Notes: generated by a model from the sequence alone, not told the origin. A DNA stretch of 64,000 nt from Oligoflexales bacterium (GCA_044236265.1 JBIIGV010000003.1:180-64179); one strand, 5' to 3'; numbered from the stretch's first letter, positions 1 through 64,000 are shown. Program-made: numbers and translations.

Positions 1-223
1 CAAGCCGATCGGTGCCAAATACTTTGGATTGTCGGCGAAGATGAGTTTGCAAAGCAGACAAAAATTGCTCTGTGACCTGACTGTTAACTAAAGAAGGGTT
101 TTCGCGGATCAACGCAAATGCAACGTGCTCAACTTCGAGCGACTGATGCCCGTAGCTTTTTGCCAACTGCAAACCTTGATGGAATGCTTTCTGACATTCA
201 AAATTGTATTTACTTAAATCCAT
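1..223 (-). CDS. Clp ATPase (ClpB/ClpA-like) N-terminal domain, partial (runs off the left edge)
   Basis: Manual translation from ATG at 223: MDLSKYNFECQKAFHQGLQLAKSYGHQSLEVEHVAFALI, which fits the Clp_N repeat pattern (A..lA...gH..l..EHl..AL). Not in the ORF track because it is truncated. Confidence 0.7.
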   Translation of the reverse strand, partial: MDLSKYNFECQKAFHQGLQLAKSYGHQSLEVEHVAFALIRENPSLVNSQVTEQFLSALQTHLRRQSKVFGTDRL

Positions 224-262
224 GACCCGCCCCATCTCGTGGGGCATTACCCCACCAACGGG

Positions 263-288
263 TTATCGGTAAAGGAGCGGGGCATTGA
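263..288 (-). promoter_or_regulatory. sigma28/FliA-like promoter upstream of the Clp gene
   Basis: Minus strand TCAA-N14-ACCGATAA, compared with the consensus TAAA-N15-GCCGATAA. Confidence 0.45.
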
Positions 289-335
289 AGAAAAAACATC
301 AGGGGCACCCCTAGATGCCCATAATCAAAGGGAAA

Positions 336-605
336 TTATTTTGTCCCTCGGCTTTTCTCAATAAAACGCATGCGCAAATCAAGCAGAAGCTGCTGGAGAA
401 GTCGCTCTTCTTCGTCTGACAGGTTGCCCTTTGTCTTGTCTGCAAGAAGTGCCAGGATCTCAATGTTTTGATGGGCCAACGATAAGTTTAAAACTGGTTT
501 TTCCCCTTGAGCGGGAGACTCCCCCATGTAGTGAAGCGCAGCTCCGGAAAATCCCAAAACCAGCCCCCTAAAATCTACAGCTCCTGAATGTTCTCCTGTT
601 GGCAT
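336..605 (-). CDS. DUF1844 family protein
   Basis: DF..LV.....AL..MGE...NL..A...I..L..L..KTKGNLS.EE..LL...L.DLRM.F motif; GAGGAG RBS before ATG at 605. Confidence 0.8.
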   Translation of the reverse strand: MPTGEHSGAVDFRGLVLGFSGAALHYMGESPAQGEKPVLNLSLAHQNIEILALLADKTKGNLSDEEERLLQQLLLDLRMRFIEKSRGTK

Positions 606-681
606 GACAAAACTCCTCAATTTCAGCTGTCTTCAATATGAGTTAGATCACAGGTTTTCTGCAAGTAAATACCATATCGTT

Positions 682-708
682 TTAACTTATTTGAGCACTA
701 GCCGATAC
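682..708 (+). promoter_or_regulatory. sigma28/FliA-like promoter
   Basis: TTAA-N15-GCCGATAC about 50 bp upstream of the FHA gene. Confidence 0.45.
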
Positions 709-760
709 AGACCCATACGATAAATTTTGGTTAACATTCAGTGCTTTACTATCGAAACTG

Positions 761-1501
761 ATGACTATGTCTGCTGACGTTCCACATCGAAAAGGCGAAA
801 CTCGAGCCGTCCTCTACGCGGTCTCCAGCCAGGGGGGCGACGCGATTAAACTTCGTCGCGACGCCACCATTCTTGGCAGGGAAAAGGGTGACGTCCTTGT
901 TGCTGATCATGAGGTTTCTTCAACACACTGTCAGATTCAAAATATTAACGGCGTCTATCACATCTTTGACATGAACAGTACGAATGGGACATTCGTAAAC
1001 AAAAACCGCGTGGTTAAAGCCAAGCTCAATCATGGTGATGAAATTTCCATTGGCAAGACGACCTTCAAGTTTGCCCTCGAAGAGGATGCGAAGGTTCGTC
1101 ACATAAATACCATTTTTAAAACCAATCAAAATGCTGAGCCTGGAAAGAGTAGCTTGGTCGATACCCTCATTGAAGACGAGGTCCGCAAGAAACAGAGCTA
1201 TTCCATGAAGCTGTCCATTAAGTACTCTGATGGCTCTGGAGAAACGATAGAATTACCGCAGCGGCAAGTATACCTCGGCCGCGCCACAAATTTCGGGCGC
1301 TTTGAAAGTGACGTCGAAATCAGCCGTAAGCACGTTTTGATCAAGTTAAACGACCACGGCGAGGTCTTTATCGAAGACCAGGGGTCGACCAATGGAACCT
1401 TCCTCAATGGCTCGAAAATCCGGGGCATGCACCCCTTAAAACCAAACGATACCGTACGATTAGGCGCCATTGAAGTTCGGGTAGCCGTAAAAACCGGTTG
1501 A
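761..1501 (+). CDS. double FHA-domain protein
   Basis: Two FHA signatures: LGR..VSSTH..DMNSTNGTFVN and LGR..ISRKH..DQGSTNGTFLNG. Confidence 0.9.
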   Translation: MTMSADVPHRKGETRAVLYAVSSQGGDAIKLRRDATILGREKGDVLVADHEVSSTHCQIQNINGVYHIFDMNSTNGTFVNKNRVVKAKLNHGDEISIGKTTFKFALEEDAKVRHINTIFKTNQNAEPGKSSLVDTLIEDEVRKKQSYSMKLSIKYSDGSGETIELPQRQVYLGRATNFGRFESDVEISRKHVLIKLNDHGEVFIEDQGSTNGTFLNGSKIRGMHPLKPNDTVRLGAIEVRVAVKTG

Positions 1502-1547
1502 CGGCTAGCGCCCTAAAATGTGATACCTGCGTCCCTCGGATTCTTTT

Positions 1548-1632
1548 GGGGACGTGGTGAAATTGGTAGACACGCTGGTCTTAGAAGCCAGTGCCGTAAG
1601 GTGTGAGAGTTCAAGTCTCTCCGTCCCCACCA
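1548..1632 (+). tRNA. tRNA-Leu (anticodon TAG)
   Basis: GGGGACG/CGTCCCC acceptor stem, D loop TGGTAGAC, anticodon arm CTGGT-CTTAGAA-GCCAG, long variable arm, T loop GTTCAAGTC, encoded CCA end. Confidence 0.97.
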
Positions 1633-1670
1633 TTGAGAGCGAATCCAATTTTTTATTCAGAACTATTTTC

Positions 1671-3665
1671 TCACTCCACGCGCATCGCCTGGATGATCTG
1701 CATCTTCTCTGCTTTACGAGCAGGAAGAAGTCCACTTAACACGCCGGTCAGAACACAAAGCGACATCGAAATCAAAATACTGAACGGATTAAACAGCCAT
1801 TCAAATTGGACCTTCGGCATGACCTGGCTCACCAAGTACATAACAAGTCCACATCCTCCAACTCCAATTAAAACACCAGCGACTCCAGCGAGACTACACA
1901 GTAATCCTGACTCAAATAAAACCATTGAGCGGATTGCTTTATCGCCGGCCCCGATCGCCTTTCTCAAGCCTATTTCCCGTAGGCGTTCTGAAACTGATAC
2001 AGCCATCATATTGTAGATACCAACTCCGCCAACCAGCAATGAAATCCCAGCTACCGATATCAGCAAAACCGAAAAAAGACCAAGAAATCGGTTCATCTGA
2101 GCTAATAGTTTTGAGTCATTATTAATCCAGACTTCAACCCCTTGACCATATTTATGCAAAAAGTAATTTTTGAGAGCGATTGTGAGAGGTTCGACATCTT
2201 CAACTTTTTTTGCGGCCACCGCAAAACCATGCACATAAGAATTCCAACTTATACTTTGTACAAAATCAACCGGCGCATAGATTGTTGTGTCAGGGTTGTT
2301 CCACTCTTGATTACTTCGAATGGGCGCTAAGACACCAACCACATTACACAGCACCGATTTGTCCGAATTCATGATCCCTATGGTCTGACCAACTAAAGTC
2401 ATATCCGGTTTTGGCAGAAGTATCTTCGCGACACGGGCGCCAACAACACAGCTTCGGCGCTGTTCTTTCACATCAATGGCAGAAAGGCTCCTGCCATCAG
2501 CGACAGCAAATCCAGACATCGGCAGATATTGTTCATTTACCCCTACGACTCGGCTGTTATCCAAACTTTTAGATTGTCCGCCAAAGCTAATTTTATCTAA
2601 ATAAAAATTGGAAATTGGTGTTAAATAACGGATCTGAGGAAATACGCTCGTCAGAGGCTTTAAATCACCCTCCCAAGTCAACCCACGAAATAAGTTTGCA
2701 GCTGCCTCCGAGCTCGAACCGAACCTCCGATAAACACCGCCGTCGATGCGGTTAACGCCTAAGGATTCGTAACCTTCCAATATCCTTGTCTTGGCAAATT
2801 CTCCTAAAGTCATAACCGCGACTAGCGCGGCTGTTCCAATGGCAACACCAACCATGGTGAGTAAACTTTTAAACTTATTACGGCGAATGTTATCAAAGCC
2901 AGGACGGGCAGACTGCCGCCAAGAGAAAAATCCAGACTCTTCGTCCGCTGATCTAGGCAAATTTTCTGAGACATCATGTAAACGAAGTCTTGCAGCATCT
3001 TTGCGAGAGTCAGAAACAACCCGACCATCTTGTATTTCTATTTGCCGGCTACAGGCAGCTGCAATTTTTTGATCGTGAGTAATAATGACGACAGTCTTCC
3101 CTTGGCCGTTAAGCTCCTCTAAAAGTGTGATGACCTCCCGGGCATTTTTGGTATCAAGATTTCCAGTTGGTTCATCGCACAGGAGAATGTCTGGATCAAA
3201 TAGTAAAGCACGCGCCACTGCCACCCGCTGCTGCTGACCGCCAGATAGCTGATCAGGCCGATGGTCAAGTCGCTCGCCAAGACCTAGCCGCGAGGCCAGG
3301 TCTTTGGCCGATGTGGTCAATGATTTATGCAGCTTCTTTGAATATACAGAAGGTAACAAAATATTTTCCAGCACTGGCGCTCTCGGCAAAAGATGAAAAT
3401 GCTGAAACACGAAGCCAATATTATGATTTCGAAAAGAGGCCAGTCGCTCGTTACTCATTCCGTAGATGTCTTGGCCAGCGATACTCAGACGTCCATCCGT
3501 CGGAGAGAGCAATCCACCTAAGATGTAGAAAAGCGTGCTCTTGCCAGAGCCACTTGGACCAGTAATGGCAACCATTTCTCCGCGCTCGATTTGGAGACTA
3601 ACGCCTCGCAAAATAGGCTCGCTTACAGCCGAGTACGAAAATGTGATATTTTTGGCTTGAATCAT
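1671..3665 (-). CDS. macB: MacB-type ABC transporter ATP-binding/permease fusion
   Basis: Walker A GPSGSGKS, LSGGQQQR, DEPTGNLD, followed by a MacB periplasmic domain and FtsX permease (SVSERLREIGLRKAIGA). Confidence 0.9.
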   Translation of the reverse strand: MIQAKNITFSYSAVSEPILRGVSLQIERGEMVAITGPSGSGKSTLFYILGGLLSPTDGRLSIAGQDIYGMSNERLASFRNHNIGFVFQHFHLLPRAPVLENILLPSVYSKKLHKSLTTSAKDLASRLGLGERLDHRPDQLSGGQQQRVAVARALLFDPDILLCDEPTGNLDTKNAREVITLLEELNGQGKTVVIITHDQKIAAACSRQIEIQDGRVVSDSRKDAARLRLHDVSENLPRSADEESGFFSWRQSARPGFDNIRRNKFKSLLTMVGVAIGTAALVAVMTLGEFAKTRILEGYESLGVNRIDGGVYRRFGSSSEAAANLFRGLTWEGDLKPLTSVFPQIRYLTPISNFYLDKISFGGQSKSLDNSRVVGVNEQYLPMSGFAVADGRSLSAIDVKEQRRSCVVGARVAKILLPKPDMTLVGQTIGIMNSDKSVLCNVVGVLAPIRSNQEWNNPDTTIYAPVDFVQSISWNSYVHGFAVAAKKVEDVEPLTIALKNYFLHKYGQGVEVWINNDSKLLAQMNRFLGLFSVLLISVAGISLLVGGVGIYNMMAVSVSERLREIGLRKAIGAGDKAIRSMVLFESGLLCSLAGVAGVLIGVGGCGLVMYLVSQVMPKVQFEWLFNPFSILISMSLCVLTGVLSGLLPARKAEKMQIIQAMRVE

Positions 3666-3667
3666 GT

Positions 3668-4525
3668 CTAGATTTTTTCAGAATAGAAGTCGACTTGACG
3701 AATTTTTTCGCCAATCGCGACTCCGGACTTTATTTCAATCGCCTTATCATCACTAATCCCTAGCTGAACGTCTTTCGATTCACCATTGACGGTTTGCACA
3801 ACTGCTTTGCCGTCTTTAATACTCACATAGTCGTGGGGAAGACTAGGAACACCTTTTGCTGAAGCGAAAATTATCTGTACCGACGCCGTCATGCCGGACT
3901 TGAGTGTTTCATCGGGATTAACCACCTGAACTTTGACATTAAACTCGACTGCAGACGAACTCCAGCGATTAGCATCCTTGAGCTTAGCAGCCTCGGCAAC
4001 GGAAATAACCTTTCCCTCAAAATGTCGATTTTGCAGAGCCAGCGGACTAATTTTAGCCTCTAGTCCGACTTTATATTTTGCAATATCCATCTCAGGAACC
4101 GCGCACTCAACAATAAAAATACTCGGATCATCGACGACAAGAATTGGGTTGTCTTTTACCTTCTCGACCCACTCTCCCTCTTGCCGTAGAACGTCGACCA
4201 CCCGACCAGAAAACTGCGCGCGCTGTGGGTAGGCGGTTTCATTTGCATTTGGCGATGATGAAACCTGAACAAGAGGATCTCCTGACTTCACCCATTGCCC
4301 CATTTGAACAAATATTCTCCGAATATATCCATCAAAGGTTGGATACACCACTAAACGACGCTTTGGCGTTAAGACACCCGACACAGTCACGGCTTGCGTT
4401 ATATCGCTTTGCGCCACTATTGTTTGCCGGAGAGTAGAAGAATCTTTTTTCTTGTCATCACAACCCACAAAAAAGACGAGCAAACCGAGAACTATTAATG
4501 ACTTTTTATTCAAAAATCGCACCAT
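3668..4525 (-). CDS. MacA-like periplasmic adaptor (membrane fusion protein), lipoprotein
   Basis: Lipobox FVGC, GYIRRIFVQMGQWVKSGDPL lipoyl-like motif, LKSGMTA; operonic with macB. Confidence 0.85.
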   Translation of the reverse strand: MVRFLNKKSLIVLGLLVFFVGCDDKKKDSSTLRQTIVAQSDITQAVTVSGVLTPKRRLVVYPTFDGYIRRIFVQMGQWVKSGDPLVQVSSSPNANETAYPQRAQFSGRVVDVLRQEGEWVEKVKDNPILVVDDPSIFIVECAVPEMDIAKYKVGLEAKISPLALQNRHFEGKVISVAEAAKLKDANRWSSSAVEFNVKVQVVNPDETLKSGMTASVQIIFASAKGVPSLPHDYVSIKDGKAVVQTVNGESKDVQLGISDDKAIEIKSGVAIGEKIRQVDFYSEKI

Positions 4526-5834
4526 AAATACTCCCCGCCATACTGTGTAAACGAATAAGGCCTAGCTGTTCTTCAATTAAATCATCATCCACAGCCTGCT
4601 GTGCTAGCGAAAGTGCGTCCAAAGCCGCAACCAAGTCTAGGTAACTTTGTGCCCCACGACGATATTCACGTTCTACAATTTCAAATCGTTTTTTTTCCAT
4701 TTCAAGCAGCTTGCGATCCGCAACACTTTGCGCAGAAAATGAACTCAGATCCTGATACAGAGCATCAAAAATCGCGCGTTGCTCCCGCTTTTTTTGATCT
4801 CGTTCTAAATTTTGAGCTTTTTGAGCAAACACCAATGCTGATTTCTCGTGGCGACGTTGACCCCCGTCAAATAAATTATATTTGAGAGAAAGACCAACGG
4901 ACGATTGGCGGAAAATATCGCCTGGTTTATGTTCCTCGACAACTCCGACGTCACGAACACCCGCACTAAAATTACTTGTAAAATCTATTTGTGGCCCATG
5001 CTTTGACTCCAACTGTCGAAGCTTTAACTGATCGCTTTGATCCTCTAGAGCTATCATTTTAGCGGTCGGCGTATCATCCCAGACCATTTTTGGGGGAGTC
5101 TTTAATTCAGACACTGCTAATTCATTTAGATCGGAAACCCGAACACCTTGAACCACATCAATCCCAATGACATTAGCTAAGTCTGCCTGCGCAGATTTGA
5201 GCTTTCTAGTCAGACCAAGGCCAATAGCTTCACTTTGTTGAATGCGGCCCTCGATTTCCATGAGGCCCGTCTCTGCAGCGAGACCATTTTTTACTTTTTC
5301 CTCAATATTACTCTTTTGTCTTTTTAGGAGTTTTATTTTTTCTTCGTGATTACGCTTCGCAACTAAAGCCTTATGAAGCCCAAAATAGGCCTCTGCGGTC
5401 TTCTGGATGACCTCATTTGCACTCAAGACGGCTTGATGCTCGGATTTGGTTAACGCGAGTTTTTCAAGTAGTTCGTTAGAGGTGCGCCTTCCACCATCCC
5501 AAATGTTCCACGTCAATTCTAAACCGGCGGAATTGTGCCATTGATCCTTGACTCTCTCCTCTGCCTCAGGCCGCGGTGTCGTGACTCCAATATCTGAGGT
5601 TAAATTAATGGATGGCCAGCGTTCAGCACCGATAGATTTTACCCGCGACTGCGCGCTGACAACCATTTCCTTCGAAGATTTTAATATATTTGAGTGAGTT
5701 AAAGACTCTAGGCACGCTTCTTTTAAGGTGACTGCAAAAGCCATCTTTGCGCTCAGTAGAACAAGCAAAATTGCACCAACACTTGACCGTAAAATTATTC
5801 GTTTCTCGCGCAAAGAGAGAGTATTGGCACTCAA
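4506..5834 (-). CDS. TolC-family outer membrane efflux protein
   Basis: WPSINL, LTWNIWDGG and LKYNLFDGG repeats; upstream of macA/macB. Confidence 0.88.
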   Translation of the reverse strand: MSANTLSLREKRIILRSSVGAILLVLLSAKMAFAVTLKEACLESLTHSNILKSSKEMVVSAQSRVKSIGAERWPSINLTSDIGVTTPRPEAEERVKDQWHNSAGLELTWNIWDGGRRTSNELLEKLALTKSEHQAVLSANEVIQKTAEAYFGLHKALVAKRNHEEKIKLLKRQKSNIEEKVKNGLAAETGLMEIEGRIQQSEAIGLGLTRKLKSAQADLANVIGIDVVQGVRVSDLNELAVSELKTPPKMVWDDTPTAKMIALEDQSDQLKLRQLESKHGPQIDFTSNFSAGVRDVGVVEEHKPGDIFRQSSVGLSLKYNLFDGGQRRHEKSALVFAQKAQNLERDQKKREQRAIFDALYQDLSSFSAQSVADRKLLEMEKKRFEIVEREYRRGAQSYLDLVAALDALSLAQQAVDDDLIEEQLGLIRLHSMAGSIYGAIFE

Positions 5835-5970
5835 GCGAAACCTCCGGCATCAAAAACGAATGAACTATCAGGAGTATCTGAGAGTCAATTTAGCAATATG
5901 CCGATGAGGAATTCATTAAAATTATGATGGATTTAAATTTAACGTTAACGTTACCAGGAGGTCAGTTTTG

Positions 5971-7278
5971 TTAAATCGTCTGACGCACATCGCTTAAATC
6001 TACGCCGCGATCTAATAAGTCCTGAATCTGAATAACTCCAGACGACACAGCACGCTCAAAGAAATTGATCAGACCCAAGACACTGGCGCGGTCGTCAAAC
6101 ATGCCGCCCACGTGACTGGCCCGCGAGGATTTTTCCACAAACGTCTTAAGGCGGCTAACCGCACTTTCAAATTCTGAGAGTACAAATGCATAGTTTGCTG
6201 CATGCCGAATATGAAGCTGTGAGGGATGAAGATCCCAAGCTTGGTAAAAGCCATTCATCAGGCTTCGAGTCATTTGCTGATAGTTGTATCGCCACGTCTC
6301 ACGAAATGCCTCGATAGCTTCAGGGGTCGAGTGCTTTGGTAAAAGAGGTAGCCGGTTAATAATGCCGTCACTCACGCCGAGGCCAGGCGCCAGCCCGGAC
6401 AAAACCTGCATCCACATTCTCGCAAAGTCAGCGGCCATATGGTCAATGGCTTGACCTGCACTTCCAATCCCCATGGAAGACGTAAAATCATAAACACCAA
6501 AGTGAATACTGCGGCATCGTCCACGGGCAGCTAAAAGAAAAGTCGGCAAGGGGATTGTGCCATCTGCAGAGAGGAACGCTTCTGGAGATTCAATGAGGAT
6601 TTCTACAGCAAAGTATCCAGGATGCAGGTGGTAGGTGCTTTCAAAGCCATCAAGAATTTCACAAAGAGTTGCAACCTGTTCCGCGTTGGTGACTTTGGGT
6701 AGCGTCACGACAAGATGTTTCAGGGTAGAGTTTTTTCCCCCTGTATCCAGGAAAGTCTGCACAAATAGCGCAAGGGTCTTTAGTGAGCGCTTCATGCCGG
6801 TCACCGACAAAGGCTTTATGCGAAAGCCTATAGACTTCGGTGTATGATTTTTTTGAGCGAGATCGGCGAGTGTTTTTGCAGCGGACACGGCATGCGCATC
6901 CTCTTCCTCGTCGGAGCGGGCGCCGTAGCCATCTTCAAAATCAATTCGGTAGTCTTCCAGAGGCTCTCGCTCCATTTTTAGACTTAGCCGATTGAAAACA
7001 TTTTGTGAAAATTCTGGCGACCAATTCGCGCCGATCAGCTGATTTAGCGACTCAGAATTTGGGGCCGCAAATTGAAACGCCTCCTTAGCTAGAAGATTGA
7101 CCTTCGCAAAGGTTTTCTCCGAGAAAAGGTGGGCACCACCATAGAGCACATGCACAGGATGCTGATGAGAATGACGTGGAGAGAGTAAATTTGTTTGTCC
7201 TGAAACCGCACGATTAGCTTTTTCAAGTCGCGCAATTTGGCTGGCAAAATTATTCAGATCAACCAGAGTCATCGACAT
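5971..7278 (-). CDS. HpcH/HpaI aldolase / citrate lyase-like TIM-barrel protein (DUF6986-like)
   Basis: PVHVLYGGAHLF, DYRIDFEDGYG, VTLPKV, HFGVYDF and QAWDLHP motifs. Confidence 0.75.
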   Translation of the reverse strand: MSMTLVDLNNFASQIARLEKANRAVSGQTNLLSPRHSHQHPVHVLYGGAHLFSEKTFAKVNLLAKEAFQFAAPNSESLNQLIGANWSPEFSQNVFNRLSLKMEREPLEDYRIDFEDGYGARSDEEEDAHAVSAAKTLADLAQKNHTPKSIGFRIKPLSVTGMKRSLKTLALFVQTFLDTGGKNSTLKHLVVTLPKVTNAEQVATLCEILDGFESTYHLHPGYFAVEILIESPEAFLSADGTIPLPTFLLAARGRCRSIHFGVYDFTSSMGIGSAGQAIDHMAADFARMWMQVLSGLAPGLGVSDGIINRLPLLPKHSTPEAIEAFRETWRYNYQQMTRSLMNGFYQAWDLHPSQLHIRHAANYAFVLSEFESAVSRLKTFVEKSSRASHVGGMFDDRASVLGLINFFERAVSSGVIQIQDLLDRGVDLSDVRQTI

Positions 7279-7413
7279 CCTCCCGCAAAAAACAAGAAAC
7301 TGATGGATCAGTATTTCAAACAGATTGACGTTACCGAATGTTTAAAAAATGTTACATCTTTTGTTTCAACAGGAGCAAACGACTTCCCCACGATACAGAC
7401 TGGCGGCTCGACT

Positions 7414-8055
7414 ATGGATCAAAGCTTAATAAGCATTCTCAAAGATCTTGAAGAAAATCACCAGTGCCATACAGCCATTTTATATGGATCCAGAGCTCGT
7501 GATGATTTCTCCACGGCTAGCGACTACGACATTATCGCTGTTAAGGCCACTGGTGAGCGAAATCGAGATAATCGCTTCATAAATGGACTGCGACGAGACG
7601 TGTTTATCTATCCAGAAGCTGATCTTGAACAATTAGATGAATCCATGCTTAGAATCCACGGCGGTATTATTCTAAAAGAGAAAGATCGCCAGGGTCAGAT
7701 ATTAATGGAAAAGGTAGAAAAACTGTACAGGACTGGACCTAAAATGTTACCTGATTATGAAATCAAGGCCATGGTCGAGTGGTATCTTAAGATGATTGCT
7801 AGAGTCTGTTCGGGTGGAGTCTTAACGGCCGAAAGCTTATATCGAAGGCTAGAACTGCAGTACAGCATGCTTCCGGATTATTTTAAATTTCGGTCCCATT
7901 GGTATCTTGGCGCTAAAACCGCACTAAGTTGGCTAAAAGACAATGATCCTGAAACTTATGTCGTTATGGAAGCCGCAATTCAGCACAATGCGTCGGATGA
8001 TCAAATAAAAAAAGCTGTATACCGCGTGACCAGTTTTGCAAACGTCATGACGTAG
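7414..8055 (+). CDS. Pol-beta superfamily nucleotidyltransferase domain protein
   Basis: ILYGSRARDD...SDYD motif; ATG at 7414 preferred because the longer ORF (7237) overlaps the divergent gene. Confidence 0.8.
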   Translation: MDQSLISILKDLEENHQCHTAILYGSRARDDFSTASDYDIIAVKATGERNRDNRFINGLRRDVFIYPEADLEQLDESMLRIHGGIILKEKDRQGQILMEKVEKLYRTGPKMLPDYEIKAMVEWYLKMIARVCSGGVLTAESLYRRLELQYSMLPDYFKFRSHWYLGAKTALSWLKDNDPETYVVMEAAIQHNASDDQIKKAVYRVTSFANVMT

Positions 8056-8100
8056 AGCCAAGCCTGCGAGTTTTGCAACTTCGAGAGTCAAACTGAAACA

Positions 8101-8135
8101 AAAATCCCACTGGTATTTTCTACCAGTGGGATTTT
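8101..8135. terminator. bidirectional intrinsic terminator between the NTase gene and rplT
   Basis: Perfect inverted repeat AAAATCCCACTGGTA-ttttc-TACCAGTGGGATTTT between convergent genes. Confidence 0.85.
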
Positions 8136-8166
8136 GTTGCGTCGTTACCGTCGCAGGTGGCAGCAA

Positions 8167-8529
8167 TTACTTGCGGCCAAGTCCTGCTTTCGCTTCAGCG
8201 ACAAGAGCGGAGAACGCTGCTTTGTCAGTGATGGCGAGGTTCGAAAGAACACTGCGATCAACCGTAATTCCACGCTTCTTAAGACCGTTGACGAACTCAC
8301 TATACTTGAGTCCTTCAGCACGGGTTGCAGCGTTGATACGGACGATCCAAAGTTTTCTAAACTCACGTTTACGTACGCGACGATCACGATACGAGTAGCG
8401 GAGAGCGCGGCGGACTACATGGACTGCCGTCTTGATGTTGCTCTTACGCGTACCGCGGAAGCCCTTGGCTAAACCAAGGAGTTTCTTCCTTCTACGTCTT
8501 GCTTTAAAACCACGTTTTACACGAGCCAT
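8167..8529 (-). CDS. rplT: 50S ribosomal protein L20
   Basis: MARVKRG...AKGFRG...[22 protein letters not shown]. Confidence 0.98.
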
Positions 8530-8540
8530 GATACCTACCC

Positions 8541-8738
8541 TTATCCGTTAGGAAGACAGCGCATCACTAATCCTAGATTGGAATCATCGACGTAACCGCC
8601 CTTTTTGAGCTTGTTCTTACGACCGCGATCCTTCTTCGTGAGGATGTGACGCTTGTTTGCGTGACTGCGCTTGACCTTTCCGCTAGAGAGCACTGTGAAG
8701 CGCTTAGCGGCTGCGCGTTTGGTCTTGATCTTTGGCAT
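8541..8738 (-). CDS. rpmI: 50S ribosomal protein L35
   Basis: [14 protein letters not shown]...HILTKK; directly upstream of rplT. Confidence 0.98.
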
Positions 8739-8905
8739 TCAACCACCTCAAATCATTAATGAAAACCACCAAAATGACGGGGGCCACCCTGGTGAAAGTG
8801 AACCGATGGTGTATCACTTTGACCCCTAAGGCGCAAGAAGTTCTTTAGTTTTTTGAAACTGATAGGTCAAGGCCCCCAAGGCTTTCAGAGGGGGGCTGAC
8901 TATAC

Positions 8906-9631
8906 TTATTGAACGACGAATGCGGCTGTGCCTGACACCATGGCTGAAGCGTAGGACGGTTTCCAGTCAGTGGACTGAACTTTGATCACACCACGCTGGG
9001 TGGCTTGAGCAGATATAACCTTTGAATTACTAGGATTAACAGATGAATCCCCATCAACCTTGGACTTAAACCACTTGTTCATGGGGCGTCCATTTTGCAC
9101 AGCCCGGGCAAGACCGCCGGCACTGACGAGCTCTCGACCCTGTTCATCAACCACTTTGACGAAGGCCGTGGGCATCGTGCCCCTTGGAAGCTGAATCACA
9201 ACCGACTCAGGAGCGGCGTCTGTCGCCACGGATCCTGCTGCATTAGCCGACAACTGCTCAGCTACTTTATGCATCGGCGCTTCAAGAAGCACCTTCACGC
9301 GCTCATCACCAAAATAGGTTGTTGTCACGGAAGTCGTCGCTGCAGACATTTTGGATAGCTTTTCAACGGTGGCGCTATCGCTTGTTCCCAGACGCTCTGC
9401 CATGACTTTTGGCAGATCTTTTTCTGCGGCGCGAAGACCGTCAGCCCACGCGCGCTGCTCGGCCGAGCGATAGTTAGTCTCGCCAGACTCTAACTTTCCA
9501 ACGCCGTAAAAACGGACTTTACCGGTGGTCCAATTCACTTCGTAACGTCCATCACGTTCAATGAGGTTGGCCGCAAACGCACCGTCAATTAACGATGTAA
9601 AAATCATCATGCTTGCCAACAACTTCATCAC
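8906..9631 (-). CDS. secreted hypothetical protein (LPP20-like N-terminal region possible)
   Basis: Signal peptide ending AFA, GGAGGA RBS, VNWTTGKVRFYGVG...AEQRAWADG segment. Confidence 0.55.
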   Translation of the reverse strand: MMKLLASMMIFTSLIDGAFAANLIERDGRYEVNWTTGKVRFYGVGKLESGETNYRSAEQRAWADGLRAAEKDLPKVMAERLGTSDSATVEKLSKMSAATTSVTTTYFGDERVKVLLEAPMHKVAEQLSANAAGSVATDAAPESVVIQLPRGTMPTAFVKVVDEQGRELVSAGGLARAVQNGRPMNKWFKSKVDGDSSVNPSNSKVISAQATQRGVIKVQSTDWKPSYASAMVSGTAAFVVQ

Positions 9632-9670
9632 GTGCACTCCTCCAAAAACATTCAAAATGGGTGCCTTCGC

Positions 9671-10492
9671 CTATATGAGCTTTGCTAGCTCAGACACAAC
9701 AGCACCACTACCTGCAATAATTCCATCACCCTCTATACTATAAGGTACTGTCTGTTTGCTAGGCACTAAAGAGGAAGCTTCTGCCGGGTAATTGGCGACC
9801 TGACCGCCCGCCTCGGAGACCAGAAGACTCCCAGCAGCCACATCCCAGACCGCAAGGCCACGCTCCCAGAATGCGTCAAAGATGCCTTCAGACACTAAGG
9901 CAAGATCCAATGCTGCCGAGCCATCTCTACGAATTGATTGGCAAGTTTGTGCGACCCGGCGAAACCGCTCGACCTCCCGGTCTAGGTCCTTTCCAACCGT
10001 GTAATAAAACCCTGTAACCAAAAAGCACTGAGCAATAGGCCTTGGTTTTTGCACCTGAAGAGGTCGACCATTGCACTCAGCGCCACCGCCGAGAGTCGCC
10101 AAGTATTTCTTGGCTCGCACCGGATCGCCAACACCACCAGCCAATACCTTTAAGAATCCGTCAGGTTGGAACTCTCCGTATCCAATGGAAACACTAAAAA
10201 ATGGATAACCGTTGGCAAAGTTGGTTGTTCCATCTAAGGGATCCACAATCCACACCTTTTGCCCAGCCGTGCGACTGACCTTCAGGTGACCTGATTCCTC
10301 GCTAATGATGGCGTCACCAGGAAAATACTTGGCGATTCGCTCCAAGATGATTTTTTCTGAGGCCAGATCGGCGTCGGTCACAAGACTAGTATCCTTTTTC
10401 TGGCGCACATTATTGGGGGAGCCAAACCGCTTGATTAACTCAGCCCCAGCCAGCTCCAATGTTTCGGAGATAAAGTTTTTTATGTCTGTCAT
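9671..10492 (-). CDS. suhB: inositol monophosphatase family protein
   Basis: LVTDADLASE, WIVDPLDGTTNF, RRDGSAALDL, WDVAAG. Confidence 0.9.
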   Translation of the reverse strand: MTDIKNFISETLELAGAELIKRFGSPNNVRQKKDTSLVTDADLASEKIILERIAKYFPGDAIISEESGHLKVSRTAGQKVWIVDPLDGTTNFANGYPFFSVSIGYGEFQPDGFLKVLAGGVGDPVRAKKYLATLGGGAECNGRPLQVQKPRPIAQCFLVTGFYYTVGKDLDREVERFRRVAQTCQSIRRDGSAALDLALVSEGIFDAFWERGLAVWDVAAGSLLVSEAGGQVANYPAEASSLVPSKQTVPYSIEGDGIIAGSGAVVSELAKLI

Positions 10493-10784
10493 GGGGCTTC
10501 AAATCCTTTCAGGGCAAGTCGTTGCGGGCCATCGGCAGCCAAACGACCAATAATTTTCTCAATAGTGTAAGGCATTTCAGGCTAACTCCTCAATTTAATA
10601 TGCTGATCTGTCCGAGAGTGGATTAAATGGAACAAAGCTAGCAAATGCGAGTATTTGCAACTTCCCCTCGTATTGACTATGGTTTAAAGTTTTATAAGGC
10701 GGTGTCGTCGACACCAGAAACACTTGGGTTGAGCTCTCAAAATTTAAACGCTTATCCCACACTTGAGAACGCTTGGAGAACGCC

Positions 10785-12362
10785 ATGTCTGCGTATGAAT
10801 ATTTAATGATTTTTACGGGTTCAGTGATCGGTGGTTATTTGTTTTTTGTTTTGATAGTTCGTGTGCTGCCAAGCCGTCTTTCGGCAAGTCACCAAACACA
10901 AAAAGCTGAAGTTTTAGCCGAAGCACGTAAGCAAGCTGATTTTATTTTAAATGAAGCGCGCAGCACCAATCAGGCAAAAAACCAGATGTTACTTGAAGAG
11001 CTCGATGAAACACTGGCTGACCGTCAAGAAGACCTTAAACTCAATGAAGAAAATTTAAATATCCTTGAAGGGCAAATACAACCCGTAACAAGTCGCGTCC
11101 AAAAGTTGGAACACGAGGTTGGACAGATTGAACAGCATGTGTCATTTGCTCGGGCAACCTACGAAACCAAAAAGAAAAGCCTGGACGAAGCTCAAGAAAA
11201 TCTCCGTCAAGAGCTTGAAAAAGTGAGCCGCTCAGATAGTAAACAAATTCTAAAAGGCCTGACCGACGGGCTCGTGGAACAGCGTCAACTTGAGACGCAG
11301 AAACTACTTAAGCTTTTTACAGAAGAACTAAACTCTGGCGCAAAACGAGTAGCTGCGAGATTTCTCAGCCGCTCCATGGCTCGCTACACCCCCGAATTCC
11401 CATGGCCTAAAATGACCAATACCGTTGAGGTTGAAGATAAGCGAGTTTGGGACGCTCTTGCCGAGGATTCTCAAGGCCTGCTAGCCCGTGTCAAAGAGCT
11501 TGTCGGGATCGAAGCAGAATTCCATGCAGCCCGTGATCCAGAATCTCCAGCGATCATCAAGCTTGCTGGCGGCATGGGAGTTGAGCGCGAAGCAGCGCGC
11601 CTGGCGTTGACAGAAATCGTAAAACTCAGCCCCCATTCATCTTGGCCTAAGATTGCTGAGTTTTACCAAAGACATCGTGCCATGCTTGATCAACAGGCTC
11701 TCAAGATGGGGCGCCAGGCAACAATGGAACTTCGCCTAGACGGCATCCACCTTGAAATCCAAAAGCTCATTGGCTATCTCAACTGGCGGACGTCTTATCG
11801 CCAAAATCAATTTTTACACTCGTTTGAGGTGGCTGTTCTAGCTGGCCTTGTCGCAGAAGAAGTTGGTGTTGATCCAACATTGGCTAAACGCTGCGGCCTG
11901 CTCCACGATATCGGCAAAGTTTTAGACTACCGTATTGAGGGCAGCCACGCCGTCATCAGCGGAGATTACGCCGACCGCTTTGGCGAAACGAGACTCATTT
12001 GCGACACGGTGATGAGCCACCACAATGACTTAGTTCTGGAAACTCCGCTTTCATATGTACTAAAAACTGCAGACACACTATCTGGAGCTCGGCCTGGGGC
12101 ACGGGTGAACCTCGAGGAGGGTTACCAAGACCGTCTTCGTGATATCGACGACGTGGTCCGCGGATTCCACGGAATTACCAAGTCTGCCATCATGAACGGT
12201 GGCCGCGAGATCCACATCGAGGTCAATAACAAACGAGTTAAGGAAGAAGAACTTGAAATCTTGACCGCGGCGATTGCGCGCAAACTAGAAACCGACGTTG
12301 CGTTTCCAGGACAGATCAAGGTTATGATCACGCGAAGGTTCGAATCAAGCACGGTGGCATAA
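10785..12362 (+). CDS. rny: ribonuclease Y-like protein (TM, coiled coil, divergent KH, HD domain)
   Basis: N-terminal TM, long coiled coil, RTSYRQNQFLHS..GLLHDIGK..HH..ADTLSGARPGAR, C-terminal FPGQIKV. Confidence 0.8.
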   Translation: MSAYEYLMIFTGSVIGGYLFFVLIVRVLPSRLSASHQTQKAEVLAEARKQADFILNEARSTNQAKNQMLLEELDETLADRQEDLKLNEENLNILEGQIQPVTSRVQKLEHEVGQIEQHVSFARATYETKKKSLDEAQENLRQELEKVSRSDSKQILKGLTDGLVEQRQLETQKLLKLFTEELNSGAKRVAARFLSRSMARYTPEFPWPKMTNTVEVEDKRVWDALAEDSQGLLARVKELVGIEAEFHAARDPESPAIIKLAGGMGVEREAARLALTEIVKLSPHSSWPKIAEFYQRHRAMLDQQALKMGRQATMELRLDGIHLEIQKLIGYLNWRTSYRQNQFLHSFEVAVLAGLVAEEVGVDPTLAKRCGLLHDIGKVLDYRIEGSHAVISGDYADRFGETRLICDTVMSHHNDLVLETPLSYVLKTADTLSGARPGARVNLEEGYQDRLRDIDDVVRGFHGITKSAIMNGGREIHIEVNNKRVKEEELEILTAAIARKLETDVAFPGQIKVMITRRFESSTVA

Positions 12363-12397
12363 CACGACTGTTTTCACTCGATTGACAGGGATGTCAC

Positions 12398-13123
12398 ATG
12401 CGATATGACTTAACAGAGATACAGAACAAGGTACGCATTTACCACTCAGTGAGCCGCTTTGAAGCCGCTGAGAAGATACTCCTGTCGACCATCGACGAAT
12501 ACGGATCACTGGCTAATCTTCACAATTTGTTGGGCGTGACCTATCACAAGCAATCTAAGTTTGCTGATGCCATCGTCCAATTCACGAAGGCTCTCAAAAT
12601 AAATCCAAACTTTGTTGAAGCTGGTCTTAATCTTTCGGCAACATTTTGTGATCTAGGGCGTTACGACGATGCGAAAACCGTCTTTAGTGAAATTCTCGCC
12701 AGCACGCCAACCCACAAGAAACAGCCTGAGCTTGTGCTGGGACGTCTGGCAAACCATCACGCGGAATGCGGTCATTTATATGCTCAAAATAATTTGCCTC
12801 ATGATGCGATCAATGAGTACAAACGCGCCCTGTCTCTCTATGAGCGCATGCCTGACGTAAAGATTTCTCTCGGACAAGTATACTTTCGAACCAATCAAAT
12901 GGACCGAGCACTCTATGAGTTTCAAGACGCCGTTCGCATGTTTCCCGACGAGGCAGAGGCACATCTCTGGCTAGGCGTCTGTCTTTGGAAGATGGACCGA
13001 AAAGATCAGGCTGTTCGCTCTTGGGAGACATCACGCAATCTTGATGACACAGCAGGACCTGCTCAGGCCTACTTGAGTTTTGCACAAAGAACTGCCAAAC
13101 AGGCAAAGCTTCCGGGCATATAG
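12398..13123 (+). CDS. TPR repeat protein
   Basis: Repeats such as LHNLLGVTY...A...F.KAL.INP and AHLWLGVCL. Confidence 0.85.
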   Translation: MRYDLTEIQNKVRIYHSVSRFEAAEKILLSTIDEYGSLANLHNLLGVTYHKQSKFADAIVQFTKALKINPNFVEAGLNLSATFCDLGRYDDAKTVFSEILASTPTHKKQPELVLGRLANHHAECGHLYAQNNLPHDAINEYKRALSLYERMPDVKISLGQVYFRTNQMDRALYEFQDAVRMFPDEAEAHLWLGVCLWKMDRKDQAVRSWETSRNLDDTAGPAQAYLSFAQRTAKQAKLPGI

Positions 13124-13159
13124 CTCACTAAGCACTCCGCCCTACAAAGTACTCCTTCG

Positions 13160-13186
13160 TTAAATATCACGATTTTTAGCCGATAC
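13160..13186 (+). promoter_or_regulatory. sigma28/FliA-like promoter
   Basis: TTAA-N15-GCCGATAC about 40 bp upstream of the response regulator. Confidence 0.45.
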
Positions 13187-13224
13187 CCCTCCATTAGTAA
13201 CGGTCGAAAATAAGAAGACAAATC

Positions 13225-14748
13225 GTGATCAAGCCAGATCTTCCCTACACCCCAAAAACTATGCGCGTCATGATCATCGACGATCATGATCCAATGCGGA
13301 AGGCTTTGCGAAGAATTCTTTCCGGCATGGGCTTTGGGACAATCATCGAGTGCATAGACGGCGGCGAAGCCCTCAAGACTCTTAGCAAATCGTCCGTTGA
13401 TCTTATTATTTCCGACATTTTCATGAGAAAAGTTGACGGATTTACCATTCTCAAGAAAGTGCGAACACAGGATATCGGAGCAGATATTCCAGTCATCATT
13501 GTAACCGGTGAAGCGACCAAGGAGGACATCGTTAAAGCTGCTGATCTTGGAGCAGACGACTATGTTCTTAAGCCGTTTCAAATTTCGGATATCGAAAAAA
13601 AGGTTTCTGCAGTTTTATTAAAATACTATTCGCCCACACCTCTTCTCAAACTTCTTCGCGAAGGTGACAAACTTGCCTTGCAAGGCAACCATCTTGACGC
13701 CCTGAAGCTTTATGAAGCGGCCACACGCCTTGATCCAAAAAGCCCAAGGGCAAAATTCAGTAAAGCACTTATGCTCAGCACACTTGGCGAGCCTGTTGAA
13801 GCTGTCAAAATCCTCGAAGAATCATCTAAAGAACATCCTGCATACAATAAAAACTTCGCGGCCCTGGCAGACATTCACATGTATCGAAATGACCCGAGAT
13901 CTGCGATTGATGCCATGCGTCACGAGCTGGAATTAAATCCTAGACAGATTGAACGTCAAAACCTTGTCGCAAATTTGCTAATGAACGATGGTCAGTATGA
14001 AGAGGCGATTAAGCACTTCAAGGCAGCACTGCTGGAAAACCCAAAAGACAAAGAGGCGATATTAGGATCTGGAAGAGCGTGTCAGAAACTTGGAAATAGC
14101 GAAAAAGCTCTCTACTACTATCGTCGTGCGAGACGGCAGTATCCCTCGCTGACAAAAGCTCTTCGACTCATGATTTCTGTCTACGAGCAGGATAAAAATC
14201 AAAAAGGCGCCATTTTTGAAATACTTGATGAGATCAATAAAAATCCGGCTCGTTTTGATGCGAGAGTCGTCTTGTCAGAGATTCACGCCAGTAATGATGA
14301 CATGGAAGGGGCCTTGAAGGTGATCGATGAAGGTCTTGCCAGGGATCCTAAGAATCTAGTCTTACTCAAAGGGAAATCAAAATTACTCGTTGAAGACGGA
14401 CGCGTCGACGAAGCGTGCGAACTCATGAAGCAAGTTGTAGACATGGACGGCAGTGAAGCCAATATTCTCGCCTATGCGGAAACAGTGCTCAGTGCCGCCA
14501 GACCTCTGGACGCCTATATGGTTTTACACCGAGCACTTGCTAGCCCCAAAGATCGTCAAAAAGTATTGGCTAAACTGGCAGAATCAATGAAGCGCCTCGG
14601 CTACTTTGCCCAGGCAATCACAACACTTGAGCTCGCCTTACAAGCTGGCGGAAATATGCCGCCAAAAGTTTTAAGAGAGGACATCCGCTCCATGATGCCC
14701 GGAGTCAACAATAGGCGGACTGGTCACGGCTTAAAAAAATCTAGTTGA
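13225..14748 (+). CDS. response regulator receiver (CheY-like) + TPR repeat protein
   Basis: IIDD, LIISDIFM, VTG and YVLKPF receiver motifs followed by multiple TPRs. Confidence 0.88.
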   Translation: MIKPDLPYTPKTMRVMIIDDHDPMRKALRRILSGMGFGTIIECIDGGEALKTLSKSSVDLIISDIFMRKVDGFTILKKVRTQDIGADIPVIIVTGEATKEDIVKAADLGADDYVLKPFQISDIEKKVSAVLLKYYSPTPLLKLLREGDKLALQGNHLDALKLYEAATRLDPKSPRAKFSKALMLSTLGEPVEAVKILEESSKEHPAYNKNFAALADIHMYRNDPRSAIDAMRHELELNPRQIERQNLVANLLMNDGQYEEAIKHFKAALLENPKDKEAILGSGRACQKLGNSEKALYYYRRARRQYPSLTKALRLMISVYEQDKNQKGAIFEILDEINKNPARFDARVVLSEIHASNDDMEGALKVIDEGLARDPKNLVLLKGKSKLLVEDGRVDEACELMKQVVDMDGSEANILAYAETVLSAARPLDAYMVLHRALASPKDRQKVLAKLAESMKRLGYFAQAITTLELALQAGGNMPPKVLREDIRSMMPGVNNRRTGHGLKKSS

Positions 14749-14763
14749 TTGGGGATAAGCAAA

Positions 14764-16170
14764 ATGAGCCAACATCTAAAAGCCCACCTAATTTCGATTT
14801 TTGGAGTAGTGGCAACTATCTCTGCATTAAATTCCTGCAAACCACGCCAAGTAAACGAAGCAAAACTGAATCGGGCTCAGTACTCCCAAGCAAAAGCCTC
14901 TGAAATGGCATTGAAAAAATGTCAGAACATCACAAACTTAACGAGTAAAAATCTTTGTTTTCTCGATGAATACGCGCGTCAACTGCTCTCTCAAACCACC
15001 GATTACGATGACATCTCAAATCAAGTGTCTGAAAAGCTTAGGCGACGGGGCATTCAAAAGTCTCTTCCGATGTCAGTATATAGTATCGCACCAAAGTCAG
15101 GTGGAACGTGCTTTAGCAGCGACTCAAATCCGGTTGAAGCCGAAAATTTCTGGAATAACCAGGTTGAACCAATCAGGAAGCAGATTGAAAATGTGGCTGA
15201 GTTTTTAGCTCAATACCATTTGGATGTAGACGGTCAAGACCCAGGCCCATTCGCAATTAAAGATGTAGAGCTATGCCCAATTACAATCACTCAGGGAAGA
15301 AAAATCGCGCTCCATGGGTCGACGCTTACAATCGGACTACCGGTCAAGGGAGTCATCTCAAAAACCTACGGATGGTATTCGTTTATTGAGTTAAGGCAGA
15401 TGTGGGACGCTGGCGACATATTTGAACGAACTTACTCGATCAAGCAAACGGCCATTGATCTGTTCGCTGGAAAAAAAACTCCCTTCGTGTGGATATTGGC
15501 AAATCCCGTTGGATCGGTCCGCAGCTCTCTAAGACAACTGACTAGAAATCAGGGAGGCGAATTATTAACAAAGCTCAGCCAACTAAAGTCTTCGGAGTCG
15601 AAGCTCGCAGCCCAAGATCGTGCAAAAACACTACGCTCAACGCTAAATTTAGAACCAAATTCCGAAGAAAATAAGCGTAACTTTATAGGGCCCATTTTTG
15701 CTGAGATACAGCCTGAGATTGAGCAAATTCTGAATTCTGAAAGGAACACTGATCTAGTAGATGAGTGGCACTGTCAGGCAGAGTACCTCACAAACTCGTC
15801 AGATATTAGCAACGCCGCACTTGGTGGACTAGTCGAGCGTGGAGATACAACAAATGTAAACTATGACATCAAGGCGTCGTGGGTTGCCGTCGCCAATTTC
15901 CATAATATCAATGTCGATGTACTGGGAGTATTTAGTAACCACAGCAGATTCATTGAAAGCCCTAGATCCAGCAATCAGAACTTCAACTTTCAAGTAAAAG
16001 CCGAGGGCAAAGTTGTTGTCGTAACCGGAGATCAGGTCAACGTTTCCACCGCACTCAACGCACTAACCGCAAGCATGCAGCGTTCAGTTTACACAGAGAG
16101 CCTGTACCATGCGGTTAGAAATGTTTCAAAAGTTCCGGATAAATCGCAATGGTGTATCGGAAGGAAATGA
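14764..16170 (+). CDS. hypothetical lipoprotein
   Basis: Long ORF; signal peptide ending ALNSC; ATG at 14764. Confidence 0.6.
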   Translation: MSQHLKAHLISIFGVVATISALNSCKPRQVNEAKLNRAQYSQAKASEMALKKCQNITNLTSKNLCFLDEYARQLLSQTTDYDDISNQVSEKLRRRGIQKSLPMSVYSIAPKSGGTCFSSDSNPVEAENFWNNQVEPIRKQIENVAEFLAQYHLDVDGQDPGPFAIKDVELCPITITQGRKIALHGSTLTIGLPVKGVISKTYGWYSFIELRQMWDAGDIFERTYSIKQTAIDLFAGKKTPFVWILANPVGSVRSSLRQLTRNQGGELLTKLSQLKSSESKLAAQDRAKTLRSTLNLEPNSEENKRNFIGPIFAEIQPEIEQILNSERNTDLVDEWHCQAEYLTNSSDISNAALGGLVERGDTTNVNYDIKASWVAVANFHNINVDVLGVFSNHSRFIESPRSSNQNFNFQVKAEGKVVVVTGDQVNVSTALNALTASMQRSVYTESLYHAVRNVSKVPDKSQWCIGRK

Positions 16171-16186
16171 TTTGTTTTGCTAATTT

Positions 16187-16654
16187 TCAGTCATGAAGCC
16201 AAACACGAACTTCATTCCAAAAACGTCGTTTAATCTCTGGGTCTGAACTCATCAAGTTCATCGTAGGACCCACGAATACTCCGATTTTTTGTCCAGCAAT
16301 AATTTTTACATCACGTAGAAACTGCTGACCATGCACGTCAGTGCAGTTCTCCGAAAGACTTATGACGCGACTGAGGCCTGGGAGCATAGATTTAAACAAC
16401 TTCAAGTCTAGCTCTGACTGGTCTGACTTAAGTACAAACCAAGACACTGGCTTATTTGGCTGTGATAACGCTTCTGCTAGCTTTTTGACGGCTTCTAGAG
16501 TTGACGCCGAGTCTTCCGTCTGCGCACTGGCAAGGATCAAGCACTCTGAAGACTGCTCCCACTTTGAGCCTAGTAATTCAAAGGGCTGACTGCCGGGGGA
16601 TTCAAGACCCCGATCAGTCAGCCAACTTTGGTATACATCGTTCGTCAAAACCAA
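16187..16654 (-). CDS. hypothetical protein, HolD(psi)/degenerate UDG-like
   Basis: Directly downstream of dnaK; C-terminal P....L..DPEIKRRFW resembles the PxxKRxLW ends of Pol III psi and family-4 UDG proteins. Confidence 0.45.
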   Translation of the reverse strand: MVLTNDVYQSWLTDRGLESPGSQPFELLGSKWEQSSECLILASAQTEDSASTLEAVKKLAEALSQPNKPVSWFVLKSDQSELDLKLFKSMLPGLSRVISLSENCTDVHGQQFLRDVKIIAGQKIGVFVGPTMNLMSSDPEIKRRFWNEVRVWLHD

Positions 16655-16678
16655 GAGACCTTTCTGGTCTATCAGAAC

Positions 16679-18583
16679 TTAGCGGCTACCGCCGTCCTCA
16701 TACTCAGCGTCAACGACATTGTCTTTGCCGCCAGCTTGCTGGCCCGCGGTTTGACCGCCTTGGCCTGCGTCACCAGCCGTAGCTCCGGCTGTCTTGTAGA
16801 TGTTTTCTGCAAGTTTATGAACGCGGCTTTCCAGGTTTTCGCGAGCTTTGACCAGTGTATCGTAGTCGTCAGAGTCAAGCTTAGTCTTAGCTTCAGACAC
16901 TGCAGACTCAATATCGGTCTTAAGATCTGCTGGAACTTTGTCAGCATTGTCTTTGATCATCTTTTCAGCCTGGAACACGAGGCTATCAAGCTGGTTTTTT
17001 GCTTCTACAGTCTGGCGACGTTTCTTATCGTCTTCCGCGTGGACTTCAGCATCTTTTACCATGCGCTTAATTTCGTCTTCACTCATACGAGTACCAGCCT
17101 GGATTGTAATCCTCTGCTCTTTGCCGGTTCCCACATCTTTTGCGGAGACGTTCAAGATACCGTTAGAGTCGATATCAAACGTCACCTCGATTTGCGGAAC
17201 TCCACGAGGAGCTGGAGGAAGATCCACGAGGCTAAAGCGACCAAGTGACTTGTTATCACGCGCCATCTCACGCTCGCCCTGGAGAACATGAACTTCTACA
17301 GATGTCTGATTATCAGCAGCTGTTGAGAAGACCTGGCTCTTACGCGCTGGGATTGTCGTATTGCGCTCGATCAAACGTGTGGAAACGCCACCCAATGTTT
17401 CGATACCCAAAGACAGAGGTGTCACATCAAGAAGAAGAACATCTTTCACGTCACCTGCGAGAACGCCCGCTTGAACAGCTGCTCCGACCGCAACAACTTC
17501 ATCTGGGTTCACAGACTTGTTTGGCTCTTTATTGAAGAACTCTTTAACCTTCTGCTGAACCAAAGGAATACGAGTCGAGCCACCGACGAGAAGAACTTCG
17601 TTGATGTCATTGTTGGTCAAACCAGCATCTTTCATTGCCTGACGGCAAGGTGCCAATGTTTTCTCAACAATATTTGTGATCATTTGTTCAAACTTGGAAC
17701 GAGTCAAACTTACGTTTAAATGCTTTGGACCGGTTTGATCTGCGGTAAGGAACGGAAGATTGATATCTGTCTGCTGCGCAGATGAAAGCTCGATCTTTGC
17801 CTTCTCAGCCGCCTCTTTCAGACGCTGCATAGCCATCGGATCTTTGCTGATGTCAATACCGCTTTCTGACTTGAAGGTTGCGGTCAACCAATCGATCAGA
17901 ACTTCGTCCACGTTGTCACCACCAAGGTGGGTATCACCATTTGTAGCAAGAACTTCTACAACTCCATCACCCACTTCTAGAATTGATACGTCAAACGTAC
18001 CACCACCGAAGTCGTAAACGGCAATCTTCTCATTGGTTTTCTTGTCCAAGCCGTATGCAAGAGCAGCTGCTGTTGGCTCGTTAACGATACGCTTCACATC
18101 TAGACCGGCAATACGTCCTGCATCTTTGGTTGCTTGACGTTGGCTATCATTGAAGTAAGCAGGCACTGTGATCACGGCCTCAGTTACAGTCTCACCCAAA
18201 TAATCTTCTGCAGCTTGCTTCAGCTTTCCTAAAACTTTCGCAGAGATTTCTGCTGGGGTGATGTCCTTACCGTCTAGTTGAAATACGGCGAGGTTATTCT
18301 TACCGCCAGTAACCTTATAAGGCATCTTGTCGCCTTCAGTTTTACGTTCATTGTAAGTACATCCAATGAAACGCTTCGCCGAATAAACGGTCTTAAGTGG
18401 ATTTGTGACTGCCTGACGGCGCGCCGCAGCACCAACCAAAACCTCTCCATCTTTTGTATAAGCGACCACGGAGGGGGTCGTTCGATGGCCTTCGGCATTG
18501 GCGATAACCTTTGGCTGACCGCTTTCCATAACTGCCACTACGGAGTTGGTCGTTCCCAAGTCGATTCCGATAATCTTTCCCAT
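16679..18583 (-). CDS. dnaK: Hsp70 chaperone DnaK
   Basis: [50 protein letters not shown]. Confidence 0.99.
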
Positions 18584-18673
18584 AATTAACTCCCTAAAAT
18601 CTAAAGGATTTTTTGTGTTTTAGTTTAGAACCCAGACTCCCCGCCTTACAGGTTATCTCGGCCTTTTATCCCA

Positions 18674-18701
18674 ACTTAAGGTCAACCTCTAGCCTGTCAA
18701 G
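18674..18701 (-). promoter_or_regulatory. dnaK promoter, sigma32-like (also readable as sigma70)
   Basis: Minus strand CTTGAC-N14-CCTTAAGT, compared with RpoH CTTGAA-N13/14-CCCCATNT; no CIRCE element seen. Confidence 0.45.
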
Positions 18702-18752
18702 CCCGCTATGGGCGGAAGTTGTGATAAAATATTTCGAAAGGAGGAATCTGCC

Positions 18753-19859
18753 ATGCATGAGTTAACCTGTCCAGCGTGTGGATCCCCATCGCAGTATAAT
18801 TTTCGCGACTATGTCCTGAGCTGTACCTTCTGCTCTGCGTCTTTCAAGTTTGACGCCGAATCAGGACGCAAAGACCTATTCACAGACCACTACATTATTC
18901 CCAATACTTTCGATAAGGTACGCGTCAAAGAGCACGTTCAAGAGTGGCTTAAGCGGCTGCATCACAAGCCAGGCGTAGCCGACAAGGAATTCATCGTTCT
19001 CGATATCAAAGGCGAAAATATACCCCTTTGGGTCGTATCCCTTGAGGTCCACACGGCCTGGAAGGGCCTTGCTCAGAGGACAAAGCGAGCTACTGATGCA
19101 AAATTAGGCTCTGACTATGTGACGGAATCAGGAAACTTCCGACGAACCTACCGCTGGGCCATCAATGCGCGCGGCAACATCTGCGAAAACTGGGGTTTGG
19201 CGCGCCTTCATGAGCCAAAAGAACCGGTCAATGTAACGTGGGATGGATTTCCAGTGGACTCAACCTGCTCGCGAGGACGCATCACACCTGCGGCCGAGGG
19301 AGAGAAATCGTTTTTCGACAGCCGCGAATACTTCGAATTCAAATACTCCAACGGCCTTCCAATACTAGGCTGTCAGATTGATGAGCAGGAAGCACTACGT
19401 CGCACGAAAACCCACGTTGAGTGGTATCACTATAACTTAGCAAATCTTCACTGCGACTACTTGTTGGACTGTCGTCATGAAGTTGATATCGCAGGCGTTC
19501 AGTTGGTTCACGTTCCTTTTTGGCATGCGACCTACGCCTATAGACCCACAAGCTTTCTAAGACACTTTTATCGCCCCGTCGAAAAACACGTTGTTCTTGA
19601 GGGCGTCCGCGGCGGAATCATTAAAGGAGAGCTTGGTCTCATTCACCGCGACAAGGTTCAAATTAATGCCGTCGTAACAGGCGTCGCGGCATTTGTATTT
19701 TTCATCATCGGCGCGATCTGGTCGTCCATGTTCCTATTGGTAGCACTCTTCTTTGCAGTGGTGAGCGGACTAAGCGCCTACATCGCAATGATCAAGCTCG
19801 AGGAACGAAAGCGACAAACTCACCTCGTGACGCCGCAAGCTGCTGAAGGCAAGGTCTAA
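18753..19859 (+). CDS. zinc-ribbon membrane-anchored hypothetical protein
   Basis: AAGGAGG RBS; CPACG-x11-CTFC zinc ribbon; VHVPFW motif; two C-terminal TM helices. Confidence 0.7.
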   Translation: MHELTCPACGSPSQYNFRDYVLSCTFCSASFKFDAESGRKDLFTDHYIIPNTFDKVRVKEHVQEWLKRLHHKPGVADKEFIVLDIKGENIPLWVVSLEVHTAWKGLAQRTKRATDAKLGSDYVTESGNFRRTYRWAINARGNICENWGLARLHEPKEPVNVTWDGFPVDSTCSRGRITPAAEGEKSFFDSREYFEFKYSNGLPILGCQIDEQEALRRTKTHVEWYHYNLANLHCDYLLDCRHEVDIAGVQLVHVPFWHATYAYRPTSFLRHFYRPVEKHVVLEGVRGGIIKGELGLIHRDKVQINAVVTGVAAFVFFIIGAIWSSMFLLVALFFAVVSGLSAYIAMIKLEERKRQTHLVTPQAAEGKV

Positions 19860-19883
19860 TTCAATCTATTCGTGCAAACACTT

Positions 19884-21353
19884 TCAAGTCGACTCTGTCT
19901 CTTGCTGCCGAAGACCTGAAAGCATGAAAAACGCCGTCAAAAGAAAGACAATCGTCAGTCGTCCCCCAGCTGCATTGATCGTCATGCTTTGGGGGATCCT
20001 GACTTGTCCCACCCACATTGTTGACTGATAATAGTCGAGGAAACGCACTCCATCCATCACCATGCGATTCAGTTTTATGAACCATTCGTAAATCCATGGA
20101 GGATGAAAGAAGATCGCAATAAGATCCAATGGAAGCAGAACCGCCAGAATGGGTAACGCAAATAGATTTGCCAACGGACTCATTATTCCAACCTGTCCAA
20201 AAAAAAGTAACGATACCGCTGTAAAGATTAATTGGATCTTTACGACTTGCTCGAAAGTTCCTGCGGCTGACTTTAAGTAGGTTGATTCATAAAATGCGTG
20301 CAGTAAAAGTGAGCCGGACCAAGAAAGAAAAAGACTTAGCGACAGCAAGTTGACCGGAAAAATCAGTGCTTGTAGACAAAATGTCAGCTTTATCTTGGAT
20401 TTTGTATCCTGAGCCAAACCAATCATTCCCACAACATGCAAAACAAAAAAGTTCAAAAAGGCGCGTTGGACTGATTGCGCAAAACCAACGACAGCGCAAA
20501 AGCTAAAAAGAATTAAAACAGCTACGAGAGCCGTTAGGTTCCACACGTAAATCCACCGTGTAATCGTCAGACAGCGTAAGAAATAAAAAACCAAAAACGG
20601 ACCACGCAACACCAAAAGTAACATTCCCGCAACCACCGAGAGATGGCCGCCGCTTAGAACAAGGACGTGCAATAGGCCAACATTGCGAAATGCTTCTACC
20701 AGACTCTTATCAACATCGAGACTTCTACCGAGCGCAAAGCCACTAAGCCAGCCCCTGATATCAGCCGGAAATGCATTCAAAGACTCAGAAATAATGGCCC
20801 GGAACGCCGCAAACATTTCACATAATATGCCTACCCGCGCTCTAAGGCCTGTCGTATTAACTTTGAAAAACTGTGCTCTGAATTTATTTCTGGAGAGTTC
20901 AACAAGATCTCCCACCATGGCCGTACCTCGGGCCAAGTATACTTGCCTGTGATCTCCAACCAGAATGTCTTGTTCAGAGTCTGCACAACCCATTGACCAG
21001 AACACCTGCAAATCGTCGCCATTACGTTTTATAGGCTCTGGATTGTGTATGGCAGCCCAAGCAAAAGATACTAGCGCAAGCCCCGCCAATAGAAGGCTGC
21101 TGACGTAACCTGATGCCTTATGAAATTTTGTCAAAACAAAAACGATCAAAGCCATCAGTGTTATTATCAACACTTGCAGAATAGTAAAATAATTCGGCTG
21201 CACTTGAAAAAAATGCCCCAGACAAGATCCCCACAAAGATCCCAAAGCGATAGCTCCGAGCATATGACACCTCACGCGAGGAAGCATTACAGCTAAAGAT
21301 TTAATGTCAGCCACTGAAGTTTCCTTGTGGCACACGTCAGGAAAAATTTTCAA
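19884..21353 (-). CDS. comEC: ComEC/Rec2 competence membrane protein (core domain only)
   Basis: AFRNVGLLHVLVLSGGHL, SVQRA, SLFLS and SPLANL motifs; multiple TM helices. Confidence 0.85.
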   Translation of the reverse strand: MKIFPDVCHKETSVADIKSLAVMLPRVRCHMLGAIALGSLWGSCLGHFFQVQPNYFTILQVLIITLMALIVFVLTKFHKASGYVSSLLLAGLALVSFAWAAIHNPEPIKRNGDDLQVFWSMGCADSEQDILVGDHRQVYLARGTAMVGDLVELSRNKFRAQFFKVNTTGLRARVGILCEMFAAFRAIISESLNAFPADIRGWLSGFALGRSLDVDKSLVEAFRNVGLLHVLVLSGGHLSVVAGMLLLVLRGPFLVFYFLRCLTITRWIYVWNLTALVAVLILFSFCAVVGFAQSVQRAFLNFFVLHVVGMIGLAQDTKSKIKLTFCLQALIFPVNLLSLSLFLSWSGSLLLHAFYESTYLKSAAGTFEQVVKIQLIFTAVSLLFFGQVGIMSPLANLFALPILAVLLPLDLIAIFFHPPWIYEWFIKLNRMVMDGVRFLDYYQSTMWVGQVRIPQSMTINAAGGRLTIVFLLTAFFMLSGLRQQETEST

Positions 21354-21368
21354 AACATGCTATGATGT

Positions 21369-22424
21369 ATGCTGCGTAATGACTGCCAAGGACTTGCCAT
21401 GGAATCACCAGCATCAAAAAGAACTCATGAGGCTCTCGAGCGCATGCCAGAGCTTAGCAAGTGGTTTTCCTCGCTCAACAAGCAGCCAACGATTGCTAAT
21501 CCTGAAATATTTCACATCTGGAGCCTTGTGCGCGCATTACGGACAAGTGACACCTTTCGCTGCCGACTATGGACAGACGCGGTTAACTTATTAGTCGAAT
21601 CAAACGTTTCAATGCTCGAACACATCCTTCGAACTGATGAGATGATTAACTCCCTGGGCTGTTCCCTGACGGACCTATACACACCGCTAGCTGAGGCTGC
21701 TATTTTAAACGGCGAGGGGGCGCGGGCATTCACCGCATTGCAAAAAGTCGCCGATCTCTCAGAACTTGCTGGTTTTAGATTTTTATCTGCTTGGACAGCA
21801 TTTAACGATGAAAAACTTTCCGTCTGCATTGCAGAGTGCGAGAAAACTACAGAGCCATTCGTGCCGATTTACACACTCCTAGGCCAAGCACTTCTTGAAT
21901 CCGGAAAGCCTCACGAAGCTATCGATGCACTGAAGGTCGCCTGTAAAATGGACGCGTGTGATCCACTTCCTCGAGTTCAGATGATTAAAGGCTATCTTGT
22001 ACTGAATATCCCGAGTGAGGCCATGCGTGTAATCGATGAGTGCCGCAAGATTCTGGGCACAAACATTGAGATTGAGTGCCTTGCCGCGATGGCTATCCTT
22101 GACAGTTCAGGCACTAAACCAGATTTTGCTGAACGCACATTCCAGCAGCTCAACAAGCACCTGACAAATGAACCCTCGGATTTCGAGGCGTTCTCTTTGG
22201 GCATGGACGTCGCATTTAAACTTACAAGGAAAGACTGGGGCTTATCTTTTGTAGAGAGCCTTGAGCTTGGTCAAAACGTCAATTTCAGCCATGTGATGAG
22301 TAAGCTACCAAGACTGCTCAAAACAATGAATGACCTCTGTTGGTATGACGCAGCAAAAACGCTGATCGACAAAACGATCAGCGTTACAAGATATCAAAGT
22401 CAGGGGTTAGGGCTTACGCAATAG
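21369..22424 (+). CDS. TPR-like helical repeat protein
   Basis: YTLLGQALLESGKPHEAIDALKVAC repeat; all-helical composition. Confidence 0.65.
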   Translation: MLRNDCQGLAMESPASKRTHEALERMPELSKWFSSLNKQPTIANPEIFHIWSLVRALRTSDTFRCRLWTDAVNLLVESNVSMLEHILRTDEMINSLGCSLTDLYTPLAEAAILNGEGARAFTALQKVADLSELAGFRFLSAWTAFNDEKLSVCIAECEKTTEPFVPIYTLLGQALLESGKPHEAIDALKVACKMDACDPLPRVQMIKGYLVLNIPSEAMRVIDECRKILGTNIEIECLAAMAILDSSGTKPDFAERTFQQLNKHLTNEPSDFEAFSLGMDVAFKLTRKDWGLSFVESLELGQNVNFSHVMSKLPRLLKTMNDLCWYDAAKTLIDKTISVTRYQSQGLGLTQ

Positions 22425-23331
22425 CACCGGCAACTGCCGCAGCACGTTTGCCAGTTCCACGACGAACTCCCAAATCTTCAACCACTGCAAGCAGGTCATG
22501 GCGGTGCGCCCAAACAGCCTTCATGAATGAAGCATGTAGGCCATGCCCAGATTTGTAAGCTACAACTCGTCCAACAATCGGAGCACCAAGGAGACTTAAA
22601 TCTCCAACGCAGTCCAAAAGCTTGTGACGCACGAATTCATCATCATGACGTAGTCCTTCAGGATTCAAAACTTCGTCATCGGAGACGACAACGGCATTAT
22701 CCAAGGATCCGCCTAATGCCAGACCGGCTTTGCGCATGGCATTTACATCGTTGACGTGACAGAAGGTTCTGCTACCAGAAACTTCGAGAAACGACTCACG
22801 ATCCATATCAAATCCAAAGGATTGGCGACCGATGACCTTCGATTGAAAGTCGATTTCCATCTCAAAACGGGTCACATCAGCGGGCTCAACGCGGATCCAC
22901 TTGTCTCCCATCTGAAATTCAAATGCTTCACGAACGACGAAGTAGCGACGAAGAGCTTCTTGGGAAGAGATACCGGCTGCAAGAATACGGTCAACAAACG
23001 GAGCAGCGCTTCCATCCATAACTGGCACTTCTGGTCCGTCGATTTTTACAAGAGCATTATCAATTCCAAGGCCCGCAAATGCGGCCATCAAGTGTTCAAT
23101 GGTCGAGACTTTCGCCTCACCATTGGCAATAGTTGTGTTGAGGTCAGTCGACCTAATGTTGCTAACGTGAGCGAGGACAGAGGGCATACCAGGAAGGTCT
23201 ACTCTTTTGAAGACGATGCCCGTGTTGATTGCAGCAGGAAGAATCTCAAGCCTTACAACTTTACCGGAGTGCAGGGCAATGCCACTGACTTCTATGCGGC
23301 GGGCTACGGTATGTTGCTTTTGGGCTACCAT
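22414..23331 (-). CDS. lpxC: UDP-3-O-acyl-N-acetylglucosamine deacetylase
   Basis: GIALHSG, STIEHLMAA, EVPVMDGSA, DEFVRHKLLD.VGDL, KSGHGLH. Confidence 0.97.
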   Translation of the reverse strand: MVAQKQHTVARRIEVSGIALHSGKVVRLEILPAAINTGIVFKRVDLPGMPSVLAHVSNIRSTDLNTTIANGEAKVSTIEHLMAAFAGLGIDNALVKIDGPEVPVMDGSAAPFVDRILAAGISSQEALRRYFVVREAFEFQMGDKWIRVEPADVTRFEMEIDFQSKVIGRQSFGFDMDRESFLEVSGSRTFCHVNDVNAMRKAGLALGGSLDNAVVVSDDEVLNPEGLRHDDEFVRHKLLDCVGDLSLLGAPIVGRVVAYKSGHGLHASFMKAVWAHRHDLLAVVEDLGVRRGTGKRAAAVAGAIA

Positions 23332-23551
23332 GGACTCTCAAAGCTTCCTTCGAAACGGCTTTCACCGACTATCGGCTTGACCATATCTAGTCAACTGCAA
23401 AAACCAGGCCAATTTAGAAAACTTTAGAATTTATTTTAAGTAATTGAATTTATTGTATTATTTTTCATCTATTTCCTGCCGTTGTGCACATGTCACCATG
23501 TGTACACAGGCCCCCGAGTTGCAGTCGTGGTGCATTCGACACGGGGCGACT

Positions 23552-25420
23552 TTAGCGCCGGATGTCGCGCCCGAGCCAGTGAGCAATTCGTCCATCCCCC
23601 ATGGCTCCGACCAACTCCGAAGGAACCAGGGACTTTCCGGGATAGCCCCAAGCTAATGTCACATACAGATCGGCCATAGATGTGCCCTCGACAATGCCGA
23701 GGTTCAATATCCTCTCGCCGACCTGAACAGCAAAAGCCTCAAAGTGTCTTGAGAGCCGGGCCGCGCTAATTTCAAATCTACTGACCTGCCCCGTCTTTGG
23801 AGCACGCTGCCGAAGCTCGGCAATTGAGGATACCTTTAAAGACTGAGAGTCGTGCAAACCTAGGTCTTTAAGGGCCGCCTCGACACTGGGTGATTTGCCA
23901 AAATGGCGAAGTAAACTATCCCACTGCGGTACATCGCCCGCAAAACCCCATCCAGCATTTGCCAGCAACTTACACTGCTCAACGACATCAGGCCATGCTC
24001 CAGTCTCTGACAAGACAACCATTTCAGCTAACAACGCAAAGCGTAACGCCACTGACAAAGGAATGGGATGTTTCCATCCTTGCTGCCTGAGAACACCATT
24101 TGTCAGAATATCTGCCAATTCGTTTGCATAAGTAACAGTGTTTTCTGATGCTTCCTGAGATGGCTCTAAATGCTCAATCGCCTCACACCATCCGAGATTT
24201 GCTTGTCCAAAATTGCCCGAAAGCCGGTAACGTGTCATCAAGCGCGTTGATCCCACTCCAAACTCTAGGAAATCATTAACTGAGCAAGCCAACCATAGAG
24301 AGGAGACGGAGTTCGCATGACCCACAAACCAGTCGAGACGTCCGCGCCAAGACACAAGAAGGTCTTTTCTGGAAAGACCAACTTTTTGTGATCGACTAAG
24401 AATGGTTTCCAGATATTCACGAAGCTGCTCTTCGGATGGCGCAATCATTAAGAGTCGAATCTTTCGCGCAAGTAACGTGTAGAAGACTGACTGCGGAGGG
24501 ATGCCACGACTTAGGTCTATCGCCAAAGTACCCGAGCCCACAGAGGCCGTCCACCATCTGTCTTTTGAACCAATTTCATAACGTGATATGCGCCTTGAAA
24601 GCCATGAGCGATAATCTTCAAATAAGACTCTGGCTGCACAGCCGGCGCGAACCTGGCTCATGGTAAGAGCCCTGGCTCCAATATTTCGCTCTCTCAAAGC
24701 GTTGTATCCAGACTCCAAATGACTGACAGCGATCTGTTTTCGTCGCAAAGACAAAGTTGAACGATCTTCGACAACACCCAACAAATCAGGCGTCTCCTCT
24801 AGCAACTCCCGTCGTGTTGTTGATCTGAGGTTGTTGATCGTCTGGCTTTTTTTGATCCACGCATAAAGTGATTCTATCCCTTTGGCGTCGGCCCAGTTTT
24901 GCCCCTGTAAAACCAGAGATATCAATCCTAATGTGAACGCATCTTTGGAGTGTAAGATCGCATTTTTTCTCACATCTTCCAAAGACTTGTAGGCATCAAA
25001 CCGACGGAGTGCGCCATTTGCGAGCGGTGGAAGCATATCTATGTAGACTTCCGGAAAGCCGACTTTCGCATAAGGATTTGCCCAAACTCGCCCCTGACAT
25101 GCGAGAGCCAAGTCCCACCACGAACCAAGGCAGTCGTGACTCGAAATAAAATACCACTTGGCCTTTGACAGACAAATTCCCAATAGAAGCAAATGCACTC
25201 TTTGAAAGTGAGCGACTAAATCTTCCCAGTAGAGCTTCGATGTAATGCTATCAAGCCAATCTCGGTGATAGTCGTGACATGCATCTTTTGATCTGAGCAA
25301 AATGATCGTGTTCGAATTTGCTGATTCTAATTTTGACTCAAGCCGCGCAACAAATTCTGCCGATGCCGGATCATAAAGAGATCCATTCCAATCTATTTCA
25401 ATTGAGATGGTGTCCTGCAT
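23552..25420 (-). CDS. degenerate FadJ/FadB-like (crotonase + 3-hydroxyacyl-CoA dehydrogenase fold) protein
   Basis: CLGSWWDLALACQGRV..KVGFPEVYIDMLP aligns with FadJ CLGGGLELALACHGRV..LGLPEVQLGLLP; C-terminal GIVEGTSMADLYVTLAWGYP aligns with GVI....GD.GAV.G.GFP; no GxGxxG motif. Confidence 0.7.
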   Translation of the reverse strand: MQDTISIEIDWNGSLYDPASAEFVARLESKLESANSNTIILLRSKDACHDYHRDWLDSITSKLYWEDLVAHFQRVHLLLLGICLSKAKWYFISSHDCLGSWWDLALACQGRVWANPYAKVGFPEVYIDMLPPLANGALRRFDAYKSLEDVRKNAILHSKDAFTLGLISLVLQGQNWADAKGIESLYAWIKKSQTINNLRSTTRRELLEETPDLLGVVEDRSTLSLRRKQIAVSHLESGYNALRERNIGARALTMSQVRAGCAARVLFEDYRSWLSRRISRYEIGSKDRWWTASVGSGTLAIDLSRGIPPQSVFYTLLARKIRLLMIAPSEEQLREYLETILSRSQKVGLSRKDLLVSWRGRLDWFVGHANSVSSLWLACSVNDFLEFGVGSTRLMTRYRLSGNFGQANLGWCEAIEHLEPSQEASENTVTYANELADILTNGVLRQQGWKHPIPLSVALRFALLAEMVVLSETGAWPDVVEQCKLLANAGWGFAGDVPQWDSLLRHFGKSPSVEAALKDLGLHDSQSLKVSSIAELRQRAPKTGQVSRFEISAARLSRHFEAFAVQVGERILNLGIVEGTSMADLYVTLAWGYPGKSLVPSELVGAMGDGRIAHWLGRDIRR

Positions 25421-26377
25421 TTAGAGTACCCCACCATCTTTTTTCAAAACTTGCAGCCGACATTGACGATCCACCATGTAGAACATACTTCCGTCTTTCG
25501 CACGCGAAAGAAACGCCAGCAAATCTCTGACAGGATGCCAGCCAAGTGTTGCTCCTGGAACATGAAGCTTGGACAAGAGGGTATTTAATGGATATTGCTG
25601 TTCTGCAATCCACAACGCGACTCCAACACTTGGAGCCGAGATCCAAATCTCAGGGCAGTCTTCACCTGCGCGCATCGCGCTCATAATTTCCACATCAAGC
25701 TTTGGCGACCCACACCACACTTCTGGTTCAATGACATTCAGACGATGAAGCCTCATGTCAACCGCACTAGCTGAACGCGCCATTGGGACGTCAACTATTG
25801 CCGCAAGCCAGGACGCCGATCGCGGCTCTCCCATGACGCTACTGCGCATGGCGCGATTACGCCAACTACGACCGATTGACGACAAGCCTGAAAGACGGCC
25901 AAGGTCGTCCGTTACCAGAAATGAGCCCTCTTTCTCAAGTCGTTCTGCAGTTCGGCCCCAGAGCAGAAACTGACGAGCTATAAAGTCAGGTATTAGAGAT
26001 GCATACTGCGCAGCAAAGATCGACTGCGCACTGGTGAACCAGGTTGGAACCGCAGTGGACCAAGAACCTACGAAAATAAATCTCGCACCATCTGTAACAT
26101 CAGAAAAAATGGTCACTGGGTCAATTTGTTCGAGGGTGCCTTGGCCCTGAAAATAGGTCAAAGCCAAATTATCTTTTGCATCTTGATGATCTGGAGAAAC
26201 GCTAATTCTCGGAGACGCGCCCAGCCGCTCGCCCATCACCATCGCACCCATATTCACGCAATCAAGCCATTTGCCCCAATCTATTCTCCGAGGCAAATAA
26301 TCCGATGGCATAGATACAAGATCGATACGACCGATCTGAAGAGGCAAACAAAGTGCCTCAGCGGGCTGCAGTTGCAT
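25421..26377 (-). CDS. degenerate thiolase-like (FadI-like) protein
   Basis: EIWISAPSVGVAL resembles EINEAFAAQAL and KLHVPGATLGWHPV resembles KVNVNGGAIALGHPL; catalytic Cys motifs absent; ATG at 26377 overlaps the end of the TPR gene. Confidence 0.55.
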   Translation of the reverse strand: MQLQPAEALCLPLQIGRIDLVSMPSDYLPRRIDWGKWLDCVNMGAMVMGERLGASPRISVSPDHQDAKDNLALTYFQGQGTLEQIDPVTIFSDVTDGARFIFVGSWSTAVPTWFTSAQSIFAAQYASLIPDFIARQFLLWGRTAERLEKEGSFLVTDDLGRLSGLSSIGRSWRNRAMRSSVMGEPRSASWLAAIVDVPMARSASAVDMRLHRLNVIEPEVWCGSPKLDVEIMSAMRAGEDCPEIWISAPSVGVALWIAEQQYPLNTLLSKLHVPGATLGWHPVRDLLAFLSRAKDGSMFYMVDRQCRLQVLKKDGGVL

Positions 26378-27458
26378 GAGCCATTCCCTCGTCAAGCCGC
26401 TGGATACCTGCACGCAGTTGACCAACCAAATCAGGCGAACGTGTCTTCTCACTGAGAACAATCAGCCAATCGCGCACCGTTACCCAATTTTTGAGTTTAA
26501 TCGCACAGCTGATAAGACCTTCGATAGCTTCAAAAAAGTTGTCATTGAGCTCAAGAGTCTTTTGATAGTTTTCGTAAGCCATCTGAGTTTGATTTAGCTG
26601 CTCGTAAATGGTTCCAATACGAAAATGGACGATTGACCTTGTTTCGGGGTCTTCAACCACGAGCAGGGCAGATCTCAAAACTTTAAGGCAACCATCAAGA
26701 TCTCCCAAGCGATAGTACGCTTCAAAGTGAATGGTCGATGTGTCAAGCGTACTTCCCGCGCAATATTCTTCGATATAGCGAATGGCTTCCCTGCAATCCC
26801 CTAGCTGATACAGATAAACCGCCGCAAGCTCTTGTGCGTAGCGAAACACCTCTTGCTTGTGTTTGGCAGAGGATAGAAGTCTCTTTAAAACATCAATAAC
26901 CGCAGGCCACTCCTGCGACTGCGAGTATAGATTTCTGAAATAACGTAGTGCCTTGGCGTTATCAGGCTGCATCTTGCGCAAACGCTCGTAGAACTGGTGA
27001 AGCAAACTTTCGTTGTGAGCCTTCTTTTCAAAAATAAAACAAAGTCTTTCAACTGCGGCAATCTGATCCTCTCGCTTGGAAAAAACTTCCCAGCTGCCCG
27101 TGAGAAGTTCGCCCTCCGTCTTGTAGTCTTCAGACTCAAGAACCTTATCCAGCACTTGAATTCTGAAATCTGAAAACGACATTTTCTTTGACTGGATCAG
27201 CTCTCGACTCGTCTGCGATGCCGCTTTGACGTCCTCCAAATAAAGGATGTCCACCTTGATGAGACGAACAAAATTGTCAATGGATCCCTTTGGATCGGAT
27301 TTGATGCTGGCGCGAACCAAATCAAAGAACAAGGTCCAACACTCGTGTGCTTCCAAGGAATCCAGAACCCGTAAATAATCGGCTGAATCAATCTGACGGG
27401 GGTTTGTAGCCAGGCCTAAGGCCTGATCGATTGGCATCAATTCAACCTGACTTGTCAT
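26358..27458 (-). CDS. TPR repeat protein
   Basis: Repeats such as VHFRIGTIYEQLNQTQMAYENYQKTLELNDNF. Confidence 0.8.
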   Translation of the reverse strand: MTSQVELMPIDQALGLATNPRQIDSADYLRVLDSLEAHECWTLFFDLVRASIKSDPKGSIDNFVRLIKVDILYLEDVKAASQTSRELIQSKKMSFSDFRIQVLDKVLESEDYKTEGELLTGSWEVFSKREDQIAAVERLCFIFEKKAHNESLLHQFYERLRKMQPDNAKALRYFRNLYSQSQEWPAVIDVLKRLLSSAKHKQEVFRYAQELAAVYLYQLGDCREAIRYIEEYCAGSTLDTSTIHFEAYYRLGDLDGCLKVLRSALLVVEDPETRSIVHFRIGTIYEQLNQTQMAYENYQKTLELNDNFFEAIEGLISCAIKLKNWVTVRDWLIVLSEKTRSPDLVGQLRAGIQRLDEGMAHATAAR

Positions 27459-27468
27459 GAGTACGACC

Positions 27469-28062
27469 TCAGGATTTTAAACCATTCAGAATCAGAGAGG
27501 ATGCTTTCTTGGACATCTGCGAGTAGTCAAAAACCTTGCTGTCAAATAGCCACTGTAAGCTTAGACCGTCGATGACAGCAATCACGAATGACGCATAAGC
27601 ACTTGCGTCAACTTTGCGAAATGCATTTTTGTCGACGCCATCTTGAATAACTTTGGCAGCCGCTTCGCGGAACTTGGCGTAATGAGCTGCAATGACTTTC
27701 CTGATTTCTTCCTTCTGATTGATCTGAGTCCAGAAGTCCATGTTGACCTGGTAGTATTCTTTGGTGTTACGAACGATGTCGAAACAAACCTCAATAAAGA
27801 TCTCCAATCGACGCCATGGATCAGAGATGGCGCTCATCTCTTCGCCCAAAACACGTTCGATATCGCCGGCAACTTTATCCAAAACGCACATCATCAGTTC
27901 ATCTTTATTCAAAAAATAATAATGAATGATGCCTTTGCTGACACCGGCTGTGCGCGCTACGTCCTGCATCGAAAAATTATGGTATCCATGCTTTGTGATG
28001 CACTCGACCGTTGCTCTTACAATCTGCTCTTTTCGTTCCGCTGCTACGTCGTGCTTGGACAT
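27469..28062 (-). CDS. TetR/AcrR family transcriptional regulator
   Basis: RKEQIVRAT..I...GY...SMQDVARTAGVSKGIIHYYF.NKDEL HTH; BetI-like C-terminus. Confidence 0.93.
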   Translation of the reverse strand: MSKHDVAAERKEQIVRATVECITKHGYHNFSMQDVARTAGVSKGIIHYYFLNKDELMMCVLDKVAGDIERVLGEEMSAISDPWRRLEIFIEVCFDIVRNTKEYYQVNMDFWTQINQKEEIRKVIAAHYAKFREAAAKVIQDGVDKNAFRKVDASAYASFVIAVIDGLSLQWLFDSKVFDYSQMSKKASSLILNGLKS

Positions 28063-28099
28063 GATCAAACGCCCCATTTTATCCATTAATCTCAATAAG

Positions 28100-28129
28100 A
28101 TGGTAGCACCCTAGGGGGGGGACTTTCAA
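28100..28129 (-). promoter_or_regulatory. sigma70-like promoter of the tetR operon
   Basis: Minus strand TTGAAA-N18-TACCAT with an extended -10 TG. Confidence 0.4.
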
Positions 28130-28215
28130 CCTCAGGAAGACCTTGGTAGCATATTAGGATACGCGATCATAAATGCGTTTCCTCTTAGACCATCAACGCG
28201 AGGTCAGGTTTAACT

Positions 28216-29337
28216 ATGTATTTCAAAAAAATTTTAATGGCACTTACGTTTAGTGCAGCAGCAATGCCAAATATCAGTGCTGCTGGTGAATTGAAGTGGA
28301 CTCATTATGGGTTAAGACCTCTTGCCATGGGCAATGCCTATGTTGCCGTTGCTGATGATTACAACGCACTATTCTATAATCCTGCTGGCTTGGCGCGCCT
28401 CGATAGCTGGAGCCTAGAAGTATTTAACCCCCGCCTCGGTGTTTCCGCCACAACACTCAAGACTATCAATGACTTCACCAACCTTGCGTCCTCGAACTCC
28501 AGCAGTGTTGATGCGACTTTGAGTGTTTTTGAAACCATGACGGGGAAACCGCAGTGGGTTAATCTTGGCGCCACCCCGCATTTTATTTTACCGGGATTTG
28601 GCCTCGGTATTGGACTTGATATTGGCGGCAGCATGGTGATTCACCGCAGCACAATCTCTGCCGATCTGGACGCTGGCGCCAATGTGATCGTGCCAATCGC
28701 CTTTGCCAAGAACTTTTTGGAGGATCGCCTCAGCATCGGCGCCACTATTAAAGGCGTTTACAAACAGGGCGTTGAACGGGAGTTTAGCTTAGCCGATATC
28801 AATGCATTCTCTAAAAGTCAGACATCTTCAAGTGGCAACCAACTAAAAGACTACGTCGTTGGCGGCACGGGATTTGGCGTAGACCTCGGCATGCTCTTTA
28901 CTCCTGTAACAGTTGGAGAGCCGACCTTTGGCATGAGCGTGACCGACATCGGTGGGACCCCGTATAAGGCATCGAGTATGGGAGATCTTAAATTTGGAGC
29001 ACCAAAGCCACGGGAGCCTTCCCTCAACACGGGAATCAGCTTTAAGCCAATTAAGACAGGTTCCTACTACGTTTTAACAAGCATGGACGTGCATGCTGTC
29101 AATCAACCGATTCACTTCTCTAAAAAGGTCAATTTTGGTGCCGAGTGGGGTCTGTCAAAGGCTCTAAAGGTTCAGGCTGGCCTTCATCAGGGCAGCCTGA
29201 GCGGTGGCCTGCAACTTGACCTGTGGCTGTTGATTTTACGGTTTGTAACTTACACCGAGCAGCTCGGAACAGTGGCTGGCGAGAGCGAATCTGCCGCCGA
29301 CCGTCGCTACATGGCTCAGCTTAAACTCATTCTTTAA
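28216..29337 (+). CDS. outer-membrane beta-barrel, FadL/PorV/TraF-like
   Basis: Signal peptide; GLRPLAMGNAYVAVADDYNALFYNPAGLA plug motif; amphipathic beta strands. Confidence 0.75.
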   Translation: MYFKKILMALTFSAAAMPNISAAGELKWTHYGLRPLAMGNAYVAVADDYNALFYNPAGLARLDSWSLEVFNPRLGVSATTLKTINDFTNLASSNSSSVDATLSVFETMTGKPQWVNLGATPHFILPGFGLGIGLDIGGSMVIHRSTISADLDAGANVIVPIAFAKNFLEDRLSIGATIKGVYKQGVEREFSLADINAFSKSQTSSSGNQLKDYVVGGTGFGVDLGMLFTPVTVGEPTFGMSVTDIGGTPYKASSMGDLKFGAPKPREPSLNTGISFKPIKTGSYYVLTSMDVHAVNQPIHFSKKVNFGAEWGLSKALKVQAGLHQGSLSGGLQLDLWLLILRFVTYTEQLGTVAGESESAADRRYMAQLKLIL

Positions 29338-29362
29338 TTGTCTTGAACAATCACAAGGACGT

Positions 29363-30169
29363 GTGACTATGCAAACATCAGTGATTGCAACTTTTTTCAT
29401 CAGCCTGCTTGCGTCGGGACAGCTGTTTGCCGCCGGCTTGGATGAGCTTTCAAAAAAACCAGAGCCCGCTCCAGCCACCAACAAGGTGACAACCCCTTCG
29501 ACACCAAAAGCTGAGACTCCAAAGCAGGTCGCACCCGCAACCGCTAAGCCTGCCGGAGCATCAAAACCAGCAAAGCAAACGGCAGAAGACCAGGAAGAGT
29601 CGGAACAAACTCAAGAAGCAGCGCCAACGGAGAAGGTTGCTGCAAAACCAATGGCTAGAAGTGGTGCCAGCAAGACAGTTGAAAACAGGCTATCCGTAGG
29701 CACATCCTTAGGCTGGTCTGTAGTAAAGCCATCAAAAGGAACATGGATTGGCATCGGTGCAACGGACATGTTTTTTCGGTGGAAAACCGCAAATACTGAC
29801 GATCATCCGCTGGCCGCAACGCTTCGCTACGCGCCGTTAACGGGTGTTTGGAACACAGGAAATCGTGACTATGATGTAACCCTTCACGGCATCTTCGCGG
29901 GAGCTGATTATTTGCTCCCCTTGCGCGCTGCTGCTAACCTGAGTGTAAAAGCGGGTGCGGAACTCGGTTATCTCCTCCCTTACGCCAAAGCCCAAGATGG
30001 GGCTCCCGAATCAAGTGACGTCAAAAAAGGCTCCTTAAGCTTCGCCGTCAGTAGCGGGGCTGACTGGAGCCTCATGAACAATAAACTAAAAGTTGGACCA
30101 GTTATTCGACTGCAAGCCATTGGTTTTACGGTGATCAACCTAGGCGGCGCTGCTCAATTTGTGTTCTAA
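29363..30169 (+). CDS. outer-membrane beta-barrel protein with Pro/Ala/Lys-rich N-terminal linker
   Basis: Signal peptide, low-complexity linker, amphipathic strands, terminal Phe (AQFVF). Confidence 0.6.
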   Translation: MTMQTSVIATFFISLLASGQLFAAGLDELSKKPEPAPATNKVTTPSTPKAETPKQVAPATAKPAGASKPAKQTAEDQEESEQTQEAAPTEKVAAKPMARSGASKTVENRLSVGTSLGWSVVKPSKGTWIGIGATDMFFRWKTANTDDHPLAATLRYAPLTGVWNTGNRDYDVTLHGIFAGADYLLPLRAAANLSVKAGAELGYLLPYAKAQDGAPESSDVKKGSLSFAVSSGADWSLMNNKLKVGPVIRLQAIGFTVINLGGAAQFVF

Positions 30170-30340
30170 AGTCGCATTTAGCAAGCCATCCTTAGTGTTT
30201 AAATAGCTATAAGTACTACTCTAATTTCAAAAATGGCGGTGGGACGACCCAGTCTTTCCGCCATCCTTATATTGACGCAAAATCGAGCTAGCTGATGGCT
30301 GACCTCTTGAGTACGATGAGCAAAACAAGGCGGACATCCG

Positions 30341-31816
30341 ATGACACAGGTCTCAAAATCGCTGGTATTTAAATTACTCGTGACGACAGTTTTGTCGGCA
30401 GCTTTAACGTCATGCCAGCGAGGCTCGTCAAGAGGTGGACTTCAGGTCAGCTTTGTTGGTCAGGGTAGCTACGAGATTTATAAAATTGCCGGCGAGCAAC
30501 CACTGCAATTTGTCTCTGAGACCACCGCTAAATTTAACGAAAAGGTTCTACTTCCGCCTGGAAGTTACATGGTCCTTGCTGATTGTAGCAGTGAGGTCGT
30601 TAACATCTATCCAAGTTCAGATGTTACGCTGACAGCTCACGCCGTTAACTTTGTCCCGCTGCAGCCACCAACCGACCAAGACAAGTTTTCTGTGCAGTGC
30701 ACGCGATCAGAGCGCACTCATACTCGTCAAAATCTTCAAAATCACTTCTCACTGGCTGTGCTTGCGGGAACACGAGATCTCTTAGTTGGAATGATTCCGC
30801 TTCGTCTTGAGCTTTCACCAGCTGAAACCAAGGAAAGTCGCGTGGTCAGTCACGTGCTTTCATCAATCTCTGTGGCTAAAGCTACGCCAGATGCGGCGGA
30901 CGTGTTTTTCGTGTCTCCCGTTGGCGATATCAATCCTTACACTGAAAGCCAAAATCCAGGGTCACGTCTTTATGTTCTTTCTGGTTCTTACGATTTGCAA
31001 CTTAATGGGACCGAAATGACTGTGGACTTAAGGGAAGGTGAAGCCCGTGTGGTTGAGCCGGGAACACTGGTTATCGAAACAAGTAAAAATGCTGATCTTG
31101 AGCGCGCAGAAAAAGTCAGTGGAGCACCACTGTTTGCTGAGATTAACGGCGAACATTTTATGGATCTTAACACCCCCTATCCAGTGCTTCCAGGCAGCCT
31201 TGACGTGAGACTCGCCTCCTCTCTTCGTGCGACAAATTATGAGATTGAAGAGGGAGAAACCTTGAAGATTCACGCTCGAAACGTGACCGTAGATCTCGGA
31301 TGTGATGATAACGACTGGGCCTGCCTCGGATCACGAAAAGTTCGTCTGTTTGCCAAAGACAAAAACTATCACTTCGCAGAGTCACAAAGTGATAGTCCGA
31401 TATTATTTCTGGAAAAAGACGTTGATCTGGGAATCGAGGGATCACGCAACATCAAGTTAAAACTTAGCGCTGGGGACGACCTAAAAGTGAAGGTTGGATT
31501 TCTGGAGGTCATTCCTACGCCTTCGTTTAAACCAGGGGTCCTCACTGACTTGATGCGCGTTGAGCCAAACGGCGGAGGTTTAGCGGGAGCCAGTCTTGAC
31601 ATGGTGCTTGATAAACCAACCACGATGCCCCTTGTCGCCGGTTACTATCGCTTGGCTCAGTACACGTTTACGACCTCCGATGGCGGACGTAGGAAAAACA
31701 CCCAAGGTGTCTACATTACTCACGGTCAGAGGACTAAACTTGAGGTGCAAACCTATCTAACTGAAAAAAAGATGGCGATCTTCTCAGGCGCACAAGAAGA
31801 CTCTTCAAAGCAATAA
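30341..31816 (+). CDS. hypothetical lipoprotein with beta-sandwich repeats
   Basis: Lipobox LTSC; recurring L.PGSY / VLSGSY / VLPGSL / LVAGYY motifs. Confidence 0.6.
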   Translation: MTQVSKSLVFKLLVTTVLSAALTSCQRGSSRGGLQVSFVGQGSYEIYKIAGEQPLQFVSETTAKFNEKVLLPPGSYMVLADCSSEVVNIYPSSDVTLTAHAVNFVPLQPPTDQDKFSVQCTRSERTHTRQNLQNHFSLAVLAGTRDLLVGMIPLRLELSPAETKESRVVSHVLSSISVAKATPDAADVFFVSPVGDINPYTESQNPGSRLYVLSGSYDLQLNGTEMTVDLREGEARVVEPGTLVIETSKNADLERAEKVSGAPLFAEINGEHFMDLNTPYPVLPGSLDVRLASSLRATNYEIEEGETLKIHARNVTVDLGCDDNDWACLGSRKVRLFAKDKNYHFAESQSDSPILFLEKDVDLGIEGSRNIKLKLSAGDDLKVKVGFLEVIPTPSFKPGVLTDLMRVEPNGGGLAGASLDMVLDKPTTMPLVAGYYRLAQYTFTTSDGGRRKNTQGVYITHGQRTKLEVQTYLTEKKMAIFSGAQEDSSKQ

Positions 31817-31822
31817 GCAAAA

Positions 31823-32734
31823 CTACTGTCTAAAAATTGGACCAGCCGGTGTCGGAACGCCAAGAAGATTCATGCGTAAACCTTTAGCGTTGCCCCAGCT
31901 GAGCATTTCACCGGTAAACGGCATCGTAATTGAACCCGCATTAACGCGGTGAACATACGCGTGCATCCTATCAGGATCCCAGAAGCTTAACGGGAACCAG
32001 GGCTCTCGAGCAATCGCCCACATCGCCAAAGGATTTAAGATAAATCGCGCAAGGGGAACAAAGTAACCAGTAAGCGGTCCACCCACAAGCCTCGTAGGAA
32101 CTCTTAGGCTTCGCCCCCAGTCACCAAAGAACAAATTCGTATCGACTCCAGCGACTTCAAGAAAACTGACACCAAAGGCACTACAGCCAGCCCCTTCACC
32201 GTAGAGGGGGCGATTGGTAAGACCGTAGCTTTGATCATATCCCCGCTCACGAAACTCAGTCTCATAGTTCATGAGCCGTTGGCAGGTTGCCCTTGAAATA
32301 TCAAAAGCCATAAATGACAGGCGACCGCTGCGAACACCAAGATTGATATCGGTTAACACCTCATCCCAGGTGTTTACTCGACCTTCAAAATTGTGAAAGA
32401 GAATACCCAAACCATATCCTTGGCGAAGAAGAAGCTCCTGTGAGTTGTCAACGGCGCTCGTCATGCCAGTTAGCAAATCGGGATTGCCTGAAAGGCCACG
32501 ATCAGAGCAATAAAGCCCAACTGCCACGTGCCCAATTTCATGAGGCTGGCTGGAGGAATGATTGCGCAAAACACTTCGAATCAGCGTGTGCGGAGTATGC
32601 CAGTTGATGCCGTAAGGAGATGGTGTTGTATAAAGCACAAGCTGATCTGCGAGGACCTGCAAGGAAAAACACAGGCCTACACTTAGAGTGACAACAAGCT
32701 TGAGGATCCGATGGAATCTTTTGAAAACTGACAA
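31823..32734 (-). CDS. secreted hypothetical protein, possible permuted papain/NlpC-P60 fold
   Basis: Signal peptide; IGHVAV ... YG...GAGCSAFGVSFLEVAG (His before Cys). Confidence 0.55.
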   Translation of the reverse strand: MSVFKRFHRILKLVVTLSVGLCFSLQVLADQLVLYTTPSPYGINWHTPHTLIRSVLRNHSSSQPHEIGHVAVGLYCSDRGLSGNPDLLTGMTSAVDNSQELLLRQGYGLGILFHNFEGRVNTWDEVLTDINLGVRSGRLSFMAFDISRATCQRLMNYETEFRERGYDQSYGLTNRPLYGEGAGCSAFGVSFLEVAGVDTNLFFGDWGRSLRVPTRLVGGPLTGYFVPLARFILNPLAMWAIAREPWFPLSFWDPDRMHAYVHRVNAGSITMPFTGEMLSWGNAKGLRMNLLGVPTPAGPIFRQ

Positions 32735-32905
32735 TCTTTAATCTCCCGGCTTGTTAGCAACATATCCACCAAGACGACTAGCGGATCAACAACTTTTAAA
32801 ACCTATTCACTAAAAAAACAATAGATAGCAAAAAAAATTTATTGTGATTTAATTTCTCTTGGCATTTCTTTACACACGAATTTTTTCCGAGGAGTTCTAT
32901 CATCT

Positions 32906-33916
32906 ATGCAAATCACCGCACCAGTCTTGTCATGTGCTCTTACTCTTTTAGCGGCATCCCACGCACATTCAATGCAGACTGACTCCATCGGTCATTATAC
33001 GACGGGCCTGATGCCCAAATCTTACGGCAATTGTGAAAGCTTGAAGCCAGAAATAAGTCGAGCGTTTATTGAAGCAGCACAGGTTGAAATTTTATCCACG
33101 GAGTGCAATAGCAGATCTGATGGATCAGTCTTGACGCTAAACTATGTTGAAACAAGTCAACCCATTGAGTTCAACACGACGCGTGGCCGTTCAGTGAACG
33201 ACGACATTGCAGGACGTGGCTATATAAAAACTGAGACTGAGTGTGAAACTCGCAAACAGGACGTTGTTCAAACATTCAAAGAGGCGACTGGGCTTAATCC
33301 GTTTCTGGTTTACTGCATGGCAGATGAAGCAGCAAATTCGAGTACACATCCATGGCACGTAGCGATTGAGGCTGTGGGCATTGGCAATATGACATACCAG
33401 TACATAGACCGGATGCTTTCAGACGGGATGTCAACGAACCCTGAAGCGCTGACGACAGAAATCAAACAGTATTTTTCGAGCCGACCAGACACGATGTTCG
33501 TTGATGCCGTATACCGCATAGACAATATTGGCTTTGCGCGCGTTGGCATCGCAGTGTTTGCAAAAAAACGCGTTAGCATAAACAAATACGAGTTCCTATC
33601 CACGCGCAGTGAGCGTGACTGCGGATTTGAAGCTGATGAGCTGAAGGCTGCGGCCCTTAGAGCCGGAATGCCCGTGGTGGGACATGGCTGCCAGTTTAGA
33701 CAAAGTGACTATCACAAGACCTTTTTAATCACGGAAACCAGAAGCCAGCTATCCTATGACACAACAGGCATCACCTTTGAAACCATGGATGCTTGCAGGG
33801 CAGCTCGCGAAGGCTTGTTTCAAGATATGCGCAGACGCCTAGGAGACACGGTCGTCGGCATTAGCTGTCGCTCTGGGGCCGACCAACCGACGGCTTTCGT
33901 GATATTTAAACCATGA
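32906..33916 (+). CDS. secreted hypothetical protein with four Cys-pair repeats
   Basis: GAGGAG RBS, signal peptide ending AHS, 8 Cys in the mature part arranged as 4 similar units. Confidence 0.65.
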   Translation: MQITAPVLSCALTLLAASHAHSMQTDSIGHYTTGLMPKSYGNCESLKPEISRAFIEAAQVEILSTECNSRSDGSVLTLNYVETSQPIEFNTTRGRSVNDDIAGRGYIKTETECETRKQDVVQTFKEATGLNPFLVYCMADEAANSSTHPWHVAIEAVGIGNMTYQYIDRMLSDGMSTNPEALTTEIKQYFSSRPDTMFVDAVYRIDNIGFARVGIAVFAKKRVSINKYEFLSTRSERDCGFEADELKAAALRAGMPVVGHGCQFRQSDYHKTFLITETRSQLSYDTTGITFETMDACRAAREGLFQDMRRRLGDTVVGISCRSGADQPTAFVIFKP

Positions 33917-33931
33917 ATTGATGGGACGCTG

Positions 33932-34444
33932 ATGAAGTCTAGTGGACGTTTTAACACCGGATTATTTTCACAAATTTATTTGGCAACTATTATAGCGTGG
34001 GAGCCGTCGTTACTTGCAGCATCTATTCCCATGCATGCAAGTTTTTCTGAGATTCAGTATGACGGAGAGCCCTGTAACGCCATCTTTGAAAAAGCAGACT
34101 ACGACATTGATTTCCACATCCTAAATCAGCCGCGGGGAGCTGTGATTCACTTTAATGATGACTCAGGTTTTTTCGCCAGAGCCAACATTGTGGCAAACCG
34201 CGGCTATGATGACCTTTACTTTGAAAAATCCATGCACTCAGACAGAAGTCCTGACGTGGTTTTCAAGCTTAAGGGCGATGGCCTCTACAGCTCAGATCTG
34301 GTGATCCTGGACATTTCGGCAGAGGGTTTCTCAACTGAAAATGGGGATCCGAAGACCCCCATTTGCAAAGTTAAGGCACAAATGTATGCGACATCAAATC
34401 TACGCGCGATAAACGCTCAAGGCCAATATCCAGCTCTAAACTGA
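33932..34444 (+). CDS. hypothetical protein
   Basis: 170 aa ORF 15 bp downstream of the previous gene. Confidence 0.5.
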   Translation: MKSSGRFNTGLFSQIYLATIIAWEPSLLAASIPMHASFSEIQYDGEPCNAIFEKADYDIDFHILNQPRGAVIHFNDDSGFFARANIVANRGYDDLYFEKSMHSDRSPDVVFKLKGDGLYSSDLVILDISAEGFSTENGDPKTPICKVKAQMYATSNLRAINAQGQYPALN

Positions 34445-35098
34445 CAGATTTTCCAGACGCTTAAAAAGCTGCGCTGGAGTTTTAGCCTCGAGGAGGCGAG
34501 CACTGTGCTTTTGAATGCTGTTCATGAGAGACTTTGAGGATGTCTTAACGCCTTCGACGCGAAGGGCAACATATGCTGTCAACCATTCACCGCCGCCGGA
34601 TACGATGTCATTTTTAAGATTTTCAAAGCTGGCGACGACTAAACGCTGACGCTCGATCCAGCGACCAGTCTCCTCGGGAGAGCGCTTTATGCGGGTTGTC
34701 TTTTCTGACGATTCAAGGTCAATAGAGTAATAGCCAGGGCTATACTCAAACATGGCTCCCGAGAGAGCGTCTATGCCCCAAGATGTTGCTCCGAATGTTG
34801 TCGTGATAAAGCCAAGGTTAAAAAATGCGGTCCGATCGATCGTTTTCTCCAAAAATATTCTTTTCGTCTCATATCCCTTCTTTTTGATGGTCAGATACTT
34901 CTGACGAAAAGTATCGCGCTCAACGTCAATCGTTAGCGGCGTGATTCCTAACTTTCGTCCTTCAATCGAAACCTCAGCGCCGGCCGGATCAGTTTCAATT
35001 TTGATAGAGTCACTTTTCTTAGAAAATAAAGTGGCGCATCCGGAGAAAAAACTAAGTCCCAAAACTCCCAGCATAATCGTTCTGCACAAAGGCTTCAT
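34436..35098 (-). CDS. PEGA-domain lipoprotein with DUF3015-like C-terminus
   Basis: Lipobox FSGC; IETDPAGAEV...LGITP...KKGY PEGA motif; LKNDIVSGGGEWL. Confidence 0.75.
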   Translation of the reverse strand: MKPLCRTIMLGVLGLSFFSGCATLFSKKSDSIKIETDPAGAEVSIEGRKLGITPLTIDVERDTFRQKYLTIKKKGYETKRIFLEKTIDRTAFFNLGFITTTFGATSWGIDALSGAMFEYSPGYYSIDLESSEKTTRIKRSPEETGRWIERQRLVVASFENLKNDIVSGGGEWLTAYVALRVEGVKTSSKSLMNSIQKHSARLLEAKTPAQLFKRLENLSV

Positions 35099-35568
35099 GT
35101 CTTCACCTCAACTTCAAAAAGAGTGGGCCGTCTTATACACACAAACCCCCAGCATGAGCAAAAAATTTCTTTGACCAATTTGCTAACGCCACTTCTTGAC
35201 GAAGTCTCTGACATACGCAAATAAAAACAGCACTGCGGAAATTCAGAAATCTTTTACATCATCAAAAAGGCCATTTTTCTCGAGAAAAAACCTATTTTTT
35301 TACATTAAGAATAATTGAAATTTTTCTTGGACGCGTTGCAGCTTGAAAACTTTTGCGTCAGTAAATGTATGAATGTTTGCAAAAATCTGACGTACATCTT
35401 GCGACGAAACAAACTCAAAAAACGATTCGCGTTTTGAAATTTTTCGAAAATTGATGTGAATTTTGTATCTCTGCGCCCAGGTCGGTGACAAACGAGCAAA
35501 ATTAAGATTATTTTTTATGCAAAAACCTTGTGCCACAACGTGTACAGGCCTTTTGGTACGTCAATTTT

Positions 35569-35613
35569 CTATCCACATCATTCCACAGGTGTGTTTTTTG
35601 ACCCTGTGGATAA
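35569..35613. promoter_or_regulatory. DnaA boxes upstream of nrdJ
   Basis: Perfect TGTGGATAA at 35605-35613; near matches CTATCCACA (35569) and CATTCCACA (35579). Confidence 0.6.
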
Positions 35614-35704
35614 CTCGTTTTCAAAATATTAGGTAAAGGTGAAAAAAAAGAATCATTTTTCTTGTTGAGATGAGGGCTTAGGGAAATTTGTCAATCACAT
35701 GCCA

Positions 35705-35752
35705 ACACAATATGTAGTGCTGTGGGTATCGTGTTGACACAATATATTGTGT
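35705..35752. promoter_or_regulatory. tandem NrdR boxes
   Basis: ACACAATATGTAGTGC (35705) and ACACAATATATTGTGT (35737), 32 bp apart, matching acaCwAtATaTwGtgt upstream of an RNR gene. Confidence 0.9.
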
Positions 35753-35761
35753 GTCCGCCTC

Positions 35762-35790
35762 TTGACACCGTTTCACAGGATTCGTATTCT
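35762..35790 (+). promoter_or_regulatory. sigma70 promoter of nrdJ
   Basis: TTGACA-N17-TATTCT. Confidence 0.7.
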
Positions 35791-35946
35791 TTTTTGTAGA
35801 GAGCAACGTTAAAAAACATGAATTACGAACCACTCTAAGTGACGCTAACTACGTGACTACAGGTCTTTTTTTGCCAAAATTTAAAAAGACTTGAAGTTCA
35901 TCTGGAATGCGAGCATTGGTGGGGACAACCAAGGAAGGGATAGGTC

Positions 35947-38900
35947 ATGAGATTCGAACGACGCTTTGTTAAAACTCCCGGTCAACCATACGAAGGCATC
36001 CGCTTTGAGGATCGCACGTCTGAACTGAAAAACTCTGACGGGAGCAAAGCTTCATCTTCACTAAAAGTCACTGTTCCGGACTTCTGGAGCCAAGTCGCCA
36101 CCGACATTATGGCTCAGAAGTATCTTCGTAAGGCCGGAATCCCCAAAATCGGAGCCGAGACAGACTCCCGCGAAGTATTCCATCGCCTGGCAGGCTGCTG
36201 GACAGACTGGGCCCGTCGCTTTGGGTATTTCAACACAGAAGAAGACGCAGCCGTCTTTTACGACGAGACCTGCTATATGTTGGCCCACCAGATGTGTGCC
36301 CCGAATAGCCCTCAGTGGTTTAACACAGGCCTCTACTATGCTTATGGCCTCAAAGGCTCAAGCCAGGGCCACTACTATGTAGATCCAAAGTCAGGCGTCC
36401 TCCAGAAATCCAAAAACGCCTACGAGCGTCCACAGCCTCATGCTTGCTTCATCCAGGCCGTCAGAGACGACCTTGTCAATGAAGGCGGCATTATGGATCT
36501 GTGGACTCGTGAAGCCCGTCTCTTTAAGTATGGCTCCGGTACAGGCACAAACTTCTCTCACATCCGCGGCGAAGGGGAATCCCTGTCGGGCGGCGGTAAG
36601 AGCTCAGGCCTTATGAGCTTCCTTAAGATTGGTGACCGGGCTGCCGGCGCTATCAAATCTGGTGGGACAACTCGCCGAGCTGCCAAAATGGTCTGCCTTG
36701 ATCTTGATCACCCAGATATTGAAGAATTTGTTAACTGGAAGGTCGTTGAAGAGCAGAAGGTGGCAAGCCTTGTTTGTGGCTCAATTGTGATTGAGAAAAA
36801 TCTCAAGGCCATTCTTGCAACGATTAAAGCCTACGGCGAATCCGAAGACCGCTTTGATCCAAGTAAGAACAACGCGCTACTTAAGGCTATGCAAGCGGCA
36901 CGTCGCGAGCAGGTTCCTGTTAACTATATTCAGCGTATTGTCGAGCTTTCAAAGCAAGGTATCAACGATATCGAGTTTGAAACCTACAACACCGATTGGA
37001 CGAGCAAGGCCTATTTGACTGTTGCTGGTCAGAACTCCAATAACTCGGTTCGTATCCCCAACAACTTCATGAAGGCTGTGGAAACAGACCAGAACTGGGA
37101 CCTTAAGCGTCGCATCGACGGCAAAACCCACAAGACCATCAAAGCTAAAAAGCTTTGGAACGATATCGGTCACGCAGCTTGGCAGTGTGCAGACCCTGGC
37201 GTGCAGTTTGATACGACCATCAACGAGTGGCACACATGCCCAGAAGACGGCCGCATCAACGCATCAAACCCATGCTCCGAGTACATGTTCCTTGATGACA
37301 CAGCATGTAACCTGGCAAGTCTTAACCTTCTTAAGTTTTATGACTCAAAGAATGGCTTTGACATTGAAGCCTTTGAACATGGTTGTCGCATCTGGACGAT
37401 GATCCTTGATATCTCCGTACAGATGGCTCAGTTCCCATCAAAAGAAATCGCGCAGCGTAGCTGGGATTTCCGCACACTCGGAATTGGTTACGCCAACATC
37501 GGTGCGATGCTCATGCGCATGGGTATTCCGTATGGATCTCCTCAAGCGGTGGACATCACAGGAGCGATCTCTGCCATCATGACAGGCGTGTCTTATAAGA
37601 CGTCTGCTGAAATGGCTGGTGAACTTGGCGCATTCCCGCGTTATGAGGCCAACAAAGAGCACATGCTGCGCGTGATTCGCAATCACCGCAAGGCGGCATA
37701 CAGTGAGAAAGGTTACGAAGGTCTTACGATCACGCCACTGGCAATCAATCAAAAGACCACGTCAAAAGATCTTCTCAAAGCTGCTCACAAAGCTTGGGAT
37801 GACGCTCTAGAGCTTGGACTAAAGCACGGATACCGTAACGCACAGGTCTCCGTCATTGCTCCGACAGGAACGATCGGCCTTCTCATGGACTGCGACACCA
37901 CGGGCATTGAACCAGACTTTAGTCTTGTGAAGTTCAAGAAGCTTGCCGGTGGCGGTTACTTCAAGATCATCAACCAGTCGATTCCTTTTGCTTTGGAAAA
38001 ACTTGGTTACACCAAGAAGCAAATTGACGAGATGATCGGTTACTGTCTTGGTTACGGCACACTGAAGGGTGCTCCGCATGTAAACATGGAAAGCCTGAAG
38101 GCAAAAGGGTTTACAGACGAGATCTTGATGGCGATTGAAAAAGATCTTCCTCAGACCTTTGATATTTCGTTTGCATTCAACAAATATAGCGTCGGCGAAG
38201 ACTTCTGCGTCAATACGCTAGGTCTAAACAAGGACGATCTCGATAAGCCTGATTTCAACCTGCTTAAAGCACTTGGTTTTACACGCGAGCAAGTTGAAGC
38301 AGCTAACGAGTACGTAACCGGATCTATGATGCTCGAAGGCGCTCCGCATCTAAAAGAAGAGCATCTTCCTGTGTTTGACTGTGCCAACAAGTGTGGACGT
38401 AAGGGTCAACGCTTCATCTCGGCAGAAGGTCACATTGTAATGATGGCTGCAGCTCAGCCATTCATTTCGGGCGCGATCTCTAAGACTATCAACCTGCCCT
38501 ATGAAGCCACTATGGGTGACGTTGCTGAAGCCTACACAAAGAGCTGGAAACTCATGCTTAAGGCAAATGCGCTTTACCGTGATGGCAGCAAACTCAGTCA
38601 GCCACTCAACGCCACAGCAGCTGCGTGGATTGAAGCTTCAGAGTCCGTAGACACGCCAGTTGAGAAGGTTCGTGAGATCACAACCAAGGTTATTACTGAG
38701 TACGTGAGAACTCGCAGATCGCTTCCAAGCCGTCGCGCAGGCTACACGCAAAAGGTTAAAATCGACGGTCACAGTATCTATCTACGTACTGGAGAGTACG
38801 AAGATGGTCAGCTAGGCGAGATCTTCCTTGATATCAACAAAGAGGGAACCTTGCTGCGGTCGATGATGAACTGCTTTGCTGTAGCGGTCAGCCTTGGCCT

Positions 38901-39393
38901 TCAATACGGAGTGCCACTTGAAGAGTACGTGGACGTCTTTACGTTCTCACGCTTTGAGCCAAACGGCATGGTCCAAGGACATGACAACATCAAGCGTGCG
39001 ACTTCGATCATCGACTTTATTTTCCGTGACTTGGCGATTGCCTACATCGGACGTAACGATCTGGCTCACGTCACCCCGGAAGATGTTCAAGGCTCTCGCA
39101 GAACAAAGTCGAAGGCCGTAGGGACATCAACCATTGAAGAAACAGCTCCAATGATGATGCAGCAAAACACGATTGGTTTTGATGTTTCTGGTGGAACGAC
39201 CAAAACAGTGACCACCGTGGCTACGTCTGCAGTATTCGATGACACCATCTATGAGCGTTACAATGCTCGTGCCGAGGCGCGCGCAAAAGGATATGAGGGT
39301 GACCCCTGTCCTGAGTGTGGTGCTTTGACGCTGGTCCGTAACGGAAGCTGTTTGAAGTGTAACTCCTGTGGAACGACAACGGGTTGCAGTTAA
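35947..39393 (+). CDS. nrdJ: vitamin B12-dependent (class II) ribonucleotide reductase
   Basis: [52 protein letters not shown]-like domain, C-terminal [13 protein letters not shown]. Confidence 0.96.
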
Positions 39394-39573
39394 TCGACAA
39401 TCTGGCAGCGTGCTGCCATGACGCCGATTGTTTCTAGATCAAAATTTTTCTCTCCCCCCGGGGTGATGACTTTCTGTGCCAACAGGAAATAATCACTCAC
39501 TTCGGGTTGTTTTATCCCCTCTCTCGTTGGTTCTTGTGTCGAAGCCCCCCACTCCCCCCAGAATTTGGTTACT

Positions 39574-39601
39574 GGCCTTCTCAGAGAAAACTGAGAAGGC
39601 C
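39574..39601. terminator. hairpin between convergent nrdJ and esterase genes
   Basis: GGCCTTCTCAG-agaaaa-CTGAGAAGGCC, perfect 11-bp stem. Confidence 0.55.
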
Positions 39602-39618
39602 GGGACCGCAATCAACTT

Positions 39619-39695
39619 CAATTTGGGGACACACGACCAAATCCAAATTGCTCGAAAATGACTCTATTTAGGTTTGGTCGTGTGTCCCCAAATTG
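39619..39695. repeat. 23-bp perfect inverted repeat (REP/MITE-like)
   Basis: CAATTTGGGGACACACGACCAAA (39619-39641) and its reverse complement (39673-39695), 31-bp spacer. Confidence 0.85.
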
Positions 39696-40375
39696 TTGAG
39701 GAAAAGGGCTGCCTCGCGAATGACGGGCATTGGAATTTCATGAAAGCCGTTGAATGGAATAAAGCGACCGTTGAGACCGGCCTTGGTCAATAATCCGTGA
39801 AGCCTTTCAGCCTGCTTAAAACCTAGAATTGGGTCATCTTTGCCATGACTTTGAATGAAAGGAATCGCCTTATGCGAGGGGGCTAGCTCCTCCCATCGCT
39901 GACGATTGATACACGTCGCACTAAATAAAATCATTCCACAAATATCTTTCGGAAGTGTCAGAGCCACCTGGCAGGTCATCATGGCTCCCTGACTGAAACC
40001 TCCAAGAATCAGATCTGAGGCTTCAAGCCGAAGATGTGCGATCAAAGACTTTAGGCGCCGCTCAGCCTCTTCCATCCCATCAGGAAAAACATCTGAAAAA
40101 TCGACAACCTCACCGCGCATGGCTGCAGCTTCGATATCTGCCATACGAATCGGAAACCACGCGCGACCTGTCATGTGCGGGCCAATGGGCACTTCGCGAA
40201 TACCGTTTGGAAAAATCCAGTTATAGCGTCCCGACGGATCAAGATAACTGTGCAGAGGACCTAAGTCATTCATGTCAGCGCCAAATCCGTGGAGCATGAT
40301 CACAGTTTTCTTGGCGCTTGGCCTTGTCAGGGTCAAGCACTCCATCTGATCAATCACAGTTCGCTGAAGACTCAT
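39668..40375 (-). CDS. phospholipase/carboxylesterase (alpha/beta hydrolase)
   Basis: LHGFGA, GGFSQGA nucleophile elbow, HGKDDPI, GFHEI. Confidence 0.9.
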   Translation of the reverse strand: MSLQRTVIDQMECLTLTRPSAKKTVIMLHGFGADMNDLGPLHSYLDPSGRYNWIFPNGIREVPIGPHMTGRAWFPIRMADIEAAAMRGEVVDFSDVFPDGMEEAERRLKSLIAHLRLEASDLILGGFSQGAMMTCQVALTLPKDICGMILFSATCINRQRWEELAPSHKAIPFIQSHGKDDPILGFKQAERLHGLLTKAGLNGRFIPFNGFHEIPMPVIREAALFLNNLGTHDQT

Positions 40376-42180
40376 GGAGTTACGACCTCAGACTGCAACT
40401 TCTTGCGGCGAGCTTCTCCACGGCCATGGGCTTCCGTCACAAGACTTTTAGCGTGATCAAGAGATGCTTTGGTCACCTTATCACCGGATAAAAGCCTTGC
40501 AATTTCCTCAAGGCGCTCGGTTTTTGAAAGCTGAGTGATCGTAGACTCGGTACGATCCTTACCCTCGATCTTTTTGACGATGTAATGACGGTCAGCATAG
40601 GCTGCGACCTGCGGCAAATGACTGATACAGATGATCTGACAAAATCCGGCAAGTTCGGCGATCTTTTGGCCGACAATGTCAGCCACACGCCCAGAAATAC
40701 CTGTATCAATTTCATCAAAGACTAAGACACAGGTTTCTGCTCCGACAACCAAAGCCTTCTTAAGAGCAAGCATGATGCGGCTAACTTCACCGCCCGAAGC
40801 CACCTTAGACAAGGGCAGACTTGGCTCACCTTTGTTGGCGGCCAGATAAAACTCGGCCCTCTCAGATCCAGACTCCGAGACCGAGGTCCAATCATCTAAC
40901 ACGTCACTCCAATGGGCCACAGCCTCCTCACCAAATGGAAGTAAGTCGAGAGATGGGATACTGCGGGAGGCTTCCGAAAACTCCACAGAAAATTTTGCCG
41001 ATGGCATAGCTAGGTCAGAAAGCTCTTTTTCGACTCGGCTCGTAACCACTGCTGACGCTTTGCGACGCGCAGTTGCAAGATTTTGGCTGGTTTTTACAAC
41101 AAGCGAAACATCCTCAGAAAGCTTTGACAGTAAACTCGCGACGTGTCCGGCTGCGTTTTCGAGTGCAGAAACCTGCTCACGCAGTTCAGACCAAGACGTC
41201 ATGAGATCATCTAAGGTCTGGACGTTATGTTTTCTAAATAGGGATTGATAACCGGCGATTCTTGACTCAGCTTGATCGATATCATCTTCCGAAAGCTCCA
41301 GTTTGCCAGCTGCGCGACCCAGGGAAAAACTCAGATCATCAATATCACCAGCGATTTTAGCCGCAAGCCCGGCAAGATCGTCAAGATCACTTGATTTTGC
41401 GGCGCCGAGGGCCCTAGAAACTTCGCGAAGCCTCCGCGCCACGGAATCTCCCGAGTCATCATCCATCAGGCCTTGAGCCTTCCGAAGAGCGGCCGCCACT
41501 CCGGCAGCAAGTTTTGCTCTTTCAGTTAAAGACTTCACCTCTGCAAAGTCTTGTGGTTCAGGCTTAAATTCGCTCAGCTCCGTGAGTCTAAACGAAAGAT
41601 AATCTAAGTCTCGGCCCTTGCCAGTTGCCTCATCGACAAACTGTCTAAGCTTTTGCATAGTTTCAGAAGCTTTGGCATAAGCATCATGAAAGTCTTTTGT
41701 TAAGCTCTTTGGCTCAACGAACTGGTCAAGGCACGTCGTATGATGATGGTGGTCAAGCAAGCGGTGGCTGTCGTGCTGTCCAAAAACATCGATCAACGTC
41801 GAGGCTAAATCTTTGAGAGATCCTGTCGTCACGGGAAGCTCGTTTACCCAGGCTGATGAGCGGCCTTTTTGGGTGATGACCCGTTTAATGGAAACAACCG
41901 CTTGACCGCGGTCAAGATCCCAGGTCACGCCCCAAGCCTTTAATAGTTCCAAGGCAGGGTGTCCGCTCTTAATCAGAAACTTACCCGTCACGGCAGCCTG
42001 ATCACAACCTCGTCGAACACAGTCATGACTCGCTTTCCCACCCAATAGCAAACTTAATGCTTTAATCAAAATCGACTTCCCCGCCCCGGTTTCGCCAGTG
42101 ATGACGTTAAAGCCGGTCGTAAAATCAATGGTCAGACGTTCGATGATGGCAAGACCTTGGATCGAAAGATGGGTGAGCAT
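40372..42180 (-). CDS. recN: DNA repair protein RecN
   Basis: ITGETGAGKSIL, VASGGEVSRIMLALK, VFDEIDTGISG, ISHLPQVAA. Confidence 0.96.
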   Translation of the reverse strand: MLTHLSIQGLAIIERLTIDFTTGFNVITGETGAGKSILIKALSLLLGGKASHDCVRRGCDQAAVTGKFLIKSGHPALELLKAWGVTWDLDRGQAVVSIKRVITQKGRSSAWVNELPVTTGSLKDLASTLIDVFGQHDSHRLLDHHHHTTCLDQFVEPKSLTKDFHDAYAKASETMQKLRQFVDEATGKGRDLDYLSFRLTELSEFKPEPQDFAEVKSLTERAKLAAGVAAALRKAQGLMDDDSGDSVARRLREVSRALGAAKSSDLDDLAGLAAKIAGDIDDLSFSLGRAAGKLELSEDDIDQAESRIAGYQSLFRKHNVQTLDDLMTSWSELREQVSALENAAGHVASLLSKLSEDVSLVVKTSQNLATARRKASAVVTSRVEKELSDLAMPSAKFSVEFSEASRSIPSLDLLPFGEEAVAHWSDVLDDWTSVSESGSERAEFYLAANKGEPSLPLSKVASGGEVSRIMLALKKALVVGAETCVLVFDEIDTGISGRVADIVGQKIAELAGFCQIICISHLPQVAAYADRHYIVKKIEGKDRTESTITQLSKTERLEEIARLLSGDKVTKASLDHAKSLVTEAHGRGEARRKKLQSEVVTP

Positions 42181-42342
42181 TTTGACTTAAGTCTCCATGA
42201 GGTTTATTTGCTAGGGAAACCATATCACGCCCGTATTTGGAGTCATCCAAAAGATGACGTTTAATGGTGGAAATTCTGGGCTAACACAAATAAAATCAGA
42301 CCAGTTTTGCAATATTCTGAACCTGACAGGACATTTAAGCCG

Positions 42343-42753
42343 ATGCCCCCTCAAGACGACAAAAATCCAAATGATGCCAAGCTAAGCCGTGCCGAGCAAA
42401 TGGCCCATAGACAGCAGGCTTACCGTGAAAAGCAAAAGGAACGGGCTAAGGCTGCACGTAAAGCATACATGGCAAAGCCCGAAGTCCAAGAGCGTCTGAA
42501 AGTTCAAAAAGAAAAGCTCGCCGCCAAACGTAGAGAAAAATCTGCGGCACTCAAAGCTGCCAAGAAAGGCGAAAAGAAAGCTCTCTCAGAGGCTAAGAAA
42601 ATCACCCGCGAGCGCCGCCAACAAGAGCGTGATGAGGAGCTAACAACGATGCTCGGTCGCGCTTCAAATCTCGACCCAAGTCATGCTGAAGGTCGCGCAG
42701 TGATTGCTCCAAAGCTAACACTCATCAAAGGCGGAAGGATCGACCAACCGTGA
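42343..42753 (+). CDS. basic coiled-coil hypothetical protein
   Basis: Lys/Arg-rich helical ORF ending PKLTLIKGG; overlaps the next start (GTGA). Confidence 0.55.
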   Translation: MPPQDDKNPNDAKLSRAEQMAHRQQAYREKQKERAKAARKAYMAKPEVQERLKVQKEKLAAKRREKSAALKAAKKGEKKALSEAKKITRERRQQERDEELTTMLGRASNLDPSHAEGRAVIAPKLTLIKGGRIDQP

Positions 42754-43685
42754 AGAAGTTTCGATGTCTCGTGATTCCCTCACCATCATTTTCAAAACAT
42801 CCTGTGCTGGTGAAAGAAACTGAGCCGTTGGCTGAAAAAATTATCCTCAATAGCGAAGGCAAGCGCTTTGATGAAGCTGAGCTCCTGAAATTTCTAAGCC
42901 AAAATAACGCAGATGCGGCCATCATCGGCACAGATCCTCTAACAGCTGCAGTTGTGGAAAAGCTCACCCATCTTAAGGCCATCGGCAAATACGGAGTCGG
43001 CAAAGACAATGTTGATGTTGCGGCATTAAAATCGAAGGGCATTCATTTTGGATGGGAAGGCGGCGTCAACAAGCGCAGCGTCTCCGAGCTTAGTCTTGGA
43101 TTTATGCTCGGACATCAACGCAATATTTTTCGCAGCATCAACCGCATGCAGTACGGAGAGTGGACTAAAAATGGAGGATTTCAACTCTCAGAAAAGACCG
43201 TTGGCATCGTAGGATTTGGTCACATCGGAACAGATTTGGCGGCCCTACTAAAGCCATTTTCCTGTAAGATTGTCATTCACGATATTTTGGATAAATCTCG
43301 CGAATGCACACAGCATCAAGCACACCAAGTGACTTACGATGAGCTTTTAAAAACAGCTGACATCATCTCGTTTCACGTACCCGGCGGACCAACAACAAAA
43401 AACATGTTTAGCCAAAAAGAAATTAGCAAATCAAAACCCTCAACGCTCGTGATTAACACGGCGCGAGGAAGTATTATTAACTTTGACGACGTAACTCGTG
43501 CCGTAAATAGTCACCAACTTGGCGGCTACGCATCAGATGTATTTCCAGTAGAACCACTAAATTCGACTGAGTTCACGGTGGAAAAAGGTTTTTACTTTAC
43601 ACCCCATATCGGCGGCAATGCCGACGAAGCGATTTTAAACATGGGCCGTGCTGCAATCCGCGGACTTATGGAATACCAAGGCTGA
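42750..43685 (+). CDS. D-isomer-specific 2-hydroxyacid dehydrogenase (SerA-like)
   Basis: YGVGKDNVD, VGIVGFGHIG, INTARG, DVFPVEP, TPHIGG. Confidence 0.9.
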   Translation: MKKFRCLVIPSPSFSKHPVLVKETEPLAEKIILNSEGKRFDEAELLKFLSQNNADAAIIGTDPLTAAVVEKLTHLKAIGKYGVGKDNVDVAALKSKGIHFGWEGGVNKRSVSELSLGFMLGHQRNIFRSINRMQYGEWTKNGGFQLSEKTVGIVGFGHIGTDLAALLKPFSCKIVIHDILDKSRECTQHQAHQVTYDELLKTADIISFHVPGGPTTKNMFSQKEISKSKPSTLVINTARGSIINFDDVTRAVNSHQLGGYASDVFPVEPLNSTEFTVEKGFYFTPHIGGNADEAILNMGRAAIRGLMEYQG

Positions 43686-43814
43686 CACGACAAGACTTTA
43701 TTGAGGTCAGCCCCTGACTTCATCGAAAAATATTTTCAAGCCCGCCTCACAAAAAAACCTAATCTCATTGTTTGCGTGCCAATCTTAGAACTCATGTAGT
43801 CACCCCCTGACGGA

Positions 43815-43828
43815 TTGACCAATGTCAA
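43815..43828. promoter_or_regulatory. CRP/FNR-family-like palindrome
   Basis: TTGAC-CAAT-GTCAA, 52 bp upstream of the first wHTH gene. Confidence 0.5.
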
Positions 43829-43880
43829 AGCCAGTCATAAGAAAGCGCGCAACATTTTTTAGGTCCTAAAGGGGGAACTC

Positions 43881-44309
43881 ATGACATCAAGCCAAACCGT
43901 ACAGATCCAGTGTCCACAAAAATTTACGCCCATCTCAGTCATCCCAAGAGTTGAACTTGCCGGCATGAACGTGATTGTCAACGGGAAGCGCCATAGCCTT
44001 TCCAGGAAAGGTCGCGCTTACCGGGTAATTCGCGCCTTTTTTGCCGCATCAAAACCCTCGATGACCACCTCTGATCTCATGAGTGTTTTAGATCAGGAAG
44101 AAGGTGTTCCCAGAGCCATCAGCCCACGCGCACGGGCATCCAGACATTCAGCCATGGTCCGAATGATGAGCCGAATTCGCGAAGAGTTTAACGACGCGTT
44201 TCACGGAACTACGCCCGATGGGCTTTCATGGTTTCACTATGACCGCGCCAAATCCCAATGGGTCTTATTTAAGATGCCGGCAGCCGGTGCTGACGGCTTG
44301 ACGTATTGA
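43881..44309 (+). CDS. stand-alone OmpR/PhoB-type winged-helix protein (paralog 1)
   Basis: Beta strands VIVNGKRHSL, helices, MMSRIREEF recognition helix, PDG..W...W.L wing. Confidence 0.6.
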   Translation: MTSSQTVQIQCPQKFTPISVIPRVELAGMNVIVNGKRHSLSRKGRAYRVIRAFFAASKPSMTTSDLMSVLDQEEGVPRAISPRARASRHSAMVRMMSRIREEFNDAFHGTTPDGLSWFHYDRAKSQWVLFKMPAAGADGLTY

Positions 44310-44320
44310 GAGGAGGCCAC

Positions 44321-44734
44321 ATGAATCAAAGTCCCGCCTCTTGGCAAGTACTTGTCGAGGATAATTTTAAGCCTGTCGTAACGGACGACGGAAGCGTCCA
44401 CGCTGCAGAACGGATATTTGAAGCGCGATCGTCATCGCGTCAATGCAAGCTTTTAAAATCTCTAGCGGAAAGAAAGTCAGGGATCTTACTTAGAGAAGAG
44501 TTGCTCACTGCTGTTTATGAAGATCTCTTTTGCGAGCAACCTCAATTGGCTCTCGGCCGAACAACCGTCCGATACCGCAGTGCCGTTAAAACTATTTCCA
44601 GAGCTCGCATCGCACTAGAAAGTTTTTTTTCAGACCTTGCACCTCCGGGATTTAACTGGTTGCCCTGGAACGAAAAGCTCGGTGGCTGGATCTTGTTTCA
44701 ACGAGCGCAGATTGATCAGTCGATGGCTATTTAA
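44321..44734 (+). CDS. stand-alone winged-helix protein (paralog 2)
   Basis: AGGAGG RBS; KLLKSLAE..G.LLREELLTAVY..KTISRARIAL..PPG..W...GWIL. Confidence 0.6.
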   Translation: MNQSPASWQVLVEDNFKPVVTDDGSVHAAERIFEARSSSRQCKLLKSLAERKSGILLREELLTAVYEDLFCEQPQLALGRTTVRYRSAVKTISRARIALESFFSDLAPPGFNWLPWNEKLGGWILFQRAQIDQSMAI

Positions 44735-45051
44735 TCGTTAGTCCACTTTCAGTGTGTCCACCCGGGCAACCTCCCACCGCAAGCCTTCTAAGCTCTTAAA
44801 TATTAAAGCTCTGGTTTAACCAACTCTTCGAGCCCTGTTTCACTGTCCCGCCCACTCTGCCTTTCTTTCATTGGTTGCCAAAAGGACGACACACTTGTTT
44901 TGGAAGCTTCCACCCGGCAATGCACCACATTGCCTGGGTGGGAGTTCTGCCAGGATCTTATCCGCAATTTTGGACAACGGGTTTTCGAAAAGATCTGGCA
45001 TATGTCGATTAAATAGCTTTGACATGAGATGCGACTAACGAGGTGAAAACC

Positions 45052-45486
45052 ATGGAACGTGCAACATCTAGCTCAGCAATCTTAGCCGATTCAGCCGCAG
45101 TCAAGCCCCTACGCATTGACGCAAGCGGCATGATAATCCTGGGCAGCAAGCGATTTCTGCCCGAAGACGGGTCTATCAGACAACACGTTCTACAGATTAT
45201 GGCTAGGCATCCATATGGCCACCTGCGCAAAGAGGACTATCAGCGAGAGCTAATTGACGACTATTTTAAGTTAAAGCCAAAGGGCTTACGACTCATCACC
45301 GAGCCCTACCTTCGCCGCCAAAATAATGTTGAAAAGGCAATCTCACGGCTAAGACAGGATCTCGAACGGATATTTCGTGACGATCTTCCTGATGGTACGG
45401 CTTGGATGTGCTTTAGTAAAAAAATCAACGGTTGGCTGCTGTACCGCTTGCCGGGCTTAGGCTGTGATGGGGAATATCACTGGTAA
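45052..45486 (+). CDS. stand-alone winged-helix protein (paralog 3)
   Basis: VLQIMARHPYG.LRKED..VEKAISRLRQDL..PDG..W...GWLL; alternative GTG start at 45043. Confidence 0.6.
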   Translation: MERATSSSAILADSAAVKPLRIDASGMIILGSKRFLPEDGSIRQHVLQIMARHPYGHLRKEDYQRELIDDYFKLKPKGLRLITEPYLRRQNNVEKAISRLRQDLERIFRDDLPDGTAWMCFSKKINGWLLYRLPGLGCDGEYHW

Positions 45487-45624
45487 TTCCGTCGCATAAT
45501 TGATGGCTTTTGTGATTTTAATTGGATGCATTTAGCGCATTAATTACTTTGACTTAAAACCATAGATCAATCTTTCCCCACACCTTTCCGATTCTTTCAT
45601 CGTCCAATTCATTTCGGGGGTCTT

Positions 45625-46896
45625 ATGAGACTAGGTTTTATCGTCCTCATCGCCAGCGCAGTTGCACTTCAAAGCTGCTCAGAGGACACGTTTTCCGGTG
45701 CTGGCGCTACCAGAAAACCTCCAGGCCCCTGTATCCCAAGCAAAAAGGTCAAATGCAACCCCGGAGATACGGATAAACCAGATTTGATAACCGATGATGG
45801 AGACTCACACATCAACGTGGTCGATCATGAAGCGGTTTTTGCTGTAAGAAGTATCTCGTGTGCGCTTTGTCACGCCAGAGTCGAATCTTCCGTTATTTCT
45901 GACTTTGCAAATAAAACCGGAGCAGCAAGTGCCGCGCAAACTTTCTCACAAATGATTCATTTGAAATTGCACGGTCTGACAAACGCTACAAAGAAGACAT
46001 CTATTTCGGGAAACTTCATCATCCCTGAGGGCAACACGTCGATGCGCAAAGTTGTTGGCGATAACTGCCAAAATCCAAACTTAAATCTCATCTACCAAGG
46101 ACCAATCGTCGAGGCATCCTTAAAGGATAAATTAAGCGAATGTGTTGAAAGCAAAATAGAATGGGGAGCAGGGTCTCAGAAGTTTGTCACTCGCAAAACA
46201 GTCGAGATAAACCCAACCTCATCAGCCGACAAAATTAAGGAAATTGCAGCAAAAGAGTCTGATAAGCTTACCTCGCAAGGTTTTGCGGCAGTTGGCACTA
46301 GTACTATTTCTGGCATCTCTGGATCTAAGGCAGCTGGCTTCAAATCCCAAGCCGCTGTGTCTTGTGAGGGGGCTATTGTTTTTGATGGACCTGTCCTAAT
46401 TAAAGACAATACGACGATCACAACCCAAAAAGGCTGCCGCATCTACAGCACAAGATCAATATTTGTGGTTGGAGCCTTAACTGTATCAGGGCCTGCTGAC
46501 GCTGCTAACCTTCAGCTACTTAGTCCTGTTTTTGTTGGATTTGATATCCCAGCTGATGCAATTACTGGTAGGATCAATCACCCAGTCAATGAAAATCAAA
46601 GTTTCAGCATCGGCAGCGCTGCCGTAGTTAACCTAAAGATTCTGGCAGATGCGCTCCTTTTTGGAGAGGTCGTTGGCAAAGCATCGAGTGCAAACTACGC
46701 AAAAATTGCTGCCTCAGCACCGGTTGTCTACGCTAAGAACTCTGGATCATTTTCCGGTGTCATTATCGCTGAACAATTCATCGGAAAAATTGGATCCTTA
46801 TCTTTCAAGTTTGACCCCATATTTAACAAAAGCGCGACAGCGCCTAAGCTCTTTCCAGAGATTAAGGATGCTCTTGTCTCAGTAAGCAAGGACTAG
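45625..46896 (+). CDS. lipoprotein with CxxCH motif and beta-solenoid-like region
   Basis: Lipobox LQSC; CALCH at 45859-45873; Gly/Ile/Val-rich repeats. Confidence 0.6.
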   Translation: MRLGFIVLIASAVALQSCSEDTFSGAGATRKPPGPCIPSKKVKCNPGDTDKPDLITDDGDSHINVVDHEAVFAVRSISCALCHARVESSVISDFANKTGAASAAQTFSQMIHLKLHGLTNATKKTSISGNFIIPEGNTSMRKVVGDNCQNPNLNLIYQGPIVEASLKDKLSECVESKIEWGAGSQKFVTRKTVEINPTSSADKIKEIAAKESDKLTSQGFAAVGTSTISGISGSKAAGFKSQAAVSCEGAIVFDGPVLIKDNTTITTQKGCRIYSTRSIFVVGALTVSGPADAANLQLLSPVFVGFDIPADAITGRINHPVNENQSFSIGSAAVVNLKILADALLFGEVVGKASSANYAKIAASAPVVYAKNSGSFSGVIIAEQFIGKIGSLSFKFDPIFNKSATAPKLFPEIKDALVSVSKD

Positions 46897-46959
46897 GCAG
46901 GAAAATGGCTTCTTAACCACACGAATTTATTCAGATAAATATCCTAAAGATGGGTCGTC

Positions 46960-46987
46960 TAAAGTCTGACGATCCAACGTCCGATCC
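46960..46987 (+). promoter_or_regulatory. sigma28-like promoter of adhesin 1
   Basis: TAAAGTCT-N12-TCCGATCC, conserved upstream of the paralog. Confidence 0.5.
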
Positions 46988-47010
46988 CTCTGTTATATAG
47001 GGGGAGCCCC

Positions 47011-50000
47011 GTGAAGTTGGCTTTAGGACAGGTCATATCAACCTGGCAGATCATTCTGCTAGCTATGACTTTATCTGCATGCGACCAAATGGCCAGCACA
47101 GTTGAAGTAAAAACCAACAAAGAAGCTGTCGCTGCCAAGTGCGCTGAATCTGGAAAGTGCGTAAAAGATCCCACAGGGCTGGTGGTCTATAACTCTGACC
47201 TCGTCACTGACAAACTGATTCTGAAACAAAACATGTCTGAGATGAGTCTTGCAACAAGACTTTGGAACCTTATTGATGAACCAAAGCTTCTCAAGATGTC
47301 AGAAAAAATTGAGCCACTCATGCGCGGCGTTACAATCGTCAAAGAATCTGAGCCGTGTGATTCACCAAATGCCATAACAGGTCTAAACCCAACCGTTGGA
47401 CAGCTCAGAGAGCTCAAAGAGGGGCGCTACAAAGCCTGTATTGCCTACGTAGGAGAGGGTCTAAATCGCAAAACCCACAGTCTTGATCCAATTGACGTGG
47501 ACACGACGGGGCCCCAGGTTTCACCTGACTCAGTCACAGTATCTTCCGAGACTTATAATTCTGCCACGATTTCTTGGTCAAAGGCTGGCGACAATGTCAC
47601 GCTTGAAGGAGACCTTTCCTATTACGTGTATCTTTCTACGTCTGACCTCCTTCAGTCACTGGATGCTGTGCATCGCTTCGGTACTGCTCAGCCAGGGAAA
47701 GTTTCGGGTGTAACTTCTTACGCCATGAAAAATCTCAGAGAACAGACCACCTACCACGGTGCCGTCGTAGTAAGGGACGAGGCTGGTAATGAAACACTAG
47801 TCGGTAAGGCAAACTTTACGACGTTGGCCTCAGACACCTCCCCGCCCACATCACCAAGCATTGCCATTAATGGCTCAGCGACTCACACAAATACCCAATC
47901 TGTAACATTGACACTTGGCGCCGTCGGCGCAGATCTAATGTACATCACAAATACCGCAGAATGCGCATCGGGTGGCGCCTGGGAACCTTACGGCACGTTA
48001 AAATCTTGGAGCTTGAGCCAAGCAAACACTACAGCCACTGTTTATGTGAAATTTAAGGACACCATAGGTAATGCAACCCAATGCATCAGCAATACTATTA
48101 TTCATGACAACAGTGCTCCGACTGGAAGCGTTACCATCAATAATGGCGATGCCGTAACCGACGCCACTTCTGCGACATTATCGCTAACCATCAGCGCAGC
48201 CGAAGCTAATGACAGCACCCGCCAAATGTATGTCACCTCGACGGCAGAATGTTCTTCTGGCGGAAATTGGGAAAACTATTCATCGACCACGTCATGGACT
48301 TTGACTCAAACCGATAACTTAAACTCAGTCTTTGTAAAATTTAAGGATGCCGCCGGGAACGAAAGTCCATGCTACTCAGATTCAATCACACATGACTCTT
48401 GCCCGTACACCTTCTGCGGATTGAGTGGAAATAGCTGCTACGACAATGCCACTGCGCTGAATGCAGAAAAGGCGTGCCTTACCGGGAAAAGGCCGATTGA
48501 ACTTGTGGCCGCATCGGGCGGATTTAAAGTTTGGCGTGAAAAAAATGGAACGAGAATTCTCAAACCTGATGGACTTTGGGCATCCGACGCTGACTGGCAG
48601 AAAAATTTGAATCGCGCCGGGACAGCCCACACGGCATCGTCATTTACAGCTGTTTCTTCAATTGCGGGTCGCGCTTGCCCCCCTAGCGTATTCCTTAGCC
48701 CCAGCAACATGACTGCGTCGAATCAGTGCCTTTACTATGATACCGGAAACCCCTCACAAGGCCTGAATGCAGCGGAAGGCAGTGGGATTTTTGGCGAAGA
48801 TTATTTATCTGAGGGAAATAATCCAAATTCGGGAAATGGTACGGCAAAGTCTTGGTATGAAGGAAATATAAAAACCTGTGCCGATAAAACTATGAGACTT
48901 CCAACTGTATTCGAATCTGGCGCTGGTTATTTTGCTGCATGGTCACACCAATATCCCACCGATGCCAATCCTAACTGGGCCGATACAGCCTCTGGGGTTC
49001 CTGCTGCAGTTGGTGGAAGCAATGCGACAGCATCATCAGCGGGAGCATTTGCCTATTGGAAGTGGGGAGGAGCGCCAGGATCATCCAGTTACGATAGCGG
49101 ATTTAGGATTCGTTGCGTCCTGCCAGGAAACTATTTTCCCACTGATTCAACCGCACCAGCGTCTGCAAGCGTTATCATCAATAACAACAACGAATACACG
49201 AATTCTACGTCTCCATATGCAGTAACATTAACCTTATATTCCAGTGATGCGGACAGCGGCATCACCCAAATGTATATAACGGACTCGTCAGGATGTAGCA
49301 CCGGGGGAGCATGGGAGACTTACGCCACAACAAAATCTTGGAATCTTAACCAAAACAATACAACCGCCGCTGTCTACGCCAAGTTTAGAGACGCGGCAGG
49401 TAACGAATCAGCCTGTATAAATGACACCATTATCCACGATAACACGGCGCCAACTGCTCCGAACGTCACTGGAATAACACCTACATCCAGCACCACTCCA
49501 ACTTGGTCTTGGACGAACGGCGGTAGCGGAGGTAACGGGACCTATCGTTATAAATTAAACAGCACAAATCTCACAACGGGCGCCACAGAGACCACAAGTA
49601 CATCATTTACACCTGGATCTGCTCTTACCGAAGGAGCCCACACTCTCTACGTACAAGAGCGAGACGCCGCTGGAAATTGGTCTACATCTGGAAGTCTAGC
49701 TATTCAAGTCGTGACACCACCTGCAGCGCCGACTTTGTCGACGCCCTCTCGATATACAACATCCCTCGGGCTTAGCTGGAGCTCCGTAAACGGAGCCACT
49801 GCTTACAACCTCTATTGGTCAACCTCTGCGGGAGTTACAACAGCATCCACAAAAATATCGAGTGTCTCTAGTCCGTACACTCACTCTCCTCTAACCGGAG
49901 GAACAACTTACTATTACAAGGTTGCGGCTGTTAAGAGTGGCATAGAAGGCTCTCTCTCCAACGAGGTAAGCGCATCTCCTTACGCGTTTGCTGCCCCTAC

Positions 50001-52122
50001 AGTGACCAGCATCTCTCCAAACACAGGCTCCACAGCCGGCAACACCTCAGTGACACTAACTGGTACTGGATTTCAATCAGGCGCTACCATCACTATTGGC
50101 GGTGTAAGTGCAACAAATGTTGTTTTCATGTCGGATACGTCAATCATAGCGAAGACCCCGAGCGGATCGGCTGGCGCAAAAGACGTTGTGCTTACCAATC
50201 CAGACAGCCAAACTGGAACATTGACGGGAGGCTTTACGTATACCAGCCCACCGCCATCAACTCCAGAGATTCTTATTGGCTCGCCTGTTGAATTACTAAC
50301 TGTTAGTAACTGCTTAAGTTGCGCTTATCGGATGACCGCAAATATCGACATGAATGGAGTCACTTGGACTCCAGTAGATCAGTTCACCGGGACATTTGAC
50401 GGTGCAGGATTTTTAATCTCAAACCTATCATTAACTACAACAACAACATATGCAGGCCTATTTGGCCGGATTGCTGCAGGCGGCATTGTTAGAAATGTTC
50501 ATGTTCGTAATATTTCAATCAATAGTTCTGGCACATTTGCAGGAGGAATTGCCGGATACATTGCTGACGGTGGAATGTTGCTCGACAGTTCAAGCACCGG
50601 GAACATTACTTTATCAACAGCGGCTTCGACAGATGCAAACGTTGGGGGACTTGCTGGAGGAGTTAATGGAAATGTTCGCAGGTCTTGGAGCTCTGTGAAT
50701 GTTTCAGCCACGGGAAATAACTATTGCCATAGCGGCGGTGCATTTGCTTTGATTGCAGCATCTGCAACGGTATCTGATATTTACGCAACTGGTACAGCCT
50801 ACTCGACGTGTAACATAGGAAATATTGCATCGGGCGGCCTTATCGGAACCTGTCTAGGAAAGATAATAAATAGCTATTCAACAGGAGCATCTGATAATCT
50901 TAGTCACTCTCACAACGAAGGTGGTATGGTTGGTTTTGTGAGTGGATGTACCACAACATCAAGTTTCTGGAATACTACGACTAGCGGTCGGACGACATCA
51001 AAGTCTGGAACGGGTCTAACCGACACCCAAATGAAAACAATGTCCAATTTTTCAGGATGGGACTTCACCGGAACTTGGGAGATGCAGGGTGGTGACGGTA
51101 TTGGCATGCCGCAGTTTAAAACTGTTTCAAGCCTCAATTCGCCAGCAAACGTCCTAATCTCTGGAAATTCCAGTACGTCAGCCACCTTAAGTCTTTATGC
51201 CCCTACTAGCACAGAAATGTATATTACAAATACTGCTGGATGCACGTCTGGTGGCAACTGGGAGGCATTCAACAACACAAAATCATGGACACTCGTAAAT
51301 GCCGGCGATAGCACGGGGACCGTCTATGCTCGGTTTAGAAATGGTACTGCAATTTCTAGATGCGTCAGTCACCGTGTGGCACTCTCGGGATCTCTTTCCT
51401 CAGAGGGTACATCCTGCTCCAGTATAAAAGCGGCAGGAGCAAAACGCATGAGCGGGGTTTACCTGATTGACCCGGATGGAGCTGGTTCACTCGCGGCAGA
51501 AAATCAATTTTGCCATATGGACTACGCGGGCGGCGGCTGGACTCTTATCACAAAAACATTTGCTGATAATGCAGACATTACCAACACCATTCCCTCCACC
51601 GCTGAGTATCGCTCTTCGACATCAGTCGGATCGCTGACGGGACATAAGTATATTCTTGGAAATGACCGGCAAGGATTTGCCAACTGGGGTGCAATGGTCA
51701 ATGGTGAGCGACTAAATCCTGTTGGTGATTATAACGGTAATCTTCAAAAGTATATAAGCCATGTGGGTGGTACCACGGCACGAAACTGCACCTGGGTTAA
51801 TGGCAGTGGAGAATTTGTTCTTGCCACAACAAACGATGGCGCCTGCCTAAAATTCGCAACGGGCGATAACAATTATTGGTGGGGAGCGTCTGACGGGCCG
51901 ATCGGGGCTGCCCTTATGGTACAAGGTTCGCCTTACAACTTGTGGACAGCCACAGTTTTTGCTCCGTTTAATTTGGCAATTCTCGACGGAGCCGATAACG
52001 ACTACTGCACAATCATGCAAAACGGAACTGTCACGTTTGGTCATGGCTATACCTGCCGCCAAGGATTTTTGGGCTCACAGCAAGTGGCGCAGTCGGATTA
52101 CATTGAGGTTTATGCAAAATAA
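47011..52122 (+). CDS. giant mosaic surface lipoprotein / adhesin (FN3, Ig-like, CLec-like, IPT/TIG, GLUG, fibrinogen-C)
   Basis: Lipobox LSAC; FN3 (LSWSSVNGATAYNLYWS), IPT (PTVTSISPNTGSTAG), GLUG (FTGTFDGAG..GLFG..VGGLAG), fibrinogen-like (GVYLIDPDG..FCHMDYAGGGWTLI). Confidence 0.8.
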   Translation: MKLALGQVISTWQIILLAMTLSACDQMASTVEVKTNKEAVAAKCAESGKCVKDPTGLVVYNSDLVTDKLILKQNMSEMSLATRLWNLIDEPKLLKMSEKIEPLMRGVTIVKESEPCDSPNAITGLNPTVGQLRELKEGRYKACIAYVGEGLNRKTHSLDPIDVDTTGPQVSPDSVTVSSETYNSATISWSKAGDNVTLEGDLSYYVYLSTSDLLQSLDAVHRFGTAQPGKVSGVTSYAMKNLREQTTYHGAVVVRDEAGNETLVGKANFTTLASDTSPPTSPSIAINGSATHTNTQSVTLTLGAVGADLMYITNTAECASGGAWEPYGTLKSWSLSQANTTATVYVKFKDTIGNATQCISNTIIHDNSAPTGSVTINNGDAVTDATSATLSLTISAAEANDSTRQMYVTSTAECSSGGNWENYSSTTSWTLTQTDNLNSVFVKFKDAAGNESPCYSDSITHDSCPYTFCGLSGNSCYDNATALNAEKACLTGKRPIELVAASGGFKVWREKNGTRILKPDGLWASDADWQKNLNRAGTAHTASSFTAVSSIAGRACPPSVFLSPSNMTASNQCLYYDTGNPSQGLNAAEGSGIFGEDYLSEGNNPNSGNGTAKSWYEGNIKTCADKTMRLPTVFESGAGYFAAWSHQYPTDANPNWADTASGVPAAVGGSNATASSAGAFAYWKWGGAPGSSSYDSGFRIRCVLPGNYFPTDSTAPASASVIINNNNEYTNSTSPYAVTLTLYSSDADSGITQMYITDSSGCSTGGAWETYATTKSWNLNQNNTTAAVYAKFRDAAGNESACINDTIIHDNTAPTAPNVTGITPTSSTTPTWSWTNGGSGGNGTYRYKLNSTNLTTGATETTSTSFTPGSALTEGAHTLYVQERDAAGNWSTSGSLAIQVVTPPAAPTLSTPSRYTTSLGLSWSSVNGATAYNLYWSTSAGVTTASTKISSVSSPYTHSPLTGGTTYYYKVAAVKSGIEGSLSNEVSASPYAFAAPTVTSISPNTGSTAGNTSVTLTGTGFQSGATITIGGVSATNVVFMSDTSIIAKTPSGSAGAKDVVLTNPDSQTGTLTGGFTYTSPPPSTPEILIGSPVELLTVSNCLSCAYRMTANIDMNGVTWTPVDQFTGTFDGAGFLISNLSLTTTTTYAGLFGRIAAGGIVRNVHVRNISINSSGTFAGGIAGYIADGGMLLDSSSTGNITLSTAASTDANVGGLAGGVNGNVRRSWSSVNVSATGNNYCHSGGAFALIAASATVSDIYATGTAYSTCNIGNIASGGLIGTCLGKIINSYSTGASDNLSHSHNEGGMVGFVSGCTTTSSFWNTTTSGRTTSKSGTGLTDTQMKTMSNFSGWDFTGTWEMQGGDGIGMPQFKTVSSLNSPANVLISGNSSTSATLSLYAPTSTEMYITNTAGCTSGGNWEAFNNTKSWTLVNAGDSTGTVYARFRNGTAISRCVSHRVALSGSLSSEGTSCSSIKAAGAKRMSGVYLIDPDGAGSLAAENQFCHMDYAGGGWTLITKTFADNADITNTIPSTAEYRSSTSVGSLTGHKYILGNDRQGFANWGAMVNGERLNPVGDYNGNLQKYISHVGGTTARNCTWVNGSGEFVLATTNDGACLKFATGDNNYWWGASDGPIGAALMVQGSPYNLWTATVFAPFNLAILDGADNDYCTIMQNGTVTFGHGYTCRQGFLGSQQVAQSDYIEVYAK

Positions 52123-52253
52123 TATGACATATAGACGATGCCATCAGGTTGGGCTTTTGAATATTCAATGAGATAAAAAAGGCGGCAAAAATTCAGCGCA
52201 ACATCAAGTAATTATTGACATTTACACAACCCAAGTAGTCCCCTATTAATTCC

Positions 52254-52281
52254 TAAAGTCTTACCATCCAACGTCCGATCC
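52254..52281 (+). promoter_or_regulatory. sigma28-like promoter of adhesin 2
   Basis: TAAAGTCT-N12-TCCGATCC, same spacing as at 46960. Confidence 0.5.
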
Positions 52282-52304
52282 TTCTGGAATATCGGGGGAT
52301 CCTC

Positions 52305-55300
52305 GTGAAGTTGGCTTTAGGACAGGTCATATCAACCTGGCAGATCATTCTGCTGGGTTTGACTTTGTCTGCATGCGAGCAGATCTCAAGTACCGTTGAA
52401 GTCAAAACGAACAAAGAGGCCGTCGCCGCCCGGTGTGCTGAATCTGGGAAATGCGTCAAAGATCCCGTGGGACTCGTTGTCTACAACACGGACCTAGTGA
52501 CTGAAAACTTAATTCTGAAACAAAATATGTCTGACACCAGTCTTGCCACAAGACTATGGAACCTTGTTGATGAACCCAAGCTTCTCATGATGTCAGAAAA
52601 GATTGAATCTCTTGTGCGCGGTGTCACGATCGTCAAAGAATCTGAGCCGTGTGATTCACCCTATGCCATCACGGGTATCAATCCAACGGTCGGACAATTG
52701 CGCGAGCTCAAAGAAGGAAGCTACAAAGTCTGTGTAGCCTACGTCGGCGAAGGCCTAAATCGCAAAACATACGCTCTCAACCCCATTGCAGTGGACACGA
52801 GCGGACCACAAATTGCCAGTGACAATGTGACTGTGTCTGACGAAACCGCAAACTCTGCTGTTATTTCTTGGTCAAAGGCGGTAGACAACATCACGCTAGA
52901 AAGTGCTCTTTCCTACTACGTTTATCTATCTACATCTGACCAACTCCAGTCTTTGGAGGCTGTGAGTCAGTTTGGAAATCCCCAGCCGGGCAAAGTCACA
53001 GGCACAACATCTTATGCAATGAGATTACTTGCAGAGCAAAAAACCTATTATGCAGCTGTTGTCGTCCGTGACGAAGCGGGCAACGAAACCTTAGTCGGAA
53101 ATGAAAGTTTCACAACTTTGGCATCCGACATCATCCGCCCTTCAGTGGCCCTTAGCTCAACCGCCCCAACAGCCACCAACACAAGCCCGATCCCAGTCAC
53201 TATAACGTTTTCTGAAAATGTAACGGGCTTTACCGTTTCTGACTTGAACGTAACTAATGGCACAACATCAGGATTCACCGGATCAGGTGACACTTACACG
53301 GTGAACGTCACACCATCGGGTCAAGGGACCGTGACGGTGGATGTGGCAGAAAATGTTGCTCAGGACATTGGTGAAAACAACAATACAGCCGCCTCACAAC
53401 TTTCAAGAACCTATGACTCAGCGGCTCCAACATCACCGAGCGTAAGCATCAACGACGGAGTAAGCTATACAACCACCGAAGCATCAATATTGACGCTGAG
53501 TGCTGGTGGCAGTCCTGATCAAGTGTACATTACAAATACGGATGGCTGCGAGTCCGGTGGTATCTGGGAAACCTACGGAACGTCAAAATCTTGGACATTA
53601 GGTCAAACAAACAATACGGCCACTGTGTACGCAAAGTTTAAGGATGCGGTAGGCAATGAGACTGACTGTGTGAATGATACGATTACTCACGACGATATTG
53701 CGCCGAATGCCCCGTCTCTCACAGGCGTAACTCCCACCGGTAATGCCACCCCCACTTGGTCATGGACAAGTGGGGGCGGAGGTGCCGGGACGTATCGTTT
53801 TAAGCTAAATAATTCTGATCTAACTACGGGGAGCAATGAGACTACAGATACCTACTTCACCCCTGTCTCTGCGCTTTCTGAGGCGACGCATACTTTGTAT
53901 GCACAAGAGAGAGACGACGCAGGAAACTGGTCTAGTTCTGGAATTTTTGCAATTAAAGTCGTCACGCCGCCAACTGCTCCCACGTTGTCTACGCCAGTAA
54001 AGCTAACGCAAAGCGTAGCATTGACTTGGTCTTCCGTGCCAAACGCAACGTCCTATAACCTCTATTGGTCAACCACGTCAGACGTGTCTACGTCGTCTAA
54101 TGTCCTATCGGGAGTCAACAGCACATTTACCCACACCTCTTTAACTGGTGGCACAACGTACTATTACCGAGTAGGCGGAGTTAAAGAAGGCGTTGTTGGA
54201 GCTCTTTCCGAGGAGGCAAGTATGGCGCCATACGAATTTCCAGCGCCGACAATCAGCGGTATTTCACCGAATTTAGGCTCCATCACAGGAGGCACAGCGG
54301 TCACGATTTCTGGCACAGGATTTCAGGCGGGTTTTTCTGTTACCATTGGAGGAAGTGCGGCAACCGAATTAACTCTTGTGTCAGGTGAATCAATCACAGT
54401 TCTAACCCCGGTCGGCATAGCTGGATCCCGTGACGTGATTGTCACAAACACTGACGGCCAATCTGTCACATTGCCAACAGGATACACCTATGTCACCCCA
54501 TCTGCATGTGCAGGCGACTGCTACCTGGAAGGCACTTCACCTAATTACGCGCAAGGTCTCCCGATTGGTACAGAGCGCTTAGGACCCGGCTCAAGTGTAA
54601 TTGGCCTGCAATACGCTAGTGGAACCAGCGGATTTAAAGTTTGGACGGAAAGAAATGGCACTAGAATTCTAAATTCATCAGGTTTGGTTGCACGCGGGTG
54701 GCAAAAAGAGCTTGAACGACCTGGAACTTCCTTTAAGGCCATCGACTTTACCAGTGTAAACAACATCGCCGGAAGAGTCTGTCCAACGCATGTTTTTATG
54801 GATTATTACAACATGACAGCCTCAAGCCGCTGCTTATACTACGACGCTGGAAATGCAAGTCAACGCTTTGTCGATGCATGTCCTAGTGGCAACTGCACAA
54901 GTCCACTCTTCTCAGGCGAAGGAGTCGAATGGCTTCAAGATTGGAACCGAATCGGTAGCGGTCGAGGTGAATTAGGATCCTTCTACGAAGGAAACATTAA
55001 AGCTTGCGCTGACAAAGGAATGCGCCTGCCGACATCTTACGAAACCACGATGGCAAAACCAGCATCACTTCCAAGCGGTGATCTAGGTGTAAGTCCAACT
55101 TGGGCTGGCTCAGTCAACGGTGTACCAAACTCTGGCCAAACCGTGTGCGCATCAGCCGACGGTAGAACTGGATCTCCGTCCTTTACTATTTGGTACTACT
55201 ACATGCGATGGAATGCTGCCGGTGGTTCTGCGCAATACGGCATGCCTACATCTGCTTATACCATACGGTGCGTCCTTCCCAATAGCGATCTTGCTCCAGA

Positions 55301-57002
55301 GGCACCCACAGGACTAATAGCAACCAGTGGGAATTCCCAAGTATCGCTTTCATGGACGCCTCCACTCAGCGATGGAGGAGATCTCATTACAGATTACGTA
55401 ATTCAATATTCTACTGATACAGGCACAACTTGGACTACAGTAAACGATGGTGTCTCGTCTAATGCGTCGACCACAATCACAGGCCTTACGAACGGTACTG
55501 CTTATTGGTTCCGCATAGCCGCATCGAATAATTTTGGAACTGGGATCTATAGTCAGACATTAATGGCATATCCAAAAGCGAGCCCTGTCACCTGCACAGG
55601 AAGCTGTTACTCCGATGCAGCTGCTACTACAGCTTCCGCAGCATGGGGCCCAGGCGGCGTGGAGATGGAATATGTACTTGCAGATGGAGTTAGTGGGTTC
55701 AAAATTTGGAAGGAATTGAATGGATCGCGGATCCTCAACGCATCAGGTATTGTTTGGAACGGCTGGCAAAAGTCTCTTGAAAAATCAGGAACATCTTTCA
55801 GCTCAGTTGATATGAGTACAAACAGTAAAATTTCTGGAAGAGTCTGCCCGATGCATGTATTTTTGGGTTACTCTGAGATGACGGCCATTGACCGATGCTT
55901 ATATTACACAACACAGTATATAAACCAGAGGCTTGATGCTGATGGGATCAGCGGAGTCGAAGGGACAGATTGGCTGCAAGGATGGAACAGCCCTGCCACG
56001 GGCCGGGGTGAAGCCGCGTCTTACTTTGAAGGAAACATAAAAACCTGCGCCGATCAGGGCATGAGACTTCCAACTGCTTATGAGACGGTGATGACAAAAC
56101 CCGATACCGGCAATTTGCCAACAGGTGACGGCCTGCCCGCAGAACCCACTTGGGCTGGGTCTACTAATGGAGTGCCAGGATTTCGCGTTGGCATTTGGTC
56201 CGCATCAGCTGACCTAGTAACCACGACAAATTATTTGATGAGCTGGTACACAACGAACAGCACACAATCATACACTTCGAATCAGGCCATTCGCTGTGTC
56301 ATCCCAAACAGCACTTCTAGCCCATCAACTGTGAGTATTGATGCTGGAGCTAGCATTACATCGGCAACCGCTGTGACACTTACCCTCGCTTCAACAACAG
56401 CCAATCAAATGTACGTGACAAACACTGCCGGCTGCGAATCTGGTGGGACATGGGAGAGTTTCAACACCTCAAAGCCTTGGACTCTAGGTCAAACAGACGG
56501 GATAGCCACTGTTTACGTGAAATTTAAGGATGCATCCGGAAACGAATCTGGATGTGTAAATGACACGATTACTCATGCTGGTTGGCAGGACGTCACAAAA
56601 GCAGGATCGGGATCCGCATCATGTGATGGCAGCCCAGAAAACTGTTCAATTAGACTGCCAAGCAACAATCTAGAGTATACCCCAGCACAGAGCGGCTCAG
56701 CGATGCCGGTCATCCCAGGATGGAGTGGCGGACCGGTTACCAGTTGTGAAGACTTGACTTATAATGGCTATAGCGACTGGAGACTTCTGACCTACACGGA
56801 GCTATTACAGGCCTATAATGCCAACATCAAGAATTTAGTACTCCCAAATACCAATTGGAATTCTTACTATTGGACTATTACCGCAAAGGCTGGCTGGGGC
56901 AATTCTTACGAAATTAAGAATCTTGAAACAGGAGACGAAGGATGGAATTCCGGTCACTGGATATATTGGAATGCGTATCCATTCCTTTGTGTCCGACCTT
57001 AG
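52305..57002 (+). CDS. giant mosaic surface lipoprotein / adhesin paralog (FN3, Big, IPT, two CLec-like, DUF1566-like C-terminus)
   Basis: Same N-terminus as 47011; Big-like ITFSENVTGF; FN3 SLSWTPP..ITDYVIQY; C-terminal CEDL..GYSDWRL..EL..YWT..LCVR. Confidence 0.8.
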   Translation: MKLALGQVISTWQIILLGLTLSACEQISSTVEVKTNKEAVAARCAESGKCVKDPVGLVVYNTDLVTENLILKQNMSDTSLATRLWNLVDEPKLLMMSEKIESLVRGVTIVKESEPCDSPYAITGINPTVGQLRELKEGSYKVCVAYVGEGLNRKTYALNPIAVDTSGPQIASDNVTVSDETANSAVISWSKAVDNITLESALSYYVYLSTSDQLQSLEAVSQFGNPQPGKVTGTTSYAMRLLAEQKTYYAAVVVRDEAGNETLVGNESFTTLASDIIRPSVALSSTAPTATNTSPIPVTITFSENVTGFTVSDLNVTNGTTSGFTGSGDTYTVNVTPSGQGTVTVDVAENVAQDIGENNNTAASQLSRTYDSAAPTSPSVSINDGVSYTTTEASILTLSAGGSPDQVYITNTDGCESGGIWETYGTSKSWTLGQTNNTATVYAKFKDAVGNETDCVNDTITHDDIAPNAPSLTGVTPTGNATPTWSWTSGGGGAGTYRFKLNNSDLTTGSNETTDTYFTPVSALSEATHTLYAQERDDAGNWSSSGIFAIKVVTPPTAPTLSTPVKLTQSVALTWSSVPNATSYNLYWSTTSDVSTSSNVLSGVNSTFTHTSLTGGTTYYYRVGGVKEGVVGALSEEASMAPYEFPAPTISGISPNLGSITGGTAVTISGTGFQAGFSVTIGGSAATELTLVSGESITVLTPVGIAGSRDVIVTNTDGQSVTLPTGYTYVTPSACAGDCYLEGTSPNYAQGLPIGTERLGPGSSVIGLQYASGTSGFKVWTERNGTRILNSSGLVARGWQKELERPGTSFKAIDFTSVNNIAGRVCPTHVFMDYYNMTASSRCLYYDAGNASQRFVDACPSGNCTSPLFSGEGVEWLQDWNRIGSGRGELGSFYEGNIKACADKGMRLPTSYETTMAKPASLPSGDLGVSPTWAGSVNGVPNSGQTVCASADGRTGSPSFTIWYYYMRWNAAGGSAQYGMPTSAYTIRCVLPNSDLAPEAPTGLIATSGNSQVSLSWTPPLSDGGDLITDYVIQYSTDTGTTWTTVNDGVSSNASTTITGLTNGTAYWFRIAASNNFGTGIYSQTLMAYPKASPVTCTGSCYSDAAATTASAAWGPGGVEMEYVLADGVSGFKIWKELNGSRILNASGIVWNGWQKSLEKSGTSFSSVDMSTNSKISGRVCPMHVFLGYSEMTAIDRCLYYTTQYINQRLDADGISGVEGTDWLQGWNSPATGRGEAASYFEGNIKTCADQGMRLPTAYETVMTKPDTGNLPTGDGLPAEPTWAGSTNGVPGFRVGIWSASADLVTTTNYLMSWYTTNSTQSYTSNQAIRCVIPNSTSSPSTVSIDAGASITSATAVTLTLASTTANQMYVTNTAGCESGGTWESFNTSKPWTLGQTDGIATVYVKFKDASGNESGCVNDTITHAGWQDVTKAGSGSASCDGSPENCSIRLPSNNLEYTPAQSGSAMPVIPGWSGGPVTSCEDLTYNGYSDWRLLTYTELLQAYNANIKNLVLPNTNWNSYYWTITAKAGWGNSYEIKNLETGDEGWNSGHWIYWNAYPFLCVRP

Positions 57003-57087
57003 GGATTCAAGTCATTTGTAGATTAACTAACAGCACATCAACGCTCAAAAGCAACTGATGTGCGGCTAGACCATAAATCCCTAAAAA

Positions 57088-57789
57088 TTAGTAACAAAGA
57101 CCTTCAGCGCCAATCAGATTCGCCGCAAGTTGAAATCCAACTTTTTCTTGCTCATTTGCGACTGGGTAAATGAATCCATTTTTGATCAACTGAGCCTCAG
57201 TTTGCTTTGCTAACTCTGAGCAGGACAGCCATTGACCAGCAGCTCTAGTTTGGATAGCAAAATTTCTCATAACTTGAACGACCGTAGCAGTCTCCTGGCT
57301 CGTCAGATGACGCTCGACGTACACGGGATCACGATGAACAGGATATTCTGGATAATCACCGCCGCGGTTTGGATTCAGAGATGTATGTATCAACTTTGCT
57401 TCGCCGTAGGGACTGACACCGAGACCATGTCTGATAGGTGCAATAAATTCATAACGTCCATCAGCAAGGGTCACACCACATTTGGTTGCTGAAAATTTGT
57501 CGCCGTTACATGACATTTTAAACTCGCCCCCGTTTGGAAGCCAAAGTATTCCGGCGTTTGCACTAGAGTTGATTTCCACGTGAAATCTTTGTGCATTGTA
57601 GAAAGCGTAGGACATGCCAGAAGAAAGGGTCGGGTAATTTTCAATTTTATTAAACTGATATTCAACCGTTGAGGACGACTGCTGAGATGGTGGAGCCATT
57701 TTAAGACTCGATTGATCTTTTGTTGATCCACAGGCAACTATTGACGAGATAGCGAGGCACCCAAGTAAACTAGTTTTGACAAAACTCAT
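57088..57789 (-). CDS. hypothetical lipoprotein
   Basis: AAGGAG RBS; lipobox IVAC. Confidence 0.65.
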   Translation of the reverse strand: MSFVKTSLLGCLAISSIVACGSTKDQSSLKMAPPSQQSSSTVEYQFNKIENYPTLSSGMSYAFYNAQRFHVEINSSANAGILWLPNGGEFKMSCNGDKFSATKCGVTLADGRYEFIAPIRHGLGVSPYGEAKLIHTSLNPNRGGDYPEYPVHRDPVYVERHLTSQETATVVQVMRNFAIQTRAAGQWLSCSELAKQTEAQLIKNGFIYPVANEQEKVGFQLAANLIGAEGLCY

Positions 57790-57818
57790 GGTTAAATCTC
57801 CTTAAGAATATTTTTAGA

Positions 57819-58319
57819 TTATTTAGTTTTGATGGTAATAAATTGCTGTGCAACGTCTGTACTTTTAAAGCAGTCTAGCTTTGAGCGAACGCGGCTACCT
57901 GGACCGTTAGCAATCACCGAAAGCTCACCATTCATACTTTCATCAAAGGATACTTTTACGGTAGAGCCTGTGAATACACTTAAGGTCTTTGGAGATTTAC
58001 GATCAAGACTAAATTTTACAGCCTCACGACGAATTAGTTTGCCTGCACCGTTAGCTGGAGCGTCATCATCGTGCTCAACAACAATCGCCTCAACACCAGC
58101 GGGACCGTCCGTTAAGCGAAGACCTACCTGTAGCCACTTGGTTGCCTCACTTGTTTCCTCGCAGCTATAGTCCACTTTAATTTTTGTAGGCTTGCTAACT
58201 GCTGTAAGATGGCTTTCCTGGCTTGCGTCACCGCAGGCAACAAATGTCAAAGTCGATGCGCTGAGGCTTACAATTAAAAGAGCTCTTCGATGTGCTCTCT
58301 CTGTAAGTTTGCTTCTCAT
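57819..58319 (-). CDS. hypothetical lipoprotein
   Basis: AAGGA RBS; lipobox FVAC; two further Cys. Confidence 0.65.
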   Translation of the reverse strand: MRSKLTERAHRRALLIVSLSASTLTFVACGDASQESHLTAVSKPTKIKVDYSCEETSEATKWLQVGLRLTDGPAGVEAIVVEHDDDAPANGAGKLIRREAVKFSLDRKSPKTLSVFTGSTVKVSFDESMNGELSVIANGPGSRVRSKLDCFKSTDVAQQFITIKTK

Positions 58320-58412
58320 AGATAGTTCCTTTCGTTAGTGTTTGGTTCCAGGTCAGGCTCGTGTACTGCCGCCTGGTGAATGAGTAAATACGGTAAGCGT
58401 AAAATTTGCGCA

Positions 58413-58426
58413 TTGATCCAGGTCAA
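58413..58426. promoter_or_regulatory. FNR-like box
   Basis: TTGAT-CCAG-GTCAA within the longer palindrome CATTGA-N6-TCAATG. Confidence 0.55.
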
Positions 58427-58711
58427 TGGATTGCTGCAAAAATTTGCGGCCCTTTAAGAACTCCTAATTACCTGGATCTTAAAGCTTTTTTTCGATTTCT
58501 CTGCCAGACGACATGCAGCAAGCGGAGCAATTTAGATGCCTGGATTTAACAATTGATGGGTGGCGATTAAGGTCATCGCTACCGCGAGCCACCCGTCCTC
58601 GCTCAGAATTTATGGTACTCTAGAACTAGTCCATTCTTTCCTTATCGATAGCTCCAAAACCGCTCAAGAACCTGACTTACATTCGGTTACTGTTAAACTC
58701 AATTCATCGAG

Positions 58712-59944
58712 GTGAGACAAACCATGATTTCAAATCAGCTCCCTAGACATGGAATATCTTTAATTATCTTTTCTTTTTTACTTATTGGACTTTCCTGCAA
58801 ATCCTCCGATGCATCCCGCATAAAGTCTAAAGGCGTGGAGGATGCCGTTGCCGGGGAGAGGCAGACTGATTTCGCAGTAAATCTAATTGCTCAAATAGAC
58901 GAACTTGCATTTAAGATTCAGAAAATTCATGCCGACAACAAACCATCCACTAATTCACCCAATCTCAATTCGATTAAAAACTTTGCTGGAACTGAATTCC
59001 TATCTCCCTATTCGAACGCCGCGTCAGCCGCTGACAAAAAGCAAAATAGAGAATTCTCCCGAGCCCTCTCTAAATCTCTGCGTAACTTACTTGCAGCTTG
59101 GTACCATCATTGTAAGAAAAGCACTTGGGCTGCAACACAATGGGCTTATCCACTGGCATGCAGAGATTATTCGAAAATTGAACTGATCGACGATATCAGT
59201 GACTTTGAGGTCATTGCAGACATCATTAAAGACATCGAAGTGCAAAGGGACATGCCGTTCCAGCAATCTATTTACTACGAAACAATATTTGTAAATGCGG
59301 CAAATGAACGCACGCTTCAGGATTTAATAGAACTCTGCAGCAAAATCCCCCTATCACCGCAACAATCTGACCTAATTGTTGCTCGCGCCAGGGCAATGCC
59401 TAAGCCGGAATTAGTAAGCTCTAACGATAAAAACTCCACCCAAAATAGAATTGATACAAAAAAACTTGCTTCATTAGCTGAAATTGCTGCTAGTCCGGCG
59501 GATATTCTTAGAGACGTCATGATTGATTATCAAACCGAAATTCAACTTTTCATGGCAGGAAAAAAAATTGCAGATCCGACGGTAATTGATGAGATGATAC
59601 GCCGTAGCTATCAAAACGGCCGGAGATCTCCGATTACGGACGATTTTTATAAACACACACTGAGCCCTCTTTTTGCAGGTGGCACATATTCAGGAAAAGA
59701 CGAGGTGACCTCCGATGATTTTCGTCAATCATGGATGCCCAAGACGCACGTCTGTGCAGCCTTGAAATTTAAAGAGCGGCAGAGCGTCGAAATGCGAAGA
59801 TTTTTCATGGGAACATTTGCAGAACTTGCCATCAATGCTGGCAGCCAAGCCACCAATGGTGGCTTTAATTTGCAAGTGATTTCGAAGATGTTCAATGTTC
59901 CTTTGCTGGATTATTTGACCAACCCTAACAATATTCGACCGTAA
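58712..59944 (+). CDS. hypothetical lipoprotein
   Basis: Lipobox GLSC; 410 aa ORF; probable ATG start at 58724. Confidence 0.6.
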   Translation: MRQTMISNQLPRHGISLIIFSFLLIGLSCKSSDASRIKSKGVEDAVAGERQTDFAVNLIAQIDELAFKIQKIHADNKPSTNSPNLNSIKNFAGTEFLSPYSNAASAADKKQNREFSRALSKSLRNLLAAWYHHCKKSTWAATQWAYPLACRDYSKIELIDDISDFEVIADIIKDIEVQRDMPFQQSIYYETIFVNAANERTLQDLIELCSKIPLSPQQSDLIVARARAMPKPELVSSNDKNSTQNRIDTKKLASLAEIAASPADILRDVMIDYQTEIQLFMAGKKIADPTVIDEMIRRSYQNGRRSPITDDFYKHTLSPLFAGGTYSGKDEVTSDDFRQSWMPKTHVCAALKFKERQSVEMRRFFMGTFAELAINAGSQATNGGFNLQVISKMFNVPLLDYLTNPNNIRP

Positions 59945-60080
59945 TTTTTGATTTTTGTTTCGTACTTAAATTGAAAATTTTCAGTTTCGACAGTCCTTCA
60001 AACGTAAACTCAGTAGTGGAAACTCGGTTTACCAATACATTTTTAATAGCTCTTGCTCTATCAGCATGATCATCGTCCCG

Positions 60081-61673
60081 TTATTGTTTGAATACCGAGC
60101 CTTCTCCTACTGCTCGCATCAAACTCACAAAGTTCGTAGGCTGTTTATCAATCACGGCATCAAAGGTTTGCGCCACCTTGTGATCTGAAATCATGCATGA
60201 GGTCAAAACAACCGGCACATCGTAGCCTTTATCATAGACAAAAGACGCCACATGCTCGCCGTTATATCTAGAGTCTTCAAAATAATAATCAGTCAAGACG
60301 AGATCAAAACTAGAGAGCTTTTCTGGCATGGTGTTAATCACCTGGAAAAATTCCTCTGGTGATGAATACACCTCGACGGTCACATCCTCGCGTAGGGACC
60401 TACTCCAAGCCTCAGTCGTTATGACACTGTCATCAATCATGGCAATAAGTCCTGACTTTTGATCAAGGGCACTCGGACTTAAAGCCTCTCCCGCTATGAA
60501 ATCATCATAGACGGGAAGAGTAACCTCAAATTCTGTCCAGCCATCTGGGTAGGCCTCGCCTCGTCTTGAGCGGCAGCGAACTTTACCTTGGTGAGCCGCA
60601 ATAATTTTCTTAGCAATCGCTAGTCCAAGACCAGTGCCCTCGGCTTTTCCTTTGGTATAAAACAGCTCAAAGACCTTTTCGCGTTCTGCTCGCGGGATGT
60701 AGCTATGGGTGTTGCTGATACGAATCGATACGAGCGAATTTTCTTCAGAGGCTTCAATCATCACAAGACCAGCAGGGGCTGCGGCGTCGAGAGCGTTTTC
60801 AATTAGATTAGATATGACTCGTTTTAGGCGAAATTCGTTGCCGTGGACGCTTAGACTTTGGTTTTGTTTGATCTCTATCGAAAGGTTTGATTTCGACTTG
60901 TAAGTGAGTACGTGATCGAGGCTATCTTTTAAGAGATGTTTAACATCCACTCGCGAGCGGTAAAAGTTTTGCTCAGAGCCGCGTCCAAGTTCCATGACAT
61001 CAAGAATCAGTCCTTCCACCCCAGCGGAGGCGCGGTCGATTTCTGGAACAATTTTTTTGATCATGCGTTTTAGGGCAGGCATGCTGGTGACTGTTTTTAA
61101 CATGTCAACAGCCATCTTGGTGACCGCTAAGGGGCGTCTGACGTCGTGGGCCAACATGGTCGTTAAGGCTGCAAAGGCTCTAGACTTATCAATTTCATGC
61201 TCTAGGACCTCTGCTTGTAAAAGCCTTGATACGTGACTTAACAAAATTAGCAGCACAATCTGCACAGCGATCAAGCCGGCGGCTAGCACCAGGTGACTTC
61301 GCCTGATCATCATGGTGGCTGAAATTTTTAGGCCAGGATTTTTAGCCGAGGTTATGAGGATCGTTTTAGAAATGAGACCTTCGCGGCACGAGCTTTTAGC
61401 TCGTTTAAAAAACACGATGTGTTTGGTTTGGCCTTCCACACAGACTAGATGATAGGTCACAGCCATTGCCTCGAGGTTACGCCTAAGTCCAGCGACGTCA
61501 CCACGCGCCATCAGTGTGGAGTTTTGGCGATAAAACTCTTCGCGCAAAGTTTCTGCGTCTTTCAAAAGGTTAAGTTTAAGACTGACGACTGCCGTGATGA
61601 TGGAAAACAAGACGGCAATGAGTGGGGCAGTGATAAAGAGTTTTCGTTTCAGGGGTGGATGTCCAAGCGGCAT
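60081..61673 (-). CDS. membrane hybrid sensor histidine kinase (HisKA-HATPase-REC)
   Basis: Two TMs, LAHDVRRP H-box, NLIENA N-box, FYTKG..GTGLGL, C-terminal IDD..LVLTD receiver. Confidence 0.9.
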   Translation of the reverse strand: MPLGHPPLKRKLFITAPLIAVLFSIITAVVSLKLNLLKDAETLREEFYRQNSTLMARGDVAGLRRNLEAMAVTYHLVCVEGQTKHIVFFKRAKSSCREGLISKTILITSAKNPGLKISATMMIRRSHLVLAAGLIAVQIVLLILLSHVSRLLQAEVLEHEIDKSRAFAALTTMLAHDVRRPLAVTKMAVDMLKTVTSMPALKRMIKKIVPEIDRASAGVEGLILDVMELGRGSEQNFYRSRVDVKHLLKDSLDHVLTYKSKSNLSIEIKQNQSLSVHGNEFRLKRVISNLIENALDAAAPAGLVMIEASEENSLVSIRISNTHSYIPRAEREKVFELFYTKGKAEGTGLGLAIAKKIIAAHQGKVRCRSRRGEAYPDGWTEFEVTLPVYDDFIAGEALSPSALDQKSGLIAMIDDSVITTEAWSRSLREDVTVEVYSSPEEFFQVINTMPEKLSSFDLVLTDYYFEDSRYNGEHVASFVYDKGYDVPVVLTSCMISDHKVAQTFDAVIDKQPTNFVSLMRAVGEGSVFKQ

Positions 61674-61969
61674 GGCAAGAGTGGTCCTACGGCAGGAGTT
61701 GAGGGGGCAGAGATGTCTGGAATTTTGCTTTGGCCCGGGGGAAGAGGGCCAAGGGAAGGCTCATTTATCACGTTTTGAATAAATGGCAAGATTTTATGTT
61801 TTTAATAAAATAATTTTATGAAAGGGCCTTCTGGTTTAGCCTCGAGAAAATAGGCTGAATTTAACAAAAACTGAATAATTTTGAAGTGTTGATATCTATC
61901 TCCAAAGTGGCCGCCTGGCCTAAAAATCATCATCGCTGGCGGACAGCCACCGGTCGGGACCCCACTCGT

Positions 61970-62422
61970 TTACGCCCGCAGGACTCTCCCCATAGCATCC
62001 AGAATACTGATAACAGTGCCCAAGGAGGCAGTTGTCTTCCCCTGCCCCAAATCTCTTAGAGCCTTCAACGAGACCTTATACTTTTCTGCAAATGCCGTCT
62101 GGGTTAGGCCAAGTTTCATACGGCCATCACGAATCAAGTATGCAAAGGATCCATTTGCCTCAAAGCGTCGCCTAGGAGCAGTGCGAAAATCAAGTCGCCG
62201 CCGGGCAATGTCTATGACCGGGGACTGAAGCCAGTGACAGTATTTTTTTGCTGGGATTCCGCGAAATGGTTTTGTGATAGCTGGGCAGGACATTTTGATG
62301 CAGACATTGACGTAAAGACATCTGGGTGGTTTGCTCCGGGGCGTCTCGCCTGTTAGCGACACACGTCCATTGCCTAGAGGGGGACCAACGGATTTGACTA
62401 TAAATTTTCGCAGCACTGACAT
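61970..62422 (-). pseudogene. XRE/HipB-type HTH, probably a degraded gene
   Basis: The C-terminal IRDGRMKLGLTQTAFAEKYKVSLKALRDLGQGK is a clear HTH_3; the N-terminal 85 aa do not look protein-like. Confidence 0.5.
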
Positions 62423-62425
62423 GAT

Positions 62426-63598
62426 CTAAAGTTTTTTTCGAGAAAATCGTCCCGCCCAGAGCTGCTCTAGGAAGTCCTTCCACGGAAGAACCTCAATTCC
62501 ATCCTCAACTCGTGGGCGTTCCTCGTGACATACAACGATATAATCAGTACAGATTTTTTCCTCTTTTAAGGCAATCAGCCCTCGAAGATGTCTGCGATCA
62601 ATTTTCTTAGCAGATTTGACCTCAATGGCAATACGTCCATCTAAAATAAAATCGACCTCAAACTTCGACGTAGATCGCCAAAACTTCAACGACGCCAGGG
62701 GCTCAAAAAAGTCGATCCAGGATTTGATTTCCATCATGATAAATTGTTCAAAAAACTCTCCCCATTCAGTTTGCTCTGGAACAATTCGGGGCAACTGGCG
62801 TAAAGCGCGAACAACACCGGTATCAAAGAAGTAAAACTTTGCGGTGTCGATTGCCTTTCTCTTGATCGTATTTGTAAATGGCTGCACTTCCCAAGCAAGC
62901 AAAGTGTCATATAGTACTTGAAACCAATTTTGAACTGTTGCCCGGGAAATCTGTGTGTCGCTTGCAATAGCCGTGTAATTAATTAATTGCCCGTTTGACA
63001 TCGCAGCAACTTGCAGAAACCGACTAAAAGCTGGCAAATTACGCGATACCCCCTCGCCTGAGATTTCCTCTGTCAGGTACCGTCCCACATATGAATTCAA
63101 GTCCTCATCGGGATCGTCGGACAGATAGTGCGTCGGAATCATGCCATGATTGATCGCTCGGGCCAGATCAAATTTATGAGACTTTAATTCCGGGAAAACA
63201 AAGGGATGAAACACTCTATCTCGACCGCGCCCACCCAGTAGATTGGCACCTGATCGCCTGAGCTTGCGCGCACTAGACCCGGTTAGCAAAAAACGTATTT
63301 GTCGCTCCTCGATCATAAGGTGTATTTCATCGAGCAACTGTGGACACTTTTGAATTTCATCAATGAAAATGATGCAGCCTTTCAGGCCCTTCAGTTCCAC
63401 TTCTTTGCGAATTAACGTGGGATCCGCCAAGAGCCTTAGCAACAGCCCTTGATCCAGCAGGTTGAATGATAGTGCAATGGAACCGGCTAACTGATTGCGA
63501 ACAAAACTTGATTTTCCCGTCTGACGCGGCCCAAGCAACAGGACGGTTTTGCTCTCGAGAAGCTCTGCAATTGGTATAAGTCTCTGTATATACTTCAT
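62426..63598 (-). CDS. AAA_14 ATPase with DUF4143 / PD-(D/E)xK C-terminus
   Basis: GPRQTGKS, FIDEIQK, LTGSS, KFYFFDTG, GEFFE, EVDFI..AIEVKS. Confidence 0.9.
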   Translation of the reverse strand: MKYIQRLIPIAELLESKTVLLLGPRQTGKSSFVRNQLAGSIALSFNLLDQGLLLRLLADPTLIRKEVELKGLKGCIIFIDEIQKCPQLLDEIHLMIEERQIRFLLTGSSARKLRRSGANLLGGRGRDRVFHPFVFPELKSHKFDLARAINHGMIPTHYLSDDPDEDLNSYVGRYLTEEISGEGVSRNLPAFSRFLQVAAMSNGQLINYTAIASDTQISRATVQNWFQVLYDTLLAWEVQPFTNTIKRKAIDTAKFYFFDTGVVRALRQLPRIVPEQTEWGEFFEQFIMMEIKSWIDFFEPLASLKFWRSTSKFEVDFILDGRIAIEVKSAKKIDRRHLRGLIALKEEKICTDYIVVCHEERPRVEDGIEVLPWKDFLEQLWAGRFSRKKL

Positions 63599-63932
63599 AA
63601 TTCTTTACCGCCAACCGTATTGGCAATTATCATTAAAAATCGCCAACATAGTTATCATACATTATAAATACAGCTCAAACCAAACAAATGTTGCTCTGAG
63701 CACCGCGGTAACAGCCTCAACACTCAACAAAGAGAGCAAAATAGGCGCAGCTTCGACTTGAAACAATAGAGGCACTAAAAATAATAATTCCAAAAATTTC
63801 AGTGACTTATAACGAATAGACCCAGTACCTCCTTGTGCCTACGTAGCCGTTTCTTGTCTGTTCTCTAACGAGAAACAAGAAGTCTGCCGATATTTTCAAC
63901 GTAGAAACCGCTGAAATAATTGAGGAACCTTT

Positions 63933-64000
63933 GTGACCACAAGAACCGTTATCTGTGATCTTGATGACACCCTGCTGCGGACAGACCTGCTGTTTGAGTC
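63933..64000 (+). CDS. HAD-like N-terminus, typical of UbiA-family prenyltransferase fusions; partial
   Basis: GAGGA RBS, GTG start, MTTRTVICDLDDTLLRTDLLFE. Confidence 0.65.
   Translation, partial: MTTRTVICDLDDTLLRTDLLFE

Follow-up and report, generated by a model that had tools for sequence, protein, structure and literature searches.

What does a bacterium do with a second FadI/FadJ-like gene pair that appears to lack most of its catalytic residues? The question is raised by a locus of a freshwater Oligoflexales bacterium, in which four packed minus-strand genes span positions 23552-28062 of the 64,000-nucleotide stretch of DNA that we analysed (hereafter the window). An initial annotation had read the last two genes as a catalytically eroded thiolase and FadJ pair that might serve, through a TPR adaptor, as an acyl-CoA sensor for a TetR regulator. 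The features of the locus are the following:

27469..28062, minus strand: tetR, TetR-family regulator of 197 aa, the first gene of the operon
26358..27458, minus strand: TPR gene, TPR-repeat protein of 366 aa
25421..26377, minus strand: β-like gene, 318 aa, predicted thiolase fold without catalytic residues
23552..25420, minus strand: α-like gene, 622 aa, crotonase domain, helical linker and degenerate 3-hydroxyacyl-CoA-dehydrogenase-like half
28100..28129, minus strand: promoter-like site upstream of tetR (TTGAAA, 18 nt, TACCAT, with TG ahead of the -10; consensus scan)

The coordinates agree with the tight packing that had been described: tetR and the TPR gene are separated by 10 nt, the TPR and β-like genes overlap by 20 nt, and 0 nt lie between the β-like and α-like genes. 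The landmark strings on which the annotation relied were all recovered from the translations, CLGSWWDLALACQGRV, GFPEV and AWGYPG in the 622-aa protein and KLHVPGATLGWHPV in the 318-aa protein. The tetR gene starts at an ATG at 28062 (MSKHD...), a start that its orthologs share; the longest ORF of the β-like gene begins with a TTG at 26461 and would encode 346 aa, and β-like orthologs begin with MQxQ. Both hexamer blocks of the promoter-like site, a candidate by consensus match only, are kept across 10 aligned related intergenic regions, and no TetR operator was identified in a search that included this alignment. The operon sits between outer-membrane genes and lpxC, and its divergently transcribed neighbour encodes a PorV/FadL-like outer-membrane protein. 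A look for RNA runs containing the locus yielded none.

The arrangement is not a product of chance, since the order tetR-TPR-β-α was repeated in 8/8 related loci spanning the region and, at a greater distance within the order, in 14/15 loci, the exception (L035) missing the TPR gene. The TPR gene lies directly 5' of the β/α pair in 14/15 loci and in 19/20 further loci, and the β-like gene immediately precedes the α-like gene in 17/20 further loci. The distance from the β stop to the α start is at most 13 nt in 15/15 loci, 7 of which show a 4-nt overlap. Synteny held across the order, the TPR-β-α unit being found behind a highly conserved TetR gene in 67 or more of its 94 genomes; no such unit was present among the matches listed for 36 genomes outside the order. 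Of the 25 genomes searched for a canonical FadJ-type gene, 24 have one, including the window's own, where a thiolase/FadJ-type pair is present and the FadJ-type gene lies on contig C26. The canonical pair is ordered thiolase (~441 aa) then α (~712 aa).

Searched as single window proteins, the β-like and α-like ORFs matched no Pfam family at E <= 1. The family profile of the α-like protein showed similarity to the crotonase superfamily (Pfam ECH_1, PF00378), the window protein scoring below the gathering score, and its best sequence match in the PDB was FadJ (8bnu_C, E 7.6e-10, residues 4-195, in the crotonase domain), many monofunctional hydratases matching too. Alignment by hhalign to the canonical α subunits of related genomes gave a probability of 96.9% over 567 columns, and 98.1% (E 8e-14) when restricted to the N-terminal domain, while residues 290-622 taken separately reached E 0.07, making the dehydrogenase half marginal by sequence. 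Unlike FadJ, the protein falls far below the FadJ equivalog TIGR02440 of NCBIfam, with 15.2 bits for a cut-off of 968.45. Its predicted model (pLDDT 77.9, pTM 0.80) was matched by Foldseek to 8opy_A (E 5.5e-12), and the matches listed were all full-length TFE or MFE1 α chains; VIA aligned residues 1-619 of the model with residues 12-707 of the TFE α chain 4b3i_B at Z 16.4 over 537 residues. Model residues 1-281 displayed the crotonase fold when compared with RpfF, DfsA and enoyl-CoA hydratases (Z 15.1-15.6, rmsd 3.6-3.8, 221-224 residues). The top matches of this N-terminal domain, RpfF 3m6m_A (Z 15.6, 223 residues), DfsA 5fus_A (Z 15.4) and enoyl-CoA hydratase 3lke_A (Z 15.1), lie within 1 Z and are tied; hydrolase 3bpt_A followed at Z 12.9. 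Stand-alone dehydrogenases matched residues 267- or 295-622 (1zcj_A, Z 12.4; 3mog_A, Z 12.0). Over its full length the α-like protein is related to the TFE α subunit FadJ/FadB. Its crotonase domain (residues ~1-200) is homologous by sequence profile; beyond the helical linker, the dehydrogenase-like half (~295-622) is recognisable by predicted fold only. In the model, both domains are kept in one chain, preserving the whole two-enzyme architecture.

For the β-like protein, profiles of 18, 21 or 103 sequences gave no meaningful sequence match in the PDB, hhalign against FadI-type thiolases of related genomes returned a probability of 0.1%, and Thiolase_N/C of Pfam did not match. The relationship was seen at the level of the predicted fold. 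With the AF2 model (a single model from 18 sequences, pLDDT 75.7, pTM 0.82), Foldseek recovered thiolases at E ~1e-4 and 39 thiolase-type chains at E <= 0.001. The top 13 of the 48,161 chains of a wide VIA search, independent of Foldseek, were thiolase-family entries, the best being 8bnr_A of the E. coli anaerobic TFE complex (Z 14.5, rmsd 4.3, 297 residues), with which other thiolases are tied to within 1 Z. The β-like protein is thereby predicted to have a thiolase fold, and the homology or fold of both proteins supports the reading of a thiolase-like and FadJ-like pair in fadI-fadJ order. Thiolases carry five fingerprints, namely the CxS nucleophile, VMG, NEAF, GHP and CxG, as listed in PMC3406046. 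The 103 β-like sequences share no conserved Cys (the highest column reaches 12%, and 3 proteins have no Cys at all) and no conserved His, and NEAF and GHP occur in 0/103; the absence of thiolase Cys motifs noted in the window is family-wide. A likely GHP remnant, G279-W-H281-P, has its His in only 37/103, and a weak local alignment (E 0.5) tentatively places W113 at the nucleophile position. The family has motifs of its own (G279 in 99/103, G160 in 93/103). Judged on the predicted fold, the β-like protein is a shortened thiolase scaffold (318 aa vs 436 aa, ~120 residues shorter) without any of the five fingerprints.

The active sites of the α-like protein were examined in 44 family members. 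We took the catalytic positions of the GGGxE and PE motifs to be those of rat hydratase E144 and E164 and mapped them by alignment. In the window protein the first Glu is an Asp, and S-W-W stands where crotonases have the neighbouring Gly residues. The loss of the GGGxE glutamate had been overstated: position 103, Asp in the window, is acidic in 44/44 relatives (E in 34, D in 10). The second acid, E124 in the window, is E in 33/44 and D in 2/44, the other 9, from several lineages, having G, A or Q. Position 102, occupied by small residues in crotonases, is a bulky W or F in 37/44; C108 and G121 are each present in 43/44, and G99 and S/T100 are mostly kept. As for the FxAGAD oxyanion motif, reported as gone, the canonical FIAGAD aligns to CHDY in the profile alignment with 'AGA' deleted, but an Asp at the AGAD place (D50) persists in 37/44. 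In the dehydrogenase half, the NAD loop reads S-R-G-I-P-P in the window vs G-A-G-F-M-G in canonical relatives. GxGxxG, missing from the window as annotated, occurs in 0/44 relatives, and a 'PP' motif stands in its place (P308 in 39/44, P309 in 41/44). The catalytic dyad of 3-hydroxyacyl-CoA dehydrogenases is a His-Glu pair (HFFxP...E). The canonical GMHFFSPVEKMPLLEVV, which carries this dyad as HFFSP...E, aligns with low confidence (E 0.07) to a variable loop at 414-430, and within residues 380-440 the family alignment shows no His that is invariant; W491 is found in 44/44. These data show that the acidic residue of the crotonase pocket is the sole ancestral catalytic feature kept family-wide. 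Since the catalytic acids and D50 are largely kept, this pocket may bind or even process a thioester. As far as the sequences indicate, dehydrogenase and thiolase chemistry is very probably dead. With two of three active sites gone from the second copy, fatty acids are very likely no longer burned by it.

Comparison with known systems placed the pair closest to the TFE complexes (E. coli FadI/FadJ, PDB 8bnr/8bnu and 6ysv; M. tuberculosis FadA/FadB, 4b3h; P. fragi, 1wdk), which share the same order, thiolase-like first and then crotonase-dehydrogenase, and the full-length α architecture predicted here. It differs from them in lacking the NAD loop, the dehydrogenase His/Glu dyad and all thiolase fingerprints, and in being a degenerate pair encoded in an operon with a TPR and a TetR protein while a canonical pair is present in the same genome. 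Thiolase folds with replaced fingerprints have a precedent in MsTLP1 of Mycobacterium smegmatis, in which CxS, NEAF, GHP and CxG are replaced and which, according to PMC3406046, shows no thiolase activity and has no known function; its structure (4egv) matches the β-like model at Z 9.5. As described there, however, MsTLP1 is monomeric and carries an additional C-terminal β-barrel domain, is not paired with a degenerate α subunit and keeps conserved replacement motifs of its own; it has no sequence relation to the β-like family. The order-specific family of degenerate FadI/FadJ paralogues is real and undescribed.

We propose that the β-like and α-like genes go back to an old duplication, very probably of a FadI/FadJ-type β-oxidation pair, and that this fast-evolving copy can no longer run the β-oxidation cycle. 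The two proteins would still assemble, because their genes are translationally coupled and complex prediction gave weak support. The α/β prediction scored 0.37 (runs 0.60, 0.16 and 0.37), the best of 3 controls scoring 0.01, a value that may owe something to likeness with solved TFE complexes. At least 52% of the contacts are common to the runs, and the partner pLDDT is at least 76. The mark used was reached by 58/80 solved complexes and 2/110 mismatched pairs; at scores of 0.60 or below it was reached by only 7/80 solved complexes and by both passing mismatches. We consider a complex likely. With the co-inherited TPR protein the pair would form a cytoplasmic complex. This protein exceeded the Pfam cut-offs for TPR_1 (31 bits, cut-off 27.8), TPR_14 (29.8, 23.5), TPR_2 (28.9, 27) and TPR_19 (28.8, 25), and no signal peptide or hydrophobic segment was seen in it (maximal 19-aa hydropathy 1.01). 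In its crotonase pocket the complex would bind an acyl-CoA or acyl-ACP thioester, with no turnover through the cycle. Control of the operon would fall to the FadR-like TetR encoded ahead of it, acting autonomously. This regulator has both an HTH and a C-terminal ligand domain (TetR_N 54.4 bits, cut-off 24; TetR_C_6 58.7 bits, cut-off 27; Pfam), stays under the NCBIfam equivalog cut-offs (BetI 100 bits for 201, Bacillus-type FadR 83 bits for 200) and counts among its closest solved relatives 3whb, a 'Fatty acid metabolism regulator protein' (E 6e-12). The pair is probably an acyl-thioester-binding complex. The combined account, a degenerate FadI/FadJ duplicate acting as such a complex with the TPR protein under TetR control, is the best explanation, which we put forward tentatively; that its role is purely one of binding or scaffolding, without any catalysis, is slightly doubtful.

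Fast evolution and the lack of Pfam families could suggest decaying remnants or miscalled, functionless genes, yet the conservation data rule this out and leave it hardly credible. Frames are intact in 44 α-like and 103 β-like sequences (130 β-like clusters at 50% identity), the uninterrupted ORFs of the window being no exception, and the families hold to motifs of their own, W491 in the former, G279 and G160 in the latter. The dN/dS ratios, taken from unsaturated pairs (36 pairs were compared for each gene, but 28 for LpxC), are well below 1: 0.07-0.14 for α-like (3/36), 0.04-0.27 for β-like (5/36), 0.02-0.05 for TetR (2/36) and 0.04-0.08 for LpxC (3/28), indicating that both genes are under purifying selection. 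A crotonase domain that is still catalytic, as a hydratase, isomerase or thioesterase acting on an unusual acyl-CoA or 3-hydroxyacyl-ACP, the dead dehydrogenase half and the dead thiolase-like subunit serving as structural partners, is a serious alternative, because the acid kept in 44/44 at the first catalytic position is expected of a working site. The conservation of E124, D50, G99 and S/T100, the purifying selection on the α-like gene and the best matches of its N-terminal domain are compatible with such an enzyme, which would resemble RpfF/DfsA or 3-hydroxyisobutyryl-CoA hydrolase, where the first acid is the nucleophile. RpfF and DfsA (3m6m, 5fus, 6dgn) are crotonases in which two acidic residues are retained, with regulatory partner domains bound according to the PDB entry titles, but they are stand-alone proteins of ~290 aa whose Z scores are tied with those of ordinary hydratases. 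Profile searches gave no specific sequence relation to RpfF (3m6m, E 0.1 and 0.0081; 6dgn, E 0.00031). The replaced second acid in 9/44, the deleted 'AGA' and the W/F at position 102 speak against turnover, as does a sequence divergence far above that of the neighbouring enzyme LpxC: where TetR is 64-77% identical, α-like proteins are 20-25% identical and β-like proteins undetectable by BLAST, a rate that, on sequence comparison, is atypical of a housekeeping enzyme. Overall, we regard a single remaining activity as rather unlikely.

The sensor originally proposed, in which the pseudo-enzyme complex would signal acyl-CoA through the TPR protein to TetR, draws on the single tight operon found order-wide and on analogy with DhaS-DhaQ of Lactococcus lactis. 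DhaQ, a kinase-subunit paralogue without catalytic function, binds the metabolite and is encoded together with DhaS, a regulator of the TetR family. PMC7590123 describes DhaS as a TetR-family activator under the control of its ligand-binding coactivator DhaQ. Here, however, TetR evolves slowly (84-95% identity in close loci, 60-77% order-wide) while the pair has diverged beyond recognition, which is unlike co-evolving contact partners. In genus g5, TetR (60-63% identical) lies directly before lpxC, and the TPR-β-α trio is absent assembly-wide, the α-like gene not being found in 3/3 assemblies (91-94% complete). The persistence of TetR there without the trio argues that it acts autonomously. 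L035 moreover has TetR-β-α without the TPR gene, and TetR carries a full ligand-binding domain itself; the sensor is unsupported and improbable. Still less probable is a link to the envelope, in which the TPR protein would act like LapB and the pair would sense 3-hydroxyacyl intermediates, tuning LpxC and lipid A synthesis. It would accord with lpxC adjoining the operon in most loci, with the PorV/FadL-like divergent neighbour and with a weak LapB match of the TPR protein, but this match (28 bits) is far under the cut-off of 363, and a conserved sigma-54-like promoter belonging to lpxC itself is seen in 13 loci or more. The neighbourhood does not imply a shared function, because pyrF separates α from lpxC in many lineages, and the region is collinear as a whole anyway.

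The acyl-thioester-binding complex encoded with the TPR protein can be taken one step further: a whole FadI/FadJ-type complex would have been turned into a dedicated non-catalytic acyl-thioester receptor, inherited with the TPR protein as a three-gene unit throughout the order. We consider this stronger form unlikely, though within reason. We know of no earlier case of both TFE subunits persisting together as pseudo-enzymes; if the proposal is true, this would be the first in which they survive jointly in that form, and the receptor would serve to sequester a lipid intermediate or to signal its presence rather than to degrade it.

The four tightly packed minus-strand genes that the initial annotation placed at 23552-28062 were recovered, with a gap of 10 nt, an overlap of 20 nt and then 0 nt between successive genes, and all the peptide strings quoted in it were found in the ORF translations. 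The genes are as follows, the last two being called beta-like and alpha-like after the subunits of the trifunctional enzyme (TFE) of beta-oxidation:

27469-28062, minus strand: tetR, 197 aa, Pfam TetR_N and TetR_C_6
26358-27458, minus strand: TPR gene, 366 aa, Pfam TPR repeats
25421-26377, minus strand: beta-like ORF, 318 aa, with an MQxQ start common to its orthologs
23552-25420, minus strand: alpha-like ORF, 622 aa

Pfam returned zero families for the 318-aa and 622-aa ORFs at E ≤ 1. PADLOC gave no defence-system match for the alpha-like, beta-like and TetR proteins and a weak generic match for the TPR protein.

The 622-aa protein gave a 15-bit local match to FadJ in NCBIfam, against a cut-off of 968, and has 26 database relatives at 98 to 35% identity. 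A profile of 23 relatives matched the crotonase core of the E. coli FadJ structures (8bnu_C, E = 7.5e-5). Once 12 much more divergent members, drawn from genomes within the order, had been added to this profile, the match covered the whole FadJ crotonase domain (E = 7.6e-10, residues 4-195 versus 14-209); dozens of monofunctional hydratases were matched as well. Profile-profile alignment to 20 canonical FadJ-type proteins of related genomes (probability 96.9%, E = 1.7e-10) spans 567 columns, from query residues 20-616 to 30-689. Taken domain by domain, the signal is held by the N-terminal 200 residues (probability 98.1%, E = 8e-14), the linker gives none, and residues 290-622 are collinear over 289 columns at E = 0.07. 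The AF2 model (pLDDT 77.9, pTM 0.80) matched TFE and MFE1 alpha chains from end to end (Foldseek E = 5.5e-12; VIA Z = 16.4, rmsd 7.0, 537 residues over 1-619). A Foldseek-independent search aligned stand-alone 3-hydroxyacyl-CoA dehydrogenases to the C-terminal half alone; 1zcj_A covered model residues 267-620 (Z = 12.4, 310 residues aligned) and 3mog_A residues 295-622 (Z = 12.0, 292 residues aligned). From this evidence we take the 622-aa protein to be related to the TFE alpha subunit over its full length, its C-terminal half being assigned from the predicted fold.

The 318-aa protein has 19 close relatives, and searching 1.84 billion representatives exhaustively with an HMM retrieved 130 beta-like clusters at 50% identity, all of at most 384 aa, with no canonical thiolase among them. 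Profiles of 18, 21 and 103 beta-like sequences gave no meaningful PDB match, and hhalign detected no signal between beta profiles and the FadI-type thiolases of related genomes. The AF2 model (pLDDT 75.7, pTM 0.82) matched 39 thiolase chains in Foldseek at E ≤ 0.001 (best 9.8e-5). VIA, run over 48,161 chains, ranked 8bnr_A first (Z = 14.5 and rmsd 4.3 over 297 aligned residues); this chain belongs to the anaerobic TFE complex of E. coli. Other thiolases came next at Z = 13.9-11, tied with it within 1 Z. ESM Atlas returned no usable matches, and its own model of the protein was poor (pTM 0.16). We predict a shortened thiolase fold for the 318-aa protein, an assignment drawn from the model and from gene context, since the ORF sits immediately upstream of the FadJ-like gene and abuts it.

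Catalytic positions were read from an alignment of 44 alpha-like sequences (the window's own, 8 close relatives, and 12, 3 and 20 distant ones). The first crotonase acid (D103 in the window) is acidic in 44/44 (Glu in 34, Asp in 10), and the second (E124) is Glu in 33, Asp in 2 and Gly, Ala or Gln in 9. The AGAD oxyanion motif is gone from the family by deletion of 'AGA', its Asp (D50) being kept in 37/44, and the Gly residues preceding the first acid have given way to Ser or Thr and aromatics, with Trp or Phe at position 102 in 37/44. GxGxxG occurs in the Rossmann loop of none of the 44 sequences; a 'PP' is conserved there in 39/44 and 41/44, and the segment of the canonical His-Glu dyad aligns to a variable loop. 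The family has its own near-invariant residues, W491 (44/44), C108 (43/44) and G121 (43/44). Among 103 beta-like proteins, Cys reaches at most 12% in any column, three proteins lack Cys and nine have at most one. The five thiolase fingerprints are defined here as in section 12 of PMC3406046; NEAF and GHP were found in 0/103. The GWHP of the beta-like family is probably a GHP remnant; it was rejected as a working GHP, His being present in only 37/103. Motifs proper to the family are conserved instead, (E/D)xxG(K/R) and PDxxxGWxP, with G160 in 93/103 and G279 in 99/103. Judging from these motifs, dehydrogenase and thiolase chemistry has very probably been lost family-wide, in line with the initial annotation. 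Its reading of the crotonase site needs correcting: as aligned, the pocket retains one universally conserved acid in the 44 alpha-like sequences, and the site is not clearly dead.

Complex prediction for the alpha-like and beta-like proteins gave a score of 0.37 (runs 0.60, 0.16 and 0.37; best of three controls 0.01), to which resemblance to solved TFE complexes may contribute. The runs had at least 52% of contacts in common, with partner pLDDT of at least 76. The prediction mark was passed by 58/80 solved complexes and 2/110 mismatched pairs, and passes at 0.60 or under comprised 7 of the 80 solved complexes and both passing mismatches; the prediction weakly supports binding. The beta stop lies within 13 nt of the alpha start in 15/15 loci, with a 4-nt overlap in 7/15. 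Prediction and translational coupling together suggest that alpha and beta probably form a complex.

Related loci come from freshwater Oligoflexales-type MAGs, and the 20 sequencing runs listed as containing the locus are metagenomic DNA from lake water and from other freshwater or aquatic sources, with no RNA run among them. A narrow alpha-like profile (A1) under-counted the family (57/130 genomes) and was replaced by a broad profile, which gave a match reaching the C-terminal half in at least 67/94 genomes of the window's order. Synteny and weak profile matches place the pair in three genomes of sister genus g3. Among the matches listed for other orders (36 genomes), only the crotonase region of 264-799-aa ORFs was reached, and these are ordinary crotonase-family or FadB/FadJ-type proteins. 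Across the order the block P491-P268-OMP373, divergent from tetR-TPR-beta-alpha-(pyrF)-lpxC, is collinear; in further loci, a beta-like gene (17/20) and a TPR gene (19/20) lie upstream of the alpha-like gene. One atypical locus (L088, on contig C45 of genome G012) has a 562-aa alpha-like protein and lpxC in the opposite orientation, and no TPR or beta-like gene was found upstream of its alpha-like gene. Genus g19 (L040 and L087) has a shortened alpha of 573 aa with Gln at the second acid position; its beta-like protein is 246 aa long in L040 and was undetected in L087.

The window's genome (G000) also holds canonical beta-oxidation genes, on contigs C26 (a thiolase then a crotonase-dehydrogenase fusion), C74 and C171 (separate genes). 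On C74, positions 9582-12814 of the plus strand encode a dehydrogenase-crotonase fusion of reversed domain order (832-aa open frame) followed by a thiolase. The C26 and C74 pairs bring the organism's ordinary beta-oxidation pairs to at least two, in addition to the degenerate one. Of 25 genomes searched, 24 carry a FadJ-type gene (710-741 aa), and in 18/20 FadJ-type loci an ORF of 376-483 aa immediately precedes it in the same orientation; the other two loci end at contig edges. With identity at 15-20%, a tree dating the duplication would be unreliable.

On the same strand as the alpha-like gene, lpxC lies 220 nt downstream. Some 66 nt ahead of the lpxC start, the spacer contains a sigma-54-like TGGC-N7-TTGC (window 23397-23411, minus strand), and at least 13 loci spread over the order keep it at that position (L019-L027, L029, L032, L034, L038, L068). 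With 2 occurrences in the window against 3.4 expected, the pattern by itself is not enriched, so the case for it is its conserved position. The window's genus also has a perfect palindrome, TGTGTACACA (window 23499-23508), roughly 100 nt farther upstream, at the place expected for an enhancer-binding-protein site. No paper on sigma-54 control of lpxC was found among open-access papers and bioRxiv. Because of the conserved sigma-54-like element, we rejected the view that the operon ends with lpxC. Many lineages carry a gene for orotidine-5'-phosphate decarboxylase between alpha-like and lpxC, where it overlaps or abuts the stop of the alpha-like gene; L030:5010-5885 (minus strand) scores 69 bits to Pfam OMPdecase, and ORFs of about 290-316 aa in L031, L032, L036, L037 and L043 were assigned by size, position and similar N-termini. 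The window's genus lacks this gene at that place. On the other side, three envelope genes (28216-31816, plus strand) diverge from tetR and are kept across the order. The first encodes a PorV/FadL-like outer-membrane protein (weak matches); the second and third products (268 and 491 aa) each have an N-terminal hydrophobic signal-like segment and no Pfam family, and the 491-aa protein carries a lipobox-like LTSC. We found no conserved palindrome that could be a TetR operator in the intergenic region between tetR and the outer-membrane protein gene (28063-28215); the region has two conserved TGCTACCA blocks that can be read as extended -10 elements, one per strand, and hence as divergent promoters.

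The structural half of the initial proposal, a FadI/FadJ-derived pair with eroded chemistry, stands. Our preferred reading, held tentatively, is an alpha/beta complex that would bind an acyl-thioester without running beta-oxidation and whose expression would be governed by a FadR-like TetR. The main rival, somewhat unlikely, is that one crotonase-type activity survives, carried on an otherwise dead scaffold. That the pair consists of decaying genes is scarcely credible, as dN/dS, from the few unsaturated pairs available per gene, was well under 1 for alpha (0.07-0.14) and beta (0.04-0.27); the values for TetR and LpxC were 0.02-0.05 and 0.04-0.08.

The initial annotation also proposed a scaffold or ligand sensor partnered with TetR; we found no tie of the pair to TetR beyond co-transcription. 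At loci where TetR retains 64-77% identity, alpha has dropped to 20-25% and BLAST no longer detects beta. Genus g5 has lpxC immediately after tetR; there the broad profile matched canonical proteins of 726-848 aa and nothing else in 3/3 assemblies (91-94% complete), so the TPR-beta-alpha trio is absent as one block. From this contrast in rates and from the g5 genomes we argue that TetR works autonomously of the trio, which makes signalling to TetR improbable. TetR is better conserved among close loci than the essential LpxC (84-95% versus 70-90% identity), keeps its position between the outer-membrane protein gene and lpxC even without the trio (L068 and L069), and may have an important regulatory role of its own. 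A link of the pair to LpxC and the envelope is more improbable still: with its own conserved sigma-54-like promoter, lpxC gives by adjacency a weak sign of shared function.

Family libraries recognise neither the alpha-like nor the beta-like protein, and 2/26 alpha-like database relatives are labelled automatically 'enoyl-CoA hydratase/carnithine racemase'. Open-access papers and bioRxiv preprints yielded no account of a pseudo-enzyme TFE or of Oligoflexia beta-oxidation with TetR. Single pseudo-enzymes of thiolase fold are already known, MsTLP1 (PMC3406046) among them; here alpha and beta degenerate jointly and are inherited with a TPR partner. Such a jointly degenerate pair appears to be undescribed.

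Substrate channelling is classically illustrated by the trifunctional complexes of beta-oxidation. The present analysis defines two protein families missing from the family libraries, beta-like with 130 clusters at 50% identity and alpha-like in at least 67 genomes, and corrects a likely annotation trap, since hydratase labels could make metabolic reconstructions count a second beta-oxidation system. The locus offers a natural experiment in which a TFE scaffold appears to have been long retained despite the loss of two chemistries out of three. Should the complex assemble, it would show which features of the architecture are under selection for something other than catalysis, for example assembly, the binding of a ligand or the recruitment of partners.
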